In this document: positions 1 through 38,072 of the stretch, piece after piece | Numbering within the stretch: the stretch's first letter is position 1 | How the letters are laid out: the number at the start of each line of letters is the position of its first letter | Origin: a virus | Length of the DNA: 38,072 nt | UHGV virus genome: UHGV-0213309 | Direction: 5' to 3' (one strand) | Program-made: the position numbers and the translations under genes | The notes under the pieces: generated by a model | What the model was told of the DNA's origin: nothing | Seen by the model: only the letters and a program-made list of their open reading frames with translations | Database searches by the model: none

Positions 1-888
1 ATGGCAAGAGAGGTAGATTTAGGATCAATTATCGGACCACAGGGTGAAACAGGACCGACTGGTAAATCAGCGTATCAGGTATGGCTTGCACAGCCTGGAA
101 ACGCAGGAAAAACAGAAGCACAGTATATCGCTTCCCTAAAAGGCGAAAAGGGAGCAACCGGAGCGACAGGCCCACAGGGACCAACCGGAGCAACCGGAGC
201 GACTGGACCACAGGGAGAAAAAGGAGCAACTGGAGCGACAGGTCCACAGGGACCAACCGGGGCAAAAGGAGATAAGGGAGATCCGTTCGCAATCGCAAAA
301 ACGTTCGCCTCCGTGTCAGCAATGAATTCTGGATTCTCCTCAGATGGAGTGAAAGAAGGACAGTTCGTCATGATCGACACAGGAAATGTCAATGATGCCG
401 ATAATGCGAAACTCTATATAAAAGGAAGGACAGCATATACCTATATTACAGATCTTTCAGGTGCTACTGGAATGACAGGCCCACAGGGACAAAAAGGAGA
501 TACAGGGGCTAAGGGAGCAACCGGAGACAAGGGAGCAACTGGAACACGTGGCAGCAGATGGGACGCAGGAACAGCAATCACGGGAACAAGTACAACAGCA
601 ACAGTATTTCCAGGTTCAGGAATTACAGATACATTAGTGAATGATATGTATTTGAATACATCTACAGGGTGTACATACAGATGTACTGTAAGTGGAGCAG
701 CGTCAGCAGCTAAGTGGGTATATGCAGGAAGTCTGAAAGGAAACACGGGAGCAAAAGGAGATAAGGGAGCAACAGGAGCAACAGGCCCACAGGGAGCAAC
801 CGGAGCGACAGGAGCAACCGGTAAGGATGGACAGACTCCGACATTCAAGATCAGCAATGGACACTTGATCGCAGTATACGAAAGCTAG
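1..888 (+). CDS. Collagen-like (Gly-X-Y) repeat tail fibre protein; paralog of 901..1917 and 37352..37999
   Basis: Long [16 protein letters not shown] Gly-X-Y runs. Internal module (aa ~180-250) homologous to N-terminus of next ORF. C-terminal ...[16 protein letters not shown] motif shared with ORF 37352..37999. RBS AAGGAAGGA lies at the very end of the window (circular junction). Confidence 0.75.
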
Positions 889-900
889 GAGGAATATACA

Positions 901-1917
901 ATGGTAGCAAGACAGATTGATCTAGGACAGGTGGTTGGACCTACAGGACCAACCGGAACCAGAGGAAGCCGCTGGACACAGGGAACGGCAATCACGGGAA
1001 CAAGCACAACGGCAACAGTATTTTCCAGTTCAGGAATCACAGATGCCATTGTGAACGACAATTACCTGAACACAGCAACTGGAAATACATATAGATGTAC
1101 TGTAGGAGGAGCAGCGTCAGCCGCTAAGTGGGTATATACAGGAAATCTGAAAGGTCCACAGGGGGCAAAAGGAGCAACTGGCTCACAAGGACCAACTGGA
1201 GCAACTGGGCCAACCGGAGCAACCGGACCGAAAGGGGACACGGGACCGACAGGACCGACAGGTCCTCAGGGTCCAACAGGAAAAGTAGATGCTAATACAC
1301 AGGTAGCGTTCACAAAGGCATCAACGAGGGAGAATATAGCAAGCAATGAGAAGATGTCAACTATTCTCGGAAAGATCGCAAAGTACTTCGCAGATCTGGG
1401 AACGTCCGCATTCAGAGCAGTGGCGAATAATTTGACAACTTCAGCAGCCGGCAGTTCTGTGTTGGATGCTTATCAGGGAAAAGTACTGGATGGAAAGAAA
1501 CTGAACACTGCAAATGTGATTAATAATCTGCTTACGACAGAGGCCGGGTATGCGCTTGATGCACGACAGGGGAAGAAGATTGAGGATCAGATTACTGAAT
1601 TAAATGGCAAATCAATTATAGACATAAGTAAAAATTACTGTAAATTTGCAAATGGTTTGATTATTCAATGGGGAACAGGAACGCTTCCAAGTTCATCGTC
1701 AGGTGGGCAAGGGTATGCAACGATAACATTTCCTATACCATTTTCAGATAAATCTTACACTGCTATTGCTTGCGCAAAATATCCTGGACCAGCAACCCCA
1801 GCGTTTATGGTATCTACAGATATCGCGAGTACCTCAAAAATGTATATATATGGACGAAGCGGCAGTTTAACACAAATAACAGGTGCTGAATGTAGATGGA
1901 TTGCTATAGGTTATTAA
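901..1917 (+). CDS. Tail fibre / receptor-binding protein with collagen-like stalk and AT-rich C-terminal tip domain
   Basis: RBS GCTAGGAGGAATATACA-ATG. N-terminal module plus Gly-X-Y repeats. C-terminal ~200 aa globular region with the ALDA.QGK motif common in Gram-positive phage fibres. GC drops sharply after ~1600. Confidence 0.8.
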
Positions 1918-1954
1918 TTTCTACAAATCATAGGAAACCTAGAAAGGAAAACAA

Positions 1955-2638
1955 ATGAACATACTTTTTCTTAATCAAGAAGAACCAGTGATGGGAACTG
2001 TAACAGTTCAAGATCTCCATCACGTGAAAATCAAGGGTGCATCACAGAATCTGTCAGGTTTTCATCTTGTGACAGATGATGGACAGGCTTATGGAAAATA
2101 TGAAGCATATACCACATTGTACAGAACAATAGAAGACGGATACATTCTGTCAGATGATGGAAGTGTATATGTAGAGCCGGATCCAGAGCCAGAACCGGAG
2201 CCATATGTTCCAACATTAGAAGAGATCCAGGAAGCGAAAGTAAGTGAGATGAATGCAGCGCAGCAGGCTGTGATAGCGGAAGGTGTGGATGTGGTGCTTA
2301 CAGATGGAAGTACGGAGCATTTCACATTAACGGAGAGAGATCAGACAAGCCTTGTAGGATTGCAGGGACAAGTGGCAGCAGGAGAGCAGAACATTCCGTG
2401 GCATACTTCAGATGAAGAGGAACATTGCAAGTTCTATAGCAATGCGGATATGGCTAAAATTACTGCAACGGCAATGGAATATGTAACATGGCACGTTACA
2501 TATTTCAGAGATTTGAGAATCTATATCAGAGCATTGACAGAAATCGAAGAAGTAGAAAAGGTAACTTATGGAATGACTATTCCGGAAGAATATCAATCAG
2601 AGCCATTGAAAACAATGATTGCGGCTCAAAACGTATGA
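1955..2638 (+). CDS. Tail-fibre-associated protein (acidic PEPEPEP linker; C-terminal region resembles DUF4376-type phage proteins)
   Basis: RBS GAAAGGAAAACAA-ATG. Position directly after fibre genes. Conserved LTDGSTEHFTLTERDQ...IPWHT...CKFYS motif block. Confidence 0.55.
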   Translation: MNILFLNQEEPVMGTVTVQDLHHVKIKGASQNLSGFHLVTDDGQAYGKYEAYTTLYRTIEDGYILSDDGSVYVEPDPEPEPEPYVPTLEEIQEAKVSEMNAAQQAVIAEGVDVVLTDGSTEHFTLTERDQTSLVGLQGQVAAGEQNIPWHTSDEEEHCKFYSNADMAKITATAMEYVTWHVTYFRDLRIYIRALTEIEEVEKVTYGMTIPEEYQSEPLKTMIAAQNV

Positions 2639-3045
2639 AATGGGTAAGACCGCTGATTCTATTTGGAATTGGCGGAACCATCTATGTATTAATTGAACTG
2701 ATCGCCAGAGGTAGAAGCCACTGGACAATGTTCTTCGTGGGGGGATTAGCATTCTATTTGATTGGATGTATCAATGAGCATAAGAAAAAAGAGATTCTGA
2801 TGCGGTGGCAGATGGCAGCAGGAGCAGGGATTATAACAGGTCTAGAACTGATTTCCGGGATCATAGTGAACATTATATTAGGATGGAATGTATGGGACTA
2901 CAGTACTCTCCCAGGAAATCTGCTTGGACAGATTTGCCCACAGTTCACGGTGCTGTGGTTCTTTCTGTCAGCTGTGGCTGTCTATCTGGATGATTGGATA
3001 AGATACTTACTGTGGGGAGAAAAACGGCCAAAATATAAATTTTAG
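2635..3045 (+). CDS. Small integral membrane protein (4 predicted TM helices), lysis-cassette associated
   Basis: ATGA start/stop overlap with upstream gene. Hydrophobic segments LILFGIGGTIYVLIELI, FFVGGLAFYLIGCI, AGAGIITGLELISGIIVNIILGW and FTVLWFFLSAVAVYL. Confidence 0.55.
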   Translation: MKWVRPLILFGIGGTIYVLIELIARGRSHWTMFFVGGLAFYLIGCINEHKKKEILMRWQMAAGAGIITGLELISGIIVNIILGWNVWDYSTLPGNLLGQICPQFTVLWFFLSAVAVYLDDWIRYLLWGEKRPKYKF

Positions 3046-3060
3046 AAAGGAAGGATTGAA

Positions 3061-3525
3061 ATGATGGATAAGATTATCACATTGCTGTCAAGCAATTCAT
3101 TTGTAAAAATTTTGCTGATAGCGGTTGCCTTAGATACGATACTTGGCGTACTCAGGGCGATTAAAGAACACAAATTCAACAGCTGCGTAGGAATCGATGG
3201 AGCAATTCGGAAAGCGGGAATGCTCTTGTCGGTATGCTTCCTTATGGCAACGGATGTGATCATGCATATTAATGTATTAAGCATGGTACCTGAGGAGTAT
3301 GTACAGCTTCTTGGTATTGACAAGATGGGAATCTGCGAATTTTTCAGTTTGTTATTCATTTTATATGAATTGGTCAGCATTTTGAAGAATATGACATTGT
3401 GCGGTCTTCCGGTTCCGACAAAGATTAAGAGATGGATCCAGAAGTTCCTGGATGATATGACAGAGGAGCTTCCGGAAGAAGAGGTACAGGAATTGCACCA
3501 GTGCAAGAAAGGAGAAGAATCATGA
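3061..3525 (+). CDS. Holin, TcdE/UviB (phage_holin_4_1) family
   Basis: RBS GAAAGGAAGGATTGAA-ATG. Strong similarity in layout and motifs to C. difficile TcdE-type holins (KFNSxxGIDGxIRKxxM..., ...FFSxLFILYExVSILKNMxLCGLPVP...). Confidence 0.8.
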   Translation: MMDKIITLLSSNSFVKILLIAVALDTILGVLRAIKEHKFNSCVGIDGAIRKAGMLLSVCFLMATDVIMHINVLSMVPEEYVQLLGIDKMGICEFFSLLFILYELVSILKNMTLCGLPVPTKIKRWIQKFLDDMTEELPEEEVQELHQCKKGEES

Positions 3526-3698
3526 CAGAACAGACAATTAAAGAAACAATTAAGAGTTTCGCTTACGGACTTTCAGCAAAAGAAATCTCCGACAACGAAG
3601 GAACATCACTTGAAGTTATGGAGAAGTTTGCAGAGGAACACGCTGCGGAGATTGAGCAGAAAAAAGCAGAGCTGAAAGAAGGTGGCTGGTATGAGTAA
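3522..3698 (+). CDS. Small hypothetical protein between holin and lysin
   Basis: Short ORF MTEQTIKETIK... overlapping the holin 3' end and the lysin start. Coding-like codon usage. Confidence 0.35.
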   Translation: MTEQTIKETIKSFAYGLSAKEISDNEGTSLEVMEKFAEEHAAEIEQKKAELKEGGWYE

Positions 3699-4761
3699 GT
3701 TAATCATTGATGTTAGCTATCATAATGGAGTGATAAATTGGGAAAAAGTAAAAGCATCCGGTTGTGCCGGAGCTATTCTTAGATGCGGATATGGAGATGA
3801 TATCACATCACAGGATGATAAGCAGTGGATTCGCAACCTTGCTGAGTGCGAAAGACTTGGTATTCCGGTAGGAGTGTATCTGTACAGCTATGCGACTTGT
3901 GACAGACAGGCTCAGAGCGAACTTGACCACATCTTGAGATTGATTAAAGGTCATACATTCCAGTTGCCGATTTTCCTTGACGTGGAAGAACCTGGCACAC
4001 AGAACTATGCTCCTAGATGCTGTGAAATCGTCTGCGAAGGACTAAAAGCAAATGGATATACTCCGGGAATCTACGCTTCACTGAGTTGGTTCAACAACCA
4101 TCTTGGCAGTGTATGTGGCAAGTACATTGAATGGATGGCAAGGTATAAGAATCTCCCGGAAGATACATACAAAGGTCAGTATGCTATCTGGCAGTATTCT
4201 TCTGATGGACAAGTAGATGGAGTCAGTGGAAGAGTAGATGTCAACTATTGCTACATGGAGTTCGGTGGCAGTGCTACACCAGTAACACCGTCAGCACCAT
4301 CTAAGCCGGTAGAAAAGAAAGACTTAGGACAGGTCGATATTACATATCAGGCTTTCACAGACAGATGGTGGCCACCAGTGGTGAATAAAATCGACTGGGC
4401 TGGAAAAAGAGATAATGTTTCGATTAAGTGGCTTGCCATCAAGGTAAGCAAAGGAAGTATCCGCTGTAGAGTATACACAAGAAAGAATGGCTGGTTGCCA
4501 TATCTCACATTCGGCAACAGCTATAACCTGAATGACAAGGTAAATGGAATCCTCGGAGATGGTTCAGAGATTCTTGCCGTAGAACTGTACTACATCACAC
4601 CGGAAGGATATAAGTACAAGATGGTTCACTACAGAGTTTCTGTGAAAGATAACTCGAACTTCTACAGTGAGCAGATCGATACGCTGAAAGCCAATGGTGC
4701 AGACGGCTATGCAGGAGACAAATACAGATTCATTGACAAGTTCCAGGCTTGGATTGAGTAA
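3691..4761 (+). CDS. Endolysin, GH25 muramidase domain plus C-terminal cell-wall-binding region
   Basis: RBS GAAGGTGG then ATG. N-terminal IIDVSYHNGVINW...GxxxxILRCGYG...YLYSY motifs typical of Glyco_hydro_25 lysozymes. Followed by a hairpin terminator. Confidence 0.85.
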   Translation: MSKLIIDVSYHNGVINWEKVKASGCAGAILRCGYGDDITSQDDKQWIRNLAECERLGIPVGVYLYSYATCDRQAQSELDHILRLIKGHTFQLPIFLDVEEPGTQNYAPRCCEIVCEGLKANGYTPGIYASLSWFNNHLGSVCGKYIEWMARYKNLPEDTYKGQYAIWQYSSDGQVDGVSGRVDVNYCYMEFGGSATPVTPSAPSKPVEKKDLGQVDITYQAFTDRWWPPVVNKIDWAGKRDNVSIKWLAIKVSKGSIRCRVYTRKNGWLPYLTFGNSYNLNDKVNGILGDGSEILAVELYYITPEGYKYKMVHYRVSVKDNSNFYSEQIDTLKANGADGYAGDKYRFIDKFQAWIE

Positions 4762-4799
4762 GAGCATAAAGTAAAACAATAGTGAAAAGTGTGTAATAA

Positions 4800-4839
4800 G
4801 ATACCCTCAGAGTTAAACTCTGGGGGTATCTTTTTATTT
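4800..4839 (+). terminator. Rho-independent terminator after lysis cassette
   Basis: GATACCCTCAGAGTT / AACTCTGGGGGTATC inverted repeat followed by TTTTTATTT. Confidence 0.8.
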
Positions 4840-4842
4840 CAA

Positions 4843-4896
4843 AAATACACCGAAAACAGTGTTGACAATACACCGAAAATGGTGTATTGTATAGTT
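4843..4896 (+). promoter_or_regulatory. Sigma70-like promoter (TTGACA-17-TATTGT) flanked by two perfect 12-nt direct repeats ATACACCGAAAA
   Basis: TTGACA at 4862-4867. Direct repeats at 4845-4856 and 4868-4879. ACACC..GGTGT inverted element over the -10 region. Lies upstream of the low-GC cassette. Confidence 0.6.
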
Positions 4897-4931
4897 GTAA
4901 CAAAGAAGAGCACATGAAAAGGAGAAAGACC

Positions 4932-5315
4932 ATGACAGTAGAGGAAATCAGAAATTTAATCAGTGAAGCAGAATATGATTACATTGGAATCAGAGCAGAT
5001 AGCAGAGATTATCAGATTGGTGAAGTGATGGATAACTCACATCAGCTCTTCCAGGATCCTCAGTATACAGACTTTGAATGTACAGAGTTGTTATATCCAT
5101 ACATTTCAGAAGGTCCTTATACCGGATTCTATGATGGCGGAGAACTTGATGGCACATGTGCACTTGAAGTATCTGAGAGCAATATCGAAGAAATGATTGA
5201 AAGAGTAACGTCATATGGAAACAAATATTATTTGATTGGTGGAAACTCAATGGAATACGGAAATGACGATGACGAGATTATTATTAATGATGCAGAAGTG
5301 ATTGCAAGAATATAG
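4932..5315 (+). CDS. Hypothetical protein (first gene of low-GC accessory cassette)
   Basis: RBS AAAAGGAGAAAGACC-ATG. Acidic protein MTVEEIRNLISEAEYDYIG... with no recognisable family. Confidence 0.5.
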   Translation: MTVEEIRNLISEAEYDYIGIRADSRDYQIGEVMDNSHQLFQDPQYTDFECTELLYPYISEGPYTGFYDGGELDGTCALEVSESNIEEMIERVTSYGNKYYLIGGNSMEYGNDDDEIIINDAEVIARI

Positions 5316-5327
5316 AGGAGAAAAATA

Positions 5328-6158
5328 ATGAATGGAAATATATGGAAAGAAGTTCTGAAGCAACATGAAATGCTAGGTATTGAAAATATAATTCCTGTAT
5401 CTCATATAAGAATAAGACCAGATATAGGAATATTATTAGACGATAATGGCAATTTTGTAGGTGCAACTATAATCAAAAACGAAAGATGCTCAATCCCATG
5501 TACTATAGACTCAGAAAGTAGAACTAATGGAATATCGCCACATCCGATACACGATAATATGAGTTATATTTGCGGAGAATATCCAAATTATGAAAAACGA
5601 CACGATACATATATGAAACAATTGCAAAGTTATACAGAAAATGTAGATGATAATCTTGCAAAGAGTGTATATAGATATTTGAAAAAGAAAACAATCCGGC
5701 TTGATATCAAAAATTTGACAAAGCAAATAGAAAACATATCAGAAGAAAAATTGATGGTCGTATTCGCAACGTTAAGTCATCGAGACACGATAAGCAAAAA
5801 ATGGACAGAATACTATACATCTACGCTTGATAGAAATGGTATATGTGGAATAACAGGAGAAAAGGATCATATCCCGGATAAATATCCAAAAGGAATAAGA
5901 AATCCGTCTGATCAAGCAAAATTATTTATCGCCAATCCAAAAAAAATGGATTCAATGCCTACGAATGTGCCTGGTTATATAGCATCTCAGAAAATTATAC
6001 ATACGCTGCAATTTATGATATACGAGGGGAATTCTTGGGCATACCAAATACTAAAAGACAATGTAGATACAATCCCGGAAACATGGAAGGAATGGGTAGA
6101 AGAATATCAAGCTAAAAATGGAATACAAAAAAGGGAGGATGGGGAGAAAAATGAATAG
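5328..6158 (+). CDS. Hypothetical protein, very AT-rich (second gene of accessory cassette)
   Basis: RBS GAGGAGAAAAATA-ATG. 276 aa. GC visibly far below the phage average. Overlaps the next gene by 8 nt (translational coupling). Confidence 0.6.
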   Translation: MNGNIWKEVLKQHEMLGIENIIPVSHIRIRPDIGILLDDNGNFVGATIIKNERCSIPCTIDSESRTNGISPHPIHDNMSYICGEYPNYEKRHDTYMKQLQSYTENVDDNLAKSVYRYLKKKTIRLDIKNLTKQIENISEEKLMVVFATLSHRDTISKKWTEYYTSTLDRNGICGITGEKDHIPDKYPKGIRNPSDQAKLFIANPKKMDSMPTNVPGYIASQKIIHTLQFMIYEGNSWAYQILKDNVDTIPETWKEWVEEYQAKNGIQKREDGEKNE

Positions 6159-6786
6159 AACAGAAAAGGCCTGTATTAAATGTGGCAAGCTCTTTCACGG
6201 AGGTTCTGATAAATTTTATTGCGATGATTGTGCGAAAGCTTTAAAAAGTAATGTTATGCGTACAAGGACATGTAAAATGTGCGGAGTTGAATTCCTTGGT
6301 GGTCCGCGTGCATCCTATTGTCCAGAATGTCGCAAAATTCGGCAAAAAGAAGCAAGCGCAAGAGCAAGGAAAAGAGGTGGAGCTGTTCGGCCAATTGGAA
6401 GCATGGATAAATGCGAATGGTGCGGATCTGAATATATTGTTAATTCCGGAAGGCAAAAATATTGCTCGGATGAGTGTCAAAGAGAGGCGGTGCTAGAGTG
6501 GCAACGGAAACACAAAGAAGGATATAACAAGATATCTGGGCAAGATATTAAAAAAGCGCAACGCCGAAAAGAGAAAAAGAAAATCTGTGTATATTGCGGA
6601 CGTGTATTCTCTAGTTCTACACCAACTAATTTGTGCTCTGAATATTGTCGAAAGAAAAATAGGCAGATCAAAGAATATCAAGCAGAAATAAAACGCGGAA
6701 AGAATGTAAATATAGGCAGGTTACTGAACGAGCAGAAAGAATACCAATCAAAAGTTGAAACTAATGAAATAGAAAAAACAATATAA
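6151..6786 (+). CDS. Protein with four tandem CxxCG-x(10-12)-YCxxC zinc-ribbon modules separated by basic linkers
   Basis: Strong RBS AAGGGAGGATGGGGAG. Repeats CIKCGKLF..YCDDC, CKMCGVEF..YCPEC, CEWCGSEY..YCSDEC and CVYCGRVF..LCSEYC. Arg/Lys-rich spacers. Confidence 0.65.
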   Translation: MNRTEKACIKCGKLFHGGSDKFYCDDCAKALKSNVMRTRTCKMCGVEFLGGPRASYCPECRKIRQKEASARARKRGGAVRPIGSMDKCEWCGSEYIVNSGRQKYCSDECQREAVLEWQRKHKEGYNKISGQDIKKAQRRKEKKKICVYCGRVFSSSTPTNLCSEYCRKKNRQIKEYQAEIKRGKNVNIGRLLNEQKEYQSKVETNEIEKTI

Positions 6787-6851
6787 AATTCAAATCTGCT
6801 ACCAATTAAAAAACAGATCAGAAAGAATAGAAAGTTATTTGGGTGATTAAA

Positions 6852-7058
6852 ATGGGAAAAATGACATATAAAATTGATGTGCTAGACATGCTAAAAAAAG
6901 AAGGGTACACGCAAACCACATTAAGAAAAGAAAAGCTAATCGGTCAAGATGCAATACAGAAAATGAGAAAAGGAGAAATGATAGGGATTAACGTATTGAC
7001 AACGGTATGCAAATTACTGGATATGCAACCAGGAGATATTATAGAGTATCGGAAGTAG
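6852..7058 (+). CDS. Small HTH (XRE/Cro-C1-like) DNA-binding protein
   Basis: GGGTGA RBS then ATG. ~68 aa with a helix-turn-helix signature TQTTLRKEKLIGQDAIQKMRKGE. Last gene before the candidate attP. Confidence 0.55.
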   Translation: MGKMTYKIDVLDMLKKEGYTQTTLRKEKLIGQDAIQKMRKGEMIGINVLTTVCKLLDMQPGDIIEYRK

Positions 7059-7067
7059 CGAGCAATA

Positions 7068-7098
7068 AAATCCCCCAGAACACTAGGTTCAGGGGGAT
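7068..7098. terminator. Hairpin (ATCCCCC..GGGGGAT) downstream of accessory cassette
   Basis: Imperfect inverted repeat AATCCCCCAGAAC...GTTCAGGGGGATT. Weak T-tract. Confidence 0.4.
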
Positions 7099-7173
7099 TG
7101 AATATTGTATCATCTATTTTATATAGTATTTTGATAGAAGAAAATACGAGTTTCTTCATATTATTATGTAATT

Positions 7174-7221
7174 CATTTCCAAAAGAATTGGGATAAAGAA
7201 TAATCCCGTTTCTTTTGGAAA
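7174..7221. other. Perfect 13-bp inverted repeat ATTTCCAAAAGAA / TTCTTTTGGAAAT around a 22-bp core; candidate attP for the serine integrase
   Basis: Sits in the AT-rich non-coding gap between the last plus-strand accessory gene and the 3' end of the minus-strand recombinase gene. That is where attP is expected if this is an excised prophage. Confidence 0.4.
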
Positions 7222-7235
7222 TAACAAAAAAACCT

Positions 7236-8786
7236 TTATTTGCGCGGGATTCTGGGCTTTATGGTCAATTCAAAGTTAGGCTCATTCAGATGACCGCGCT
7301 TATTTTTCGTTAATTTCTTGTATTCTATAGATTCTATGAGTAATTTCAACAACCGGTTGCGTTCCGGAATAGATAAATCCCAATAACAGGAAAGCAGATC
7401 TTCACAAGCCGGCAGGAACTGTTCTATATTGGCTTCTCTTTGGCGTTCCTTGTCAAGTTCGAGTTTCAGCTGGGCAACGTTTGATTCAGCTTCAGAAATT
7501 CGGTTTTGTAAACTGTCAGATCGCTCAAGAAAGACTTCTGTCGAGTAGACACCTTGTTCAAGCAGATCATACATGGTTCCCTTTTGCCGTAGAAGTTGAT
7601 CGAGTGTCTGTTGAGCTGATTCCAAAAGAACTTCTTTTTCCGGAATAAGACTCTTACTTGGCATCTGACCACTCAGACGATATCCTTCAACCCAGTCAGA
7701 AAGCGCGTTATAAACTTCTCGCTCAACAAGATCCAAAGGGCTGCCAATGGTAGGACAATCATATGTACTGCACAACATCAGATCATAAGGCACACGACTG
7801 GCGGTTCCGGAAGGCGGCCGGCGAATCATTTTCTTTTTGCACTCACTACAGACAATGATTCCGGCAAGTGGATTTTTGATAATGTTAGAACCGGCAGGTT
7901 TTGGGGATCCACAGCCAAGATAACTCTGAGCTTCTGCAAATACATCGTGATCGATCAAGCGCGGATGCCGGCCGGAAACAATGGTATAGTCACTGGTTCT
8001 CGGACGCGTGGTTGTGAGAACACCGTTTTCAACTGTCCTGACCACTTTTCGTTCGCCGATCTTAACGCATTGATCATACACAACATTAGAGAGAATTCCA
8101 CGGACGGTACTCTCACTCCAAAGTTTGGAATTACGCGGCTTTGTACCGTAACTGTTTAAAGTGCGAGTGATCGACCGGATACCGACACGTTCCGGACCGG
8201 TAAACATAGAAAAGATAAGCCGCACAACAGGAGCCTCGTTTTCATCAAAAGCAAGAGTCCATCCTTTCTCTTTTTCAAGTTTCACTCTCCGGAAACCGTA
8301 TGGCGCGGAGTTGTATGGCCACTTTCCCTCAGAGATAGCGGCATAACGTCCATTCTGCATCCTGCGCTTGATCGTCTTATATTCACGACGACTCATGAAT
8401 AATCCAAACTCAAAATACTCTTCATCGAATTCATTGGCAGGATCATAGGTTTTGGAAGGCGTGATGATTAGTGTGTTGGAATACTGAAATGCTCTCTGTA
8501 CAACTCCCTGATCTATTGTATCACCACGAGCAAGACGTTCTACTTCCATAACGAGCACACCGTCCCACAGGTTTTGTTCTACTTCGTGAAGTAACTGCTG
8601 CATAACAGGACGCGCAGCTATGGTTTCTCCGGACACAACTTCTCGATAAATATTGCTGATAATAAGGTTATTTTTCTTAGCAAGAGAAAGAAGTGCACGT
8701 TCGTGTCTGGCAAGAGTTTCCCCTTCACCATGCTGCTCGGCTTCAAGATCCTTTCTTGATTTCCTCAAATAAATACAATACGACAT
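7236..8786 (-). CDS. Large serine recombinase (integrase)
   Basis: RBS GGAGGTGATATC-ATG on minus strand. N-terminal resolvase-type catalytic domain (YLRKSRKD...). Recombinase domain, Cys-rich zinc ribbon and C-terminal coiled coil. ~516 aa. Confidence 0.9.
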   Translation of the reverse strand: MSYCIYLRKSRKDLEAEQHGEGETLARHERALLSLAKKNNLIISNIYREVVSGETIAARPVMQQLLHEVEQNLWDGVLVMEVERLARGDTIDQGVVQRAFQYSNTLIITPSKTYDPANEFDEEYFEFGLFMSRREYKTIKRRMQNGRYAAISEGKWPYNSAPYGFRRVKLEKEKGWTLAFDENEAPVVRLIFSMFTGPERVGIRSITRTLNSYGTKPRNSKLWSESTVRGILSNVVYDQCVKIGERKVVRTVENGVLTTTRPRTSDYTIVSGRHPRLIDHDVFAEAQSYLGCGSPKPAGSNIIKNPLAGIIVCSECKKKMIRRPPSGTASRVPYDLMLCSTYDCPTIGSPLDLVEREVYNALSDWVEGYRLSGQMPSKSLIPEKEVLLESAQQTLDQLLRQKGTMYDLLEQGVYSTEVFLERSDSLQNRISEAESNVAQLKLELDKERQREANIEQFLPACEDLLSCYWDLSIPERNRLLKLLIESIEYKKLTKNKRGHLNEPNFELTIKPRIPRK

Positions 8787-8939
8787 GATATCACCTCCGT
8801 ATATATTATGTAAAAAAGTACAAAAATAACAGCCATACACAGAACGTAAGTTCTGATTGTGCGACTGCACCGAAGATGATACAATATTCTTTGGTAAGAC
8901 AGTATCTCTTCGGAGTTACTAAAGCACATTGGCGTGTGC

Positions 8940-8985
8940 TTCCCCAGTTGACCGTTCCTGTTGGCGCAGGAGCGGTTTTTATTTA
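8940..8985 (+). other. Two adjacent hairpins sharing loop TTGGCG (AAGCACA..TGTGCTT and CCGTTCCTG..CAGGAGCGG plus T-run)
   Basis: Lies in the non-coding gap upstream of the recombinase start. Second hairpin is terminator-like on the plus strand, yet no plus-strand gene is upstream. Confidence 0.35.
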
Positions 8986-9600
8986 AGATATAAAACCATC
9001 ATCTTTTATCTGGAATATCTTTTTGTGTAGTGTTATCGTTGTCTTGAAACTTCTGGCCATCAAGAAGAACAGAGCTCCGAATATAATAAAGAAAGCACCG
9101 ATTCCGACAGACGTTGAGAGTCCGGCAAGTCCGAAAGCCAGTAAGACAACTGACATGATCATGGCGATTACACGGCACAATGAGAATGTAGAAATTTTTG
9201 TGCGTTTTCCATTTGCTTTTATGATTGAATCTCTGTCCTGATCAAGTACACATCCAGTTTGAACAAGCGAAATGTATTTTTTCTTCTCACTTGATGTCAG
9301 CACTTTCTCAAGCTTAGATGGAATCCGTACCTCAGGGATTTCTGCGGCAGATCCACTGAAAGAACTGTTGGAAGATGAACGCAATCCATTTCCACCGATC
9401 CCACGATATACATCACCGACTCCAAAGGTTGTCTTGTTATAGACTTTATTGTATGCTGCCTTCTTCGGATCCTTTATCCATCCGACACCTTTCTGTCCGT
9501 ATCCAGGAGACACGGATTTCTTAACAGCTCTTTTTACTTTTCCAGTTGTCTGAGCCTTAACACTTTTCTTCAAGCTCGGCGTTCTCATTCCTACTTTCAT
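8983..9600 (-). CDS. Lysine-rich protein with two C-terminal transmembrane helices
   Basis: RBS AAGGAAAAGGTGAT then ATG (minus). Basic N-terminal half (KKSVKAQTTGKVKRAVKK...). TM segments VIAMIMSVVLLAFGLAGL and IGAFFIIFGALFFLMA. Overlaps the 3' end of the channel gene. Confidence 0.5.
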   Translation of the reverse strand: MKVGMRTPSLKKSVKAQTTGKVKRAVKKSVSPGYGQKGVGWIKDPKKAAYNKVYNKTTFGVGDVYRGIGGNGLRSSSNSSFSGSAAEIPEVRIPSKLEKVLTSSEKKKYISLVQTGCVLDQDRDSIIKANGKRTKISTFSLCRVIAMIMSVVLLAFGLAGLSTSVGIGAFFIIFGALFFLMARSFKTTITLHKKIFQIKDDGFIS

Positions 9601-10362
9601 CGTTATCACCTTTTCCTTCATGTAGGCACTGCAGAGTTTTGCAGATTGCCTGAATATCATCGTCTGACAGTTCATCAAAGTTGTTCAGCTGGCTCTGTAT
9701 CGAGCTGATCAGAATATCTTTTGCGGTAGATTTTTCTTTGTCAGTTGTCTTTTGAAAGAAAACTGCTGTGATTGTGCTAGTCAGAGAACCGATTAGACCG
9801 ATTCCAACAAGCATCAGAACAGTTGCTATGATTCTTCCCGGAATTGTTGATGGTGAGATATCTCCATATCCAACAGTTGTCGCTGTAACAAAACTCCACC
9901 AAAAGCCATCTGAAAAGCTCATTCCTTCCGCATAATGGATGGATATTCCACCGATTGCAATACAGATCAGCGTTGCTCCGACCATATACTTAAATCCATT
10001 CAAGTCAAAGAAGAACTTTATATGCTTGTAGAGCCTTGCAAATCGTGCGGACGCTTTTGCTAGCTTCAAGAGTTTTAGCATCTTGAATACTTTGAATACC
10101 CTGAAAACTTTGAACAAAGAGTTGAACGGAATAATTGCAATCAGATCCAGTATGTTATTCCGAAAAAACTCTTTTTTATTTTTAGCAATCAGCAATCGTA
10201 ACGCATAGTCTACAATAAATATTGTGTTGATCGCAAAGTCAATGTCGCGCTGAATTGTAGAACATCCAGTTGTCATGTCATAGATTGCAAAGTAGACAGC
10301 TACGATTGCAAGTACGCTGAAAAGGAGATCATACAGAACAGAAAGTCGTTCTTTGTGCTTCA
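9557..10362 (-). CDS. Voltage-gated K+ channel (6TM; S4 with K/R every third residue; selectivity filter TVGYGD)
   Basis: RBS AGGAGAA 9 nt before ATG (MKHKER...). S4 FKVFRVFKVFKMLKLLKLAKASARFARL. Pore helix/filter WWSFVTATTVGYGDISP. S6 GRIIATVLMLVGIGLIG. Cytoplasmic C-tail follows. Confidence 0.8.
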
Positions 10363-10520
10363 TAAAACAAATTCTCCTGATTTCATTTAATATAATAAGC
10401 ACCCCATCTCTATGCAAGAACAAATGTTCGATAAAACCATTGATTTCTAAATACAAATGTCGTATGATGAAATCAAGGAATTTCGAAGAGTGTTCTTGCT
10501 GGGAACGGAGGGACTACATA

Positions 10521-10643
10521 ATGAGCAATGTATCTAAACAACTTATCATAGGAATGGTGAAGAAAATTGACGATTCAGATGAAAAATTTCTTCGCCAGCT
10601 CTACACCATATTAAAAAGACATTTAGAAAGAAGGAAGCATTAG
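10521..10643 (+). CDS. Possible small ORF (40 aa) convergent with repressor
   Basis: GGAGGG RBS then ATG. Ends in a hairpin shared with the repressor 3' end. Weak call. Confidence 0.2.
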   Translation: MSNVSKQLIIGMVKKIDDSDEKFLRQLYTILKRHLERRKH

Positions 10644-10657
10644 CTTCCTTTTTTTAT
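10632..10657. terminator. Bidirectional terminator hairpin AAGGAAGC-ATTA-GCTTCCTT followed by TTTTT
   Basis: Perfect 8-bp stem at the convergent 3' ends. T-run on plus strand. Confidence 0.6.
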
Positions 10658-11026
10658 GTTCTCTCGCAACTTGGCACTGAAATCACGGATTACTTCCTTT
10701 GATTTAGGAGACAATTCATGATATGTGTGCATGATTTCCTTAATCAACTTATATAAATCATTATCACTGTCTTCCAGCAATTCAGATACATAAGCAGCTT
10801 CTTCATCTTCTTCAGGAAGCTCCAAGAACATATCGCCAGCTCCAGATCGGAGCCATTCTTCATTTACATTAAATGTTTTACAGATCAATGAAATTACAGC
10901 ATCAATAGGCTCGTTTCTTCCTATTTCATAATTGGCTACAGCACCTCTTTTTATATTGAGAGCGTCAGCAAACTCCTGCTGTGTTAATTTTAGATTTTTC
11001 CGGAGTTCTTTTATACGTTCGTTCAT
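10640..11026 (-). CDS. cI-like repressor, XRE-family HTH (no peptidase domain)
   Basis: RBS GGGAGGTG-caac-ATG. N-terminal HTH LKLTQQEFADALNIKRGAVANYEIGRNEP. Divergent from the early operon across an operator-rich gap. Confidence 0.85.
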   Translation of the reverse strand: MNERIKELRKNLKLTQQEFADALNIKRGAVANYEIGRNEPIDAVISLICKTFNVNEEWLRSGAGDMFLELPEEDEEAAYVSELLEDSDNDLYKLIKEIMHTYHELSPKSKEVIRDFSAKLRENIKKGS

Positions 11027-11052
11027 GTTGCACCTCCCTTCGCTATGACTTT

Positions 11053-11081
11053 ATCATATCACAACAAAGCATATATATCAA
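11053..11081 (-). promoter_or_regulatory. PL-like promoter for repressor (TTGATA-17-TATGAT on minus strand)
   Basis: Reverse-complement reading gives TTGATA (plus coords 11076-11081), a 17-nt spacer, then TATGAT (plus 11053-11058). ~20-nt leader to the repressor RBS. Confidence 0.55.
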
Positions 11082-11089
11082 GATAAAAA

Positions 11090-11104
11090 TGCAACAATGT
11101 TGCA
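11090..11104. promoter_or_regulatory. Palindromic operator TGCAACA-A-TGTTGCA
   Basis: Perfect 7-1-7 palindrome between the divergent promoters. Related half-sites TTGCAAG (11121) and TTGCAAC (11143) overlap PR. Confidence 0.6.
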
Positions 11105-11113
11105 AAAACAGTA

Positions 11114-11142
11114 TTGACATTTGCAAGTATGTGACATATAAT
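11114..11142 (+). promoter_or_regulatory. PR-like early promoter, consensus TTGACA-17-TATAAT
   Basis: TTGACA at 11114-11119, 17-nt spacer, TATAAT at 11137-11142. Drives the rightward early genes. Confidence 0.75.
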
Positions 11143-11177
11143 TGCAACATAAGCACAAAACAAGTGAGGTGAATAAC

Positions 11178-11330
11178 ATGAGTGAAGAACAGAAAAGATT
11201 AATTGAAGAAACTGTAGAGAACCTAAAGCATTTAGACAAAGAAAGCCTCCTGGTAGTAAAGGGAAGCGTAGAAGTGCTCAAGGCAAGAGACGCAATGGAG
11301 AAAGATGGTTCAGAGAAGAAAGTGGGGTGA
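11178..11330 (+). CDS. Small acidic early protein in Cro position (no obvious HTH)
   Basis: RBS GTGAGGTGAATAAC-ATG. 50 aa. Confidence 0.45.
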   Translation: MSEEQKRLIEETVENLKHLDKESLLVVKGSVEVLKARDAMEKDGSEKKVG

Positions 11331-11403
11331 GAAGAGATGAAGAGAAAAATAGATTGGGCATCGTTTCCAGAACGACACCCGTGGCTTCCAACAATTATTT
11401 CAA

Positions 11404-11767
11404 TTATCGCATTAATCGCTGCATACACCAAAGGATAATATCATCAATGCCGTGCCCGTAAGACTTCATAAGGGCTAAAACAGAAATGATGGTTGTAATA
11501 GTGTAAGGAATCCATTTTTTGCGTGATTCGTTTTTTAAATAGCGAAGATAACCTTTTCCATCTTCAGTAATAGCATAGGAAAATTCACTAGCCATCGTAT
11601 CGACATCTATTGTTGACACGGAACGAGTGACAAATGCAGAAGAGACTAATTGATCTAGACAGTCTTCGGGAAGAGTGTTTGATTCAGGTGGAGCAATCGA
11701 AGTGACTTTCGAAAAATGCTTCAGCAATTTAAAAGATTCTTTACTTAGAAAATTAGTATTTGCCATG
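11404..11767 (-). CDS. Hypothetical protein with C-terminal TM helix
   Basis: RBS AAAGGAG then ATG on minus (MANTNFLSKES...). C-terminal IPYTITTIISVLALM hydrophobic segment. Confidence 0.45.
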
Positions 11768-11858
11768 AAAAACTCCTTTCTTTTGTACTCGGCCCTAGCG
11801 GGAGCCTGTAAGGAAAGTATAGGAGAAGAAATAGAAAATAGCAAGAGAGGTGAACGCA

Positions 11859-12101
11859 ATGAAGAGAAGTATTAATCACAAGAGATACAGTGGATATCCA
11901 GAAGAATTAAGTATGTTGAAAGGATTTAAGGTTGTTGGAGTCGGATGCGGAGATATCGACAAAGAGGGTGCAACAAGCATCATGCTGATGAATGATCACA
12001 ATGTCGCTGTTAACCTGAACATCACGGATGAAGGAACATACATCAGCGAGTTCTACGCACTGACAGAGGACTTTATTCCAAGAACCTATGAGGATGATTA
12101 G
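11859..12101 (+). CDS. Hypothetical protein
   Basis: RBS AGAGGTGAACGCA-ATG. 80 aa. Confidence 0.45.
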   Translation: MKRSINHKRYSGYPEELSMLKGFKVVGVGCGDIDKEGATSIMLMNDHNVAVNLNITDEGTYISEFYALTEDFIPRTYEDD

Positions 12102-12159
12102 AGAGGAGAAAAAATAGCAACAAGTACAAACCGTAACACATAAACTTTTCTAGGAGGTG

Positions 12160-12324
12160 ATGCAGGTGATCGTAGAGATCAAAAAGACAGAAAGCGGATG
12201 CACATATAAATTTGATGATTCTGCTTATCTGGGGAGAAGCGAAAAAGAGCATGAAAAAGTGATCAATGATGTATCAACTATCATAAACGAGCATCTGAGA
12301 TCAAGAAAGGATAAAACCGCTTAG
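12160..12324 (+). CDS. Small hypothetical protein (54 aa)
   Basis: Strong RBS TAGGAGGTG-ATG. Not in the ORF track because it is under 60 aa. Confidence 0.35.
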   Translation: MQVIVEIKKTESGCTYKFDDSAYLGRSEKEHEKVINDVSTIINEHLRSRKDKTA

Positions 12325-12345
12325 GCGGTGGAAAGGAGGACAAGC

Positions 12346-12627
12346 GTGCAACAGAGAGAATTTGCTTTATACAAAAGAAGGTTACTGAGTCTGATCCCAG
12401 GAAAATTGCAGGACATTCCGAACAGGGAAGTGAAGATCAAGTTTTTCCGTTCCAGCCTGATTGAGCAGATTGAAAAGGAAAAGGACTGGCAGTTCACCGG
12501 GGAACAGGCAGCAGAGCTGATCCGGATGGCAATTTATCCAGATCTGAGATCGGAGGAAGAACGGATGCAGTACGAAGATTTCCTCATGAATGGATTGGAC
12601 AGAGTTATGTCAGAGAATGAGAAATGA
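12346..12627 (+). CDS. Hypothetical protein
   Basis: RBS AAAGGAGG then GTG (or ATG at 12328). Confidence 0.4.
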   Translation: MQQREFALYKRRLLSLIPGKLQDIPNREVKIKFFRSSLIEQIEKEKDWQFTGEQAAELIRMAIYPDLRSEEERMQYEDFLMNGLDRVMSENEK

Positions 12628-12661
12628 GCCAGAAAAGAGGAAGAAGGGAGAAAGACCACAT

Positions 12662-12979
12662 ATGGATTATCAGGTGGAAGAAAACACAGGAACTGGGCTG
12701 CTGCTCTGGGACATTGGAAGAAGCGGACGAGTACGCCAGGAAGAAGAACAAAGGAGATTACATCATATTAGAATGAGCCTTTGGAGAACAAGATTTATCA
12801 CAGGAGTTGGAATGCTTGCAGGAATCTTCTACGCTTCCGGAGCAGCAATCACATATTCTGTATCAGTTGTTGCACCGGAGTCAACGCTGGAGCGCGTCCT
12901 GATCGGACTAGCTGTATCAGTAAGCTTCTATGCGCTGAATTCAATCGCAAAGGCACTGGAAAAACAGATAAAAAAATAA
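12662..12979 (+). CDS. Small membrane protein (2 TM)
   Basis: RBS GAAGGGAGAAAG then ATG. Hydrophobic segments ITGVGMLAGIFYASGAAI and LIGLAVSVSFYAL. Confidence 0.45.
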   Translation: MDYQVEENTGTGLLLWDIGRSGRVRQEEEQRRLHHIRMSLWRTRFITGVGMLAGIFYASGAAITYSVSVVAPESTLERVLIGLAVSVSFYALNSIAKALEKQIKK

Positions 12980-13130
12980 CACTTCCGGAGGTAACGGAAG
13001 TGTTGAATGCAAGACTTTTGTCTCGCAGATATTAAAGACAATATTATCTTAACATCTGTGGGGCAGGAAGTCAAGAAAAACGGGGATTCTGCCCCATTTT
13101 AATACTCGATTAAGATATTAAAGATAGAGG
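12978..13130. promoter_or_regulatory. Structured region upstream of rep: 10-bp perfect hairpin, imperfect 16-bp palindrome, terminator-like GGGGCAG/CTGCCCC hairpin with T-run, and direct repeat AGATATTAAAGA x2. Candidate origin/regulatory region
   Basis: AACACTTCCG-gaggtaa-CGGAAGTGTT at 12978-13004. AAGACAATATTATCTT at 13035-13050. AGATATTAAAGA at 13027-13038 and 13113-13124. Confidence 0.4.
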
Positions 13131-13133
13131 TAC

Positions 13134-13898
13134 ATGATGGCTACAAAGAGAGTAACACACACCTTCCGGAAGGGAGACATCCTGGAGGTGAAGGAATACC
13201 ATGATGGCAGGTATGGAGCAAGAGGACTGCCAAGAGAAAAGAAGAGAAAGCCGACACCGGAGCAGATGGCTGTTGTGAATGCTATGAATAAAGCAGAGAC
13301 AGCCAGACACAGATTGTTGGAGTACTTTGGAAAGGGAGACTACTTCCTGACATTGACGTACAAGGTAGAAGAGAGACCTCCGGACATGGCACAGGCGAAG
13401 AAAGATTTCACGAAGCTGATCAGTAAGCTAAGAGCAAGATACAAGAAAGAACAGATTGAGCTGCGCTGGATCAGGAACATTGAGAAAGGAACGAAGGGAG
13501 CATGGCATGTGCATCTCGTTCTGACCGGGGGCAGGGATACGATCCGCTGGGTGGAAGAATGTTGGCCGCATGGTGGAATCTATGCAGAACAACTGGAGAA
13601 AAGCAAATACTACGAAGAGGATTTCTCACAGCTCGCATCCTACATCACCAAAAACGAGAAGGTGGGAGAAAAGAGGGAGGATGGAAAGAGGGACAAGCCA
13701 AGACTTAGCGAATCCAGTTACAGCACTTCGCGGAACATGCCATTGAAGCCGCCAAAGAAAAAGAAACTGGCAAGATGGCCAAAAGAAATCAAACAGAAGA
13801 ATGGCTATTACATTGCCAAGAGCTATGAAGGAATCAATCCGGCTACAGGATTCAAATACCGGAGATATACATTGATCAGATTGAACAGGAGGATTTGA
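13134..13898 (+). CDS. HUH-type rolling-circle replication initiator (Rep)
   Basis: Motif I-like FLTLTY, HUH motif WHVHLVLTGG, downstream Tyr-containing SYITKNEK. Basic C-terminus. Confidence 0.65.
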   Translation: MMATKRVTHTFRKGDILEVKEYHDGRYGARGLPREKKRKPTPEQMAVVNAMNKAETARHRLLEYFGKGDYFLTLTYKVEERPPDMAQAKKDFTKLISKLRARYKKEQIELRWIRNIEKGTKGAWHVHLVLTGGRDTIRWVEECWPHGGIYAEQLEKSKYYEEDFSQLASYITKNEKVGEKREDGKRDKPRLSESSYSTSRNMPLKPPKKKKLARWPKEIKQKNGYYIAKSYEGINPATGFKYRRYTLIRLNRRI

Positions 13899-13901
13899 AG
13901 A

Positions 13902-14342
13902 ATGAAGACGGTGAAGATCTACATAGAAACCACGATCACAGGACCGGCAGCACCAAAGAGAGGAGGATATGCTGCAGCCTTAACATTTACAAGGAGAAAC
14001 GGAGATATTGAAGACCGATTCCTGAAAGGAGAAGAGGAAGGAACAACTTATAACCGCAGCGTGCTTCTGGCAATGATCTATGCACTGCAAAAGCTTAAAG
14101 AACCATGCAGAGTTGTGTTCTACACGAGGAACACGTACATCAAGAATATGATACTGGCAGATAATCCGGAAAAGTGGAGACGAGCAGAGTGGAAGAAATC
14201 AGATGGAAAAGGCATACAGAATCAAGATCTGTGGAAAATGTTCTTGGAAGAGAGCACAAAACACGAAATAGAAATTGTGTATGAAAAAGACAGCGAGTAT
14301 AAGGAGACGCTACAAGCGTATTTACAAGGAAAAGAGGTATAA
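13902..14342 (+). CDS. RNase H-like (ribonuclease HI fold) protein
   Basis: RBS AGGAGG within the rep 3' end. GGYAAAL...NRSVLLAMIYALQ...W..AEWKKSDGKGIQNQDLW pattern typical of RNase HI. Confidence 0.6.
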   Translation: MKTVKIYIETTITGPAAPKRGGYAAALTFTRRNGDIEDRFLKGEEEGTTYNRSVLLAMIYALQKLKEPCRVVFYTRNTYIKNMILADNPEKWRRAEWKKSDGKGIQNQDLWKMFLEESTKHEIEIVYEKDSEYKETLQAYLQGKEV

Positions 14343-14344
14343 AG

Positions 14345-14833
14345 ATGTTTGATAAATTTGGAGAATTTGATTCTTGCGAAGAAATCAACCGTGCTGCAAA
14401 AGCACAGTTGGAAGAAGGAGACCTGGAAGCAATCAGGACAATTGCAGAAGAGAACGGACTGGATCCGGAAGATGCAGAGGACTATTGCACCGGTGCAATC
14501 GAGGAGCTGACCACTCCATGTTTGGCCGCAATTGGAAAACTGGAACTGGAAGCGAAGGACCTGAAACTGGAAGGAGCACTGAAAGACTGGACGGATTCCA
14601 TCAAACAATCATGCATGGAAAATGAAGAGATGGCTCTTGCAGTCAGAAGAAAAGGAAAATCATTGAAAGGCTGCATGACTCTGATCTTGAAGAGTGCGTT
14701 CGGGGAAAAGACACAGCTAGACGACAGGATCACAAAGGCAGCAGGATTGACACCACCGTTGTACATCAGCATACCGGGAAAGGCACAGATCAAAGAGATC
14801 GTGAGAGAGTACTATCTGGGTGAGAAAAAATGA
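14345..14833 (+). CDS. Hypothetical acidic protein
   Basis: RBS AAAGAGGTATAAAG-ATG. Translationally coupled within the operon. Confidence 0.5.
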   Translation: MFDKFGEFDSCEEINRAAKAQLEEGDLEAIRTIAEENGLDPEDAEDYCTGAIEELTTPCLAAIGKLELEAKDLKLEGALKDWTDSIKQSCMENEEMALAVRRKGKSLKGCMTLILKSAFGEKTQLDDRITKAAGLTPPLYISIPGKAQIKEIVREYYLGEKK

Positions 14834-15414
14834 GAGTATACAAAGGATTCAATAAAAAAATTCAGGCAAAACACGGAAAAGGGACATTTCAGTACGAGAA
14901 AGGGAAGACCTACAAAGAAGAGAAAAGCAAAACAAGATCCACCGGATTCCATGCGGCGGAGTATATCCTGGATTGCCTGCAGTGGTATCCGATCGATGGA
15001 AAGAACAAATTCTTCCTGTGCGAAGCTGGCGGAAGTATAGACGAAGAGGATGGATGCTCGATGGTCGTATCTACAGAGCTGACATTATTAAGAGAACTGA
15101 CACTTATGGAGATTGCAATGGCGGCAATGGAATATATGATCATACATCCAAAGAGGGCATGGGAGAAAAGAGAAAGAGGTGCATACGCAGAAAAAGAGCG
15201 GTCAAAAGCAATCGGAGAGACAAAGATAGCGATCGCAAGGGGAAAACATCCGGAAGTGAAAGGCGAATACGGAACCGTGATCGGACTGATCGTAGAGGAC
15301 GAGAAAGGCAAGCCAGTGGCAGCAGGCGTGAGGAATGTTGACGGAATACAAGCGAAAGCGCATCAGATCTATTCCATGACAGAAGAAAGAGAATGGGTGG
15401 AGGTGCAGAAATGA
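14830..15414 (+). CDS. Conserved hypothetical phage protein (MRVYKGFNK... family)
   Basis: ATGA overlaps with flanking genes. N-terminal motif VYKGFNK..GxFQYEKGKTY...GFHA is recurrent in Firmicutes mobile elements. Confidence 0.5.
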   Translation: MRVYKGFNKKIQAKHGKGTFQYEKGKTYKEEKSKTRSTGFHAAEYILDCLQWYPIDGKNKFFLCEAGGSIDEEDGCSMVVSTELTLLRELTLMEIAMAAMEYMIIHPKRAWEKRERGAYAEKERSKAIGETKIAIARGKHPEVKGEYGTVIGLIVEDEKGKPVAAGVRNVDGIQAKAHQIYSMTEEREWVEVQK

Positions 15415-17561
15415 AACGAAAAGCGATTGAGTGCGTTGCACCGAAGAAACCGGCAGGAAAAGGACTCACAGCCACGCTACAGGAGTTGAAGAAAATCCTG
15501 ATTCTAAATATCTATCAGGCGAAGGAACTGCTGGTGCGGTACTGTATCAACTATGAGACAGGGGAACATGAGTACTGGAAAGAGCAGCATGGTTGGAGAA
15601 AAGGCGGTATCCTGAATGCACTGAACAAGGACTGGCGAGATTGGGAATGGAGAACATATGACGATTATCCGAAATTGCAGGAGAAAGACGCAAACAGGAT
15701 CAAAGAATTGATTAAACACAGAGCGTGGAACAACAGCCCGTGGGAGAGAATCAACGGATTGGAACATAGCTATAACAGCGAGATTAGGGAAAGATGTGAA
15801 ACAAACCGGAAAATGAAACTCATGAACCTAATGAGAAAAGTTCCAGGTCGTCCGAAGAATTTGAGAGAATGGTTCTTTGAACAGGCAGCAGGAGAGGATT
15901 ACATGTTCCGGAACAGGGAAACGAAAGAATTTGTCTGTACGAACTGCGGAGAATCCAGCTGGCCGGAAGAAATCAAGCGACAGGACGGTGGGAAGAAGAT
16001 CCGGCACAATGATATGGTATTCTGCCCTTCCTGCAGAAAACTGGTGAGGGCAAAGACAAGAACAGACCATATCGAACAGAAATGGAAGAGCTGCTATCTC
16101 ATCCAGCCAGTAGACGAAGATACAAGCGTACTCCGGATCATAGAAGCAAAGGTCGGATGGGATAATGGAAGACATTATGTCGAGTTTGGAGATGAAATCA
16201 GAATCCTGCTGTACAAGGTCTACTCCAACAGAAAATTGAAGAAGACATACATGATCTATTATGAGGACTCCTGGGATGGATGGACAAAAGAAAACCGGAA
16301 AAACCTAAGAGCAAGAGAAGGATACTTGTATCCAGAAGAATTTGGCCAGATATTAGACGGAACCACTTACAGCGAAGCAACAAGAGTCCTGGAGCATTTA
16401 TCGAAGACGGGAATGGAACTGAACTACAACAGACTTGTGGCAGGGACAGGACAGATGAAAGGATATGCACAGAAGATCGAGTACCTGGCAAAAGGACGCT
16501 TTTGGAATCTGCTGAGAGATACGATCGGCTGTACAGACTATCCGGGATATCCGACACAATACTATGGACCACTGGACATGAGAGAGGAAAGCATTGAGGG
16601 AATGTTCAGAATCCAAGACCGTCAGAAGATCAACAGGATCCGTGACGAGCATGGCGGGAACAGAATGGTACGCTGGATGCAGTATTCGGACGAGACAGGG
16701 CAGAAAATCTCGAAAGAGACGGCGCAGTGGATGATAAAGAATGAGATAGAACCAAGTGGCATCCGGGGACTGGAAAAATATATGAGTCCACAGAAGATTA
16801 TGAACTACATCGAAAGGCAGAAAAAAGAACAATATGCAGGAATGACGGCAAAAGCTGTGCTTGAAGAATATAAAGATTATCTCAATATGTGCGAGGCATG
16901 CTGCAAAAATATGGCTGACGAGATGGTCTATCGTCCAAGAGAGTTAAAACGCAGACATGATGAAGTTGTTGTAGACCGGCAGCAGATACAGATCTTGAAA
17001 GAACTGGAAAACAATGCAGAGGGAAAAGAAGCCTATGCACAGGAAATGCGGCAGAAGTTTCCGGAAGCAGAAGAGATCCTGAAAGAGATTAAGAGCCGAT
17101 ATGAGTACGAAGACGAAGAGTATAAGATCATTGTACCGAACACGTTAGTGGATATCGTGAAAGAAGGACGTGCGCTGCATCATTGTGCCGGCAGCAGTGA
17201 ACGATATTTTGACAGGATCGAGAGCAGAGAGACATACATTTGTTTCCTGCGGAGACAGGAAGCACCGGGAATCCCATTCTACACGATTGAAGTAGAGCCA
17301 GGAGGCACAATCAGACAGCACAGAAGCTATTATGACGAAGAGCCGGGAATCGAGGAAATCCGGGTATTCCTGAAAAGCTGGCAGAAGGCAATCAGAAAAC
17401 GTCTGACAGAGGAAGATAAGAAGTTGGCCAAGATCAGCAAGATCAAGAGAGAAGCTAATATTGCAGAGCTGGAAGAGAAAAAGAATATAAGAGTCCTTCA
17501 GGGATTGGCGGAAGATTTCCTTGAAGCAGAAGAGATAGAAAAAGAACTGGAGGCGGTTTGA
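15411..17561 (+). CDS. PcfJ-like protein (large, 716 aa)
   Basis: RBS GGAGGTG then ATG. C-terminal conserved block EGRALHHCAGSSERYFDRIESRETYICFLRR...PFYTIEV resembles the PcfJ domain. Cys clusters CTNCGES...CPSCRK. Confidence 0.6.
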   Translation: MKRKAIECVAPKKPAGKGLTATLQELKKILILNIYQAKELLVRYCINYETGEHEYWKEQHGWRKGGILNALNKDWRDWEWRTYDDYPKLQEKDANRIKELIKHRAWNNSPWERINGLEHSYNSEIRERCETNRKMKLMNLMRKVPGRPKNLREWFFEQAAGEDYMFRNRETKEFVCTNCGESSWPEEIKRQDGGKKIRHNDMVFCPSCRKLVRAKTRTDHIEQKWKSCYLIQPVDEDTSVLRIIEAKVGWDNGRHYVEFGDEIRILLYKVYSNRKLKKTYMIYYEDSWDGWTKENRKNLRAREGYLYPEEFGQILDGTTYSEATRVLEHLSKTGMELNYNRLVAGTGQMKGYAQKIEYLAKGRFWNLLRDTIGCTDYPGYPTQYYGPLDMREESIEGMFRIQDRQKINRIRDEHGGNRMVRWMQYSDETGQKISKETAQWMIKNEIEPSGIRGLEKYMSPQKIMNYIERQKKEQYAGMTAKAVLEEYKDYLNMCEACCKNMADEMVYRPRELKRRHDEVVVDRQQIQILKELENNAEGKEAYAQEMRQKFPEAEEILKEIKSRYEYEDEEYKIIVPNTLVDIVKEGRALHHCAGSSERYFDRIESRETYICFLRRQEAPGIPFYTIEVEPGGTIRQHRSYYDEEPGIEEIRVFLKSWQKAIRKRLTEEDKKLAKISKIKREANIAELEEKKNIRVLQGLAEDFLEAEEIEKELEAV

Positions 17562-18901
17562 TGGAATTAGTACAGTACCAGGATTATGAGGAATACAAAA
17601 AGGCAATGAATACCGTCCTGAACAGAACAGTGGAAGATTTTGTTATGACAGGATATTTACTGAAACAGGGAAGAGATACAGATATCTTAAAGAATTCCGG
17701 ATACAACAATGTAAACGAATTCGCCTGGGCGGAATACAAGCTTGAAGCTACACAGGTATCAAGGTACATCAGAATCAATGACAGATTCTCAGAGGGTGGC
17801 TACTCTCCGAGACTGCAGGAAAATTATAAAGGATTCGGCTATGCGAAGCTAGCACTAATGCTGACGCTTCCGGAAAGCGTAGCAGAAGAACTGACACCGG
17901 CATACAGCAAGTCAGAGATCCAGGCAGTCAAAGAAGAGATTGAAAACGAGGAGAAGATCACAGATATCGAAGTCATTTTGGAAGGCGAGAAAGAAGAACA
18001 GAAAGAACTCGACAATCTGGAAAAGGCAATCCATCAGATCTGCATGGATGAACCGGAACTGTATCTGAAGCTGCATGAGGCAGTCAGAACAAGCGTAGAA
18101 ACAGGACGAATCAAAGAAGTGTTAGCACCGGACGGGGACAAGCTATACAGTGTAAGACCACAAGGCTGCGGAAGAATTATGCTCTATCTAAACGATGAGA
18201 AGGACGAGGTTATACTGCAGGTTGTAAGACAAGGACTGAAAGAAAAGTTTACCTGGGAGAATATTTTAAGCTATCTTGTCCTGATCACAGAACAGGAAGA
18301 CGCAAAACAGAACTGGGAGGAGCTCTACGGACAGAAGTATCCGGAAAAAGAACGGATTGCACCAGTGCAACCGAAGAAAGAGAAGAGAAAAGAGTCAAAG
18401 GTAGTGAAGGCGAAGCTGCCAAAACCAAAAAAACCGGAGAAACAGGAGACGGAGAAACCGGTAGAGCTTCCAAACGACATTCCAGGACAGACAGAGATCG
18501 AGAAAGATTTTCCGGAAATGCTTCCGGAAGCAGGGGAAACAACGGAAATACAGAGCGATTTTATCAGAGCGGGACAGCACAAAGAGGAAAATTGCACCAG
18601 TGCAATGCCGGAACCTGTGGAAATTGTGGAAAAACCTGTGGATAATTCAGAGCAGATGGAAGAAAATGCGAGAAACACAGAAGCGGGAGCCAATTCAGAA
18701 CCGGTGGATAAGTCCGAAGAAGAACAGAATCCGGCTGGCAGCAGATGGGAATACATGAAGACAATGGAATCATACAAGATGGCACTGTACATGGCAGCGT
18801 CCGTGAAAGAGATGCCTCACATGATGTTGAACTCGGCAGAGTATTGGAAGAAATGGTTAGAAGAAGAGGTGGATGAAAATGGAGAAGAACTCAGTAAATA
18901 A
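17561..18901 (+). CDS. Hypothetical protein with globular N-terminus, long Glu/Lys/Pro-rich low-complexity linker and conserved C-terminal domain
   Basis: RBS GGAGGCGGTTTG-ATG. EKEKRKESKVVKAKLPKPKKPEKQETEKPVE linker. C-terminal WEYMKTMESYKMALYMAASVKE block. Confidence 0.55.
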   Translation: MELVQYQDYEEYKKAMNTVLNRTVEDFVMTGYLLKQGRDTDILKNSGYNNVNEFAWAEYKLEATQVSRYIRINDRFSEGGYSPRLQENYKGFGYAKLALMLTLPESVAEELTPAYSKSEIQAVKEEIENEEKITDIEVILEGEKEEQKELDNLEKAIHQICMDEPELYLKLHEAVRTSVETGRIKEVLAPDGDKLYSVRPQGCGRIMLYLNDEKDEVILQVVRQGLKEKFTWENILSYLVLITEQEDAKQNWEELYGQKYPEKERIAPVQPKKEKRKESKVVKAKLPKPKKPEKQETEKPVELPNDIPGQTEIEKDFPEMLPEAGETTEIQSDFIRAGQHKEENCTSAMPEPVEIVEKPVDNSEQMEENARNTEAGANSEPVDKSEEEQNPAGSRWEYMKTMESYKMALYMAASVKEMPHMMLNSAEYWKKWLEEEVDENGEELSK

Positions 18902-19160
18902 CAAAATAATCCATAGCTTTCGAGAGGTGGACTTATCAGCGATAGCGATACCATCAATTGCAATTTATAAGCACCCGCGGGATATACCGGATAAATATGT
19001 TGCGAGAGTCTATGCTTGCAGCAGTCCGACGAACATTATCATGCTGGCAGATTCCGCAGAAGAGCTGAGAAAAGACATTGAAGGAGTATGCGAACCGTGC
19101 ATATGGTTTGATCGAATGCAAGGAGATCCGAAAAACTTAGTTGGGGTGTATATCTTATGA
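18873..19160 (+). CDS. Hypothetical protein
   Basis: RBS GAGGTGG-ATG. 95 aa. Confidence 0.45.
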   Translation: MKMEKNSVNNKIIHSFREVDLSAIAIPSIAIYKHPRDIPDKYVARVYACSSPTNIIMLADSAEELRKDIEGVCEPCIWFDRMQGDPKNLVGVYIL

Positions 19161-19522
19161 GCATCGATTATTCAGACATGGCATTTCCGAAATTAGCCTG
19201 CAAGAAAAAAAGGAAATCACATAAAAAGAGCATCCTCAAGAGTAGAAAGGGAGTCTGCTATCTCTGTTTGATACTCTATGACGATCCTTCCAAGAAGTAC
19301 ACAGAGGAACATCATATCATGTTCGGATCCGGACAGCGCGAACTATCTGAGGCAGATGGACTCAAGGTAGATCTGTGTCGGAATCATCACAAAGAAGGAC
19401 CGGAAGCGGTCCACAATAACCGAGAAATGCGGGAACTACTCTGCAGAATAGCACAGACAGAATATGAGCAGACACATACGAGAGAAGAGTGGATGGCGAG
19501 ATATAAGAAAAATTATTTATAG
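19157..19522 (+). CDS. HNH-like nuclease motif protein
   Basis: ATGA overlap with upstream gene. CYLC...EEHHIMFGSGQRE...DLCRNHH arrangement resembles an HNH/His-Me finger. Confidence 0.45.
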   Translation: MSIDYSDMAFPKLACKKKRKSHKKSILKSRKGVCYLCLILYDDPSKKYTEEHHIMFGSGQRELSEADGLKVDLCRNHHKEGPEAVHNNREMRELLCRIAQTEYEQTHTREEWMARYKKNYL

Positions 19523-19627
19523 TTACCTCCGCTGAATGGCGTGGAGATAAAAGTATGTCACAATACTGCAACATGATAACAAAGACTTCCTCCCTGGATG
19601 CGGCAGGGAGGAGAAAGGAGCAGACAA

Positions 19628-19804
19628 GTGCCAAAAAGACAGAAATCAACAGCTTGGAAAAGCGAATTAGCTGAGATAAATGCAAAAGCAAGACAGGAAG
19701 GAATGAGTTATGGACAGTATGTGGGATTAATGTACTGCGAAGAAAGAGATGAAATGGAAAGAAGGAGAAGATATGACAGAAAGAGACGCGAGAGATTTGG
19801 TTGA
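19628..19804 (+). CDS. Possible small basic protein (GTG start)
   Basis: RBS GGGAGGAGAAAGGAG then GTG. 58 aa, Arg-rich C-terminus. Overlaps the next gene start. Confidence 0.3.
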   Translation: MPKRQKSTAWKSELAEINAKARQEGMSYGQYVGLMYCEERDEMERRRRYDRKRRERFG

Positions 19805-20306
19805 TTGGCTGGATCAGGCAGAAGAGGAAACAAAAGCAACAATTGCAGAGCATGAAAGAATCGATCCTTTTTATGACGGAGTGCTTTCAACGGTCCAGAC
19901 GGTTCGAGAATATATCAAGAAAATGCGTAAGGTGGATGAAGCGGAAGGAGAGAAACAGATGAAAGAGATTATAACAGATAGCAAGTTTGAGTATATCGAA
20001 GAAATCGAGCCATTTTTCTGGTGGACAGGAAGCTTGAACGTAAAGCAGGCAATCACACACTTGACAAAGCGGTACGATGAAGAGGAAGCACACAATCTGT
20101 TGGATGAAAAGTTAGAATTTGTATCTGACTACATGAGAAATAATCATGGAGCTGTCGAGCAGTACGGAATCTACCTCATTCCGGAATTTATGCTTGGATA
20201 TGATGACATAGAGATTGTGGTTGTAGCGTCATCAGAAAACGAGAGGGCCACGGTGGTATTCTCGGATATTCCGGTAGTTAAGGGAGGTAGAAGAGATGAA
20301 GAATAA
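19773..20306 (+). CDS. Hypothetical acidic protein
   Basis: RBS AAGGAGAAGAT-ATG. Confidence 0.5.
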   Translation: MTERDARDLVDWLDQAEEETKATIAEHERIDPFYDGVLSTVQTVREYIKKMRKVDEAEGEKQMKEIITDSKFEYIEEIEPFFWWTGSLNVKQAITHLTKRYDEEEAHNLLDEKLEFVSDYMRNNHGAVEQYGIYLIPEFMLGYDDIEIVVVASSENERATVVFSDIPVVKGGRRDEE

Positions 20307-20682
20307 AGAGAGATTAACAACATACCACTGCGGTAAAGCGGTGATTAAGGACAAGAACAAGCTGTCAGAAGCTATGAAGAAGTTAGCGGAGTTTGAGGAA
20401 AAAGAAAAATGTGGAGAATGGCTTGATGCTATCGAACTTGCGAAAATTGCTATTGCACTCCAAAGTCAGAAGTGGATTCCAGCGAGTGAGAGACTTCCCG
20501 AAGATGAAAGCTATATACTGGTATCGTTTGAAAACTCCACAATGCCGGATATCGCGCGATATGAAGAAAATAACGAGGGCGGTACGTTCTATCCGGGAGA
20601 TGATGAAAAATCATATTCAAGCTATGGATTTTTTGTGGATGCCTGGATGCCACTACCAGAACCGTACAGAGAGGGAGAATGA
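20296..20682 (+). CDS. DUF551-like phage protein
   Basis: RBS GGGAGGT. C-terminal WIPASERLPEDE...YILV...GFFVDAWMPLPEPY typical of DUF551. Confidence 0.6.
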   Translation: MKNKERLTTYHCGKAVIKDKNKLSEAMKKLAEFEEKEKCGEWLDAIELAKIAIALQSQKWIPASERLPEDESYILVSFENSTMPDIARYEENNEGGTFYPGDDEKSYSSYGFFVDAWMPLPEPYREGE

Positions 20683-20685
20683 TAT

Positions 20686-21288
20686 ATGAATAGAGAAATA
20701 CTTTTCAGAGGGAAACATATTCACGGAATGGGAAGTAACAAACATCTTAATGGAACATGGGTACAGGGCTATCTTAGTGACGAGAATTATATCCACGATA
20801 AAAGCCTTGAGGGTGAATTCCTGGTTGATGAAAATACGATTTGCCGATATGCGAATTTGACTGATTTAAAAGGCGAGGAAATATGGGAAAACGACATTTT
20901 GATGTGTCATGGTAATCCGGATGATCTTGTAAAAGCAGTATTCGGAGAGTTTAACGTCATAGAAGTGGAAAGCGAAGAAGTAATAGACAGTGTAATTGGA
21001 TGGCATTATGAAGTGATTCCAACGGATGAATTAAGTAAATGCGAGCCGTTCTGTTATTCAATGCCACTTACGGACACGTATATCAAGTTAAATGAAATGG
21101 AAGTTGTCGGCAACGTATTTGACAACCCGGAACTGTTGGAAGAGGAGAATGTGCATGGAGCAGATCAAGGTAGGTGGAAAATGACAAGACAAGAGAAAGA
21201 GGATCAAGCACAGCTTGAGTGGCTGCGGAAATGGAAAGAACGATGGAAGGAAAAAAAGAGATGTGAGAAAAAAGTCACTGTTTTATAA
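20686..21288 (+). CDS. YopX-like protein
   Basis: RBS GGGAGAA. N-terminal ILFRGK...W..GYL pattern of the YopX family. Basic/coiled C-terminal tail. Confidence 0.6.
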   Translation: MNREILFRGKHIHGMGSNKHLNGTWVQGYLSDENYIHDKSLEGEFLVDENTICRYANLTDLKGEEIWENDILMCHGNPDDLVKAVFGEFNVIEVESEEVIDSVIGWHYEVIPTDELSKCEPFCYSMPLTDTYIKLNEMEVVGNVFDNPELLEEENVHGADQGRWKMTRQEKEDQAQLEWLRKWKERWKEKKRCEKKVTVL

Positions 21289-21434
21289 GATTCTAAGGAA
21301 ACTTGGAATTATAAAGGACTACGAGGAAGATATAAGAACAAGAATGGAGATGTGCGAAAGAGCAATAAAGGCAAATGTATGTCCTGAGGATTGCGACATT
21401 TGCGCATGGGACGTGAAAGGAGGGATTGATTACA

Positions 21435-21665
21435 ATGGTTATATTACGACCGGTAGGAACAATAGGAAACCGTCTGAAGTATCTAAGAAAAATCAGAGGA
21501 CTGACAAGAAAAGAGGCAGCAGTCAAGCTAGACATGAAGGAGGAAAGACTACAAGATCTTGAAACAGGAAGGAAAGGGCTGACGCTAGGAGAAGCAATCA
21601 AATATGCAGATACATATAATGTGTCCATAGATTATATAGCAGGGAGAAAGAAAGTTGAATATTGA
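21435..21665 (+). CDS. XRE-family HTH transcriptional regulator
   Basis: RBS AAAGGAGGG. IGNRLKYLRKIRGLTRKEAAVKLDMKEERLQDLETG HTH signature. Confidence 0.6.
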   Translation: MVILRPVGTIGNRLKYLRKIRGLTRKEAAVKLDMKEERLQDLETGRKGLTLGEAIKYADTYNVSIDYIAGRKKVEY

Positions 21666-21852
21666 AGATGCAATCAGAATCATTAAGGGGTTGGATACAT
21701 CCAACAGTGAAGAAAACATCGAAGCAAAGAAAATGGCGGTTAAAGCATTAGAGGAGCAGAGACAAAAGAAAATTGAAACATGGAACGGACAAGCATCATG
21801 CCCACGCTGCAAATTTTGTGGGCAGGCTCTTGATTGGAGTGATGAACAGTGA
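21655..21852 (+). CDS. Small protein with C-terminal CxxC..CxxC-like cluster
   Basis: 65 aa. ...SCPRCKFCGQALDW. Confidence 0.35.
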   Translation: MNIEDAIRIIKGLDTSNSEENIEAKKMAVKALEEQRQKKIETWNGQASCPRCKFCGQALDWSDEQ

Positions 21853-22190
21853 AAAGAAGTACAGACACACGCTGGAGTCCAGCAGAGATCCAGCAGAACC
21901 AAAAAGAACATTATACTGATATGGCAGAACATCCGCCGGATCGGAAGGCAAGCGAGAAGTTTCACCGGCCGGCATACCAAGCAGGCAATCTGATCGAAGC
22001 GCAGGGGCAGCAGTTGTGGCATGGAGATGTAGCAGAATACTTGGCGAGAAAGTACAAGATAGGAGATGATGCCAATGGAGAAGAGACTGGAAGAGAACAA
22101 TGTAAAAAACGAGAACGACAGGAAGAAAACCTATCTCAGGGCATACAGAAAACATGGGAAGAGAATCAAGAGGATCGAATCAGAGATTGA
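21849..22190 (+). CDS. Hypothetical ORF (only long open frame across 21853-22060; 3' part overlaps ArpU gene)
   Basis: GTG/ATG start coupled to upstream stop. Real extent uncertain. Confidence 0.25.
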   Translation: MKRSTDTRWSPAEIQQNQKEHYTDMAEHPPDRKASEKFHRPAYQAGNLIEAQGQQLWHGDVAEYLARKYKIGDDANGEETGREQCKKRERQEENLSQGIQKTWEENQEDRIRD

Positions 22191-22515
22191 AGAGATCAGG
22201 AACATGAAGATGTATCCATCATCGAATAATGATGGGATGCCACATGGATCCAATCAAAGCGATTTAAGTTCTTACGCGGCAGCTCTTCAGGAAAGAGAGG
22301 ACGAGCTGTATCAAGAGGGAGTAAAGCAGGTACAGACATACAAAGATATAGAATACAGAATCAATAAGCTGGAGAATCAAGACGAAAGAGATGTTATGTT
22401 CTACAAGTATATCAAAGGATTTACATGGTGGCAGATAGCACAGCTTATGGAGTACAGTGAGAGTTGGATCTACGAATTACACGGAAGAGCACTGAAAAAT
22501 ATTCAAATCAATTAA
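22075..22515 (+). CDS. ArpU-family late-gene transcriptional activator (sigma-70 region-4-like)
   Basis: RBS AGGAGA 9 nt before ATG. ~146 aa. YLRAYRKHGKRIKRIESEIEEIR then C-terminal HTH-like FTWWQIAQLMEYSESWIYELHGRALKNI. Sits immediately upstream of the packaging module. Confidence 0.65.
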   Translation: MEKRLEENNVKNENDRKKTYLRAYRKHGKRIKRIESEIEEIRNMKMYPSSNNDGMPHGSNQSDLSSYAAALQEREDELYQEGVKQVQTYKDIEYRINKLENQDERDVMFYKYIKGFTWWQIAQLMEYSESWIYELHGRALKNIQIN

Positions 22516-22648
22516 AGAGTGGAGTCCACTGGAGTTCTAACTGTGCTAATCTGATATTGTCGAAAGACGGACAGATACATACAAATTTCTTGAAAGAGAC
22601 ACTTGCAATCCTCTCGGCAGGTGTATTTTTGCATGAAGGAATGTAACT

Positions 22649-22981
22649 ATGACAGATAAAGAAGCAAAGAAATTTTACAACTCAACATTGTGAAAGCATA
22701 AGCGGATACGGATTCTTGAGAGAGATCACTATGAGTGCCAGGACTGCAGAAAGAGATTGGAGGATGCAGTGGCAGCGGGCCGCATCCTGCAAGGAGAAGA
22801 CAGAAAGATCAGAAGAGCTGAAGAGGTGCATCATATTGTTGAACTAAAAGAGCATCCGGAGCTAGGGTTGGAAGATGACAACCTGATCAGTCTGTGTGTG
22901 AAGTGTCACAATCTGCGACATGGAAGGACTCCAAGAAGATTCCAAAGAAAGAAGAAGCTTGCGAGCGAAGAAAGATGGTAG
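22649..22981 (+). pseudogene. HNH endonuclease (packaging-associated) interrupted by in-frame TGA at 22691-22693
   Basis: RBS GAAGGAA then ATG. MTDKEAKKFYNSTL-stop-KHKRIRILERDHYECQDC...HHIVELKEHPELG..DDNLISLCVKCHN. The stop sits where HNH proteins have a conserved Trp (TGG). The ATG-initiated open frame 22757..22981 lacks the first Cys pair. Confidence 0.6.
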
Positions 22982-23219
22982 CTACACTGAGGGCAGACAT
23001 AGCTTAGGAGGAGACAAGCGGACGGGGCAAGCCGTCGCATGTGAGGTTCGAGTCCGCAGCTGTCCTCAATTTTTAAATAGACCCCCCGGTAAATTCTCAG
23101 CGATTTTTCCTAAGTGAAGAACGGGGATGTAGCCATGACTCTGGAGAAAAATGAAAATCTCGCGTGAAAAAAGGTAAGGGTATCAGATTTTAAAATTTAC
23201 TTTAAGAAGAAATTTTTTA

Positions 23220-23247
23220 ACACGGGCATAAAAACCCGTGTTTTTTA
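23220..23247 (+). terminator. Rho-independent terminator ACACGGG-cataaaaa-CCCGTGT plus TTTTTT
   Basis: Perfect 7-bp stem and T6 tract, just upstream of terS. Confidence 0.75.
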
Positions 23248-23289
23248 GCAAAAAAAGTTACGAAAAAGGCATGATTTGAGCGAAAAGAG

Positions 23290-23610
23290 GTGAGCAAATC
23301 GACACAAAAAGACGTAAAAATGTCGCTGATTAGACAGCTGGAACTACGTGGAATGAGTGCAGAATTCTACATGGATCTAGTGAATGATTATATATATTAC
23401 TGGTCATTGAAAAAGAAACTAATAGCAGATATTAAGAGCAAAGGGTTGAGATACGAGACCGTGAACGGGAATGGAATGACGGTGGAAAAAGCGAACGAAA
23501 GCGTTGTCAATTTGCAGAAAACTACGGCCACTATGCTGAAGATCCTGGCAGATCTGAAGTTGAAAGAGCCGGTACCAGAGCCGGAGAATCCTACAGATGG
23601 TTATCTGTAA
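23290..23610 (+). CDS. Terminase small subunit (P27-family-like)
   Basis: Position immediately before terL with an overlapping stop/start. ~100 aa. Start uncertain (GTG 23290 or ATG 23320). Confidence 0.6.
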   Translation: MSKSTQKDVKMSLIRQLELRGMSAEFYMDLVNDYIYYWSLKKKLIADIKSKGLRYETVNGNGMTVEKANESVVNLQKTTATMLKILADLKLKEPVPEPENPTDGYL

Positions 23611-25270
23611 AGAGATTGATTATTATCTCAAATATGCCGAAGAACATCCGAAATGGATAAATAAAAAGAGAAAATTGCTGATAGAAAACATCGTGAAGCC
23701 GACATTGAAGCGAAACGATGTTTTTTTTGATGAAAAAACATATAGGAACTGTCTACAGTACTGCAAAACAAATTACTACGAACTATTTCCATTCCAAAAG
23801 TTCATTTATGCCTTTGCATTTATGTATGTGGATGACATTCCAGTATTTTCAAAGTTCTTCGTCAAGGAAGGACGTGGAAATGGTAAAGATGGATTCATCG
23901 TGCCGCTGGTAAATTTCTTTCAGACTCCGCTCTACGGAGTGAAAAATTACCATGTTGAAATTGTGGCGAACTCAGAGAGCCAGGTTAAGGACACATTCAA
24001 GGTAGCTTATGACATGCTACATGATAATCCAAAATTCAAGGGAAAGTTTTCGGTCACAAAGGAACTTATCACGAACCTGGCAACAGGATCGGAGATGAAA
24101 TACAACACTTCGAACGCAAAGACCAAGGATGGTAAGCGAACAGGATGTCTTGTCCTGAACGAAATCCATGCCTACGAGAACTATGACCAGATCAATGTAT
24201 TTGAATCCTCTTTTGGTAAGGTCAAGCATTCGAGAGAGTTTATTATCACAACAGATGGCTATGTCAGAGACGGTCCGTTGGATGAAATTTCGGCAATGTG
24301 TGCAGAAATCTTGGAGACGGGAGAGAATTTGCTAGGGTACTTCCCTTTTATTTGCGAGATTGATGACATGAAGGAAGTTGATGATCCGGAGGCATGGCAT
24401 AAGGCGAATCCGTCGATGGAATATATGCCGATTCTTGCGAATCAGATCATGCATGATTATCTGGAAATGAAGAAGATTCCGTCAAAGCGTGCTGAATTTA
24501 TTACAAAACGAATGGACAGATCGGCACGAAAGGAAGAGGAGACGGTCACAACATGGCAAAATGTCCTGAGAGCATGTTATGAAGGTGAGACAATGGAAGA
24601 ATTGGAACGCAAGATTCCGCGGATAACATTGGACACGCGAGGACAGGCAGCAGTGATTGGCATTGACTATGCGGATGTGCGAGACTTCGCATCGGCTGGC
24701 ATTCTGACCAAGACAGATGATGGAGAGTGGATATGGAGACAACACACATGGATCTGTGCAGACTCTCCGTTCATTGATTCAATCAAATTTCCGTTGCGCA
24801 ATGTCGGACAAGAAGAGTTTGAGGATTTTGAAGTTGTCCAAGGTCCGGTGATTGATGTAAATATAATAGCCGACTGGTGCATGAAACAGTTCCAAGACTA
24901 TGATGTGAAGAAAATAGCAATGGATACTTATCGCTACACGTTATTCAAGACGGCGTTTGAAGAAAGAGGTCTCACGATTGAGGATAAGAAGAACCCACAT
25001 GGCATTGTTCGGCTGGTTAGAAAGATAACGTCAGCAACAGGAATTATTGCTCCGTTTATTCAGTCTATGTTCTCACAGGGGATGATCAACTTCGGACCAT
25101 CAGCAATCATGCGGTGGTACACGAATAACACAAGCGTGAGCGAGGATAAGTTTGGAAATAAAAATTTCGGCAAGATAGAACCGAAATTGAGAAAAAATGA
25201 TGGATTTATGGCCTTCGATGTGGCTATGTTCTGCAAGGATGAGCTGGAAATTCAGATAATCTATGTTTAA
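23597..25270 (+). CDS. Terminase large subunit
   Basis: 557 aa. N-terminal ATPase region (FVKEGRGNGKDGF, LVLNEIHAYEN Walker-like) and C-terminal nuclease region. Canonical position. Confidence 0.9.
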   Translation: MVICKEIDYYLKYAEEHPKWINKKRKLLIENIVKPTLKRNDVFFDEKTYRNCLQYCKTNYYELFPFQKFIYAFAFMYVDDIPVFSKFFVKEGRGNGKDGFIVPLVNFFQTPLYGVKNYHVEIVANSESQVKDTFKVAYDMLHDNPKFKGKFSVTKELITNLATGSEMKYNTSNAKTKDGKRTGCLVLNEIHAYENYDQINVFESSFGKVKHSREFIITTDGYVRDGPLDEISAMCAEILETGENLLGYFPFICEIDDMKEVDDPEAWHKANPSMEYMPILANQIMHDYLEMKKIPSKRAEFITKRMDRSARKEEETVTTWQNVLRACYEGETMEELERKIPRITLDTRGQAAVIGIDYADVRDFASAGILTKTDDGEWIWRQHTWICADSPFIDSIKFPLRNVGQEEFEDFEVVQGPVIDVNIIADWCMKQFQDYDVKKIAMDTYRYTLFKTAFEERGLTIEDKKNPHGIVRLVRKITSATGIIAPFIQSMFSQGMINFGPSAIMRWYTNNTSVSEDKFGNKNFGKIEPKLRKNDGFMAFDVAMFCKDELEIQIIYV

Positions 25271-25285
25271 TAGGAGAAGAAGAAA

Positions 25286-26443
25286 ATGTTTGATTTTTTA
25301 TTCCAAGACAGGAACAAAGAAATACAGTCTTTGGCAGAAATCATTGCAGTTGACATGGAAAAGCTGAATCTTTCAAAGCTTGCCATCGAGAAAGCAATTA
25401 TGATGATCGCCAAGGCAATAGCGAAGTCTGACATACTGATCCAGACGGAGAGCAAAGAAAAAAACAAGAAAGAATACAGGCTAAACGTACAGCCCAATGA
25501 CCACGAATGTGGGACAGTGTTCTGGACGGAAGTGGTTAAGCAGCTGCTAACAGAACAAGAAGCTCTGATTATTCCGCTAAATGGTAAATATTACAGAGCG
25601 ACATCATGGTCACACACGAATGAAGTGATGCTGAAGCGAGTTTACAAAGATGTGATGTTAAGCTGCGGAGGTGAAAATCTTACAATTTTCAGCACATTTC
25701 AATCTGATGAAGTGATTCATCTAAGATATGACAATGCAAGGATTCGATTGTACTTACAGAATGTAGTAGGGCAATTTGATAAGACGATGGATTCCATTAA
25801 TGCAATGATGCAGCTGTCCAGCCAACCAAGATTCAAATTGAAGCTTGGAACGAATGCATTATCATTCAGAGAAAAGCAAGCAGATGGTACAGACAAGGTA
25901 ATGACAAAAGACCAGTATGTTTTAAAAATTAAAAAACTACTGACGTCAGATGCCCTTGAAGTTTTAACAGAACAAGAGAATGCATCCGTGGAACAGCTAC
26001 AAATAAATACAGCAGTGAAAGCTGAAGAACTGGCAAAGATGGCTTTGCAGATCAATAACGAGGTGGCAAATGCTTTCGATATTCCAGAGGCTGTGTTTAA
26101 TGGCAATATCACAGAAAAATCAGACGCAACAAATGAATTTATCACATATGCTGTCAGTCCGATAGCAGAAGTGATAAATGATACTTTGACAGCTTATGTT
26201 GTCGGAGAGGATGATTACTGCGGCAAAAACGAGAAAGTCATGGTATGGCTTGCGCGCTTTAAACATGTTGATGTTGTGGATAGCGCAGTAAATCTTGATA
26301 AACTCAGAGGAATTGGATTCCATCTCGATGAAATCAGAGAGATGGTCGGATATCCGTTACTCAATACAGAATTCAGTACAGAGCGAGCTCTGACAAAGAA
26401 TTACGGAGGGGAGGGAAACAGTAATGCGGCACAAGAAACCTGA
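25286..26443 (+). CDS. Portal protein
   Basis: 385 aa directly after terL. RBS TAGGAGAAGAAGAAA-ATG. HK97-like portal size and position. Confidence 0.8.
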   Translation: MFDFLFQDRNKEIQSLAEIIAVDMEKLNLSKLAIEKAIMMIAKAIAKSDILIQTESKEKNKKEYRLNVQPNDHECGTVFWTEVVKQLLTEQEALIIPLNGKYYRATSWSHTNEVMLKRVYKDVMLSCGGENLTIFSTFQSDEVIHLRYDNARIRLYLQNVVGQFDKTMDSINAMMQLSSQPRFKLKLGTNALSFREKQADGTDKVMTKDQYVLKIKKLLTSDALEVLTEQENASVEQLQINTAVKAEELAKMALQINNEVANAFDIPEAVFNGNITEKSDATNEFITYAVSPIAEVINDTLTAYVVGEDDYCGKNEKVMVWLARFKHVDVVDSAVNLDKLRGIGFHLDEIREMVGYPLLNTEFSTERALTKNYGGEGNSNAAQET

Positions 26444-26512
26444 TTCATAGGAGGTGATCCAATTATCTCGGAGCTGTCCGTTAAACAGTAATACAAAAGA
26501 AAGGAAAATAAC

Positions 26513-27283
26513 ATGGAAGCAAAGAAGTATTATTTTTTGGAGTCAAAAAATAATGTAGCAGATCTGTATATCTTTGGGGATATCACATCATGGCCGTGGA
26601 GCGAGAGTGATGTATCGGCCAGCGGAATTGTGAAGGAACTACAGAGCCTTGAAGCATCAGAAATTAATGTGCATATTAACAGCTATGGTGGCGAAGTTGC
26701 TGAAGGACTGGCAATCTATAATACGCTGAAAAACAGCGACATGAAGGTTACTACAGTCTGTGATGGATTTGCGTGTTCTGCAGCATCGGTCATTTTTATG
26801 GCAGGAGATGAGCGCGTGATCAATGAAGCCTCATTGCTGATGATTCACAATGCGTGGACATATACAAGCGGAAACGCTGAAGAGCTAAGGAAGGAAGCAG
26901 AAGATCTTGACAAGATTACTCAGGCATCAGTCAATGCTTATATGAGCAGGGTATCCATCTCGGAGGACAAAGTGAGAGAACTTATGGACAATGAGTCATG
27001 GATCACAGCGGATGAGGCTGTAGAATATGGATTTGCAACAAAGACAGAGAAAAATGATGATGATGGAATTAAGCAATCAGCTTTCGGAATCATTAGAAAT
27101 GCTGTCACCAAAACAGAAATTGCACCGGTGCAACAGGCAGAGCTAGTTGTAGATGCACACGCACTTGCAGAAGAAGTGGCAAACAAACTGAGCACAATGT
27201 TTGAAACATTGCAGACACCGAAACAGAAACACAAAGATAGTACCGGCTGGGGTATTTTTTTTGAAGGAGGAAATAAAGAATGA
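26513..27283 (+). CDS. Prohead (head-maturation) protease, ClpP-like S14
   Basis: INSYGGEVAEGLAIYNTL...GFACSAASVIFMAGDERV...MIHNAW matches the ClpP-family catalytic core. Confidence 0.85.
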   Translation: MEAKKYYFLESKNNVADLYIFGDITSWPWSESDVSASGIVKELQSLEASEINVHINSYGGEVAEGLAIYNTLKNSDMKVTTVCDGFACSAASVIFMAGDERVINEASLLMIHNAWTYTSGNAEELRKEAEDLDKITQASVNAYMSRVSISEDKVRELMDNESWITADEAVEYGFATKTEKNDDDGIKQSAFGIIRNAVTKTEIAPVQQAELVVDAHALAEEVANKLSTMFETLQTPKQKHKDSTGWGIFFEGGNKE

Positions 27284-28425
27284 GAATTGAAGATTTAAGC
27301 CAGGAAGTCAAAGATAAAGTAAAGCAGCTTCTTGATAGCGCTCCGGCAGAGGAGAAAGCAGAAGCAATCATGCAGTCAATCGAAATGATCAATGAAGCAG
27401 CACACGCTGATCTGATTCAGCAGGTAGTAGCAGAGGCAGAAAGAGCAAGCAGAGATGCTGAGTACAAGAGCAAACTCGGACTTAGAAACCTTTCGCAGGA
27501 AGAGAAGAAATTCTACGAGAACTTTAAGGACATCAAGCAGGCGTTCACAGCAAACCAGATCGACATCATTCCGACAGAGATTATTGATCGTACACTGGAT
27601 GATGTTAAGAAAGCATCGCCAATCCTGAAACTTGTAAATATGGCACCGGCAAACGTGAAGAAATGGATTGTGGCATCTCATTCAGGTGCAGCGGTTTGGG
27701 GTCCTCTTACAGACGCTATCAAAGGCGAACTTTCAGCAGAGGTAACAGCTCTGAATATTGACCTTCACAAGCTCACAGCTTACCTTATTATTCCAAAATC
27801 AATCAGAGAGCTGTCTATGGAATTCGTTGACAGATATTTCATGGCTATTCTGTCTGAGGCCATGCAGGACGGACTTGTAAAAGGATACCTCGATGGAGAT
27901 GGAAAGACAGGTCCAATCGGAATCTTTCGTCAGATTGGAACCGTAGAGTCAGACGGAACAAATAAAGCAAAAACTGTTCTCACTACGGTTACAAAATTCT
28001 CTCCGAAGGGACTTGCTCCGGTGAGAAAAACTCTTACTAATGATGGAAAACGTGTGGTTGATAAGCTCTATCTTATCTGCAATCCGTCAGACGAAGCAGA
28101 ATATGTGGATCCGTGTATGTACGGAGAGGCTCTGACAGGCGGATATGTCAACAAGTCATTCATTGACATCGAAAAAATTGTTGATGCTAACTGTCCAAAA
28201 GGAAAGGGTGCATTTACAATCGCCGGATACTACACAATGGGAACAGCAGGAGTTCGCGTTGATGAGTATGATCAGACAAAAGCGATTGAGGATGCAGATC
28301 TTATCGTAGCTAAATGCCATGCAAACGGTAGAGCTGTGGATGACAATGTTGCAGTTATTTTTGACATAACAAAACTTAAGGAGTATGTTCTCCCAGTAAC
28401 ACAGGTAACGGTGCCACAGCAGTAA
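27280..28425 (+). CDS. Major capsid protein (HK97 fold)
   Basis: ATGA overlap with protease gene. 381 aa. Coiled N-terminal delta-like region then capsid domain. Confidence 0.8.
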   Translation: MRIEDLSQEVKDKVKQLLDSAPAEEKAEAIMQSIEMINEAAHADLIQQVVAEAERASRDAEYKSKLGLRNLSQEEKKFYENFKDIKQAFTANQIDIIPTEIIDRTLDDVKKASPILKLVNMAPANVKKWIVASHSGAAVWGPLTDAIKGELSAEVTALNIDLHKLTAYLIIPKSIRELSMEFVDRYFMAILSEAMQDGLVKGYLDGDGKTGPIGIFRQIGTVESDGTNKAKTVLTTVTKFSPKGLAPVRKTLTNDGKRVVDKLYLICNPSDEAEYVDPCMYGEALTGGYVNKSFIDIEKIVDANCPKGKGAFTIAGYYTMGTAGVRVDEYDQTKAIEDADLIVAKCHANGRAVDDNVAVIFDITKLKEYVLPVTQVTVPQQ

Positions 28426-28435
28426 GGGATAAGAT

Positions 28436-28726
28436 ATGAGTAATGAAGAATTAGCCACGCTGGTAGATGAAGTACTCAAAGAGTTCCAGATTCCTCCTTA
28501 CTATGATGACGATCAATTGATCAATCTCATCAAAGAAGGAGAGTATACAGTCGGGAGATTGAATCCCGGCTGTAGTATAACGACAGATCTCACATATAGG
28601 ATGCTGCTGAAAAACTATGTATATTATGCTTACCACCACAGAGTTAGCGAATTCATGAATAATTATTCAAGCGTGATTCTTACGTGGCAAATGGAGACGG
28701 AGGTGAGTGCGAATGGCAATGCCTGA
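28436..28726 (+). CDS. Head-tail connector / DNA-packaging (gp6-like) protein
   Basis: Size, order and RBS AGTAAGGGATAAGAT-ATG. Confidence 0.55.
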   Translation: MSNEELATLVDEVLKEFQIPPYYDDDQLINLIKEGEYTVGRLNPGCSITTDLTYRMLLKNYVYYAYHHRVSEFMNNYSSVILTWQMETEVSANGNA

Positions 28727-29078
28727 GTATGTAGACGGAGTCCTTGAGATTCGCAGGATAGTAAACGAGGAATCAGAGGACTATCCGGAAGAAAAACTTG
28801 AACGCATTGGATTGAAAGTGTGGTATCGAGAACTTTCGGTGTATGACACCACCAGAGCAAAGCTTTCAGCAGATAGCGTGGAAGTGACCATGAAGCTCGC
28901 AATACCACGATTTAAAGGTGTGGATAGTAAGTGCGTCTGCATCATTGACGGAGAACAACATGAGGTCTACAACGTAGCACATACCACCACAAAAGACGGT
29001 TTCAGGGAGTCGGAATTGACATTGAAGACACCGGCATATGAAAGAGAGGTAATCGATGACACAGAAAGAACTGAGTGA
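28707..29078 (+). CDS. Head closure / head-tail adaptor protein
   Basis: Order and size. Overlapping start (GTG 28707 or ATG 28713/28719). Confidence 0.5.
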   Translation: MRMAMPEYVDGVLEIRRIVNEESEDYPEEKLERIGLKVWYRELSVYDTTRAKLSADSVEVTMKLAIPRFKGVDSKCVCIIDGEQHEVYNVAHTTTKDGFRESELTLKTPAYEREVIDDTERTE

Positions 29079-29388
29079 GATCTTGCACGATAGTGGCTGC
29101 CCTGTGAATGAGGGAGTCAGTAGTCTCAAAAATGAAAAGGTATTTCCAAGAATTGATTACTGGGAGATCATGTGGGAAGATACAATGGCATCCGGAGATG
29201 ATTATGAGAATGAGATCACATGGCAGATTAGTTTTTACGCTAGAAAGCCACGCGATCCGAAACTGATCGCACTGAAAAACCGTCTGAATGAGCTTGGCTA
29301 CCATCCGACCATTGCTCATGAATACGTGACAGAAGACCGTGTATGGCACTCTTATTTTTCAATAACAACTGATGGAGTGATTGGATGA
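29056..29388 (+). CDS. Tail-component (neck/tail completion) protein
   Basis: Order. RBS GAGAGGTAATCG-ATG. Confidence 0.5.
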   Translation: MTQKELSEILHDSGCPVNEGVSSLKNEKVFPRIDYWEIMWEDTMASGDDYENEITWQISFYARKPRDPKLIALKNRLNELGYHPTIAHEYVTEDRVWHSYFSITTDGVIG

Positions 29389-29756
29389 GTAGCGAGATAA
29401 CCTTTGACGGTGGAGGATTTGAAGATTTCGAGGAACTGTTGAAACAGTATTCCGAGAATGTAAGCTCTGACAAAGCACTTGACGCAGTGGAAGAGGGAGC
29501 GAAGGAGTTCGTTAATGACCTTCTGAGACTCCCAAAACCACGAAGTCAGATCACAAAAGCAGGGTATACGCATATCGTGAATACATTTGCACTGGAAAGA
29601 ACTGACAGCGGAATCAAAGTTGGATGGGGCAAGTATTACGGTCCAATGCTTGAGCATGGAACCAGGAAGATGGCAGCAAGGGCACACTTGAAGCCACTCT
29701 TTGAAAGAAACAAAGAAAAATACTATAAGAAGATGGCAGAATCCATCTTCGGTTAG
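29385..29756 (+). CDS. HK97 gp10-like tail completion protein
   Basis: ATGA overlap. ~123 aa. Typical position before the major tail gene. Confidence 0.55.
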   Translation: MSSEITFDGGGFEDFEELLKQYSENVSSDKALDAVEEGAKEFVNDLLRLPKPRSQITKAGYTHIVNTFALERTDSGIKVGWGKYYGPMLEHGTRKMAARAHLKPLFERNKEKYYKKMAESIFG

Positions 29757-29767
29757 GAGGCTAATAA

Positions 29768-30385
29768 ATGGCTATTAATACAAAAAAACCGGCTATGAAA
29801 CAGACAGTCGGTGCACAGTATATGTGTTTTGCAAACACAACAGAGGGTGGAGAGTACGACGGTACTTACGAAGCTGATGTTGAAAAAACAGAAGTCGTTA
29901 AGAGTGTAAAGGTAACTGAGAACTCCGAGACAAGTGATGTGTATGCATCCGGAAAAATCTATGATTCAGATTCACCGATGTCCAGCATCGACATTGAGGT
30001 ATCTGTGATCGCATTCCCGGACGATACAATATCCAAAATGCGCGGAGAGACAAAAGGAACAGGAGGACTTATCCTTGCCGGTGGAAAGAGCGAAAGACCA
30101 TTCTTCGCTTATGGCAAGGTTGTAAAACTGAAAAACGGAAAATCTCGTTATGAGTGGTTTCCAAAATGCAAGCTTGTTGAGAACTCCGATGATATTGCAA
30201 CATCTGAAGAAAAAGCAAGTGAGCAGACCGACACGATCAAGATTAGAGCATATCCGTTTGACGCAGCAGGAAACATCGTGAGCAAGGTCACAGAGTCCAC
30301 GGCACCAGAAGGACTTACAGAAGAGAAGTTCTTCGCAAAACCGATTCTGACGGATGCAGACCTTACAACAGCAGTAGGAGCGTGA
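29768..30385 (+). CDS. Major tail protein
   Basis: RBS TTAGGAGGCTAATAA-ATG. 205 aa. Position before the chaperone/TMP. TP901-1/phi13-like composition. Confidence 0.8.
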   Translation: MAINTKKPAMKQTVGAQYMCFANTTEGGEYDGTYEADVEKTEVVKSVKVTENSETSDVYASGKIYDSDSPMSSIDIEVSVIAFPDDTISKMRGETKGTGGLILAGGKSERPFFAYGKVVKLKNGKSRYEWFPKCKLVENSDDIATSEEKASEQTDTIKIRAYPFDAAGNIVSKVTESTAPEGLTEEKFFAKPILTDADLTTAVGA

Positions 30386-30389
30386 TCGC

Positions 30390-30743
30390 ATGAAATCCAA
30401 GCTGATTAAATTAACAGACGGATCGAAATTAGAAGTAAAAGTTAATTTTTACACTTTATATCTAGTGAAAATGAATGGGATTGACAAAAAACTGGACGGA
30501 AGAACAGAGGAAGATCTGACCGAAGAGGAGAATGTCGAACTTGCAGGCAAACTAATCTATGTGATTCTTCGGTCAAACGGTCTCAAAGTAGACGAGGAAG
30601 AGGCAATGATGCTGACTCCGATGGATGCCGACAGCATCCGTGAGATTTTCGAGGAGTTTGAAAAAAGACTCAACGAATATAAAAAAAAAGAACAGGCGAA
30701 GAAGTCTGTTGCTCCGAGGGCGAAGAAATCAGCGAGGCAATAG
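30390..30743 (+). CDS. Tail assembly chaperone (gpG-like), with -1 frameshift extension (gpGT-like) to 30892
   Basis: Acidic ~117 aa. A9G slippery run at 30681-30690. The -1 frame stays open to TAG at 30890-30892, just inside the TMP start. Confidence 0.75.
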   Translation: MKSKLIKLTDGSKLEVKVNFYTLYLVKMNGIDKKLDGRTEEDLTEEENVELAGKLIYVILRSNGLKVDEEEAMMLTPMDADSIREIFEEFEKRLNEYKKKEQAKKSVAPRAKKSARQ

Positions 30744-30892
30744 ACATCGACTGGGCAGAATACATGGTGTGTGCAAGAAAGATGGGAATGAGTGAAGATG
30801 AATTTTGGAACTCAGATCCTGTCTTTTTTAATGAATGCCTGGAAGTATTCACAGAACTAGAAAAACGGAAGGGAGGTGCTTTGATTGGCTAG
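30689..30892 (+). other. -1 frame extension (T-like segment) of tail chaperone reached via slippery AAAAAAAAAG
   Basis: Frame 2 reads RTGEEVCCSEGEEISEAIDIDWAEYMVCARKMGMSEDEFWNSDPVFFNECLEVFTELEKRKGGALIG with no stop. Confidence 0.6.
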
Positions 30893-33038
30893 TAATGACG
30901 GCTTGAAAACTGTCGGATTGACCTTAAAAGCAGATGGAGCGGTTGACTTTAGAAAATCACTGACAGATGTAAACAATGCGGTCAATGAGAACAGGTCAGC
31001 CTTTAAACTTGCAAAGTCTGAATGGGATAAAAGTACATCGTCAGCCGATAAACTGAGAGCGACGCAGGAATATCTACAGAATCAGACAGAAGCGTATACG
31101 CAGAAAGTCGATAGGCTGACAGAAATATTGAAGGCACAGGAGAACGCACAAGTACGAGATGAAGCTGCTATATCCAAAACAAGACAGCAGTTGGACAATG
31201 CGAAAGCATCTCTGAATAACTACAAGAGTGGACTTGAAGATGTAAACAAGAAGCTGGAAAGCGGTGCTGCGACACTGGAAGATTACTCCAAGAAGGTTAA
31301 GGACTTCAGCGATACCACCGGAAAGATTGGAAGTTCACTCACAAAGAATGTGACGGCTCCAGTTGCGGCAGCAGGCGCAGGCATCATGGCATCATGGGCG
31401 CAAGTCGATGAAGGAATGGACATCATCGTGCAGAAGACAGGAGCTACTGGCGATGCGCTGGAAGAAATGCAGGATTCCGCAAGAAATATCGCAAAAACCA
31501 TTCCAACAGACTTTGCGACAGCTGGTTCTGCTGTTGGAGAGGTCAACACACGATTCCATCTCACAGGACAAGAACTGGAAGACTTATCGGCAAAGTTTGT
31601 TCGGTTCGCCGAATTAAATGATACAGACGTATCTTCTTCCGTTGATAACACTCAGAAAGTTATTGAGGCATTCAATCTGACAGCTGAAGATGCTGGCGCA
31701 TTGCTCGACACAATGAACAAAGTCGGACAGGATACTGGAATCTCAATGGATACTCTATCCTCATCGATGGTGAGCAACGCAGCATCACTCAAGGAACTAG
31801 GGATGTCTGCAGCAGACGCTGCTACATTTCTCGGTCAGTGCGAGACGTCAGGAGTTGACACAAGTGCAGTTATGGCAGGACTTAAGAAAGCCCTTGTCAA
31901 TGCATCAAAAGAGGGCAAGAGCATGAAAGATGCGCTGTCAGAACTGCAAGATACGATGGTTAATGCAGGGAGTTCTTCTGAGGCTTACAATGCTGCGGTT
32001 GAGCTGTTCGGAGCGAAAGCTGGTCCAGCACTCGCAGAGTTCTGCCAAAGTGGAAAGTTAAACTTTGACGAATTAGGCGCATCGCTCAATGATAACCTCG
32101 GAAGTGTCAACGATACGTTTGAAGCTACACTGGATCCGGCTGACCAGTTTAAGTTGACACTGAACGAATTGAAAGATGCTGGATTTGAAGTTGGAAATGC
32201 ATTAGGACCAGTCCTTGCGGATTGTTTACATATTGTCACTCCGATTCTTCATGACATCATTGATGGTTGGAATTCACTGTCTCCTGGTACACAGGAAATG
32301 ATAATCAAGTGTGCGCTGTTGGTTGCAGCACTAGGACCCGTCTTCAGTATAATCAGCAAGGTTTCTGGTGGCGTGTCCACTGTGATTGATGTCACATCAA
32401 AGCTAACGCCAACCATCAGTGGGGCAAAAACAGCTTTCGCAGCATTTAACGCAATTCTTATGGCAAATCCAATCTTTTTGGTTATCGCAGCAGTTGTTGC
32501 GTTGATTGCAATTTTTGCATTGTTATATACAAAGTGCGAGTGGTTCAGAGACGGAGTCAATGCGGTGTTTACATCGATTCGTGATTTCATCAAGGGAGTA
32601 ATCGACAAAATCAAGGGATTTTTCAACTTTGAGTGGAAACTCCCCAAAATTAAACTTCCACATTTCAAAGCGAGTGGAGAATGGTCGCTTGTTCCGCCAA
32701 AAGTTCCAAAGTTTTCGGTTGACTGGTACGCAAACGGCGGTATCTTGAACAGCCCAACTATTTTCGGTATGAACGGAGATAGAGCAATGGGCGGTGGAGA
32801 AGCAGGAGCAGAGGCGGTTCTTCCAATTGACTTGCTGAAGACATACATCCGTGATGAGATGCAGTCCAACAATGCTGCGCTTGCACAGATGATTGCAGAG
32901 GCACTGTCAGAGCTGACATTTGTTATTGAAAATAACATTGCACTGGGCGATAAGAAGCTTGCAGAGATTCTTGCGGACGCGGTAATCAAGAAGATATCCT
33001 CCAGCGTGAAATGGAAGAAAGGAGCTGTGGGAGCATGA
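30885..33038 (+). CDS. Tape measure protein
   Basis: TTG start after GGGAGGTG RBS. 717 aa. Coiled-coil N-terminal half, central hydrophobic segments, C-terminal region. Confidence 0.9.
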   Translation: MASNDGLKTVGLTLKADGAVDFRKSLTDVNNAVNENRSAFKLAKSEWDKSTSSADKLRATQEYLQNQTEAYTQKVDRLTEILKAQENAQVRDEAAISKTRQQLDNAKASLNNYKSGLEDVNKKLESGAATLEDYSKKVKDFSDTTGKIGSSLTKNVTAPVAAAGAGIMASWAQVDEGMDIIVQKTGATGDALEEMQDSARNIAKTIPTDFATAGSAVGEVNTRFHLTGQELEDLSAKFVRFAELNDTDVSSSVDNTQKVIEAFNLTAEDAGALLDTMNKVGQDTGISMDTLSSSMVSNAASLKELGMSAADAATFLGQCETSGVDTSAVMAGLKKALVNASKEGKSMKDALSELQDTMVNAGSSSEAYNAAVELFGAKAGPALAEFCQSGKLNFDELGASLNDNLGSVNDTFEATLDPADQFKLTLNELKDAGFEVGNALGPVLADCLHIVTPILHDIIDGWNSLSPGTQEMIIKCALLVAALGPVFSIISKVSGGVSTVIDVTSKLTPTISGAKTAFAAFNAILMANPIFLVIAAVVALIAIFALLYTKCEWFRDGVNAVFTSIRDFIKGVIDKIKGFFNFEWKLPKIKLPHFKASGEWSLVPPKVPKFSVDWYANGGILNSPTIFGMNGDRAMGGGEAGAEAVLPIDLLKTYIRDEMQSNNAALAQMIAEALSELTFVIENNIALGDKKLAEILADAVIKKISSSVKWKKGAVGA

Positions 33039-33733
33039 TGGAAGTAGAATACAACGGAATATCAGGCTCAAGCATGGAGATCTATGCGAAAGAGCTTCCT
33101 TCAATGCCAACAGCAGTAAGAAAAGAATCTTCGATAGAAATACCGGGGAGTGATGGAACCATGTATCTGCTGGATGGGGGCTACGAATCAACAGAGATTA
33201 AGATATCATTCAATTTTATAGGAAAGAGTGAAGATTGGGAGAATCGTCTTGGAAAAGCACGAAAGTGGCTGTCGGGAAGAAATAAGAAGCTAAGACTTGG
33301 GACAGATCCAGGACATTTTTACAAAATCCTGAAAGTTCAGATGGACGAAGCAGAACATACAAGTGAGAGAATCTGCAATTTTACAGCAACCTTCACAACA
33401 AAGGATGGTCTGCGGTATCTGGACAAGGGACAGCATCCTCATTCGGCGGAAGAAGTGAAGAGGAATCCATACGAGATATCTTACCCAATTTACAAGATTT
33501 ATGGAGAAGGAAGATGCAGCTTGATGGTCAATGGGAAGAGAATGGAAGCTGATGTTGGACAGAATCTGACGATTGATACAGACAGAAAGCTGGCTTACCG
33601 CGAAGATGGAACACTGAGCAATACAGCGGTATTTGGGGATTATGACGATCTTGTGCTACAGGAAGGAATGAATGATATAGCAATCACAGATGGATTCGAG
33701 CTGGAAGTGATTCCAAACTGGAGGTGCTTATGA
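33035..33733 (+). CDS. Distal tail protein (Dit)
   Basis: ATGA overlap with TMP stop. ~232 aa siphovirus tail-component family, positioned after the TMP. Confidence 0.75.
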   Translation: MMEVEYNGISGSSMEIYAKELPSMPTAVRKESSIEIPGSDGTMYLLDGGYESTEIKISFNFIGKSEDWENRLGKARKWLSGRNKKLRLGTDPGHFYKILKVQMDEAEHTSERICNFTATFTTKDGLRYLDKGQHPHSAEEVKRNPYEISYPIYKIYGEGRCSLMVNGKRMEADVGQNLTIDTDRKLAYREDGTLSNTAVFGDYDDLVLQEGMNDIAITDGFELEVIPNWRCL

Positions 33734-35577
33734 TTCAGATATACCGACAGGATAATATAGATTATAGGCATAATGGAGATATGACACTGCTTCCGGAAGA
33801 AGCCATTATTCATGTCATCCTCAATGGAGAATGGACAGCGAATATAGAACATCCGATTGACCTAGAAGGAAGATGGAAGTACATTGAGGAAAATGCAGTA
33901 GTGAAAATGCCGTCTTTTAATGGAATCCAACTATTTCGGATAAGAAGCAAAGAAAAGAAAGATTCGGGGGTAAGTGCAGAACTTACTCCTATTTTTATGG
34001 ATGCTAAAGAAGATTGTTTCCTGGTAGATGTCAGACCAACAAACAAAAGTGGACAGGAGGCTCTGGACGTTATGACAGAGAAAACTCCGCAATATCAGGC
34101 AAAATCGGACATCAAGAAGGTATCAACAGCCTATTATCAGACGATGAACCTGATAGAGGCAATCAATGGAAGTGATGATAATGCATTTGTTTCCAGATGG
34201 GGCGGGGAAATCCTGTATGATAATTATCAAGTGATCATCAATGAAAAAGCAGGAGGAGACTATGGTGTACAGGTGATGTATGGAAAAAACATAGTTAAGG
34301 ATGGCTTTTCAGAGATGGTAGACATGAGTGAAGTTGCTACAAGGATTGTTCCAAAATCTTACAATGGATATATGATCGAGGGAGACACACCGTGGGTGGA
34401 CTCACCTCTGATTGAAAAATATCCGACAATACATTACAGAACAATGAAGTTCGAGGATGTGAAAATGCGTGAAGATGCGCAGGAGGATGACGAAGAGAAC
34501 GGAGTGACAATATGTGAAACGCAGAAACAGCTAGAGGAAGCGTTGAAAAAGAAATGCCAGGAACAATATGACGAAGGTGTGGATAAGCCGAAAGTAACCA
34601 TTGAAGCAGACATGGAGCTTCTGCAGAATACAGAACTATACGAAGATGTAAAAAGCCTGGAAATGGTATCACTAGGAGATACCGTGCACTGTAATCACTC
34701 AAAACTTGGAATTAAGTCAGATGCAAGAGTGATTGAGTTGGAATGGGATGCGGTTAGGAACAAGTTGACATTTGTGAAATTAGGAGAGTTTCAATACAAT
34801 TTTCTGAACAATGTTTCTTCTGTAATGAGCCGGGTTGACCAGTCAATCCGTTCAGATGGAACGGTGATCGGGCAGCAGATTCAGGGAACCATCAATGGCG
34901 TTAAGGCTCAGATGAAAGCACAGTCTACGGTCGCAAAAAAGCAGATGGTAAGAGCAATCCTATTTGAAGATCTTGATCCGAAGTCTGAAACGTTTGGTGC
35001 TATGTGTCTTGGAACATTGGGATTCGAGATTGCTTCAGAGCGCACAGCAGATGGAAGAGATTGGAAGTGGAGTACCTTCGGAACGGGACAGGGATTCTTC
35101 GCAGATTTCATCGTTGCCGGAACGATGCTGGCAGATAGAATCAAGGGTGGAACACTGATCCTGGGAGGAAAAGAGAATGGTGATGGCACCGCAAAGGTAC
35201 TGGATGCGAATGGAAATACGGTTGTAGCATTGACAAATCAGGGAATTGTGGTAGACCATGCAGACGAAGGCGGCGTGTTGATCAGTAATGGATCAATATT
35301 TGTGAGAAACACAGAAGGAAAGACAGTGGGAATTGTACACTACCAGAATAATGGAGTGAGCGTACAATCTTATGGCGGCAAATATGCCTCCGTGCTTGTG
35401 ACAAATGAGGGAAATATAGCGTTGAATGCAGCAGGAAAGGCTTCTCTTTCATGCGGAACATATAACATCGGAGGACAAGAGACCAAAACAGGAAAGCTCG
35501 TCTTTTCGGATGGAACATATATCAACGTCCAAAATGGAAGCATTGTTGGAGGAAACACAAAAGAAGGGAGTTTCTAA
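33730..35577 (+). CDS. Tail-associated protein / phage minor structural protein (Tal-like), with repetitive beta-rich C-terminus
   Basis: RBS GGAGGTG. ATGA overlap. N-terminal prophage-tail endopeptidase-like region. Gly/Asn-rich repeats at the C-terminus. Confidence 0.8.
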   Translation: MIQIYRQDNIDYRHNGDMTLLPEEAIIHVILNGEWTANIEHPIDLEGRWKYIEENAVVKMPSFNGIQLFRIRSKEKKDSGVSAELTPIFMDAKEDCFLVDVRPTNKSGQEALDVMTEKTPQYQAKSDIKKVSTAYYQTMNLIEAINGSDDNAFVSRWGGEILYDNYQVIINEKAGGDYGVQVMYGKNIVKDGFSEMVDMSEVATRIVPKSYNGYMIEGDTPWVDSPLIEKYPTIHYRTMKFEDVKMREDAQEDDEENGVTICETQKQLEEALKKKCQEQYDEGVDKPKVTIEADMELLQNTELYEDVKSLEMVSLGDTVHCNHSKLGIKSDARVIELEWDAVRNKLTFVKLGEFQYNFLNNVSSVMSRVDQSIRSDGTVIGQQIQGTINGVKAQMKAQSTVAKKQMVRAILFEDLDPKSETFGAMCLGTLGFEIASERTADGRDWKWSTFGTGQGFFADFIVAGTMLADRIKGGTLILGGKENGDGTAKVLDANGNTVVALTNQGIVVDHADEGGVLISNGSIFVRNTEGKTVGIVHYQNNGVSVQSYGGKYASVLVTNEGNIALNAAGKASLSCGTYNIGGQETKTGKLVFSDGTYINVQNGSIVGGNTKEGSF

Positions 35578-36576
35578 GTGAGCTGGACGATAGGAAACAA
35601 GTATCTGACGGAATCGCAGATGCAAGGAAACGCATTGGAGGTCTATAAATATTTCGCAGGAAAAGGATGGACGTTGAATGCGATCGGTGGGATTCTTGGA
35701 AACATGGAAAAAGAGTCCAACATTAATCCTGGACTCTGGCAGAGCCTGAAAGAAGGAAACTATTCTGGTGGCTTCGGATTGGTTCAGTGGACACCGGCCA
35801 CCAACTATACGAACTGGGCAAACTCGAACGGATACGGAATTACGGATCCGGAAGGGCAGATGTATTGGATTGATGCACTGTCTGCATCAAGTGGTCAGTG
35901 GATTGCGACAAGTGCTTATTCAATGACATGGGGTGCATATAAGAACAGCAAAGAATCACCGGAATATCTCGCAAGCGCGTTTCTGAAGAACTTCGAACGA
36001 GCAGGAGTTGAGGTAGAATCCGAAAGACGGAGTGCAGCACGAAAATGGTACGACTATCTCACAAAATATGCGGATGGGAGTCAGGTTATTGAAAAGGCAG
36101 TGGAATGGGCAATATCGATTGCGAACGATAACAGTCATGGATACGATCAGGCGCACAGAGACGGACCAGATTACGATTGTTCCTCATTAATCTGCTGGGC
36201 ATACTACAATGCAGGGCTGAATACGAGGCCAGGATACACACCAGCTACAGGAGCAATGTATGATGTGTTTCTGGCAGCTGGCTTCAAGGATGTGACTTCA
36301 CAGGTCAATCTAGCCACCGGATCAGGGCTGATCCGGGGAGACGTCCTGTTAAAACCAGGAAACCATACAGAAATGTCAATTGGGAATGGCCAGCTGGTTG
36401 CTGCTTCACAGAACGAATTCGGTGGAATTACCGGAGGACAGACCGGAGATCAGACCGGAAAAGAGATTCATGTGCATGGATACTATAACTTTCCGTGGAA
36501 GTATGTGCTGAGATATCCGGGAGGCGGAGTTGCACCGGTGCAAGGGTTGTATATCGTCAGATGGATTCCTGGATAA
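35578..36576 (+). CDS. Tail-associated lysin: N-terminal phage tail-tip lysozyme-like domain plus C-terminal Cys/His (NlpC/P60- or CHAP-like) peptidase
   Basis: GTG start after AAGGGAG. GGILGNMEKESNINPGLWQS...GFGLVQWT motif. Downstream DYDCSSLICWAYY ... GNHTEMSIGNG (Cys...His). Confidence 0.75.
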   Translation: MSWTIGNKYLTESQMQGNALEVYKYFAGKGWTLNAIGGILGNMEKESNINPGLWQSLKEGNYSGGFGLVQWTPATNYTNWANSNGYGITDPEGQMYWIDALSASSGQWIATSAYSMTWGAYKNSKESPEYLASAFLKNFERAGVEVESERRSAARKWYDYLTKYADGSQVIEKAVEWAISIANDNSHGYDQAHRDGPDYDCSSLICWAYYNAGLNTRPGYTPATGAMYDVFLAAGFKDVTSQVNLATGSGLIRGDVLLKPGNHTEMSIGNGQLVAASQNEFGGITGGQTGDQTGKEIHVHGYYNFPWKYVLRYPGGGVAPVQGLYIVRWIPG

Positions 36577-36586
36577 GGAGGAGAAA

Positions 36587-37355
36587 AGTGAACTATATAG
36601 AACGAGATGTCTATGTGCTGGAGAACAGGATTAAGGAAAAGATTGATTATGTAAGAGGGACGAATGCTCTCCCAATCTATTTCCATTTCCGGGATTATGA
36701 GATTCCGGAAGGGGCAACGGCAAAAGCATTCGTGTTGAAGCCGTCAAAAAAAGCAACATATAATGTATGCCCGATCATTGAGAACACCGTGAGGGTGATC
36801 GTGAAAGATCAGACATTCGCTGAACTTGGGAAAAGCGCGCTTCAGATTGTACTCACAATGGATGAGGAGACGCTTGTTACATTCGATCAGCCGATAGAAG
36901 TACATCGGAATTTCAGTGAAGGAGATGTTCCGGAAAGCGAGAATGAAGCTGGATGGATGAACAACTTCATAAAAGGCATGGAAGAAGCTACAAAGCATGC
37001 TGAGAATGCTGCAAAGACAGCGGAAGAGATTAGTGAGACACTAACAAAAAAGCTACAAAATGGAGATTTCCGAGGAGCAACCGGAGCAACTGGTCCGCAG
37101 GGCAAACAGGGGATTCAGGGAGAACCAGGAAAAGATGGAGAAAAGGGCCAAAGGGGTGATACCGGACCAGTTGGGCCACAAGGGCCGGCAGGAAAAGATG
37201 CGAATGCAGTGATTACATCATTGAACCCGGGAGTATTTGCAATGTCGGTAGAATCAGGACATCTTATCCTGACATACGACTCATACGATACAGCCCCACC
37301 GCTGAAAATTGTGGATGGAAGATTGAAATATGTATTGGAGGAGGTGACAGCATGA
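36587..37355 (+). CDS. BppU/upper-baseplate-like protein with short collagen-like segment
   Basis: GTG start after [58 protein letters not shown] block. C-terminal ...PLKIVDGRLKYVL. Confidence 0.65.
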
Positions 37356-37999
37356 TAAGAGTATATTTCGAAGAGGGAGAAAAAGAAAAGACTGCATACG
37401 GATTGACGCAGTGGGATTATGGACAGAAACTGCAGATTCTGGGACTTAACCTGCCATCTGAACAAGAGGCTGTAGAAGTCCATTTCTCATATTGGCGCGG
37501 ATGCAGGCCGGCGAAAATTATTGAAGCAACTGTGATATGTGACAAGATTATAGCAGATATTCCAAATGATTTCTTAACGGAAGGAGAAGGTATAGATGCT
37601 TATATCTATATATCAAGTTCTGAGGAAGGAAAAACCATTGGGAGAGTAAGACTTCCGGTAATCAAGAGAAAAAAACCAATTGACTACAACGCATCAAATG
37701 AAAACCAAGTGTTAAAACAGGTATTAGAATTTCTGCAAACAAAAGCCGACAATATCACCATCACAGATGGCAATCTGCAGCTTATGTCTCAAGGCCAACC
37801 GGTAGGAGATAAGGTAAGACTGAATACATCCGGAGGAAATGAGATTGAGATCCGGAACAATGGTACAGCTCTGCAATGGAGATATACAAATCAAAATGAC
37901 TGGAATGATCTTGTTCCATTGGAAGATCTGAAAGGAAAAGATGGAAAACCACCGGAATTTGAAGTACGAGATGGACATCTGATCGCAATATATTTATAG
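37352..37999 (+). CDS. Tail fibre family protein sharing C-terminal KDGKPPEFEVRDGHLIAIYL motif with ORF 1..888
   Basis: RBS GGAGGAGGTG. ATGA overlap. C-terminus near-identical in pattern to ...[21 protein letters not shown] of the first ORF. Confidence 0.6.
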   Translation: MIRVYFEEGEKEKTAYGLTQWDYGQKLQILGLNLPSEQEAVEVHFSYWRGCRPAKIIEATVICDKIIADIPNDFLTEGEGIDAYIYISSSEEGKTIGRVRLPVIKRKKPIDYNASNENQVLKQVLEFLQTKADNITITDGNLQLMSQGQPVGDKVRLNTSGGNEIEIRNNGTALQWRYTNQNDWNDLVPLEDLKGKDGKPPEFEVRDGHLIAIYL

Positions 38000-38005
38000 G
38001 ATAGA

Positions 38006-38040
38006 AAGCACTGGCTTCGGCGGGTGCTTTTTATTATAAA
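38006..38040 (+). terminator. Rho-independent terminator (AAAGCAC-TGGCTTCGGCGG-GTGCTTT then TTTTATT)
   Basis: 7-bp stem with internal GC-UUCG-GC tetraloop stem, then a T-tract. Followed by RBS AAGGAAGGA for the ORF at base 1. Confidence 0.7.
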
Positions 38041-38072
38041 ACAATTTTTTAAAAGAAAGGAAGGAAAAAAAC

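Follow-up and report, generated by a model that had tools for sequence, protein, structure and literature searches.

Our analysis suggests that four neighbouring genes of the virus genome UHGV-0213309, hereafter A to D, encode fibre pieces that probably join end to end by means of a small connector, split between the tail of one protein and the head of the next. The peptide motif GHLIA(V/I)Y, located at the C-terminus of these proteins, would form half of a split three-strand connector by which one fibre segment docks onto the next, head to tail, a reading that we find fairly likely. The window analysed is the complete stretch of 38,072 nt, and we hold with moderate confidence that A–D constitute a tail-fibre apparatus built in segments, belonging to a temperate gut siphovirus that infects Lachnospiraceae. 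This gene set is a useful variant of the known modular fibre design, not a new type of system. The anchor folds, the terminal position and conservation of both peptides, their pairing across genes and the existence of fused versions are all shown here.

The gene layout largely agrees with that proposed by the first-pass annotation (Table 1). The reading frames of B, C and D were confirmed. The first frame, reported at 36587..37355, has a length that is not a multiple of three, and the A frame opens at a GTG at position 36588, 12 nt past the previous stop codon and preceded by GGAGG. The genes had been described as consecutive on the circle, and B-C-D is indeed uninterrupted in the linear IMG/VR contigs L011, L013, L018 and L020. 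Their assignment to a fibre is borne out by the BppU/FibL/FibU-like anchor folds of A and B, by the Phage_fiber_rpt and Gp53-like_C tip of D, and by their location downstream of the genes for TMP, Dit, Tal and a tail lysin, a synteny consistent with a predicted BppU-like ring around Dit or the tail tube. All four proteins had also been called collagen-like. This description holds for A, C and D (PF01391 at 30.9, 72.7 and 32.0 bits, respectively, for a Pfam cut-off of 27.2) and fails for B, which matched no Pfam family at E <= 1, Collagen included, and contains only two Gly-X-Y triplets (GKD GKP). A DNA search with positions 1-1917 against 50,697 phage records retrieved only Gly-X-Y matches and no relatives. 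Folding reveals a stable hairpin between B and C (MFE -21 kcal/mol, z -7.1 vs shuffles) that was not called by a scan for promoter and terminator consensus sequences.

Table 1. Features of the fibre gene region of UHGV-0213309 (positions refer to the window).
Feature	Position	Strand	Basis or remark
Gene A, 255 aa	36588..37355	+	Pfam Collagen, AF2, Foldseek
Double beta-hairpin, A C-terminus (MSVESGHLILTY ... LKIVDGRLKYVL)	37236..37331	+	proposed socket for D N-terminus
Gene B, 215 aa	37352..37999	+	AF2, Foldseek, homologues
Complete three-strand unit inside B (EIEIRNNGTALQWRY...WNDLV...LKGKDG)	37838..37948	+	contiguous connector version
Terminal hairpin of B (PPEFEVRDGHLIAIY)	37949..37993	+	one residue before stop; without third strand
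B-C intergenic hairpin with flanking A and U tracts	38000..38035	+	intrinsic-terminator-like
Gene C, 295 aa	1..888	+	Pfam Collagen; module map from relatives
N-terminal connector of C	1..48	+	proposed plug for B hairpin
Intragenomic repeat, copy 1	532..760	+	GSRW...KWVY knob and flanking collagen triplets
Terminal hairpin of C	835..879	+	two residues before stop; in every C length variant, including 108-aa and 147-aa forms
Gene D, 338 aa	901..1917	+	Pfam PF21882, PF22337, Collagen
N-terminal connector of D	901..957	+	DLG peptide
Intragenomic repeat, copy 2 (in D)	946..1174	+	blastn pairing with copy 1
Lone 19-nt site ACTGAATTAAATGGCAAAT at shaft/tip boundary (...TELNGK|)	1594..1612	+	crossover site of relatives' tip shufflon
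Receptor-binding tip cassette of D, ending ...CRWIAIGY	1606..1914	+	fixed in expressed orientation
DUF4376 protein	1955..2638	+	Pfam PF14301; phrog_1348, label 'tail fiber protein'

Foldseek searches with the AF2 models found a BppU-type Ig-like N-terminal beta-sandwich followed by a helix in both A and B (N-domain pLDDT 85-96, and 85-95 for A). In A, the sandwich (residues 1-110) precedes a long helix (122-157), a collagen segment (~162-204) and two beta-hairpins; its matches are FibL/FibU of 80alpha (6v8i_AK, E 2.6e-7), BppU of TP901-1 (4v96_AA, 5.5e-7) and the NF5 baseplate (9m8o_Q, 1.1e-6), with E values spanning 2.6e-7 to 7e-5 over the entries 6v8i, 4v96 and 9m8o. In B (pLDDT 83.6), the sandwich (1-101) and helix (116-129) are followed by beta-hairpin repeats, and the matches come from the same three structures (NF5 9m8o_P, E 4e-6; 80alpha 6v8i_AN, 4.3e-5; TP901-1 4v96_AK, 2e-4). 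We identified 84 full-length homologues of B (33-50% identity). No meaningful match to the B profile emerged from PDB sequences (top match eIF5A, E 0.49), and a Pfam search for BppU_N (PF10651) gave no match to A or B; only a distant homologue, P0207, carries this Pfam domain, joined to an A-like C-terminal module. When the A and B families were compared with hhalign, a 14-residue hairpin alone was aligned (probability 0.8%), so that the kinship of the two N-domains is not evident from sequence and emerges from fold searches.

We propose that A and B would be paralogous BppU-like anchors on the baseplate, like FibL/FibU of staphylococcal phage 80alpha. FibL/FibU and BppU of the lactococcal phage TP901-1 (PDB 6v8i, 4v96; PMC7048315) are the top Foldseek matches of A and B and are encoded after Dit and Tal. 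FibL and FibU are likewise two paralogues with a BppU-like Ig N-domain, one carrying a coiled coil and the other a collagen-like segment, but their distal domains belong to the same chain. BppU likewise holds a receptor-binding trimer encoded by a gene of its own; however, it binds BppL by a globular C-terminal domain and not by a terminal hairpin.

The C-terminal motif, whose consensus is (T/P)PxFx(I/V)x(N/D)GHLIA(V/I)Y, was recovered in both B and C, as previously noticed: B ends with ...KGKDGKPPEFEVRDGHLIAIYL, and 19 residues are shared with the end of C (58% identity, pairwise E 2e-6). The weaker motif attributed to A is also present (...MSVESGHLILTYDSYDTAPPLKIVDGRLKYVLEEVTA), in two copies instead of one. 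The N-termini of C and D are related as well, both following the pattern M-x(2-4)-[VI]DLGx[IV][IV]GPxG. The motif is kept in homologous fibres, at the C-terminus of 61 aligned B homologues (36-52% identity), always 1-6 residues short of the stop codon; in these proteins P201 is invariant and conservation reaches 90% or more at F203, E204, R206, G208, H209, L210 and Y214, the last four being nearly invariant. Structure prediction, for which all models are AF2 monomers, folds the motif into a beta-hairpin in both anchors, with strands 202-206/209-213 at the end of B, and 217-222/225-230 and 239-242/245-248 in A, where they are conserved across the family. B further contains an internal copy (strands 165-169, 173-178 and 185-189) that is conserved in the alignments of its homologues. 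In the model, a third strand joins the hairpin in this internal copy but is missing from the terminal one, which is a hairpin alone.

All synonymous codons are used for the G (four), L (five) and H (two) of the motif among 68 distinct DNA versions, indicating selection at the protein level. This bears on the idea that the gene-boundary sequence is a DNA-level linker, a homology patch for the exchange of fibre cassettes between phages whose protein product plays no docking role. Conserved linkers are predicted by the classical modular theory of phage evolution, and the fibre gene sets are indeed mosaic, with different bodies and the same boundaries. However, besides the codon usage of the invariant residues, the intergenic spacing from motif to motif ranges from 3 to 80 nt, the reading frames differ and conservation sits at the amino-acid level. 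We thus consider a role as DNA linker very improbable.

The two peptides are paired across gene boundaries. Among 68 distinct hairpin-ended genes of viral contigs, 63 directly precede a DLG-started gene (57 a canonical one, six one with a variant DLG N-terminus), and the other five close the fibre gene set, with the lysis genes next; in the reverse test, 37 of 43 distinct DLG-started genes have a hairpin-ended gene immediately upstream, many loci having been gathered by scanning for either the hairpin or the DLG motif. The 26 distinct in-frame occurrences of DGHLIA[VI]Y in IMG/VR are all C-terminal and all followed, 3-80 nt downstream, by an M..VDLG..GP.G gene, and this pairing spans at least three unrelated upstream protein families. 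The C-type DLG N-terminus ([IVM]GP) was present directly 3' of every B-type gene examined and persists in front of unrelated bodies, a collagen rod in the window and tip-bearing proteins in L157 and L161. The occurrence of the same DLG peptide on unrelated bodies indicates that the connector tracks its partner and not the protein body. The D-type N-terminal connector is paired with C-type hairpins in all close relatives. In L021-L025, D lies directly 3' of A, B and C having been lost by a microhomology deletion that left an out-of-frame scar, and a prophage of Blautia producta DSM 2950 harbours separate A'->D' and B'->C' pairs. In the window itself, A adjoins B, which has no DLG N-terminus, and the A::D pairing therefore rests on these relatives and on a fusion protein. 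Since neighbouring genes are co-inherited, the co-variation of hairpin and plug subtypes does not count as independent evidence.

Hairpin and DLG strand are also encountered within single polypeptides. One fused form reads ...AVEVTDAGKLIFTLTDGST-VDLGSVMGPQGPKG and another, within an ORF of more than 1400 codons, ...YVIEDNGHLIVFNGTDSF-VDLGKIVGPQG. A single ORF of L083 (6306-6716, 136 aa) is colinear with the C-terminus of A and the N-terminus of D (41% over 66 aa, with a two-residue gap at the junction). The protein P0155 is a colinear A+D fusion, in which A corresponds to residues 3-234 (41%, E 2e-46) and the D shaft to residues 215-341 (56%, E 1e-44), the distal half of this single-chain fibre.

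These fused forms and the internal unit of B fit, by description, the '3-beta domain' that occurs in tandem with collagen-like linkers in the Tal extensions of Streptococcus thermophilus phages and in the junction module of Tuc2009 BppA (PMC9437275). In both cases, three antiparallel strands stand beside collagen-like triple helices in siphophage adhesion devices. The 3-beta domain is contiguous in one chain, whereas in A–D two strands end one protein and the third starts the next; the sequence similarity of the split pair to the internal unit of B is modest. We suggest that the C-terminal peptide would be a two-strand beta-hairpin (a weaker double copy in A) to which the DLG N-terminus of the next protein would donate the missing third strand, leading straight into the collagen helix. 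The hairpin and the DLG strand would together rebuild, over two polypeptides, the three-strand module found beside collagen linkers in single-chain phage fibres, which argues that the peptide may serve as a head-to-tail docking connector. From these data we infer physical contact between the two halves, its stoichiometry and the choice of partner. The likely assemblies are A::D and B::C, and the hairpin of C could either be free or bear another D.

Alternatively, the hairpin could be a self-contained cap for both trimerisation and registration of the collagen or beta-fibre, and the DLG peptide an independent N-cap, their adjacency simply reflecting the succession of genes bearing caps. The model for such a cap is the T4 fibritin foldon, a short beta-hairpin that forms the very end of a trimeric fibre protein. 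Its likeness to our hairpin is one of description, and it differs in being self-sufficient, with ~27 residues and no partner strand from another protein. Collagen helices require a nucleating trimer domain, and the hairpin immediately follows Gly-X-Y triplets in C and A. In addition, the five hairpin-ended proteins out of 68 that are the last of their fibre genes have no DLG partner downstream, and a free hairpin also terminates the L083 protein, so the hairpin can exist unpaired. Nevertheless, the best conserved hairpin is that of B, which has essentially no collagen to cap. The absence of a hairpin from tip proteins such as D, and of a DLG peptide from the anchors, betrays chain polarity rather than capping; furthermore, the hairpin immediately precedes the DLG strand in the fused homologues, and P0155 places A and D in one fibre. 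We consider capping as the whole explanation unlikely; the two roles are compatible, and trimerisation may coexist with docking.

The first-pass annotation had envisaged docking, trimerisation or chaperone recognition as the role of the C-terminal peptide. Docking is favoured here, and the last of the three found no support. A tag for a fibre chaperone or assembly factor would have an obvious candidate in the product of the DUF4376 gene, which lies 3' of the fibre genes here and in 24 of 25 relatives (the L025 contig ends earlier) and may be a fibre accessory or assembly protein. Many fibres need chaperones. However, D, which lies nearest to this gene and bears a globular tip, has no tag, and in the L167 and L172 prophages the hairpin-ended protein is directly followed by lysis genes with no DUF4376-like gene in between. 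A tag would also leave both the paired N-terminal motif and the fused forms unexplained, and we judge it most unlikely.

C and D share the same frame, D beginning 12 nt downstream, and their sole interruption is one TAG (886-888) within AGGAGG. Read-through of this codon would produce a single protein in which the motifs become internal. However, in more distant relatives that carry this motif pair (L157, L159, L031), the two genes stand 10-16 nt apart, out of frame with each other; B and C differ in frame; and D is preceded by a canonical RBS and an ATG. TAG, TGA and TAA each terminate other genes of the window, and read-through appears extremely improbable. Since a lone TAG separates the in-frame C and D, we also weighed TAG recoding or an alternative genetic code, and discarded both: all three stops are in use, the ORFs are long and normal, and the C/D frame relation is not kept in relatives.

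C would be a collagen-and-knob extension piece, composed of the N-terminal connector, collagen runs of 4, 16, 11 and 11 triplets with three short non-collagen modules between them, and the C-terminal hairpin; a PDB sequence search with its knobs retrieved collagen matches only. The repeat previously noticed between 541..740 and 955..1154 was confirmed; its copies are offset by 414 nt in the same frame, and its identity was lower than the ~85% announced (158/200 ungapped, 79%). By blastn it extends over 532-760 and 946-1174 (81% over 233 columns, E 8e-46) and is the sole long non-collagen self-match of the whole window; at the protein level, C and D are 73% identical over 107 residues in this block.

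Gly-X-Y coding repeats are substrates for in-frame recombination in phage fibre genes. The repeats of the region had been predicted to act as substrates for homologous recombination and to reassort receptor-binding modules. Length changes, knob deletions and exact tracts in relatives support the first part of this prediction, and none of these events moves a receptor-binding module. In C, the first collagen run comprises 4, 5, 9 or 10 triplets across relatives and the last one 8, 10, 11 or 14, and L003 (108 aa) and L012 (147 aa) have lost whole knobs by in-frame deletion. The knob copies of C and D share exact tracts of 191 nt in L159/L160 and 60 nt in L005, against 79-81% identity for those of the window, which indicates concerted evolution of these copies. 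The repeat of the window itself is too diverged to be a good recombination substrate, its longest exact C/D match being 18 nt, within collagen codons. No C-D fusion by recombination across the 230-nt repeat was found in the relatives, which instead show deletions between collagen stretches and conversion tracts. We propose that the Gly-X-Y coding repeats and the duplicated knob could act as in-frame recombination substrates, and that recombination would alter fibre length and homogenise the knob copies while both end connectors stay constant. Collagen-like repeats flanking variable regions in host-specificity genes of S. thermophilus phages are a topic mentioned in PMC5601072. Deletions and changes in length of this kind are also seen among relatives of the window, with the difference that rod length and knob content vary here, and not the receptor-binding domain.

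At the distal end, D would provide the shaft and the receptor-binding tip. It comprises the N-terminal connector, a knob, collagen, an alpha/beta shaft with phage fibre repeats and a Gp53-like C-terminal tip; residues 248-338 match PF21882 (54.1 bits, cut-off 24.9) and residues 202-338 match PDB 4mtm_A (E 2.2e-5). In relatives, the receptor tips are exchanged by a tyrosine-recombinase shufflon acting at a 19-nt site inside D. Inverted partner sites are present in 23 of 25 relatives, with LNGK and a full tip cassette in frame after every site, and a gene of the Phage_integrase family adjoins D in L021, L023-L025 and L159/L160. In the window, L001 and L021 the expressed tip is CRWIAIGY, which lies inverted and silent in L022 and L024, whereas the WLDVSYDL tip follows the opposite pattern; the same cassette in both orientations in different genomes was thus encountered in relatives only. 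The window contains one exact copy of the site and no pair of inverted sites flanking alternative tips, and only 38 nt separate D from the next gene. A tblastn search of the window with the L024 recombinase detected no tyrosine recombinase homologue, the sole recombinase found being a large serine recombinase (7236..8870). Within this phage lineage, the window is an ordinary, 'frozen' member.

This organization is reminiscent of the Rin shufflon of Bifidobacterium prophages and of Mu Gin, P1 Cin and p15B Min (PMC6109161), in which the constant 5' part of a fibre or RBP gene is joined to alternative 3' tips by inversion at short repeats. Rin also relies on a tyrosine recombinase, as in L021, L023-L025 and L159/L160. 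In contrast, the window is limited to one site and one tip and lacks a tyrosine recombinase, and both the site core (TTAAATGGCAAAT) and the host clade differ from those of Rin (11-bp TTCCCTAACCC). At the scale of the whole fibre, a parallel is the long tail fibre of T4 (PMC5537660), in which the separately encoded trimeric segments gp34-gp35-gp36-gp37 are arranged end to end, with the receptor-binding piece last and the gene order equal to the assembly order. That fibre differs by its unrelated folds and joints, its monomeric hinge protein gp35 and its origin in a myovirus of Gram-negative hosts.

It is tempting to generalize from these observations. The hairpin/DLG pair could be a portable plug-and-socket, a three-strand domain split over two genes in many phages of Lachnospiraceae and other Bacillota, in which subtype pairs would set which segments join, a two-ended protein such as C would be an optional extender and the fibres would be combinatorial; we put this forward tentatively, as a possibility with less than even chances. 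If it is correct, segments of co-resident prophages could mix at the protein level without DNA recombination. If the connector works as we propose, it would allow the architecture of fibres from uncultured gut phages of Bacillota to be read by a simple sequence rule: a protein ending in ...GHLIAxY would be followed, on the fibre, by one starting with M..DLG..GP.G. It would also represent a natural short joint (~15 + 15 residues) for host-range engineering, in which entire distal segments would be swapped, with phages of Blautia and other Lachnospiraceae as targets. Finally, the comparison distinguishes three layers of fibre variation in one lineage: in-frame collagen recombination acting on length, gene conversion between the knob copies, and site-specific tip inversion acting on the receptor.

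The window is the complete genome of a virus of temperate siphovirus type and also encodes terminase, capsid, Dit and Tal. Its gene order runs from tape measure, Dit, Tal and tail lysin through the four fibre genes A to D to a DUF4376 gene, holin and endolysin. The window ends fall at the B-C boundary; linear IMG/VR contigs, 90-98% identical to the window, carry B, C and D uninterrupted, so their adjacency across these ends is real. The relatives come from Blautia, Lacrimispora, Hungatella, Enterocloster and other Lachnospiraceae, as prophages or as MAG contigs. The first-pass annotation had described four collagen-like fibre genes with related N-termini in C and D and a shared C-terminal motif. 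These observations are real and call for minor corrections: A starts at a GTG at 36588, not at 36587, and B is a fibre gene in which Pfam finds no collagen domain.

Coordinates of the fibre locus and of other features mentioned in the text
Feature	Position in window	Strand
Tape measure	30885-33038	
Tail lysin	35578-36576	
Fibre gene A	36588-37355	
Fibre gene B	37352-37999	
Hairpin between B stop and C start	38000-38035	+
Fibre gene C	1-888	
Fibre gene D	901-1917	
19-nt site	1594-1612	
DUF4376 protein (phrog_1348)	1955-2638	+
Cas8c/Csd1-like ORF	5328-6158	+
Large serine recombinase	7236-8870	-
Potassium-channel-type protein	9557-10456	-

In AF2 models of A (N-domain pLDDT 85-95) and B (pLDDT 83.6), an N-terminal beta-sandwich leads into a helix, and the top PDB matches common to both are baseplate anchors: 80alpha FibL/FibU (6v8i), TP901-1 BppU (4v96) and the baseplate of phage NF5 (9m8o). 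The stacked rings of 80alpha are built from two paralogues of this kind, one with a coiled coil and the other collagen-like (PMC7048315), an arrangement that A and B together look like. C consists of four collagen runs with three short modules in between, and D of a knob, a collagen segment, a shaft that contains phage fibre repeats, and a tip of Gp53-like type (PF21882, 54.1 bits; PDB 4mtm, E 2e-5).

The shared C-terminal motif is modelled as a beta-hairpin; it follows a complete unit of hairpin plus third strand in B, and A terminates in two hairpins. Among 61 aligned homologues of B (36-52% identity), TPEFEIRDGHLxAIY is the best conserved part beyond the N-domain and always ends 1-6 residues short of the stop. 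When IMG/VR DNA was scanned for DGHLIA[VI]Y, all 26 distinct in-frame matches were C-terminal, in B-like proteins, unrelated 391-446-aa proteins and collagen-ended proteins, and the next gene began with M-x(2-4)-VDLGx[IV][IV]GPxG in 26/26. A reverse scan with this N-terminal DLG motif gave 43 distinct N-terminal cases, 37 of them with a hairpin-ended gene immediately 5'. After pooling, a canonical DLG partner came next in 57 of 68 distinct hairpin-ended genes and a gene with a variant DLG N-terminus in six; the other five were the final fibre gene ahead of the lysis genes. Three-gene chains (e.g. locus L031) repeat the pattern of B, C and D.

The two halves also occur contiguously in single chains: the same scan returned, for example, ...AVEVTDAGKLIFTLTDGST-VDLGSVMGPQG and ...IDLEGGNLVFVLSDGSR-VDLGSVIGPQG, and a third form, ...YVIEDNGHLIVFNGTDSF-VDLGKIVGPQG, lies in an ORF of >1400 codons. 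A 136-aa ORF of locus L083 (6306-6716) opens with two hairpins and then a 14-residue stretch, colinear with the last 35 residues of A and the first 30 of D (41% over 66 aa). In homologue P0155, residues 3-234 match A (E 2e-46) and residues 215-341 the D shaft (56% identity, E 1e-44); P0140, P0146, P0176, P0177 and P0194 likewise join an A-like N-domain, shaft and tip in one chain. Mainly because of these fused versions, the sequences favour a docking connector among the roles originally proposed for the peptide (docking, trimerisation or chaperone tag); a chaperone tag found no support. The main alternative, a pure trimerisation cap, agrees with some hairpins being unpaired, and trimerisation may be an additional role. 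A DNA-level linker at the boundary is contradicted by variable spacing and by codon usage: across 68 distinct DNA versions the full set of synonymous codons is used for the invariant G, H and L, so it is the peptide and not the DNA that is under selection. C and D share a frame, but this is not conserved in relatives, which contradicts read-through of the TAG that separates them.

L083 is of an unrelated phage type; there (4899-6716) the 136-aa collagen protein directly follows a major capsid-like gene; its N-terminus carries the fused hairpin-DLG module, and its C-terminus is a free hairpin. This protein is a possible head fibre built from the same modules.

Relatives also indicate which piece joins which. 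Loci L021-L025 lack B and C and have A directly ahead of D; a microhomology deletion at GGAT(T/G)GAC (about 6001-6125), from GGATTGAC (B codon 18) to GGATGGAC (C codon 274), left an out-of-frame scar or remnant ORF. With just A and D retained in these phages, B and C seem to be dispensable. In the Blautia producta DSM 2950 prophage, an A-like gene precedes a D-like gene; a separate pair consists of a B-like gene and, after it, a C-like gene with a free hairpin. Moreover, the C-type N-terminal 10-residue peptide comes after B-type genes, irrespective of the downstream protein body. On these grounds we favour two fibres, A::D and B::C, in which the C hairpin would be free or bear another D.

Whole-window self-blast yields a single long non-collagen repeat, 532-760 versus 946-1174 (81% over 233 columns, E 8e-46), in frame and offset by 414 nt. 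It contains the repeat first noted at 541-740 and 955-1154, whose ungapped identity is 79% rather than ~85%. The longest exact C-D match in the window is 18 nt, and knob copies of C and D are 76-85% identical within genomes of its lineage. Loci L159/L160, with the same A-B-C-D synteny (A identity 58%), share a 191-nt exact tract between both knobs, and L005 a 60-nt exact tract and an A/V polymorphism, the result of gene conversion between intragenomic repeats. The suggestion that these are recombination substrates was thus right in kind, but none of the events observed in relatives transfers a receptor-binding domain. The length of C in close relatives is 108-313 aa, with collagen runs that vary in steps of whole triplets; one or two knobs have been lost in frame in L003 and L012, but both connectors are always retained.

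In relatives, tips are switched by a Rin-type shufflon with a tyrosine recombinase, a system known in prophages of Bifidobacterium (PMC6109161). The 19-nt site (core TTAAATGGCAAAT) encodes ...TELNGK at the shaft/tip boundary, and in 23/25 relatives inverted partners of it lie 3' of D. Each copy continues in frame into LNGK and a tip cassette. The cassettes are full-length (105-143 aa) except in L011 and L015, where a degenerate 44-aa remnant is left, and in L025, where the contig ends after 20 aa of one. Shufflon relatives (noted loci: L021, L022, L023-L025, L159/L160) have two to four sites: four in L021, L023 and L024, and three in L025 before the contig ends. In these last four loci (about 6800-9450) the sites surround a Phage_integrase-family gene, and some relatives have two invertible segments with a tyrosine recombinase gene between them. 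The tips are of at least six types, and cassettes that some genomes express are present in others in silent, inverted form. The window, like L001 and L003, has a single site and one tip; no tyrosine recombinase of this kind was found in the window, and its tip is fixed.

The DUF4376 gene comes next after the fibre genes, both in the window and in 24/25 close relatives (the L025 contig ends first), and its product is a possible accessory or assembly protein of the fibres. The strong hairpin between B and C (-21 kcal/mol, z -7.1), with an A-tract before it and a U-tract after it, looks like a terminator within the fibre cluster; the B-C gap is just 3-17 nt in more distant relatives. Between endolysin and integrase region, a 276-aa ORF hits the Pfam profile of Cas8c/Csd1 (PF09709, E 2.4e-22) in the N-terminal portion, positions 14-223 of 559, with an NCBIfam TIGR01863 score far under cut-off; it is a Cas8c-like fragment carried by the phage. 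A 298-aa protein with Ion_trans_2 and Ion_trans domains is encoded close to the large serine recombinase.

The gene set is in kind an ordinary modular fibre locus. Streptococcal phage Tal extensions contain a small three-strand domain adjoining collagen-like linkers (PMC9437275). The split connector, for which we found no description in the literature searched, would be a new variant, in which such a three-strand unit looks as if divided over two genes.

What the first reader, a model, noticed from the sequence alone, without database searches (positions are those of the whole stretch)
4843..7098. Separately promoted low-GC accessory cassette between endolysin and attP: candidate defence or moron island
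After the lysin terminator there is a consensus-like promoter (TTGACA-17-TATTGT). Its -35 is bracketed by two perfect 12-nt direct repeats ATACACCGAAAA, an operator-like arrangement. It drives four plus-strand genes of markedly lower GC than the phage core. These are an acidic 128-aa protein, a 276-aa protein with no recognisable family, a 212-aa protein built of four zinc ribbons (translationally coupled by an 8-nt overlap) and a small HTH protein. The cassette is followed by a hairpin and the candidate attP. The location at the prophage end, the compositional shift, the autonomous regulated promoter and the nucleic-acid-binding architecture fit a horizontally acquired anti-phage or regulatory system. 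I cannot assign it to any described system.
Basis: partly seen in the sequence, partly recalled or inferred. Interest (0 to 1): 0.7.

Follow-up and report, generated by a model that had tools for sequence, protein, structure and literature searches.

The report
Phage anti-CRISPR operon with truncated Cas8c
This phage carries a small, self-regulated, mobile gene cassette whose central gene is a cut-down copy of a bacterial CRISPR protein (the front third of Cas8c), so it is most likely a counter-defence (anti-CRISPR) module, not a defence system, and it belongs to a class of viral gene that is already catalogued but whose Cas8c members are untested.

Summary
The sequence features are real. There is a terminator, then a TTGACA-17-TATTGT promoter carrying two copies of ACACCGAAAAYRGTGT, then four plus-strand genes, then a hairpin. 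The cassette is 35.4% GC against 43.0% elsewhere, the lowest stretch of that size in the window. One claim is wrong. The 276-aa protein does have a family: it is a homolog of only the N-terminal domain of the type I-C CRISPR large subunit Cas8c (PADLOC 1e-32; Foldseek hits only Cas8c chains). It keeps the PAM-reading loop but lacks the wedge, adaptor and Cas11-like domains. The window has no other cas gene and no array. It belongs to a separate clade of short phage proteins. In one sub-clade an AcrIC5-family gene lies directly upstream and a small HTH gene directly downstream. Another variant is an HTH::mini-Cas8c fusion. The promoter repeats are palindromic operators over the -35 and -10, as in acr-aca operons, and the last gene is a 68-aa HTH. 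The whole unit sits at a different position in other phages. Best reading: a mobile, Aca-type autoregulated anti-defence operon whose mini-Cas8c poisons or decoys the host type I-C system. A 99%-identical gene is already listed, untested, in Katz et al.'s table of orphan viral cas genes. Verdict: new member of a known kind, moderate interest.

The parts
4798..4832 (+). Intrinsic terminator of the upstream lysis module. It marks the upstream boundary and is not part of the mobile unit.
   Evidence: 16-bp stem followed by a T-run. Inverted repeat I2, 90% complementary. The sequence upstream of about 4843 is unrelated to the flanks of the same cassette in other phages.
4844..4890 (+). Promoter with two palindromic operator-like sites. 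O1 is 4847-4862 (ACACCGAAAACAGTGT). O2 is 4865-4890 (ACAATACACC-gaaaat-GGTGTATTGT). The -35 TTGACA is at 4862-4867 and the -10 TATTGT at 4885-4890.
   Evidence: Promoter scan matches 10 of 12 positions. Direct repeat D1 and perfect inverted repeat I5. The motif occurs only here in the window, 2 found against 0.08 expected. In relatives O1 is a perfect palindrome, ACACTGAAAACAGTGT. That these are operators for gpD is inferred, not shown.
4932..5315 (+). gpA: 127-aa strongly acidic protein (pI 4.05). Its family is unknown (phrog_18666). It is a recurrent neighbour of the mini-Cas8c and a candidate co-inhibitor.
5328..6158 (+). gpB: mini-Cas8c, a 276-aa homolog of only the N-terminal domain of the type I-C large subunit Cas8c/Csd1. 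It is the predicted anti-CRISPR.
   Evidence: Pfam PF09709 at 2.4e-22, covering profile positions 14-223 of 559. PADLOC Cas8c at 1.2e-32, covering 16-237 of 537. AF2 pLDDT is 86.7. Foldseek against the PDB hits only Cas8c chains: 8gaf_G, 8dfs_I, 8dej_I, 8g9u_H, 8g9t_K. It is 31% identical to residues 27-241 of the nearest full-length Cas8c. It falls in a separate short clade. dN/dS is 0.10-0.18.
6151..6786 (+). gpC: 211-aa basic protein (pI 9.6) made of four zinc ribbons, overlapping the end of gpB by 8 nt. Role unknown; probably binds nucleic acid.
   Evidence: Cysteine pairs at 8/11-24/27, 41/44-57/60, 88/91-105/109 and 146/149-162/166. Weak Pfam DZR_2 match. phrog_1271 ('HNH endonuclease') matches at 8e-18, but only over the zinc-ribbon part of that profile (115-278 of 361), and there is no HNH domain hit. 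It follows gpB in two distant clades and follows gpA without gpB in L020.
6852..7058 (+). gpD: 68-aa Cro/C1-type HTH protein, last gene of the operon. It is the predicted Aca-like autorepressor acting on O1 and O2.
   Evidence: Pfam HTH_26 at 2.5e-10. A 37%-identical HTH_26 protein sits next to a gpA homolog in L011 with a different set of promoter-overlapping inverted repeats. dN/dS is 0.09-0.17. DNA binding is not tested.
7069..7099 (.). GC-rich hairpin (13-bp arms) just after gpD, marking the downstream boundary. Its T-run lies on the minus strand, so it may mainly terminate integrase-side transcription.
   Evidence: Inverted repeat I4, 92% complementary. Terminator-like on the minus strand. 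Homology with other cassettes ends at the gpD stop, before this hairpin.

Best explanation
The region 4843-7058 is a self-contained, horizontally mobile counter-defence operon of the acr-aca type, carried by a temperate phage.

- **Transcription.** It runs from a strong sigma-70-type promoter whose -35 and -10 lie inside two palindromic sites.
- **Regulation.** The last gene (gpD, a 68-aa HTH) is predicted to bind those sites as a dimer. That would shut the operon down after an early burst and keep it at a low level in lysogens, as Aca proteins do.
- **Centrepiece.** gpB is a Cas8c reduced to its N-terminal domain. It keeps the PAM-interaction loop and the conserved core of that domain. It lacks the wedge domain (DNA unwinding and the Cas3 'recruit loop'), the adaptor domain and the Cas11-like C-terminal domain.
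- **Predicted mechanism.** gpB acts as a dominant-negative subunit. It takes the place of host Cas8c on Cas5c/Cas7c-crRNA, or otherwise competes for Cas8c's partners. The resulting type I-C Cascade cannot open an R-loop or recruit Cas3.
- **gpA.** This very acidic protein is predicted to be a second inhibitor or a partner that engages the PAM-binding face.
- **gpC.** The role of this zinc-ribbon protein is unknown.

Shown: the homology and truncation, the orphan status, the separate clade, purifying selection, mobility of the unit, the operator-like palindromes, and the neighbourhood with AcrIC5-family and HTH genes.

Inferred: inhibition of type I-C, the poison-subunit mechanism, repression by gpD, and any role for gpA or gpC.
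For: **1. gpB is the Cas8c N-terminal domain only.**
- HMM matches cover just the first 40% or so of Cas8c profiles.
- Structure search hits only Cas8c chains of type I-C Cascade.
- In a profile search of 1.84 billion representatives, the top hits are about 25 short proteins (200-300 aa) scoring 390-185 bits. Full-length Cas8c (580-670 aa) then follow at 144 bits or less. They always align through their residues about 5-290.
- In N. lactamica Cas8c the N-terminal domain is residues 1-259, the wedge 260-348, the adaptor 349-457 and the C-terminal domain 458-582. The N-terminal domain carries the PAM loop and a groove for the Cas3 anchor loop. The wedge carries the recruit loop (10.1101/2023.08.05.552134).

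**2. The PAM-loop region is retained.** The stretch P57-C-T-x-x-S62-x-x-R65-T-N-G68...P71-H72...D76 is conserved in both the mini clade and full-length Cas8c. The D. vulgaris GNG PAM motif aligns with T66-N67-G68.

**3. It is an orphan.** The window has no other cas gene, no CRISPR array and no Rfam hit. A full-length relative, by contrast, sits in a cas3-cas5c-cas8c-cas7c-cas4-cas1 operon.

**4. It is a distinct clade under purifying selection.** Thirty short proteins form a clade free of full-length sequences in a rough NJ tree. dN/dS is 0.10-0.18.

**5. Guilt by association.**
- In 14 viral loci of the clade that is about 49% identical, the ORF 13-18 nt upstream is an AcrIC5-family protein (Pfam PF22147, 1.9e-9 to 5.6e-10, above the cutoff).
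- In 20 loci an HTH_3 gene follows immediately, next to the integrase.
- P0016 is an HTH_3::mini-Cas8c fusion preceded by a gpA homolog.

**6. The architecture is acr-aca-like.**
- The HTH gene is last, and the palindromes overlap the -35 and -10.
- Independent relatives have different HTH proteins and different promoter-overlapping palindromes.
- This matches the Aca paradigm described in PMC13551039.

**7. The unit is mobile.** The same promoter plus four genes occurs in other phage backbones at another position.

**8. There is precedent.** Cas-derived Acrs are experimentally established: AcrIB3 from Cas5, AcrIB4 from the Cas8b C-terminal domain, AcrVIA2 from Cas3. Orphan viral cas8c genes are listed in Katz et al. 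Table S3. One entry is IMGVR_UViG_3300045988_008992, which is my locus L030 and is 99% identical to gpB.
Against: - There is no functional test. The host and its CRISPR type are not established for this phage.
- The window's own cassette contains no member of a validated Acr family. gpD is not assigned to a named Aca family; only the generic HTH_26 matches.
- Identity to the nearest full-length Cas8c found is 31%. Whether gpB can dock on any real Cas5c/Cas7c is unknown.
- Strong conservation of the PAM loop is not required by a simple poison-subunit model. It may point to a different mode of action.
- gpA and gpC also occur without gpB, and 41 of about 90 gpB loci have neither nearby. The four genes are therefore not an obligate system.
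- AcrIB4, the closest precedent, turned out not to displace Cas8b. Homology alone does not predict mechanism.
Confidence: 0.6

Rival explanations
1. gpB is still an anti-CRISPR but works by a different mechanism: it is a free decoy for Cas3. The Cas8c N-terminal domain contains the groove that receives the Cas3 'anchor loop' and contacts the Cas3 helicase domain. An isolated N-terminal domain could present that surface all the time and sequester Cas3 away from Cascade. AcrIF3 does something similar when it mimics a Cas8f domain to trap Cas2/3.
For: In the N. lactamica structures, Cas3 helicase contacts the Cas8 N-terminal domain. The anchor-loop groove there is exposed only after full R-loop formation. 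gpB equals that domain alone. AcrIF3 is a precedent for mimicry of Cas8f.
Against: The Cas3 HD domain also needs the wedge-domain recruit loop, which gpB lacks. Conservation of the groove residues was not examined. The most conserved part of gpB is the PAM loop rather than any identified Cas3 surface.
Confidence: 0.15
2. gpB is not an inhibitor but repurposes the host system. One version: with host Cas5c/Cas7c/crRNA it forms a hybrid Cascade that still reads PAMs and binds targets but cannot call Cas3. Another version: it is a sponge for acidic PAM-mimic proteins such as AcrIC5 or gpA. The upstream acidic protein and gpB would then be a functional pair and not two independent Acrs.
For: The PAM-interaction loop and R65 are invariant in the mini clade. 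A small acidic ORF (pI 4.0-4.8) lies 5-49 nt upstream of the mini-Cas8c in most clades. It is a gpA-family protein, an AcrIC5-family protein, a 77-aa protein or a 209-aa protein. AcrIC5 is predicted to bind the PAM site of Cas8c (10.1101/2025.06.06.658234).
Against: This is entirely inferential. The wedge needed for DNA unwinding is missing. Acidic neighbours are expected anyway in multi-Acr loci. gpB also occurs without an acidic neighbour in part of the 46% clade.
Confidence: 0.1
3. One reading: the cassette is a prophage-encoded anti-phage defence or superinfection-exclusion system built from nucleic-acid-binding proteins.
For: The position is moron-like, with an autonomous promoter and low GC. 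gpC and gpD probably bind nucleic acid. Prophage ends often carry defence genes (general knowledge).
Against: gpA, gpC and gpD match no PADLOC model. There is no recognisable effector such as a nuclease, NTPase, pore or NADase. The only defence-related homology is to a truncated Cas subunit that cannot work alone. Relatives sit beside AcrIC5-family genes. They also occur in phages that carry Tad4 and Tad2-like counter-defence genes elsewhere in the same loci.
Confidence: 0.07
4. gpB is a decaying remnant of a cas8c gene picked up by imprecise excision and has no function. The cassette is simply miscellaneous early or regulatory genes.
For: The gene is truncated relative to Cas8c. It fails the NCBIfam equivalog cutoff, 51 bits against 218.65.
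Against: dN/dS is 0.10-0.18. The family is large and length-conserved, spans 35-99% identity in hundreds of contigs, and has 28 invariant columns. It forms its own clade.
Confidence: 0.03

Closest known systems
[quoted passage not shown]
   Same: - It is an orphan cas homolog in a phage, with no array and no cas operon.
- It forms its own clade apart from true Cas proteins.
- It lies in an accessory locus with HTH genes and, in relatives, a known acr gene.
- A 99%-identical gene (IMGVR_UViG_3300045988_008992) and five other contigs of this family appear in their Table S3 as predicted orphan 'cas8c'.
   Different: - It derives from type I-C, not I-B.
- It keeps the N-terminal, PAM-reading domain of the large subunit. 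AcrIB4 corresponds to the last 90 or so residues, the Cas11-like C-terminal domain.
- At 276 aa it is much larger than AcrIB4, which is about 9 kDa.
- No experimental test of any Cas8c-derived candidate was found.
Cas8c/Csd1, large subunit of type I-C Cascade (PDB 8DEJ, 8G9U and others)
   Same: It shares the fold and sequence signature of the N-terminal domain, including the PAM-interaction loop region.
   Different: It lacks the wedge, adaptor and C-terminal domains, and therefore also the internal Cas11c reading frame. It is not in a cas operon. It is encoded by a phage. Identity to the nearest full-length protein is 31%.
acr-aca operons (Aca1-Aca14 paradigm; PMC13551039)
   Same: There is a strong promoter, and inverted repeats overlap the promoter elements. 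A second site lies upstream, as in about 40% of acr-aca1 operons. A small HTH gene sits at the 3' end, and the acr content is modular.
   Different: gpD matches only the generic HTH_26. Membership of a named Aca family could not be tested. At four genes and 2.2 kb the operon is longer than most acr-aca operons, and it includes a 211-aa zinc-ribbon protein with no Acr precedent.
AcrIC5 (PF22147) and other PAM-mimic type I-C Acrs (AcrIC9, AcrIF2)
   Same: gpA is small and very acidic (pI 4.05). It occupies the position directly upstream of the mini-Cas8c that AcrIC5-family genes occupy in a sister clade.
   Different: gpA has no detectable sequence similarity to AcrIC5 or to any Pfam Acr family, and no significant match in solved structures. 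DNA mimicry is only a guess from its charge.
AcrIF3 (structural mimic of a Cas8f domain that traps Cas2/3)
   Same: The concept is the same: a phage protein resembling part of the large subunit.
   Different: AcrIF3 has no detectable sequence homology to Cas8f. gpB is a clear sequence homolog of Cas8c and corresponds to a different part of the subunit.

Membership tests
Cas8c/Csd1 (functional type I-C large subunit) | Sequence match to the Cas_Csd1/Cas8c profile over its whole length | tested here: not met
   Pfam PF09709 is matched only at profile positions 14-223 of 559, and PADLOC Cas8c only at 16-237 of 537. The NCBIfam TIGR01863 equivalog scores 51 bits against a cutoff of 218.65. A true Cas8c (L029) covers 14-559 of 559.
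Cas8c/Csd1 (functional type I-C large subunit) | Domain set of N-terminal domain, wedge, adaptor and Cas11-like C-terminal domain, about 580-670 aa | tested here: not met
   gpB is 276 aa. It aligns only to residues about 5-290 of full-length proteins. Domain borders are taken from 10.1101/2023.08.05.552134.
Cas8c/Csd1 (functional type I-C large subunit) | Encoded in a cas3-cas5c-cas8c-cas7c operon beside a CRISPR array | tested here: not met
   The window has no CRISPR or Rfam hit and no array-like tandem repeat. The neighbours are a lysin, an integrase and phage genes.
Cas8c/Csd1 (functional type I-C large subunit) | PAM-interaction loop (R plus a small-residue tip such as SGS or GNG) | tested here: met
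   R65-T66-N67-G68 aligns with the D. vulgaris K-G-N-G motif, and the loop region is conserved in the mini clade and in full-length Cas8c. This is sequence-level evidence only.
Cas-derived anti-CRISPR / orphan viral cas gene | A cas homolog in a viral genome with no array and no cas operon nearby | tested here: met
   At least 80 IMG/VR viral contigs carry family members. The near-identical gene is listed in Katz et al. Table S3.
Cas-derived anti-CRISPR / orphan viral cas gene | Forms a clade separate from bona fide Cas proteins | tested here: met
   There is a score gap between short and full-length hits. In a rough NJ tree, 30 short proteins form a clade with no full-length member.
Cas-derived anti-CRISPR / orphan viral cas gene | Located beside known acr or aca genes | tested here: inconclusive
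   Met in relatives: an AcrIC5-family ORF upstream in 14 loci, an HTH_3 gene downstream in 20 loci, and an HTH fusion in P0016. In the window itself only an uncharacterised HTH (gpD) and the unclassified gpA and gpC are adjacent.
Cas-derived anti-CRISPR / orphan viral cas gene | Inhibits CRISPR interference | not testable with these tools
   This needs a plasmid- or phage-targeting assay with a type I-C system.
acr-aca operon | A small HTH (or RHH) regulator gene co-transcribed with the acr genes | tested here: met
   gpD is 68 aa and matches HTH_26 at 2.5e-10. It is the last gene, on the same strand, and no terminator-like site was found between gpA and gpD.
acr-aca operon | Inverted repeats overlapping the operon's promoter | tested here: met
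   O1 (4847-4862) abuts the -35. O2 (4865-4890) spans from the -35 to the -10. The motif is unique in the window, 2 found against 0.08 expected, and conserved in relatives.
acr-aca operon | The regulator belongs to a described Aca family (Aca1-Aca14) | not tested
   No Aca library was available. Pfam, NCBIfam and PHROGs give only generic HTH or repressor matches.
acr-aca operon | The regulator represses the promoter | not testable with these tools
   This needs an EMSA or a reporter assay.
Known anti-phage defence systems (PADLOC-DB v2) | The component proteins match the models of a described system | tested here: not met
   gpA, gpC and gpD have no hit at E <= 1. gpB hits only Cas8c models, and only partially.
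HNH endonuclease (phrog_1271), considered for gpC | An HNH catalytic domain | tested here: not met
   The match covers only profile positions 115-278 of 361, the zinc-ribbon part. There is no Pfam HNH hit. gpC consists of four Cys4 ribbons and a basic tail.

The most novel reading that the evidence does not exclude
The mini-Cas8c may not be a plain poison subunit. It may be one half of a two-component device together with the small acidic protein that almost always precedes it (a gpA-family protein here, an AcrIC5-family protein in a sister clade). The isolated PAM-reading domain could dock on host Cas5c/Cas7c-crRNA to make a Cas3-blind hybrid Cascade. The acidic partner would plug or gate its PAM loop. 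Alternatively, the mini-Cas8c could act as a sponge for PAM-mimic proteins. Either way the phage would be re-wiring host type I-C surveillance, not merely blocking it.
Probability: 0.1. Interest if true: 0.8.

Novelty: new member of a known kind. Interest (0 to 1): 0.5.

Why it matters
If gpB inhibits type I-C, it would be the first anti-CRISPR derived from the PAM-reading N-terminal domain of a Cascade large subunit, and the first Cas-derived Acr against type I-C. Type I-C is a compact system used for large-deletion genome editing. As background knowledge, not checked here, it is also a common subtype in gut Firmicutes.

The family is abundant in human-gut Lachnospiraceae phages. It comes with ready-made comparisons: variants with and without the acidic partner, an AcrIC5-linked clade, and an HTH-fused form. 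These make the mechanism directly testable.

The cassette also nominates further candidates. gpA is a widespread acidic protein of unknown fold. gpC is a zinc-ribbon protein. The HTH and operator pair could be a new Aca-type regulator.

The concept itself, that phages co-opt cas genes as Acrs, is already established, and this gene is already in a published candidate list. The advance would therefore be incremental, not conceptual.

Tried and rejected
- **PDB sequence search with gpB.** Nothing with the single sequence. With the family profile there was nothing at E <= 0.01. Only a marginal 8DEJ match appeared at E = 0.023. The fold search was needed to make the link.
- **gpB against BFVD viral structures.** No match.
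- **GenBank phage records.** No DNA or protein match to the cassette or to gpB. The family is known only from metagenomic viruses and prophages.
- **CRISPR repeats or RNA anti-CRISPRs in the window.** No Rfam hit at gathering thresholds and no array-like tandem repeats. I considered whether the ATACACCGAAAA repeats could be CRISPR-repeat-like. I judged them operators instead, because each is a palindrome overlapping the promoter.
- **Species-representative genomes.** Only two prophage copies were found, both in Enterocloster, plus two true Cas8c in Trichococcus. The host of this phage and its CRISPR type were not established.
- **gpC as an HNH nuclease.** Rejected.
- **The Nature version of Katz et al. 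(PMC11991930).** It is not held, so I used the bioRxiv version and its tables.

Full report
**1. What is in the sequence**

- A GH25 endolysin (3682-4761; Pfam 4e-25) is followed by a 16-bp hairpin with a T-run at 4798-4832.
- Next comes a promoter-like site: TTGACA at 4862, a 17-nt spacer, then TATTGT ending at 4890, matching 10 of 12 consensus positions.
- Four plus-strand ORFs with Shine-Dalgarno sequences follow:
  - gpA, 4932-5315, 127 aa.
  - gpB, 5328-6158, 276 aa.
  - gpC, 6151-6786, 211 aa, overlapping gpB by 8 nt.
  - gpD, 6852-7058, 68 aa.
- A 13-bp-arm hairpin lies at 7069-7099.
- A large serine recombinase is on the minus strand at 7236-8870.
- The GC shift is real. The region 4843-7098 is 35.4% GC against 43.0% for the rest. 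It is the lowest stretch of its size in the window, and the lowest elsewhere is 37.1%. Cassette genes have GC3 of 0.25-0.35 against 0.44 in the lysin.

The window as a whole is a temperate tailed-phage genome. It encodes:
- collagen-repeat tail fibres, a lysin and an integrase;
- a CI-like HTH and a replication protein;
- TerL, a portal protein and a tail protein.

**2. The promoter repeats are palindromic operators**

The 'two direct repeats' are 19-nt copies at 4844-4862 and 4867-4885.
- Each copy is itself an inverted repeat of the form ACACYG-AAAA-YRGTGT.
- The second extends to a perfect 10+10 palindrome, ACAATACACC-gaaaat-GGTGTATTGT (4865-4890). Its right arm contains the -10, and its left arm abuts the -35 (I5).
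- The motif occurs nowhere else in the 38 kb, with 0.08 matches expected by chance.
- In related cassettes the first site is a perfect palindrome, ACACTGAAAACAGTGT.

Two dyad sites bracketing and overlapping the -35 and -10, with a small HTH gene as the last gene of the operon, is the arrangement described for Aca-controlled anti-CRISPR operons (PMC13551039).

The arrangement recurs with different parts elsewhere.
- In L011 a 37%-identical HTH_26 protein sits next to a gpA homolog. There a different palindrome (ATATTCTAA-N2-TTAGAATAT) overlaps the -10 region of the gpA promoter, and related copies lie upstream of the HTH gene.
- In L069 an 11+11 palindrome containing TATAAT lies about 40 nt upstream of the first of three ORFs that precede the mini-Cas8c (4427-4690, the AcrIC5-like ORF, then the mini-Cas8c); I did not check that it overlaps a promoter, so this example is weaker.

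**3. The 276-aa protein is recognisable**

gpB matches the Cas8c/Csd1 family, but only its front part.
- Pfam PF09709 matches at 2.4e-22 (79.8 bits, cutoff 27), aligning gpB residues 19-209 to profile positions 14-223 of 559.
- Four PADLOC Cas8c models match, down to 1.2e-32, at positions 16-237 of 537.
- The NCBIfam equivalog model scores only 51 bits against a cutoff of 218.65.

An AlphaFold2 model built on 35 family members is confident (pLDDT 86.7). Foldseek against the PDB returns five significant hits. All are Cas8c chains of type I-C Cascade structures: 8GAF, 8DFS, 8DEJ, 8G9U and 8G9T, with E from 3e-8 to 3.5e-5. Nothing else scores below E = 2.

A profile search of 1.84 billion representative proteins gives a two-tier result.
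- About 25 clusters of 200-300-aa proteins score 390-185 bits.
- After a gap, full-length Cas8c of 580-670 aa score 144 bits or less. They always align through their residues about 5-290.
- The nearest full-length protein is 31% identical over its residues 27-241.

The N. lactamica structures define the Cas8c domains (10.1101/2023.08.05.552134).

| Domain | Residues | Features |
|---|---|---|
| N-terminal domain | 1-259 | PAM-interaction loop; groove for the Cas3 anchor loop |
| Wedge | 260-348 | DNA unwinding; Cas3 recruit loop |
| Adaptor | 349-457 | |
| C-terminal domain | 458-582 | Cas11-like |

gpB therefore corresponds to the N-terminal domain alone, plus about 45 unrelated C-terminal residues.

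The PAM-loop region is the best-conserved part of the family and is shared with full-length Cas8c. It reads P57-C-T-x-x-S62-x-x-R65-T-N-G68-x-x-P71-H72-x-x-x-D76. The D. vulgaris GNG PAM motif aligns with T66-N67-G68.

**4. It is an orphan, in its own clade, and under selection**

- The window has no other cas gene, no CRISPR array and no Rfam hit.
- A full-length relative in Trichococcus pasteurii, by contrast, sits in a canonical cas3-cas5c-cas8c-cas7c-cas4-cas1 operon.
- In a rough neighbour-joining tree, 30 short proteins including gpB form a clade that contains none of the 60 full-length sequences.
- Comparisons with cassettes that are 92-99% identical give dN/dS of 0.10-0.18 for gpB and 0.09-0.31 for the other three genes. 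None of the four is a decaying relic.

**5. Neighbourhoods**

I scanned 109 fetched loci with the four proteins. About 90 of them carry a gpB homolog.

| Arrangement near a gpB homolog | Loci |
|---|---|
| A-B-C-D | 14 |
| A-B (including A-A-B) | 25 |
| A-B-C | 3 |
| B-A (including C(rev)-B-A and B-B-A) | 8 |
| B alone (two of these are true Cas8c in cas operons) | 41 |

Each of the other genes also occurs without gpB.
- gpA is found with a gpD-like HTH in L011, alone in L016, and translationally coupled to gpC in L020.
- The four genes are therefore shuffled modules and not an obligate system. That is typical of anti-defence islands.

The most informative result comes from the clade that is about 49% identical.
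- The ORF 13-18 nt upstream of the mini-Cas8c is an AcrIC5-family protein in 14 loci (Pfam PF22147; 1.9e-9, 5.6e-10 and 4.7e-9 in three variants; all above the 27-bit cutoff).
- An HTH_3 gene follows immediately in 20 loci.
- The locus again lies between a lysin-like gene and an integrase.

AcrIC5 is a validated type I-C anti-CRISPR with orthologues in Firmicutes (PMC7913775).

Three further observations fit the same picture.
- Protein P0016 is a fusion of an HTH_3 domain to the N-terminus of a mini-Cas8c, and it is preceded by a gpA homolog that is 52% identical. This recalls the Acr-Aca fusion proteins mentioned in PMC13131331.
- Across clades, the ORF just upstream of the mini-Cas8c (5-49 nt away) is nearly always small and acidic, with pI 4.0-4.8. 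It is a gpA-family protein, an AcrIC5-family protein, a 77-aa protein or a 209-aa protein.
- The phages that carry the 92%-identical cassette also encode Tad4 and Tad2-like proteins elsewhere (precomputed Pfam).

**6. The unit is mobile**

I aligned the window against three phage contigs that carry the cassette.
- Identity begins at about 4843, at the first operator.
- Identity ends at the gpD stop codon.
- Both flanks are unrelated.
- In those phages the cassette lies between early genes and DUF4417/terminase, not between lysin and integrase.

**7. Best explanation**

The cassette is an Aca-type autoregulated anti-defence operon. gpB is predicted to be an anti-CRISPR against type I-C.

It keeps the domain that sits at the 5' end of the crRNA and reads the PAM. 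It lacks the parts needed to wedge DNA open, to present the Cas3 recruit loop and to form the Cas11-like belly.

The simplest model is a dominant-negative subunit that yields a dead Cascade. This is analogous to AcrIB3, a Cas5 homolog that replaces Cas5.

I put about 0.6 on the operon being counter-defence with gpB acting on type I-C, and less on the specific poison-subunit mechanism. The rivals are:
- a Cas3 decoy, because the N-terminal domain carries the Cas3 anchor-loop groove;
- a re-wiring or pairing model, prompted by the invariant PAM loop, the constant acidic neighbour, and the AF3-predicted binding of AcrIC5 to the Cas8c PAM site;
- a dead relic, which the dN/dS values and family conservation rule out.

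The roles of gpA and gpC remain inferences.
- gpA has no family and no fold match.
- gpC consists only of zinc ribbons. Its PHROG 'HNH endonuclease' match covers just the ribbon part of that profile.

**8. Comparison with what is known, and novelty**

Katz et al. showed that phages co-opt cas genes as Acrs, and they listed 358 orphan viral cas genes from IMG/VR.
- Their Table S3 contains 'cas8c / CAS-I-C' entries from human-gut Lachnospiraceae viruses. One is IMGVR_UViG_3300045988_008992.
- That contig is my locus L030, which is 99% identical to gpB. The contigs of L054, L062, L102, L103 and L109 are listed too.
- GenBank also holds a cluster member named 'Cas system-associated protein [Caudoviricetes sp.]'.
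- I found no experimental test of any Cas8c-derived candidate. A 2026 review lists only AcrIB3, AcrIB4 and AcrVIA2 as Cas-homologous Acrs.

The finding is therefore a new, untested member of a known kind. It has one real difference from the closest validated case: it retains the N-terminal PAM-reading domain, whereas AcrIB4 corresponds to the C-terminal Cas11-like domain.

**9. Limits**

- Nothing here is functional evidence.
- The host and its CRISPR content were not determined for this phage.
- The tree is a quick distance tree.
- Operator function and Aca-family membership are untested.
- I could not run multimer predictions.

Noticed in passing
window 7175-7222: A 48-bp imperfect palindrome (20-nt arms, 90% complementary, 8-nt spacer) lies 14 nt beyond the stop of the large serine recombinase gene. 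Its size and shape fit a serine-integrase attP, but it also scores as a terminator on both strands.
   Followed up: no
window 8983-10456 (minus strand): Two membrane-protein genes lie in the lysogeny module between the integrase and the CI-like repressor. One is a 231-aa protein with a hydrophobic C-terminus. The other is a 299-aa protein matching ion-channel families (Pfam Ion_trans_2 2.6e-17, Ion_trans 3.9e-17). They may be a lysogenic-conversion or exclusion moron. This region has the second-lowest GC in the window.
   Followed up: partly
L033 466-1860 (protein P0002, 464 aa; 85 member sequences): This is a 96%-identical mini-Cas8c whose reading frame continues into an extra 190 or so residues with a Walker-A-like motif (IIIGKSGTGKSN). 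It looks like an additional P-loop gene inserted between gpB and gpC and fused by loss of the stop codon.
   Followed up: no
L110 3501-4490 (protein P0016, 329 aa): An HTH_3 domain is fused to the N-terminus of a mini-Cas8c, preceded by a translationally coupled gpA homolog. It may be a regulator-inhibitor fusion of the Acr-Aca type.
   Followed up: partly
L080 6006-6914; L011 4372-5001; L022 3170-3883: A family of proteins with repeated 'W.C.CDCG...SCGC' zinc modules and an AP2-like C-terminus recurs next to gpB, gpA or gpC homologs in different combinations. It appears to be part of the same shuffled gene pool.
   Followed up: partly
L001-L006 (phages with the 92%-identical cassette): These genomes also carry genes with precomputed Pfam hits to Tad4 (PF25186) and Tad2-like (PF11195) anti-Thoeris families, several kb from the cassette.
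   Followed up: no
protein P0056 (203 aa): A mini-Cas8c is truncated after about 140 residues and joined to a segment with a precomputed Pfam OrfB_Zn_ribbon (PF07282) hit. It looks like an insertion-sequence (TnpB-type) disruption of the gene.
   Followed up: no
window 151-265, 736-818, 1171-1227: Collagen-like GGAGCAACN tandem repeats lie inside the tail-fibre genes (Pfam Collagen and Gp53-like_C in 901-1917).
   Followed up: no
window 15393-17561: A 722-aa early-region protein carries a PcfJ-like domain (1.8e-29), next to a Rep ORF2/G2P-type replication protein at 13134-13898. This is an unusual replication module for a tailed phage.
   Followed up: no

Follow-up and report, generated by a model that had tools for sequence, protein, structure and literature searches.

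What a complete voltage-gated K+ channel does in a temperate phage is the question raised by the locus described here. The viral K+ channels known so far, from algal viruses and jumbo phages, consist of the pore alone, and the channel analysed here extends them to the full voltage-sensor type in small temperate phages. The window, i.e. the whole stretch of 38,072 nucleotides of the UHGV virus genome UHGV-0213309, is the whole genome of a temperate phage of gut Clostridia (Firmicutes), which was shown to be a siphophage of about 38 kb, with terminase, portal and tail fibre genes marking it as a tailed phage.

The ATG of the channel gene is located at 10363..10361 on the minus strand, one nucleotide upstream of the start at 10362 assumed in a first-pass annotation of the sequence, and its stop codon at 9557..9559; the longest version of the ORF extends to a TTG at 10456. 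The HMM searches which that annotation had proposed as a check gave highly significant matches to Pfam Ion_trans (PF00520; E=6.8e-17, 61.9 bits, residues 13-207 covering S1-S6) and Ion_trans_2 (PF07885; E=2.1e-17, 63.2 bits), the curated cutoffs being 25 bits and 22.5 bits, respectively. PHROG 7872 was matched with E=2.9e-63, residues 3-219 of the protein covering positions 7-231 of the 254 in the profile, and in phmmer searches residues 6-219 were aligned with KvAP (6uwm, E=1e-17), while the pore aligned best with KvLm (4h33, E=2.6e-18). The NCBIfam MVP model (hyperpolarisation-activated) yielded 39 bits only at a cutoff of 300. The matches to K+ channel families are far above chance level.

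The S4 helix and the canonical TVGYGD filter were both found as originally described. Nine basic residues are present in the S4 region, seven of them at every third position (K85, R88, K91, K94, K97, K100 and K103), in addition to R107 and R110, and K91, K94, K97 and K100 align with the gating arginines R117, R120, R123 and R126 of KvAP. Among family members the length of S4 varies by indels in multiples of 3 residues, by which the period is kept, and the filter is invariant across 55 family members. In S2 (D42, F49, D52 and R56) and S3 (N70 and D73) the characteristic residues are invariant or nearly so in phage and chromosomal members alike, and the counter-charges D52 and D73 align with D72 and E93 of KvAP. 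For structure prediction, likewise proposed beforehand, an AlphaFold2 model based on a 55-sequence alignment was used (pLDDT 70), and a single-sequence model was discarded (pLDDT 43). The predicted fold is that of a Kv channel: the best Foldseek matches in the PDB were Kv2.1, Kv4.x, Shaker and Kv1.2, all with a probability of 1.0 and E-values down to 1.8e-7, and the TM-score of only ~0.4 is expected because the model is the monomer of a domain-swapped tetramer. Matches in BFVD were short pore-only viral channels and covered the pore only.

Based on the Pfam matches, the KvAP alignment and the Foldseek results, the complete six-transmembrane Kv-type channel postulated at first is retained, and the product is shown, as far as sequence and predicted structure can show it, to be a Kv-type K+ channel of the prokaryotic kind represented by KvAP and KvLm, in which an S1-S4 voltage sensor and a TVGYGD pore are followed by a conserved pair of cytoplasmic helices at the C-terminus. 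KvAP of Aeropyrum pernix and KvLm of Listeria monocytogenes (Lmo2059) are also six-transmembrane channels without a T1 domain and share with the phage channel the filter, the basic repeat of S4, acidic counter-charges in both S2 and S3 and a C-terminus that is short and helical, whereas the latter is encoded on a swappable temperate-phage cassette and belongs to a clade in which the basic residues of S4 are almost all lysine instead of arginine. KvAP and KvLm serve as textbook structural models, yet, to our knowledge, hardly anything has been established about what they do in the prokaryotic cell. The phage channel is under strong purifying selection, with dN/dS values of 0.06-0.09 (about 0.08) at dS values of 0.28-1.3.

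The position of the channel gene between a serine integrase and a repressor, on the same (lysogeny) strand as both, was confirmed by Pfam and PHROG assignments (Table 1). The integrase matched Pfam Resolvase, Recombinase and Zn_ribbon_recom as well as the integrase family PHROG 95 (1.5e-89); its 516-aa version is the one called in relatives. Repressor and channel are adjacent on one strand, with a hairpin terminator and a convergent 40-aa ORF between them. On the minus strand this hairpin has a shorter stem followed by a T-rich stretch (direct reading), and it may partly insulate the channel from repressor transcription. The 40-aa ORF is conserved with 95-100% identity in 19 loci and is called as a gene in relatives; in other relatives an HTH gene of 65-88 aa is found in its place. 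An RBS of its own had been assigned to the channel gene correctly. The candidate promoter reported with it is present in the sequence, but it is a weak one that agrees with the consensus at only 8 of 12 positions and did not appear among the hits of a consensus scan. No riboswitch or other RNA family was found in the window with Rfam, and a search for inverted repeats upstream of the channel gave weak AT-rich palindromes only, so that no operator can be claimed there. The hairpin downstream of the partner gene has no T tail on the minus strand. In PADLOC searches, neither channel nor partner obtained a match, and the same was true of the 40-aa ORF and of a 151-aa neighbour.

Table 1. Features of the lysogeny region around the channel gene; coordinates refer to the window.
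Feature	Coordinates	Strand	Description and basis
Large serine integrase	7236..8786	minus	516 aa from ATG 8786; ORF extends to GTG 8870
GC-rich hairpin	8950..8977		directly after partner stop codon, within conserved right flank; terminator-like, 12 pairs
Moron cassette	8981..10415	minus	candidate promoter, RBS, channel gene and partner gene; blastn against sibling phages
Partner gene, basic two-helix membrane protein	8983..9600	minus	205 aa; ORF and RBS AAGGTGA
Kv-type K+ channel gene	9557..10363	minus	268 aa, six-transmembrane; Pfam, PHROG, KvAP alignment
K+ selectivity filter TVGYGD	9860..9877	minus	residues 163-168; direct sequence reading
S4 voltage-sensor helix	10055..10114	minus	FKVFRVFKVFKMLKLLKLAK, residues 84-103
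Ribosome-binding site AGGAGA	10373..10378	minus	9 nt upstream of channel ATG; sequence reading
Candidate sigma-A promoter TTGCAT-17-TATATT	10388..10416	minus	sequence present; -35 hexamer begins exactly at cassette border
40-aa ORF	10521..10643	plus	RBS GGAGGG; divergent from channel, convergent with repressor
Hairpin terminator	10626..10655		repressor stop / end of 40-aa ORF; plus-strand terminator scan
cI-like HTH_3 repressor	10640..11026	minus	128 aa; Pfam HTH_3 8.5e-13; PHROG transcriptional repressor families

The borders of the inserted DNA were given by the sibling phages L171 and L172, which in blastn comparisons are 97-99% identical to the window on both flanks, the identity reaching position 10416 from the side of the repressor and position 8980 from that of the integrase. 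Both siblings have a 1.4-kb DUF4236 gene instead of the 1435-bp interval between these positions. Because the siblings swap the interval cleanly between near-identical flanks, channel and partner form a discrete swappable cassette, and the original description as a moron in the lysogeny module is substantiated by an interval that carries candidate expression signals of its own and is missing from otherwise near-identical siblings.

The first-pass annotation had regarded such a channel as unusual in a temperate phage, which does not hold: the PHROG 7872 family comprises 1454 clusters at E<=1e-10 and is already catalogued with function unknown. Its recurrence at the integrase-repressor junction, for which a check had been suggested, was seen in numerous prophages, whether related to the phage or not. 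Repressor, channel and integrase follow each other in this order in 46 of 50 callable six-transmembrane IMG/VR loci, with tyrosine or serine integrases, and also in Roseburia faecis prophages and other metagenomic contigs. The same site on the lysogeny strand, after the repressor and before the integrase, is occupied in the Lactobacillus phages PLE2 and JNU_P5 by channels of the same family with 36-38% identity (PLE2 gp27, YP_009282368.1, and a JNU_P5 'ion transporter'). In PLE2-type channels S4 is rich in arginine and the C-terminus is SHOCT-like, and their genes directly follow cI and ImmA on the same strand in an operon-like arrangement, which implies co-expression in lysogens, whereas the channel of the window has its own promoter region, the divergent 40-aa ORF and an overlapping partner. 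The PLE2 protein was listed as a phage K+ channel in a survey of 2018, with four predicted TM helices and with no mention of its voltage sensor or its lysogeny position (PMC6163359). In literature searches no tested function for phage Kv channels was found, and the paper on BL23/PLE2 offered no information about the channel that could be used. PLE2, as a prophage of L. casei BL23, lends itself to work on channel function.

Further information was gained from the genes that share the repressor-integrase slot with the channel. Among 43 non-redundant co-resident proteins, 5 are ImmA proteases, and the 38 non-ImmA proteins are enriched in defence and exclusion genes: they include AbiD (four), PD-Lambda-1 (two) and HSDR_N nucleases (two) as well as one each of an Ltp exclusion lipoprotein, SLATT, a ThsB-like TIR protein, PDC-S22 and MazF. 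In phages with related repressors the slot holds lipoproteins and AAA_15/21 ATPases. Sie2009 and Ltp of lactic-acid-bacteria phages occupy the integrase-repressor niche, are expressed from the prophage and act at the membrane; in the locus L137, a channel is accompanied in the slot by an Ltp homologue. The channel has this niche in common with Sie2009 and Ltp but is unrelated to them in sequence and fold, since those proteins are small, either membrane proteins or lipoproteins, and directly prevent the injection of DNA. The channels form a large, strongly conserved Kv clade that is almost exclusive to the temperate-phage repressor-integrase slot, and because this slot otherwise holds AbiD, PD-Lambda-1, Ltp, TIR and SLATT proteins, a voltage-triggered role in superinfection exclusion or abortive infection becomes a testable hypothesis. 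The association with the slot would fit any lysogen-fitness gene as well, and the genomic context is consistent with roles in exclusion or abortive infection and in host physiology alike.

The reading that we tentatively favour, at somewhat less than even chances, is that the channel may act as a voltage-triggered effector of superinfection exclusion or abortive infection. The channel would be made in the lysogen, either from its own weak promoter or by read-through of the repressor transcript, and would assemble as a tetramer in the cytoplasmic membrane, where sensor and effector would be combined in one protein: a change in voltage would move S4 and open the K+-selective pore. Injection of DNA by an incoming phage causes a transient depolarisation. 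The resulting K+ flux would clamp the membrane potential close to the equilibrium value for K+ and drain the K+ of the cell, and this would block DNA entry or macromolecular synthesis of the superinfecting phage. The outcome would be superinfection exclusion or abortive infection by a logic as in lambda RexB, Hailong HalA and chlorovirus Kcv, with the difference that the voltage sensor would stand in for a separate sensor protein. In its strictest form, in which S4 itself detects the depolarisation of infection and opens the pore to exclude or abort the invader as a one-protein anti-phage system, and in which temperate phages of Firmicutes have repeatedly domesticated host Kv channels as immune effectors that sense voltage, the proposal is possible though rather doubtful; if true, it would provide the first clear physiological role for a bacterial voltage-gated K+ channel.

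Each of these precedents shares some properties with the phage channel. Like it, Kcv is virus-encoded and has a GYGD filter, and it forms a K+-selective tetrameric pore of the kind predicted for the phage channel; Kcv depolarises the host cell and keeps competing viruses from hyperinfecting it (PMC6163359, PMC9405923). Kcv-type channels are pore-only proteins of 80-150 aa in an internal virion membrane, whereas the phage channel, with 268 aa and a full S1-S4 sensor, is encoded on the lysogeny strand of a membrane-less tailed phage and falls outside these minimal channels. Lambda RexAB and Sbash gp30/gp31 are likewise prophage genes next to the repressor, and RexB/gp31 is a proposed membrane ion channel that collapses the membrane potential and aborts infection (PMC6426596). 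RexB and gp31, however, are four-TM proteins unrelated to K+ channels that need the cytoplasmic sensor RexA (DUF4747), and no PADLOC or Pfam match to RexA/RexB-type genes was obtained in the channel, the partner or their neighbours. Sbash gp31 was considered as a K+ channel and rejected, as it is described as a RexB-like four-TM protein with potassium unmentioned (PMC6426596). Hailong HalA is a homotetrameric ion-channel anti-phage effector that depolarises the membrane, and an IRK K+ channel domain is described for some of its members (PMC13434031, PMC13586616). Its gating ligand is oligodeoxyadenylate made by the nucleotidyltransferase HalB, whereas the putative gate of the phage channel is the S1-S4 voltage sensor; a HalB-like nucleotidyltransferase is absent from the cassette and its flanks, and PADLOC 2.0 has no Hailong model (PMC13586616).

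Several observations speak against a role in exclusion or abortive infection, namely the lack of a PADLOC match, the hairpin terminator before the channel, the weak promoter and the chromosomal homologues without defence context. Moreover, a depolarisation-activated K+ channel is intrinsically repolarising, and the harm to an invader depends on the gating polarity and on external K+.

Chromosomal homologues are numerous in Clostridia, Lactobacillaceae and Bacillaceae, and since many of them have neither phage nor defence context, the ancestral role of the family would be ordinary K+ physiology. Lysogenic conversion is the main alternative, to which we assign an appreciable but limited probability: an extra K+ conductance would raise host fitness in the K+-rich, osmotically and pH-variable gut, whether through electrophoretic K+ uptake, through homeostasis of osmolarity or pH, or through YugO-type electrical signalling. 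Chromosomal members are widespread in the host groups of these phages and resemble housekeeping channels, and the interleaving of phage and chromosomal channels in the range of 40-50% identity suggests repeated exchange. Strong purifying selection on pore, filter and sensor is as for a normally working channel, and bacterial K+ channels support K+ uptake and colonisation, as HpKchA does in H. pylori. In line with this alternative, homologues of yugO-type K+ channels (KEGG K10716) were among the phage-borne genes of a gut-phage survey, in which they were treated as sporulation-related (PMC10294663). The same abundance of chromosomal homologues, however, would make the phage copy redundant in many hosts. 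Further points against lysogenic conversion are that the repressor-integrase slot of Firmicutes siphophages typically holds exclusion or abortive-infection genes, with about one third of the co-residents found here being defence, exclusion or toxin genes, that the cassette turns over rapidly among near-identical phages, and that upstream of the channel neither a K+ or c-di-AMP riboswitch nor other homeostatic control was found. If K+ physiology should nevertheless be the function, the channel would represent an abundant, overlooked lysogenic-conversion trait in human gut Lachnospiraceae.

The effector proposed here might alternatively consist of two proteins, the channel and the product of the partner gene. 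This second gene had been described as overlapping the 3' end of the channel gene and as encoding a basic N-terminus and two C-terminal TM helices, which ORF and hydropathy analyses bear out: the overlap comprises 44 nt, 16 of the first 61 residues are K or R, and a hydrophobic hairpin is predicted near residues 135-186, at the C-terminal side of a linker. Residues 1-65 match PHROGs 10934, 29766, 3374 and 4721; for this N-terminal domain no Pfam or NCBIfam match was obtained, a profile search of the PDB gave a best E-value of 0.17, and an assignment to DUF4236 was rejected at an hhalign probability of 1%. In a Rex-like two-component module, the 205-aa partner would be a sensor or regulator: with its basic cytoplasmic N-domain it would bind a cue derived from the invader, it would control the gating or the localisation of the channel, and the pair would be the functional unit. 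Overlap and gene order are kept between two subclades (channels 67%, partners 58% identical), the partner is under purifying selection (dN/dS 0.1-0.3), and in the contig L148 of an unrelated Lactobacillus phage a protein with the same N-domain and a TM segment directly follows the channel and, like PLE2-type channels, ends in a SHOCT-like motif. A general role of the lysine-rich membrane protein as partner is contradicted by its presence in only 25 of 165 channel loci: it accompanies the channel in the closest relatives and in one subclade (channel identity 67%) and is missing from relatives with 77-82% channel identity. The N-domain family is promiscuous, being fused to TM2, HIRAN, exonuclease or Lon domains, and also occurs elsewhere in phage genomes, e.g. 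between primase and terminase. The channel's C-terminal tail that overlaps the partner looks like an insertion, since it is predicted to be disordered and is restricted to partner-bearing loci, and dS values against the same relative of 0.28 for the channel and 0.036 for the partner point to independent recombination histories. A two-component module is therefore considered improbable, and the partner is, as judged from these comparisons, a lineage-specific accessory or an independent moron and no obligate subunit.

A role of the channel in the phage's own cycle after induction or infection, such as in setting the membrane potential for holin timing, in DNA entry or exit or in reporting host energy to the lysis-lysogeny decision, was regarded as very unlikely. 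The promoter region, the terminator-like hairpin before the channel and the adjoining divergent ORF, or HTH gene in relatives, indicate that the channel may be separately regulated; moreover, the channel of the relative L010 adjoins a holin-endolysin pair, and infection by T4 and T5 has been linked to changes in K+ conductance (PMC6163359). At essentially every locus, however, the channel is encoded on the lysogeny strand and the lytic genes, early as well as late, all on the other, and the PLE2-type gene lies within the cI-ImmA operon. The existence of sibling phages without the channel means that it is dispensable, and tailed phages have no virion membrane in which a channel could reside.

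Finally, mis-assembly of a host chromosomal channel onto phage DNA, or a decaying passenger gene, is hardly conceivable and effectively refuted: while the existence of chromosomal homologues is the only point in favour of mis-assembly, for which absence of the gene pair from related prophages had been named as the sign, the channel recurs in such prophages, dozens of independent assemblies, isolate-derived IMG/VR prophages and GenBank phages show an identical gene arrangement, the ORF is intact with all functional motifs invariant and a dN/dS of about 0.08, and the cassette is exchanged as a unit between siblings.

UHGV-0213309 carries an intact and selected Kv-type channel gene in a swappable cassette on the lysogeny strand, and such channels recur across diverse Firmicutes temperate phages. 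The first-pass annotation had described the ORF as a voltage-gated K+ channel with a basic S4 repeat and a TVGYGD filter; its end at 9557 was correct, while the best start is the ATG at 10363, one base from the proposed 10362, which gives a product of 268 aa with the RBS AGGAGA and 9 bases between motif and ATG. In Pfam searches, Ion_trans (E=6.8e-17, residues 13-207) and Ion_trans_2 (E=2.1e-17) were matched far over the curated cutoffs. Among PDB sequences the pore was matched best by KvLm (Lmo2059, E=2.6e-18); over the full length three KvAP entries ranked first (E=1e-17 to 5e-15), ahead of Kv1.2/2.1, Shaker, Kv2, Kv3 and Kv4. In the KvAP alignment K91, K94, K97 and K100 were placed on the gating arginines R117, R120, R123 and R126, D52 on D72 and D73 on E93; the S4 basic residues comprise K85, R88, K91, K94, K97, K100 and K103, then R107 and R110, and the filter is indeed TVGYGD. 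In an alignment of 55 family sequences F49, D52, R56, N70, D73 and the entire filter were constant or almost constant, as was a C-terminal motif (Q..L..F..L.D.DI..IC.TL..LH), and S4 lengths differed by three-residue indels only, so that the helical period is kept. A single-sequence AlphaFold2 model was useless (pLDDT 43); the model computed from the alignment (pLDDT 70) was matched by Foldseek to Kv2.1, Kv4.x, Shaker and Kv1.2 with probability 1.0, and the viral matches in BFVD were short pore-only channels only. The dN/dS ratio was 0.06-0.09 at dS 0.28-1.3. Homology and the predicted fold thus confirm the ORF as a predicted Kv-type channel, which belongs to the prokaryotic Kv family and to PHROG 7872.

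The window represents an entire temperate phage genome in circularly permuted form, and its layout bears out the location of the channel between the serine integrase and the repressor. Hairpins follow the stop codons of the repressor and of the overlapping partner gene.

Features of the window and of related loci
Feature	Sequence	Position	Strand
Tail fibres	window	1-1917	
Holin	window	3061-3525	
GH25 endolysin	window	3682-4761	
Four-gene moron block	window	4887-7058	+
Serine integrase	window	7236-8786	
Hairpin after partner	window	8950-8977	
Partner	window	8983-9600	-
Channel	window	9557-10363	-
40-aa ORF	window	10521-10643	+
Hairpin after repressor	window	10626-10655	
HTH_3 repressor	window	10640-11026	
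Rolling-circle Rep	window	13134-13898 onward	
Terminase	window	23597-25270	
Portal	window	25286-26443	
DUF4236-headed protein	L171	5732-6949	
DUF4236-headed protein	L115	3609-4976	
DUF4236-headed protein	L193, L194		
Xre-type HTH gene	L004	5685-5882	
Xre-type HTH gene	L012	6688-6885	
Xre-type HTH gene	L119 region		
N-domain/TM/SHOCT protein	L148	5866-6471	
Remnant-like block with channel	L010	4573-8359	
Sibling prophage in cotJC	L017, L018, L019	~12365-13200	

The promoter proposed upstream of the channel (TTGCAT-17-TATATT, 10416..10388) is present in the sequence but is a weak one, with only 8/12 consensus positions matched, and was therefore not listed by the promoter scan. An Rfam scan of the window returned no family, K+ and c-di-AMP riboswitches included. 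A small gene on the opposite strand always lies between repressor and channel, divergent from the latter; in the window it is the 40-aa ORF, 95-100% conserved in 19 loci, and in other relatives a 65-88-aa Xre-type HTH protein is encoded at that place. Since the same HTH gene precedes non-channel cargo in L180-L188 and L199, it may serve specifically to regulate the slot cargo.

Sibling phages L170-L174 share the integrase and have a repressor of 100% identity; their repressor-integrase slot contains a 405-aa DUF4236 protein in place of the channel. By blastn, 97-99% identity extends up to 10416 on one side and resumes from 8980 on the other, the intervening 1435 bp being replaced by 1397 bp in the siblings; because the left breakpoint falls on the base with which the candidate -35 hexamer begins, the cassette carries its own upstream region. 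Channel and partner are therefore a discrete swappable cassette on the lysogeny strand. In another relative (L177/L115) the DUF4236 gene occurs together with an 82%-identical channel and without the partner. DUF4236-headed proteins of 340-455 aa were observed as alternative or additional slot cargo in near-identical phages, with no PADLOC match.

The partner (205 aa, RBS AAGGTGA) overlaps the final 44 nt of the channel gene and has, as had been described, a very basic N-terminus (residues 1-65) and a hydrophobic hairpin close to the C-terminus. The basic domain matches four PHROGs of unknown function; no match was found in Pfam, NCBIfam, PADLOC or PDB, and an assignment to DUF4236 was rejected by direct comparison. 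Database homologues carry this domain in varied fusions, with TM hairpins, TM2, HIRAN, exonuclease or Lon-C domains, which marks it as a promiscuous module of phages; in another phage one member is encoded on the lytic strand, between the primase and terminase genes. The claimed pairing with the channel held for the overlap and failed as a general partnership, the full partner occurring in 25 of 165 channel-bearing or related loci (window counted), namely near-identical relatives and one subclade (channel identity 67%, partner identity 58%) in which the 44-nt overlap recurs. The partner is missing from relatives whose channels are 77-82% identical. Channel residues 250-268, predicted to be disordered, are present only where the partner overlaps. 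Against one relative (L108) dS was 0.28 for the channel and 0.036 for the partner, so that a recombination breakpoint lies inside the two-gene cassette. We regard the partner as an accessory or as a moron in its own right; modulation of the channel by it is a minority possibility. In a Lactobacillus phage contig (L148) an N-domain/TM/SHOCT protein has independently come to lie directly after the channel. Its end resembles the SHOCT-like motif (..GAITQSEYDAKK..) that closes the Lactobacillus-phage channels (PLE2, L001; L150), which hints at a SHOCT-mediated association.

The first-pass annotation had regarded such a channel as unusual, which did not hold: a protein search yielded 1454 clusters at E<=1e-10, many on 36-40 kb contigs, and Greiner et al. 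2018 (PMC6163359) had already listed the PLE2 protein as a phage K+ channel, with four predicted TM helices and no mention of its voltage sensor or lysogeny position. In 46 of 50 callable six-TM matches from 63 IMG/VR loci the repressor(+) was followed by 0 to 2 small genes, the channel(+), 0 to 3 genes and the integrase(+). The same order occurs in metagenomic contigs with tyrosine integrases, in integrated Roseburia faecis prophages with a serine integrase and adjoining host genes, in siblings of the window, some integrated into cotJC, and in the Lactobacillus phages PLE2 and JNU_P5 (channels 36-38% identical); in PLE2-type phages the channel lies within the putative cI-ImmA operon. Among the best 80 loci of GTDB species representatives only a minority have an adjacent integrase, and the homologues in Lactobacillaceae, Bacillaceae and Paenibacillus appear for the most part to be chromosomal. 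In a neighbour-joining tree the clade at least 57% identical to the window channel is nearly all prophage-borne (45/48), members from phages and chromosomes are intermixed in the 40-50% identity range, and in Lactobacillaceae a PLE2-like phage clade stands next to a large chromosomal clade; these patterns argue for recurrent exchange and a subsequent long stay in phages.

The sibling prophages L017-L019 sit in cotJC, a spore-coat gene; directly behind their serine integrase come a 65-aa fragment of CotJC (Mn_catalase), CotJB and CotJA. They resemble skin and SPbeta, which interrupt sporulation genes. One locus (L010) comprises holin, endolysin, a 231-aa protein, a 78%-identical channel and a Uma2-family protein between housekeeping genes (tRNA synthetases, NUDIX, D-Tyr deacylase); it is prophage-remnant-like, and its channel may be a domesticated copy. 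Chromosomal homologues of 37-39% identity outside Firmicutes, in Akkermansia (Verrucomicrobiota; L043, L045) and Synergistaceae, suggest cross-phylum transfer in the gut. Jumbo-phage-sized IMG/VR contigs (L155-L164, 90-465 kb) carry short pore-only K+ channel genes (~150 aa), a group separate from the six-TM lysogeny-module channels.

Pfam and PADLOC were applied to 43 non-redundant proteins of at least 100 aa from the repressor-integrase interval of 58 channel loci. They included ImmA/IrrE proteases, which are repressor partners (5/43), AbiD/Abi_2 (4/43), PD-Lambda-1 (T5orf172/MUG113), HSDR_N nuclease-like and DUF4236 proteins (2/43 each), and an Ltp exclusion lipoprotein, SLATT/DUF4231, a ThsB-like TIR protein, PDC-S22 and MazF (1/43 each). 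Phages with related repressors and no channel hold predicted lipoproteins, an AAA_15/AAA_21 ATPase, an exonuclease-BRCT protein and membrane proteins in the slot, which, judged by this cargo, is a defence and exclusion hotspot. No PADLOC model matched the channel itself.

We infer that the channel is expressed in lysogens, tetrameric and opened by a change of voltage. Depolarisation by a superinfecting phage would be the trigger, and the resulting K+ flux would exclude or abort the invader. Such a combination of sensor and effector in a single protein, which would follow the same logic as RexB (PMC6426596), HalA of Hailong (PMC13434031, PMC13586616) and Kcv-based prevention of hyperinfection (PMC6163359), is favoured tentatively, at somewhat less than an even chance. 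A depolarisation-activated K+ channel tends to repolarise, so the outcome would hinge on gating polarity and external K+. A further weak point of the exclusion reading is that the ancestral chromosomal role of the family is ordinary K+ physiology. Lysogenic conversion through K+ physiology is the main rival, somewhat less likely than exclusion. A Rex-like two-component unit of channel and partner, a sub-case of defence, is unlikely given the restricted distribution of the partner. A role in the phage's own cycle is improbable for a lysogeny-strand gene, and an artefact is hardly conceivable for an intact, recurrent one. The structural and genomic reading of the first-pass annotation is supported, with corrections to start codon, promoter strength, rarity and partner status. 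A literature search found no paper testing the function of phage Kv channels, and a gut-phage survey (PMC10294663) has yugO/K10716 homologues in a table; new here are the finding that the channel recurs at a defence hotspot and the exchange of the cassette between siblings.

The block between endolysin and integrase encodes a 142-aa unknown protein, a 276-aa Cas8c-like protein, a Cys-rich zinc-ribbon protein and a 71-aa HTH_26 (Aca-like) protein. The 276-aa protein matches only the N-terminal half of Cas8c/Csd1 (PF09709, E=2.4e-22; PADLOC Cas8c, E=1e-32, model positions 16-237 of 537). The block is absent from a sibling phage (L016) and from 50,697 GenBank phages, whereas in 9 IMG/VR contigs its genes are conserved together (92-100% aa). 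A type I-C Cascade decoy or an anti-CRISPR locus is a possible identity for it.
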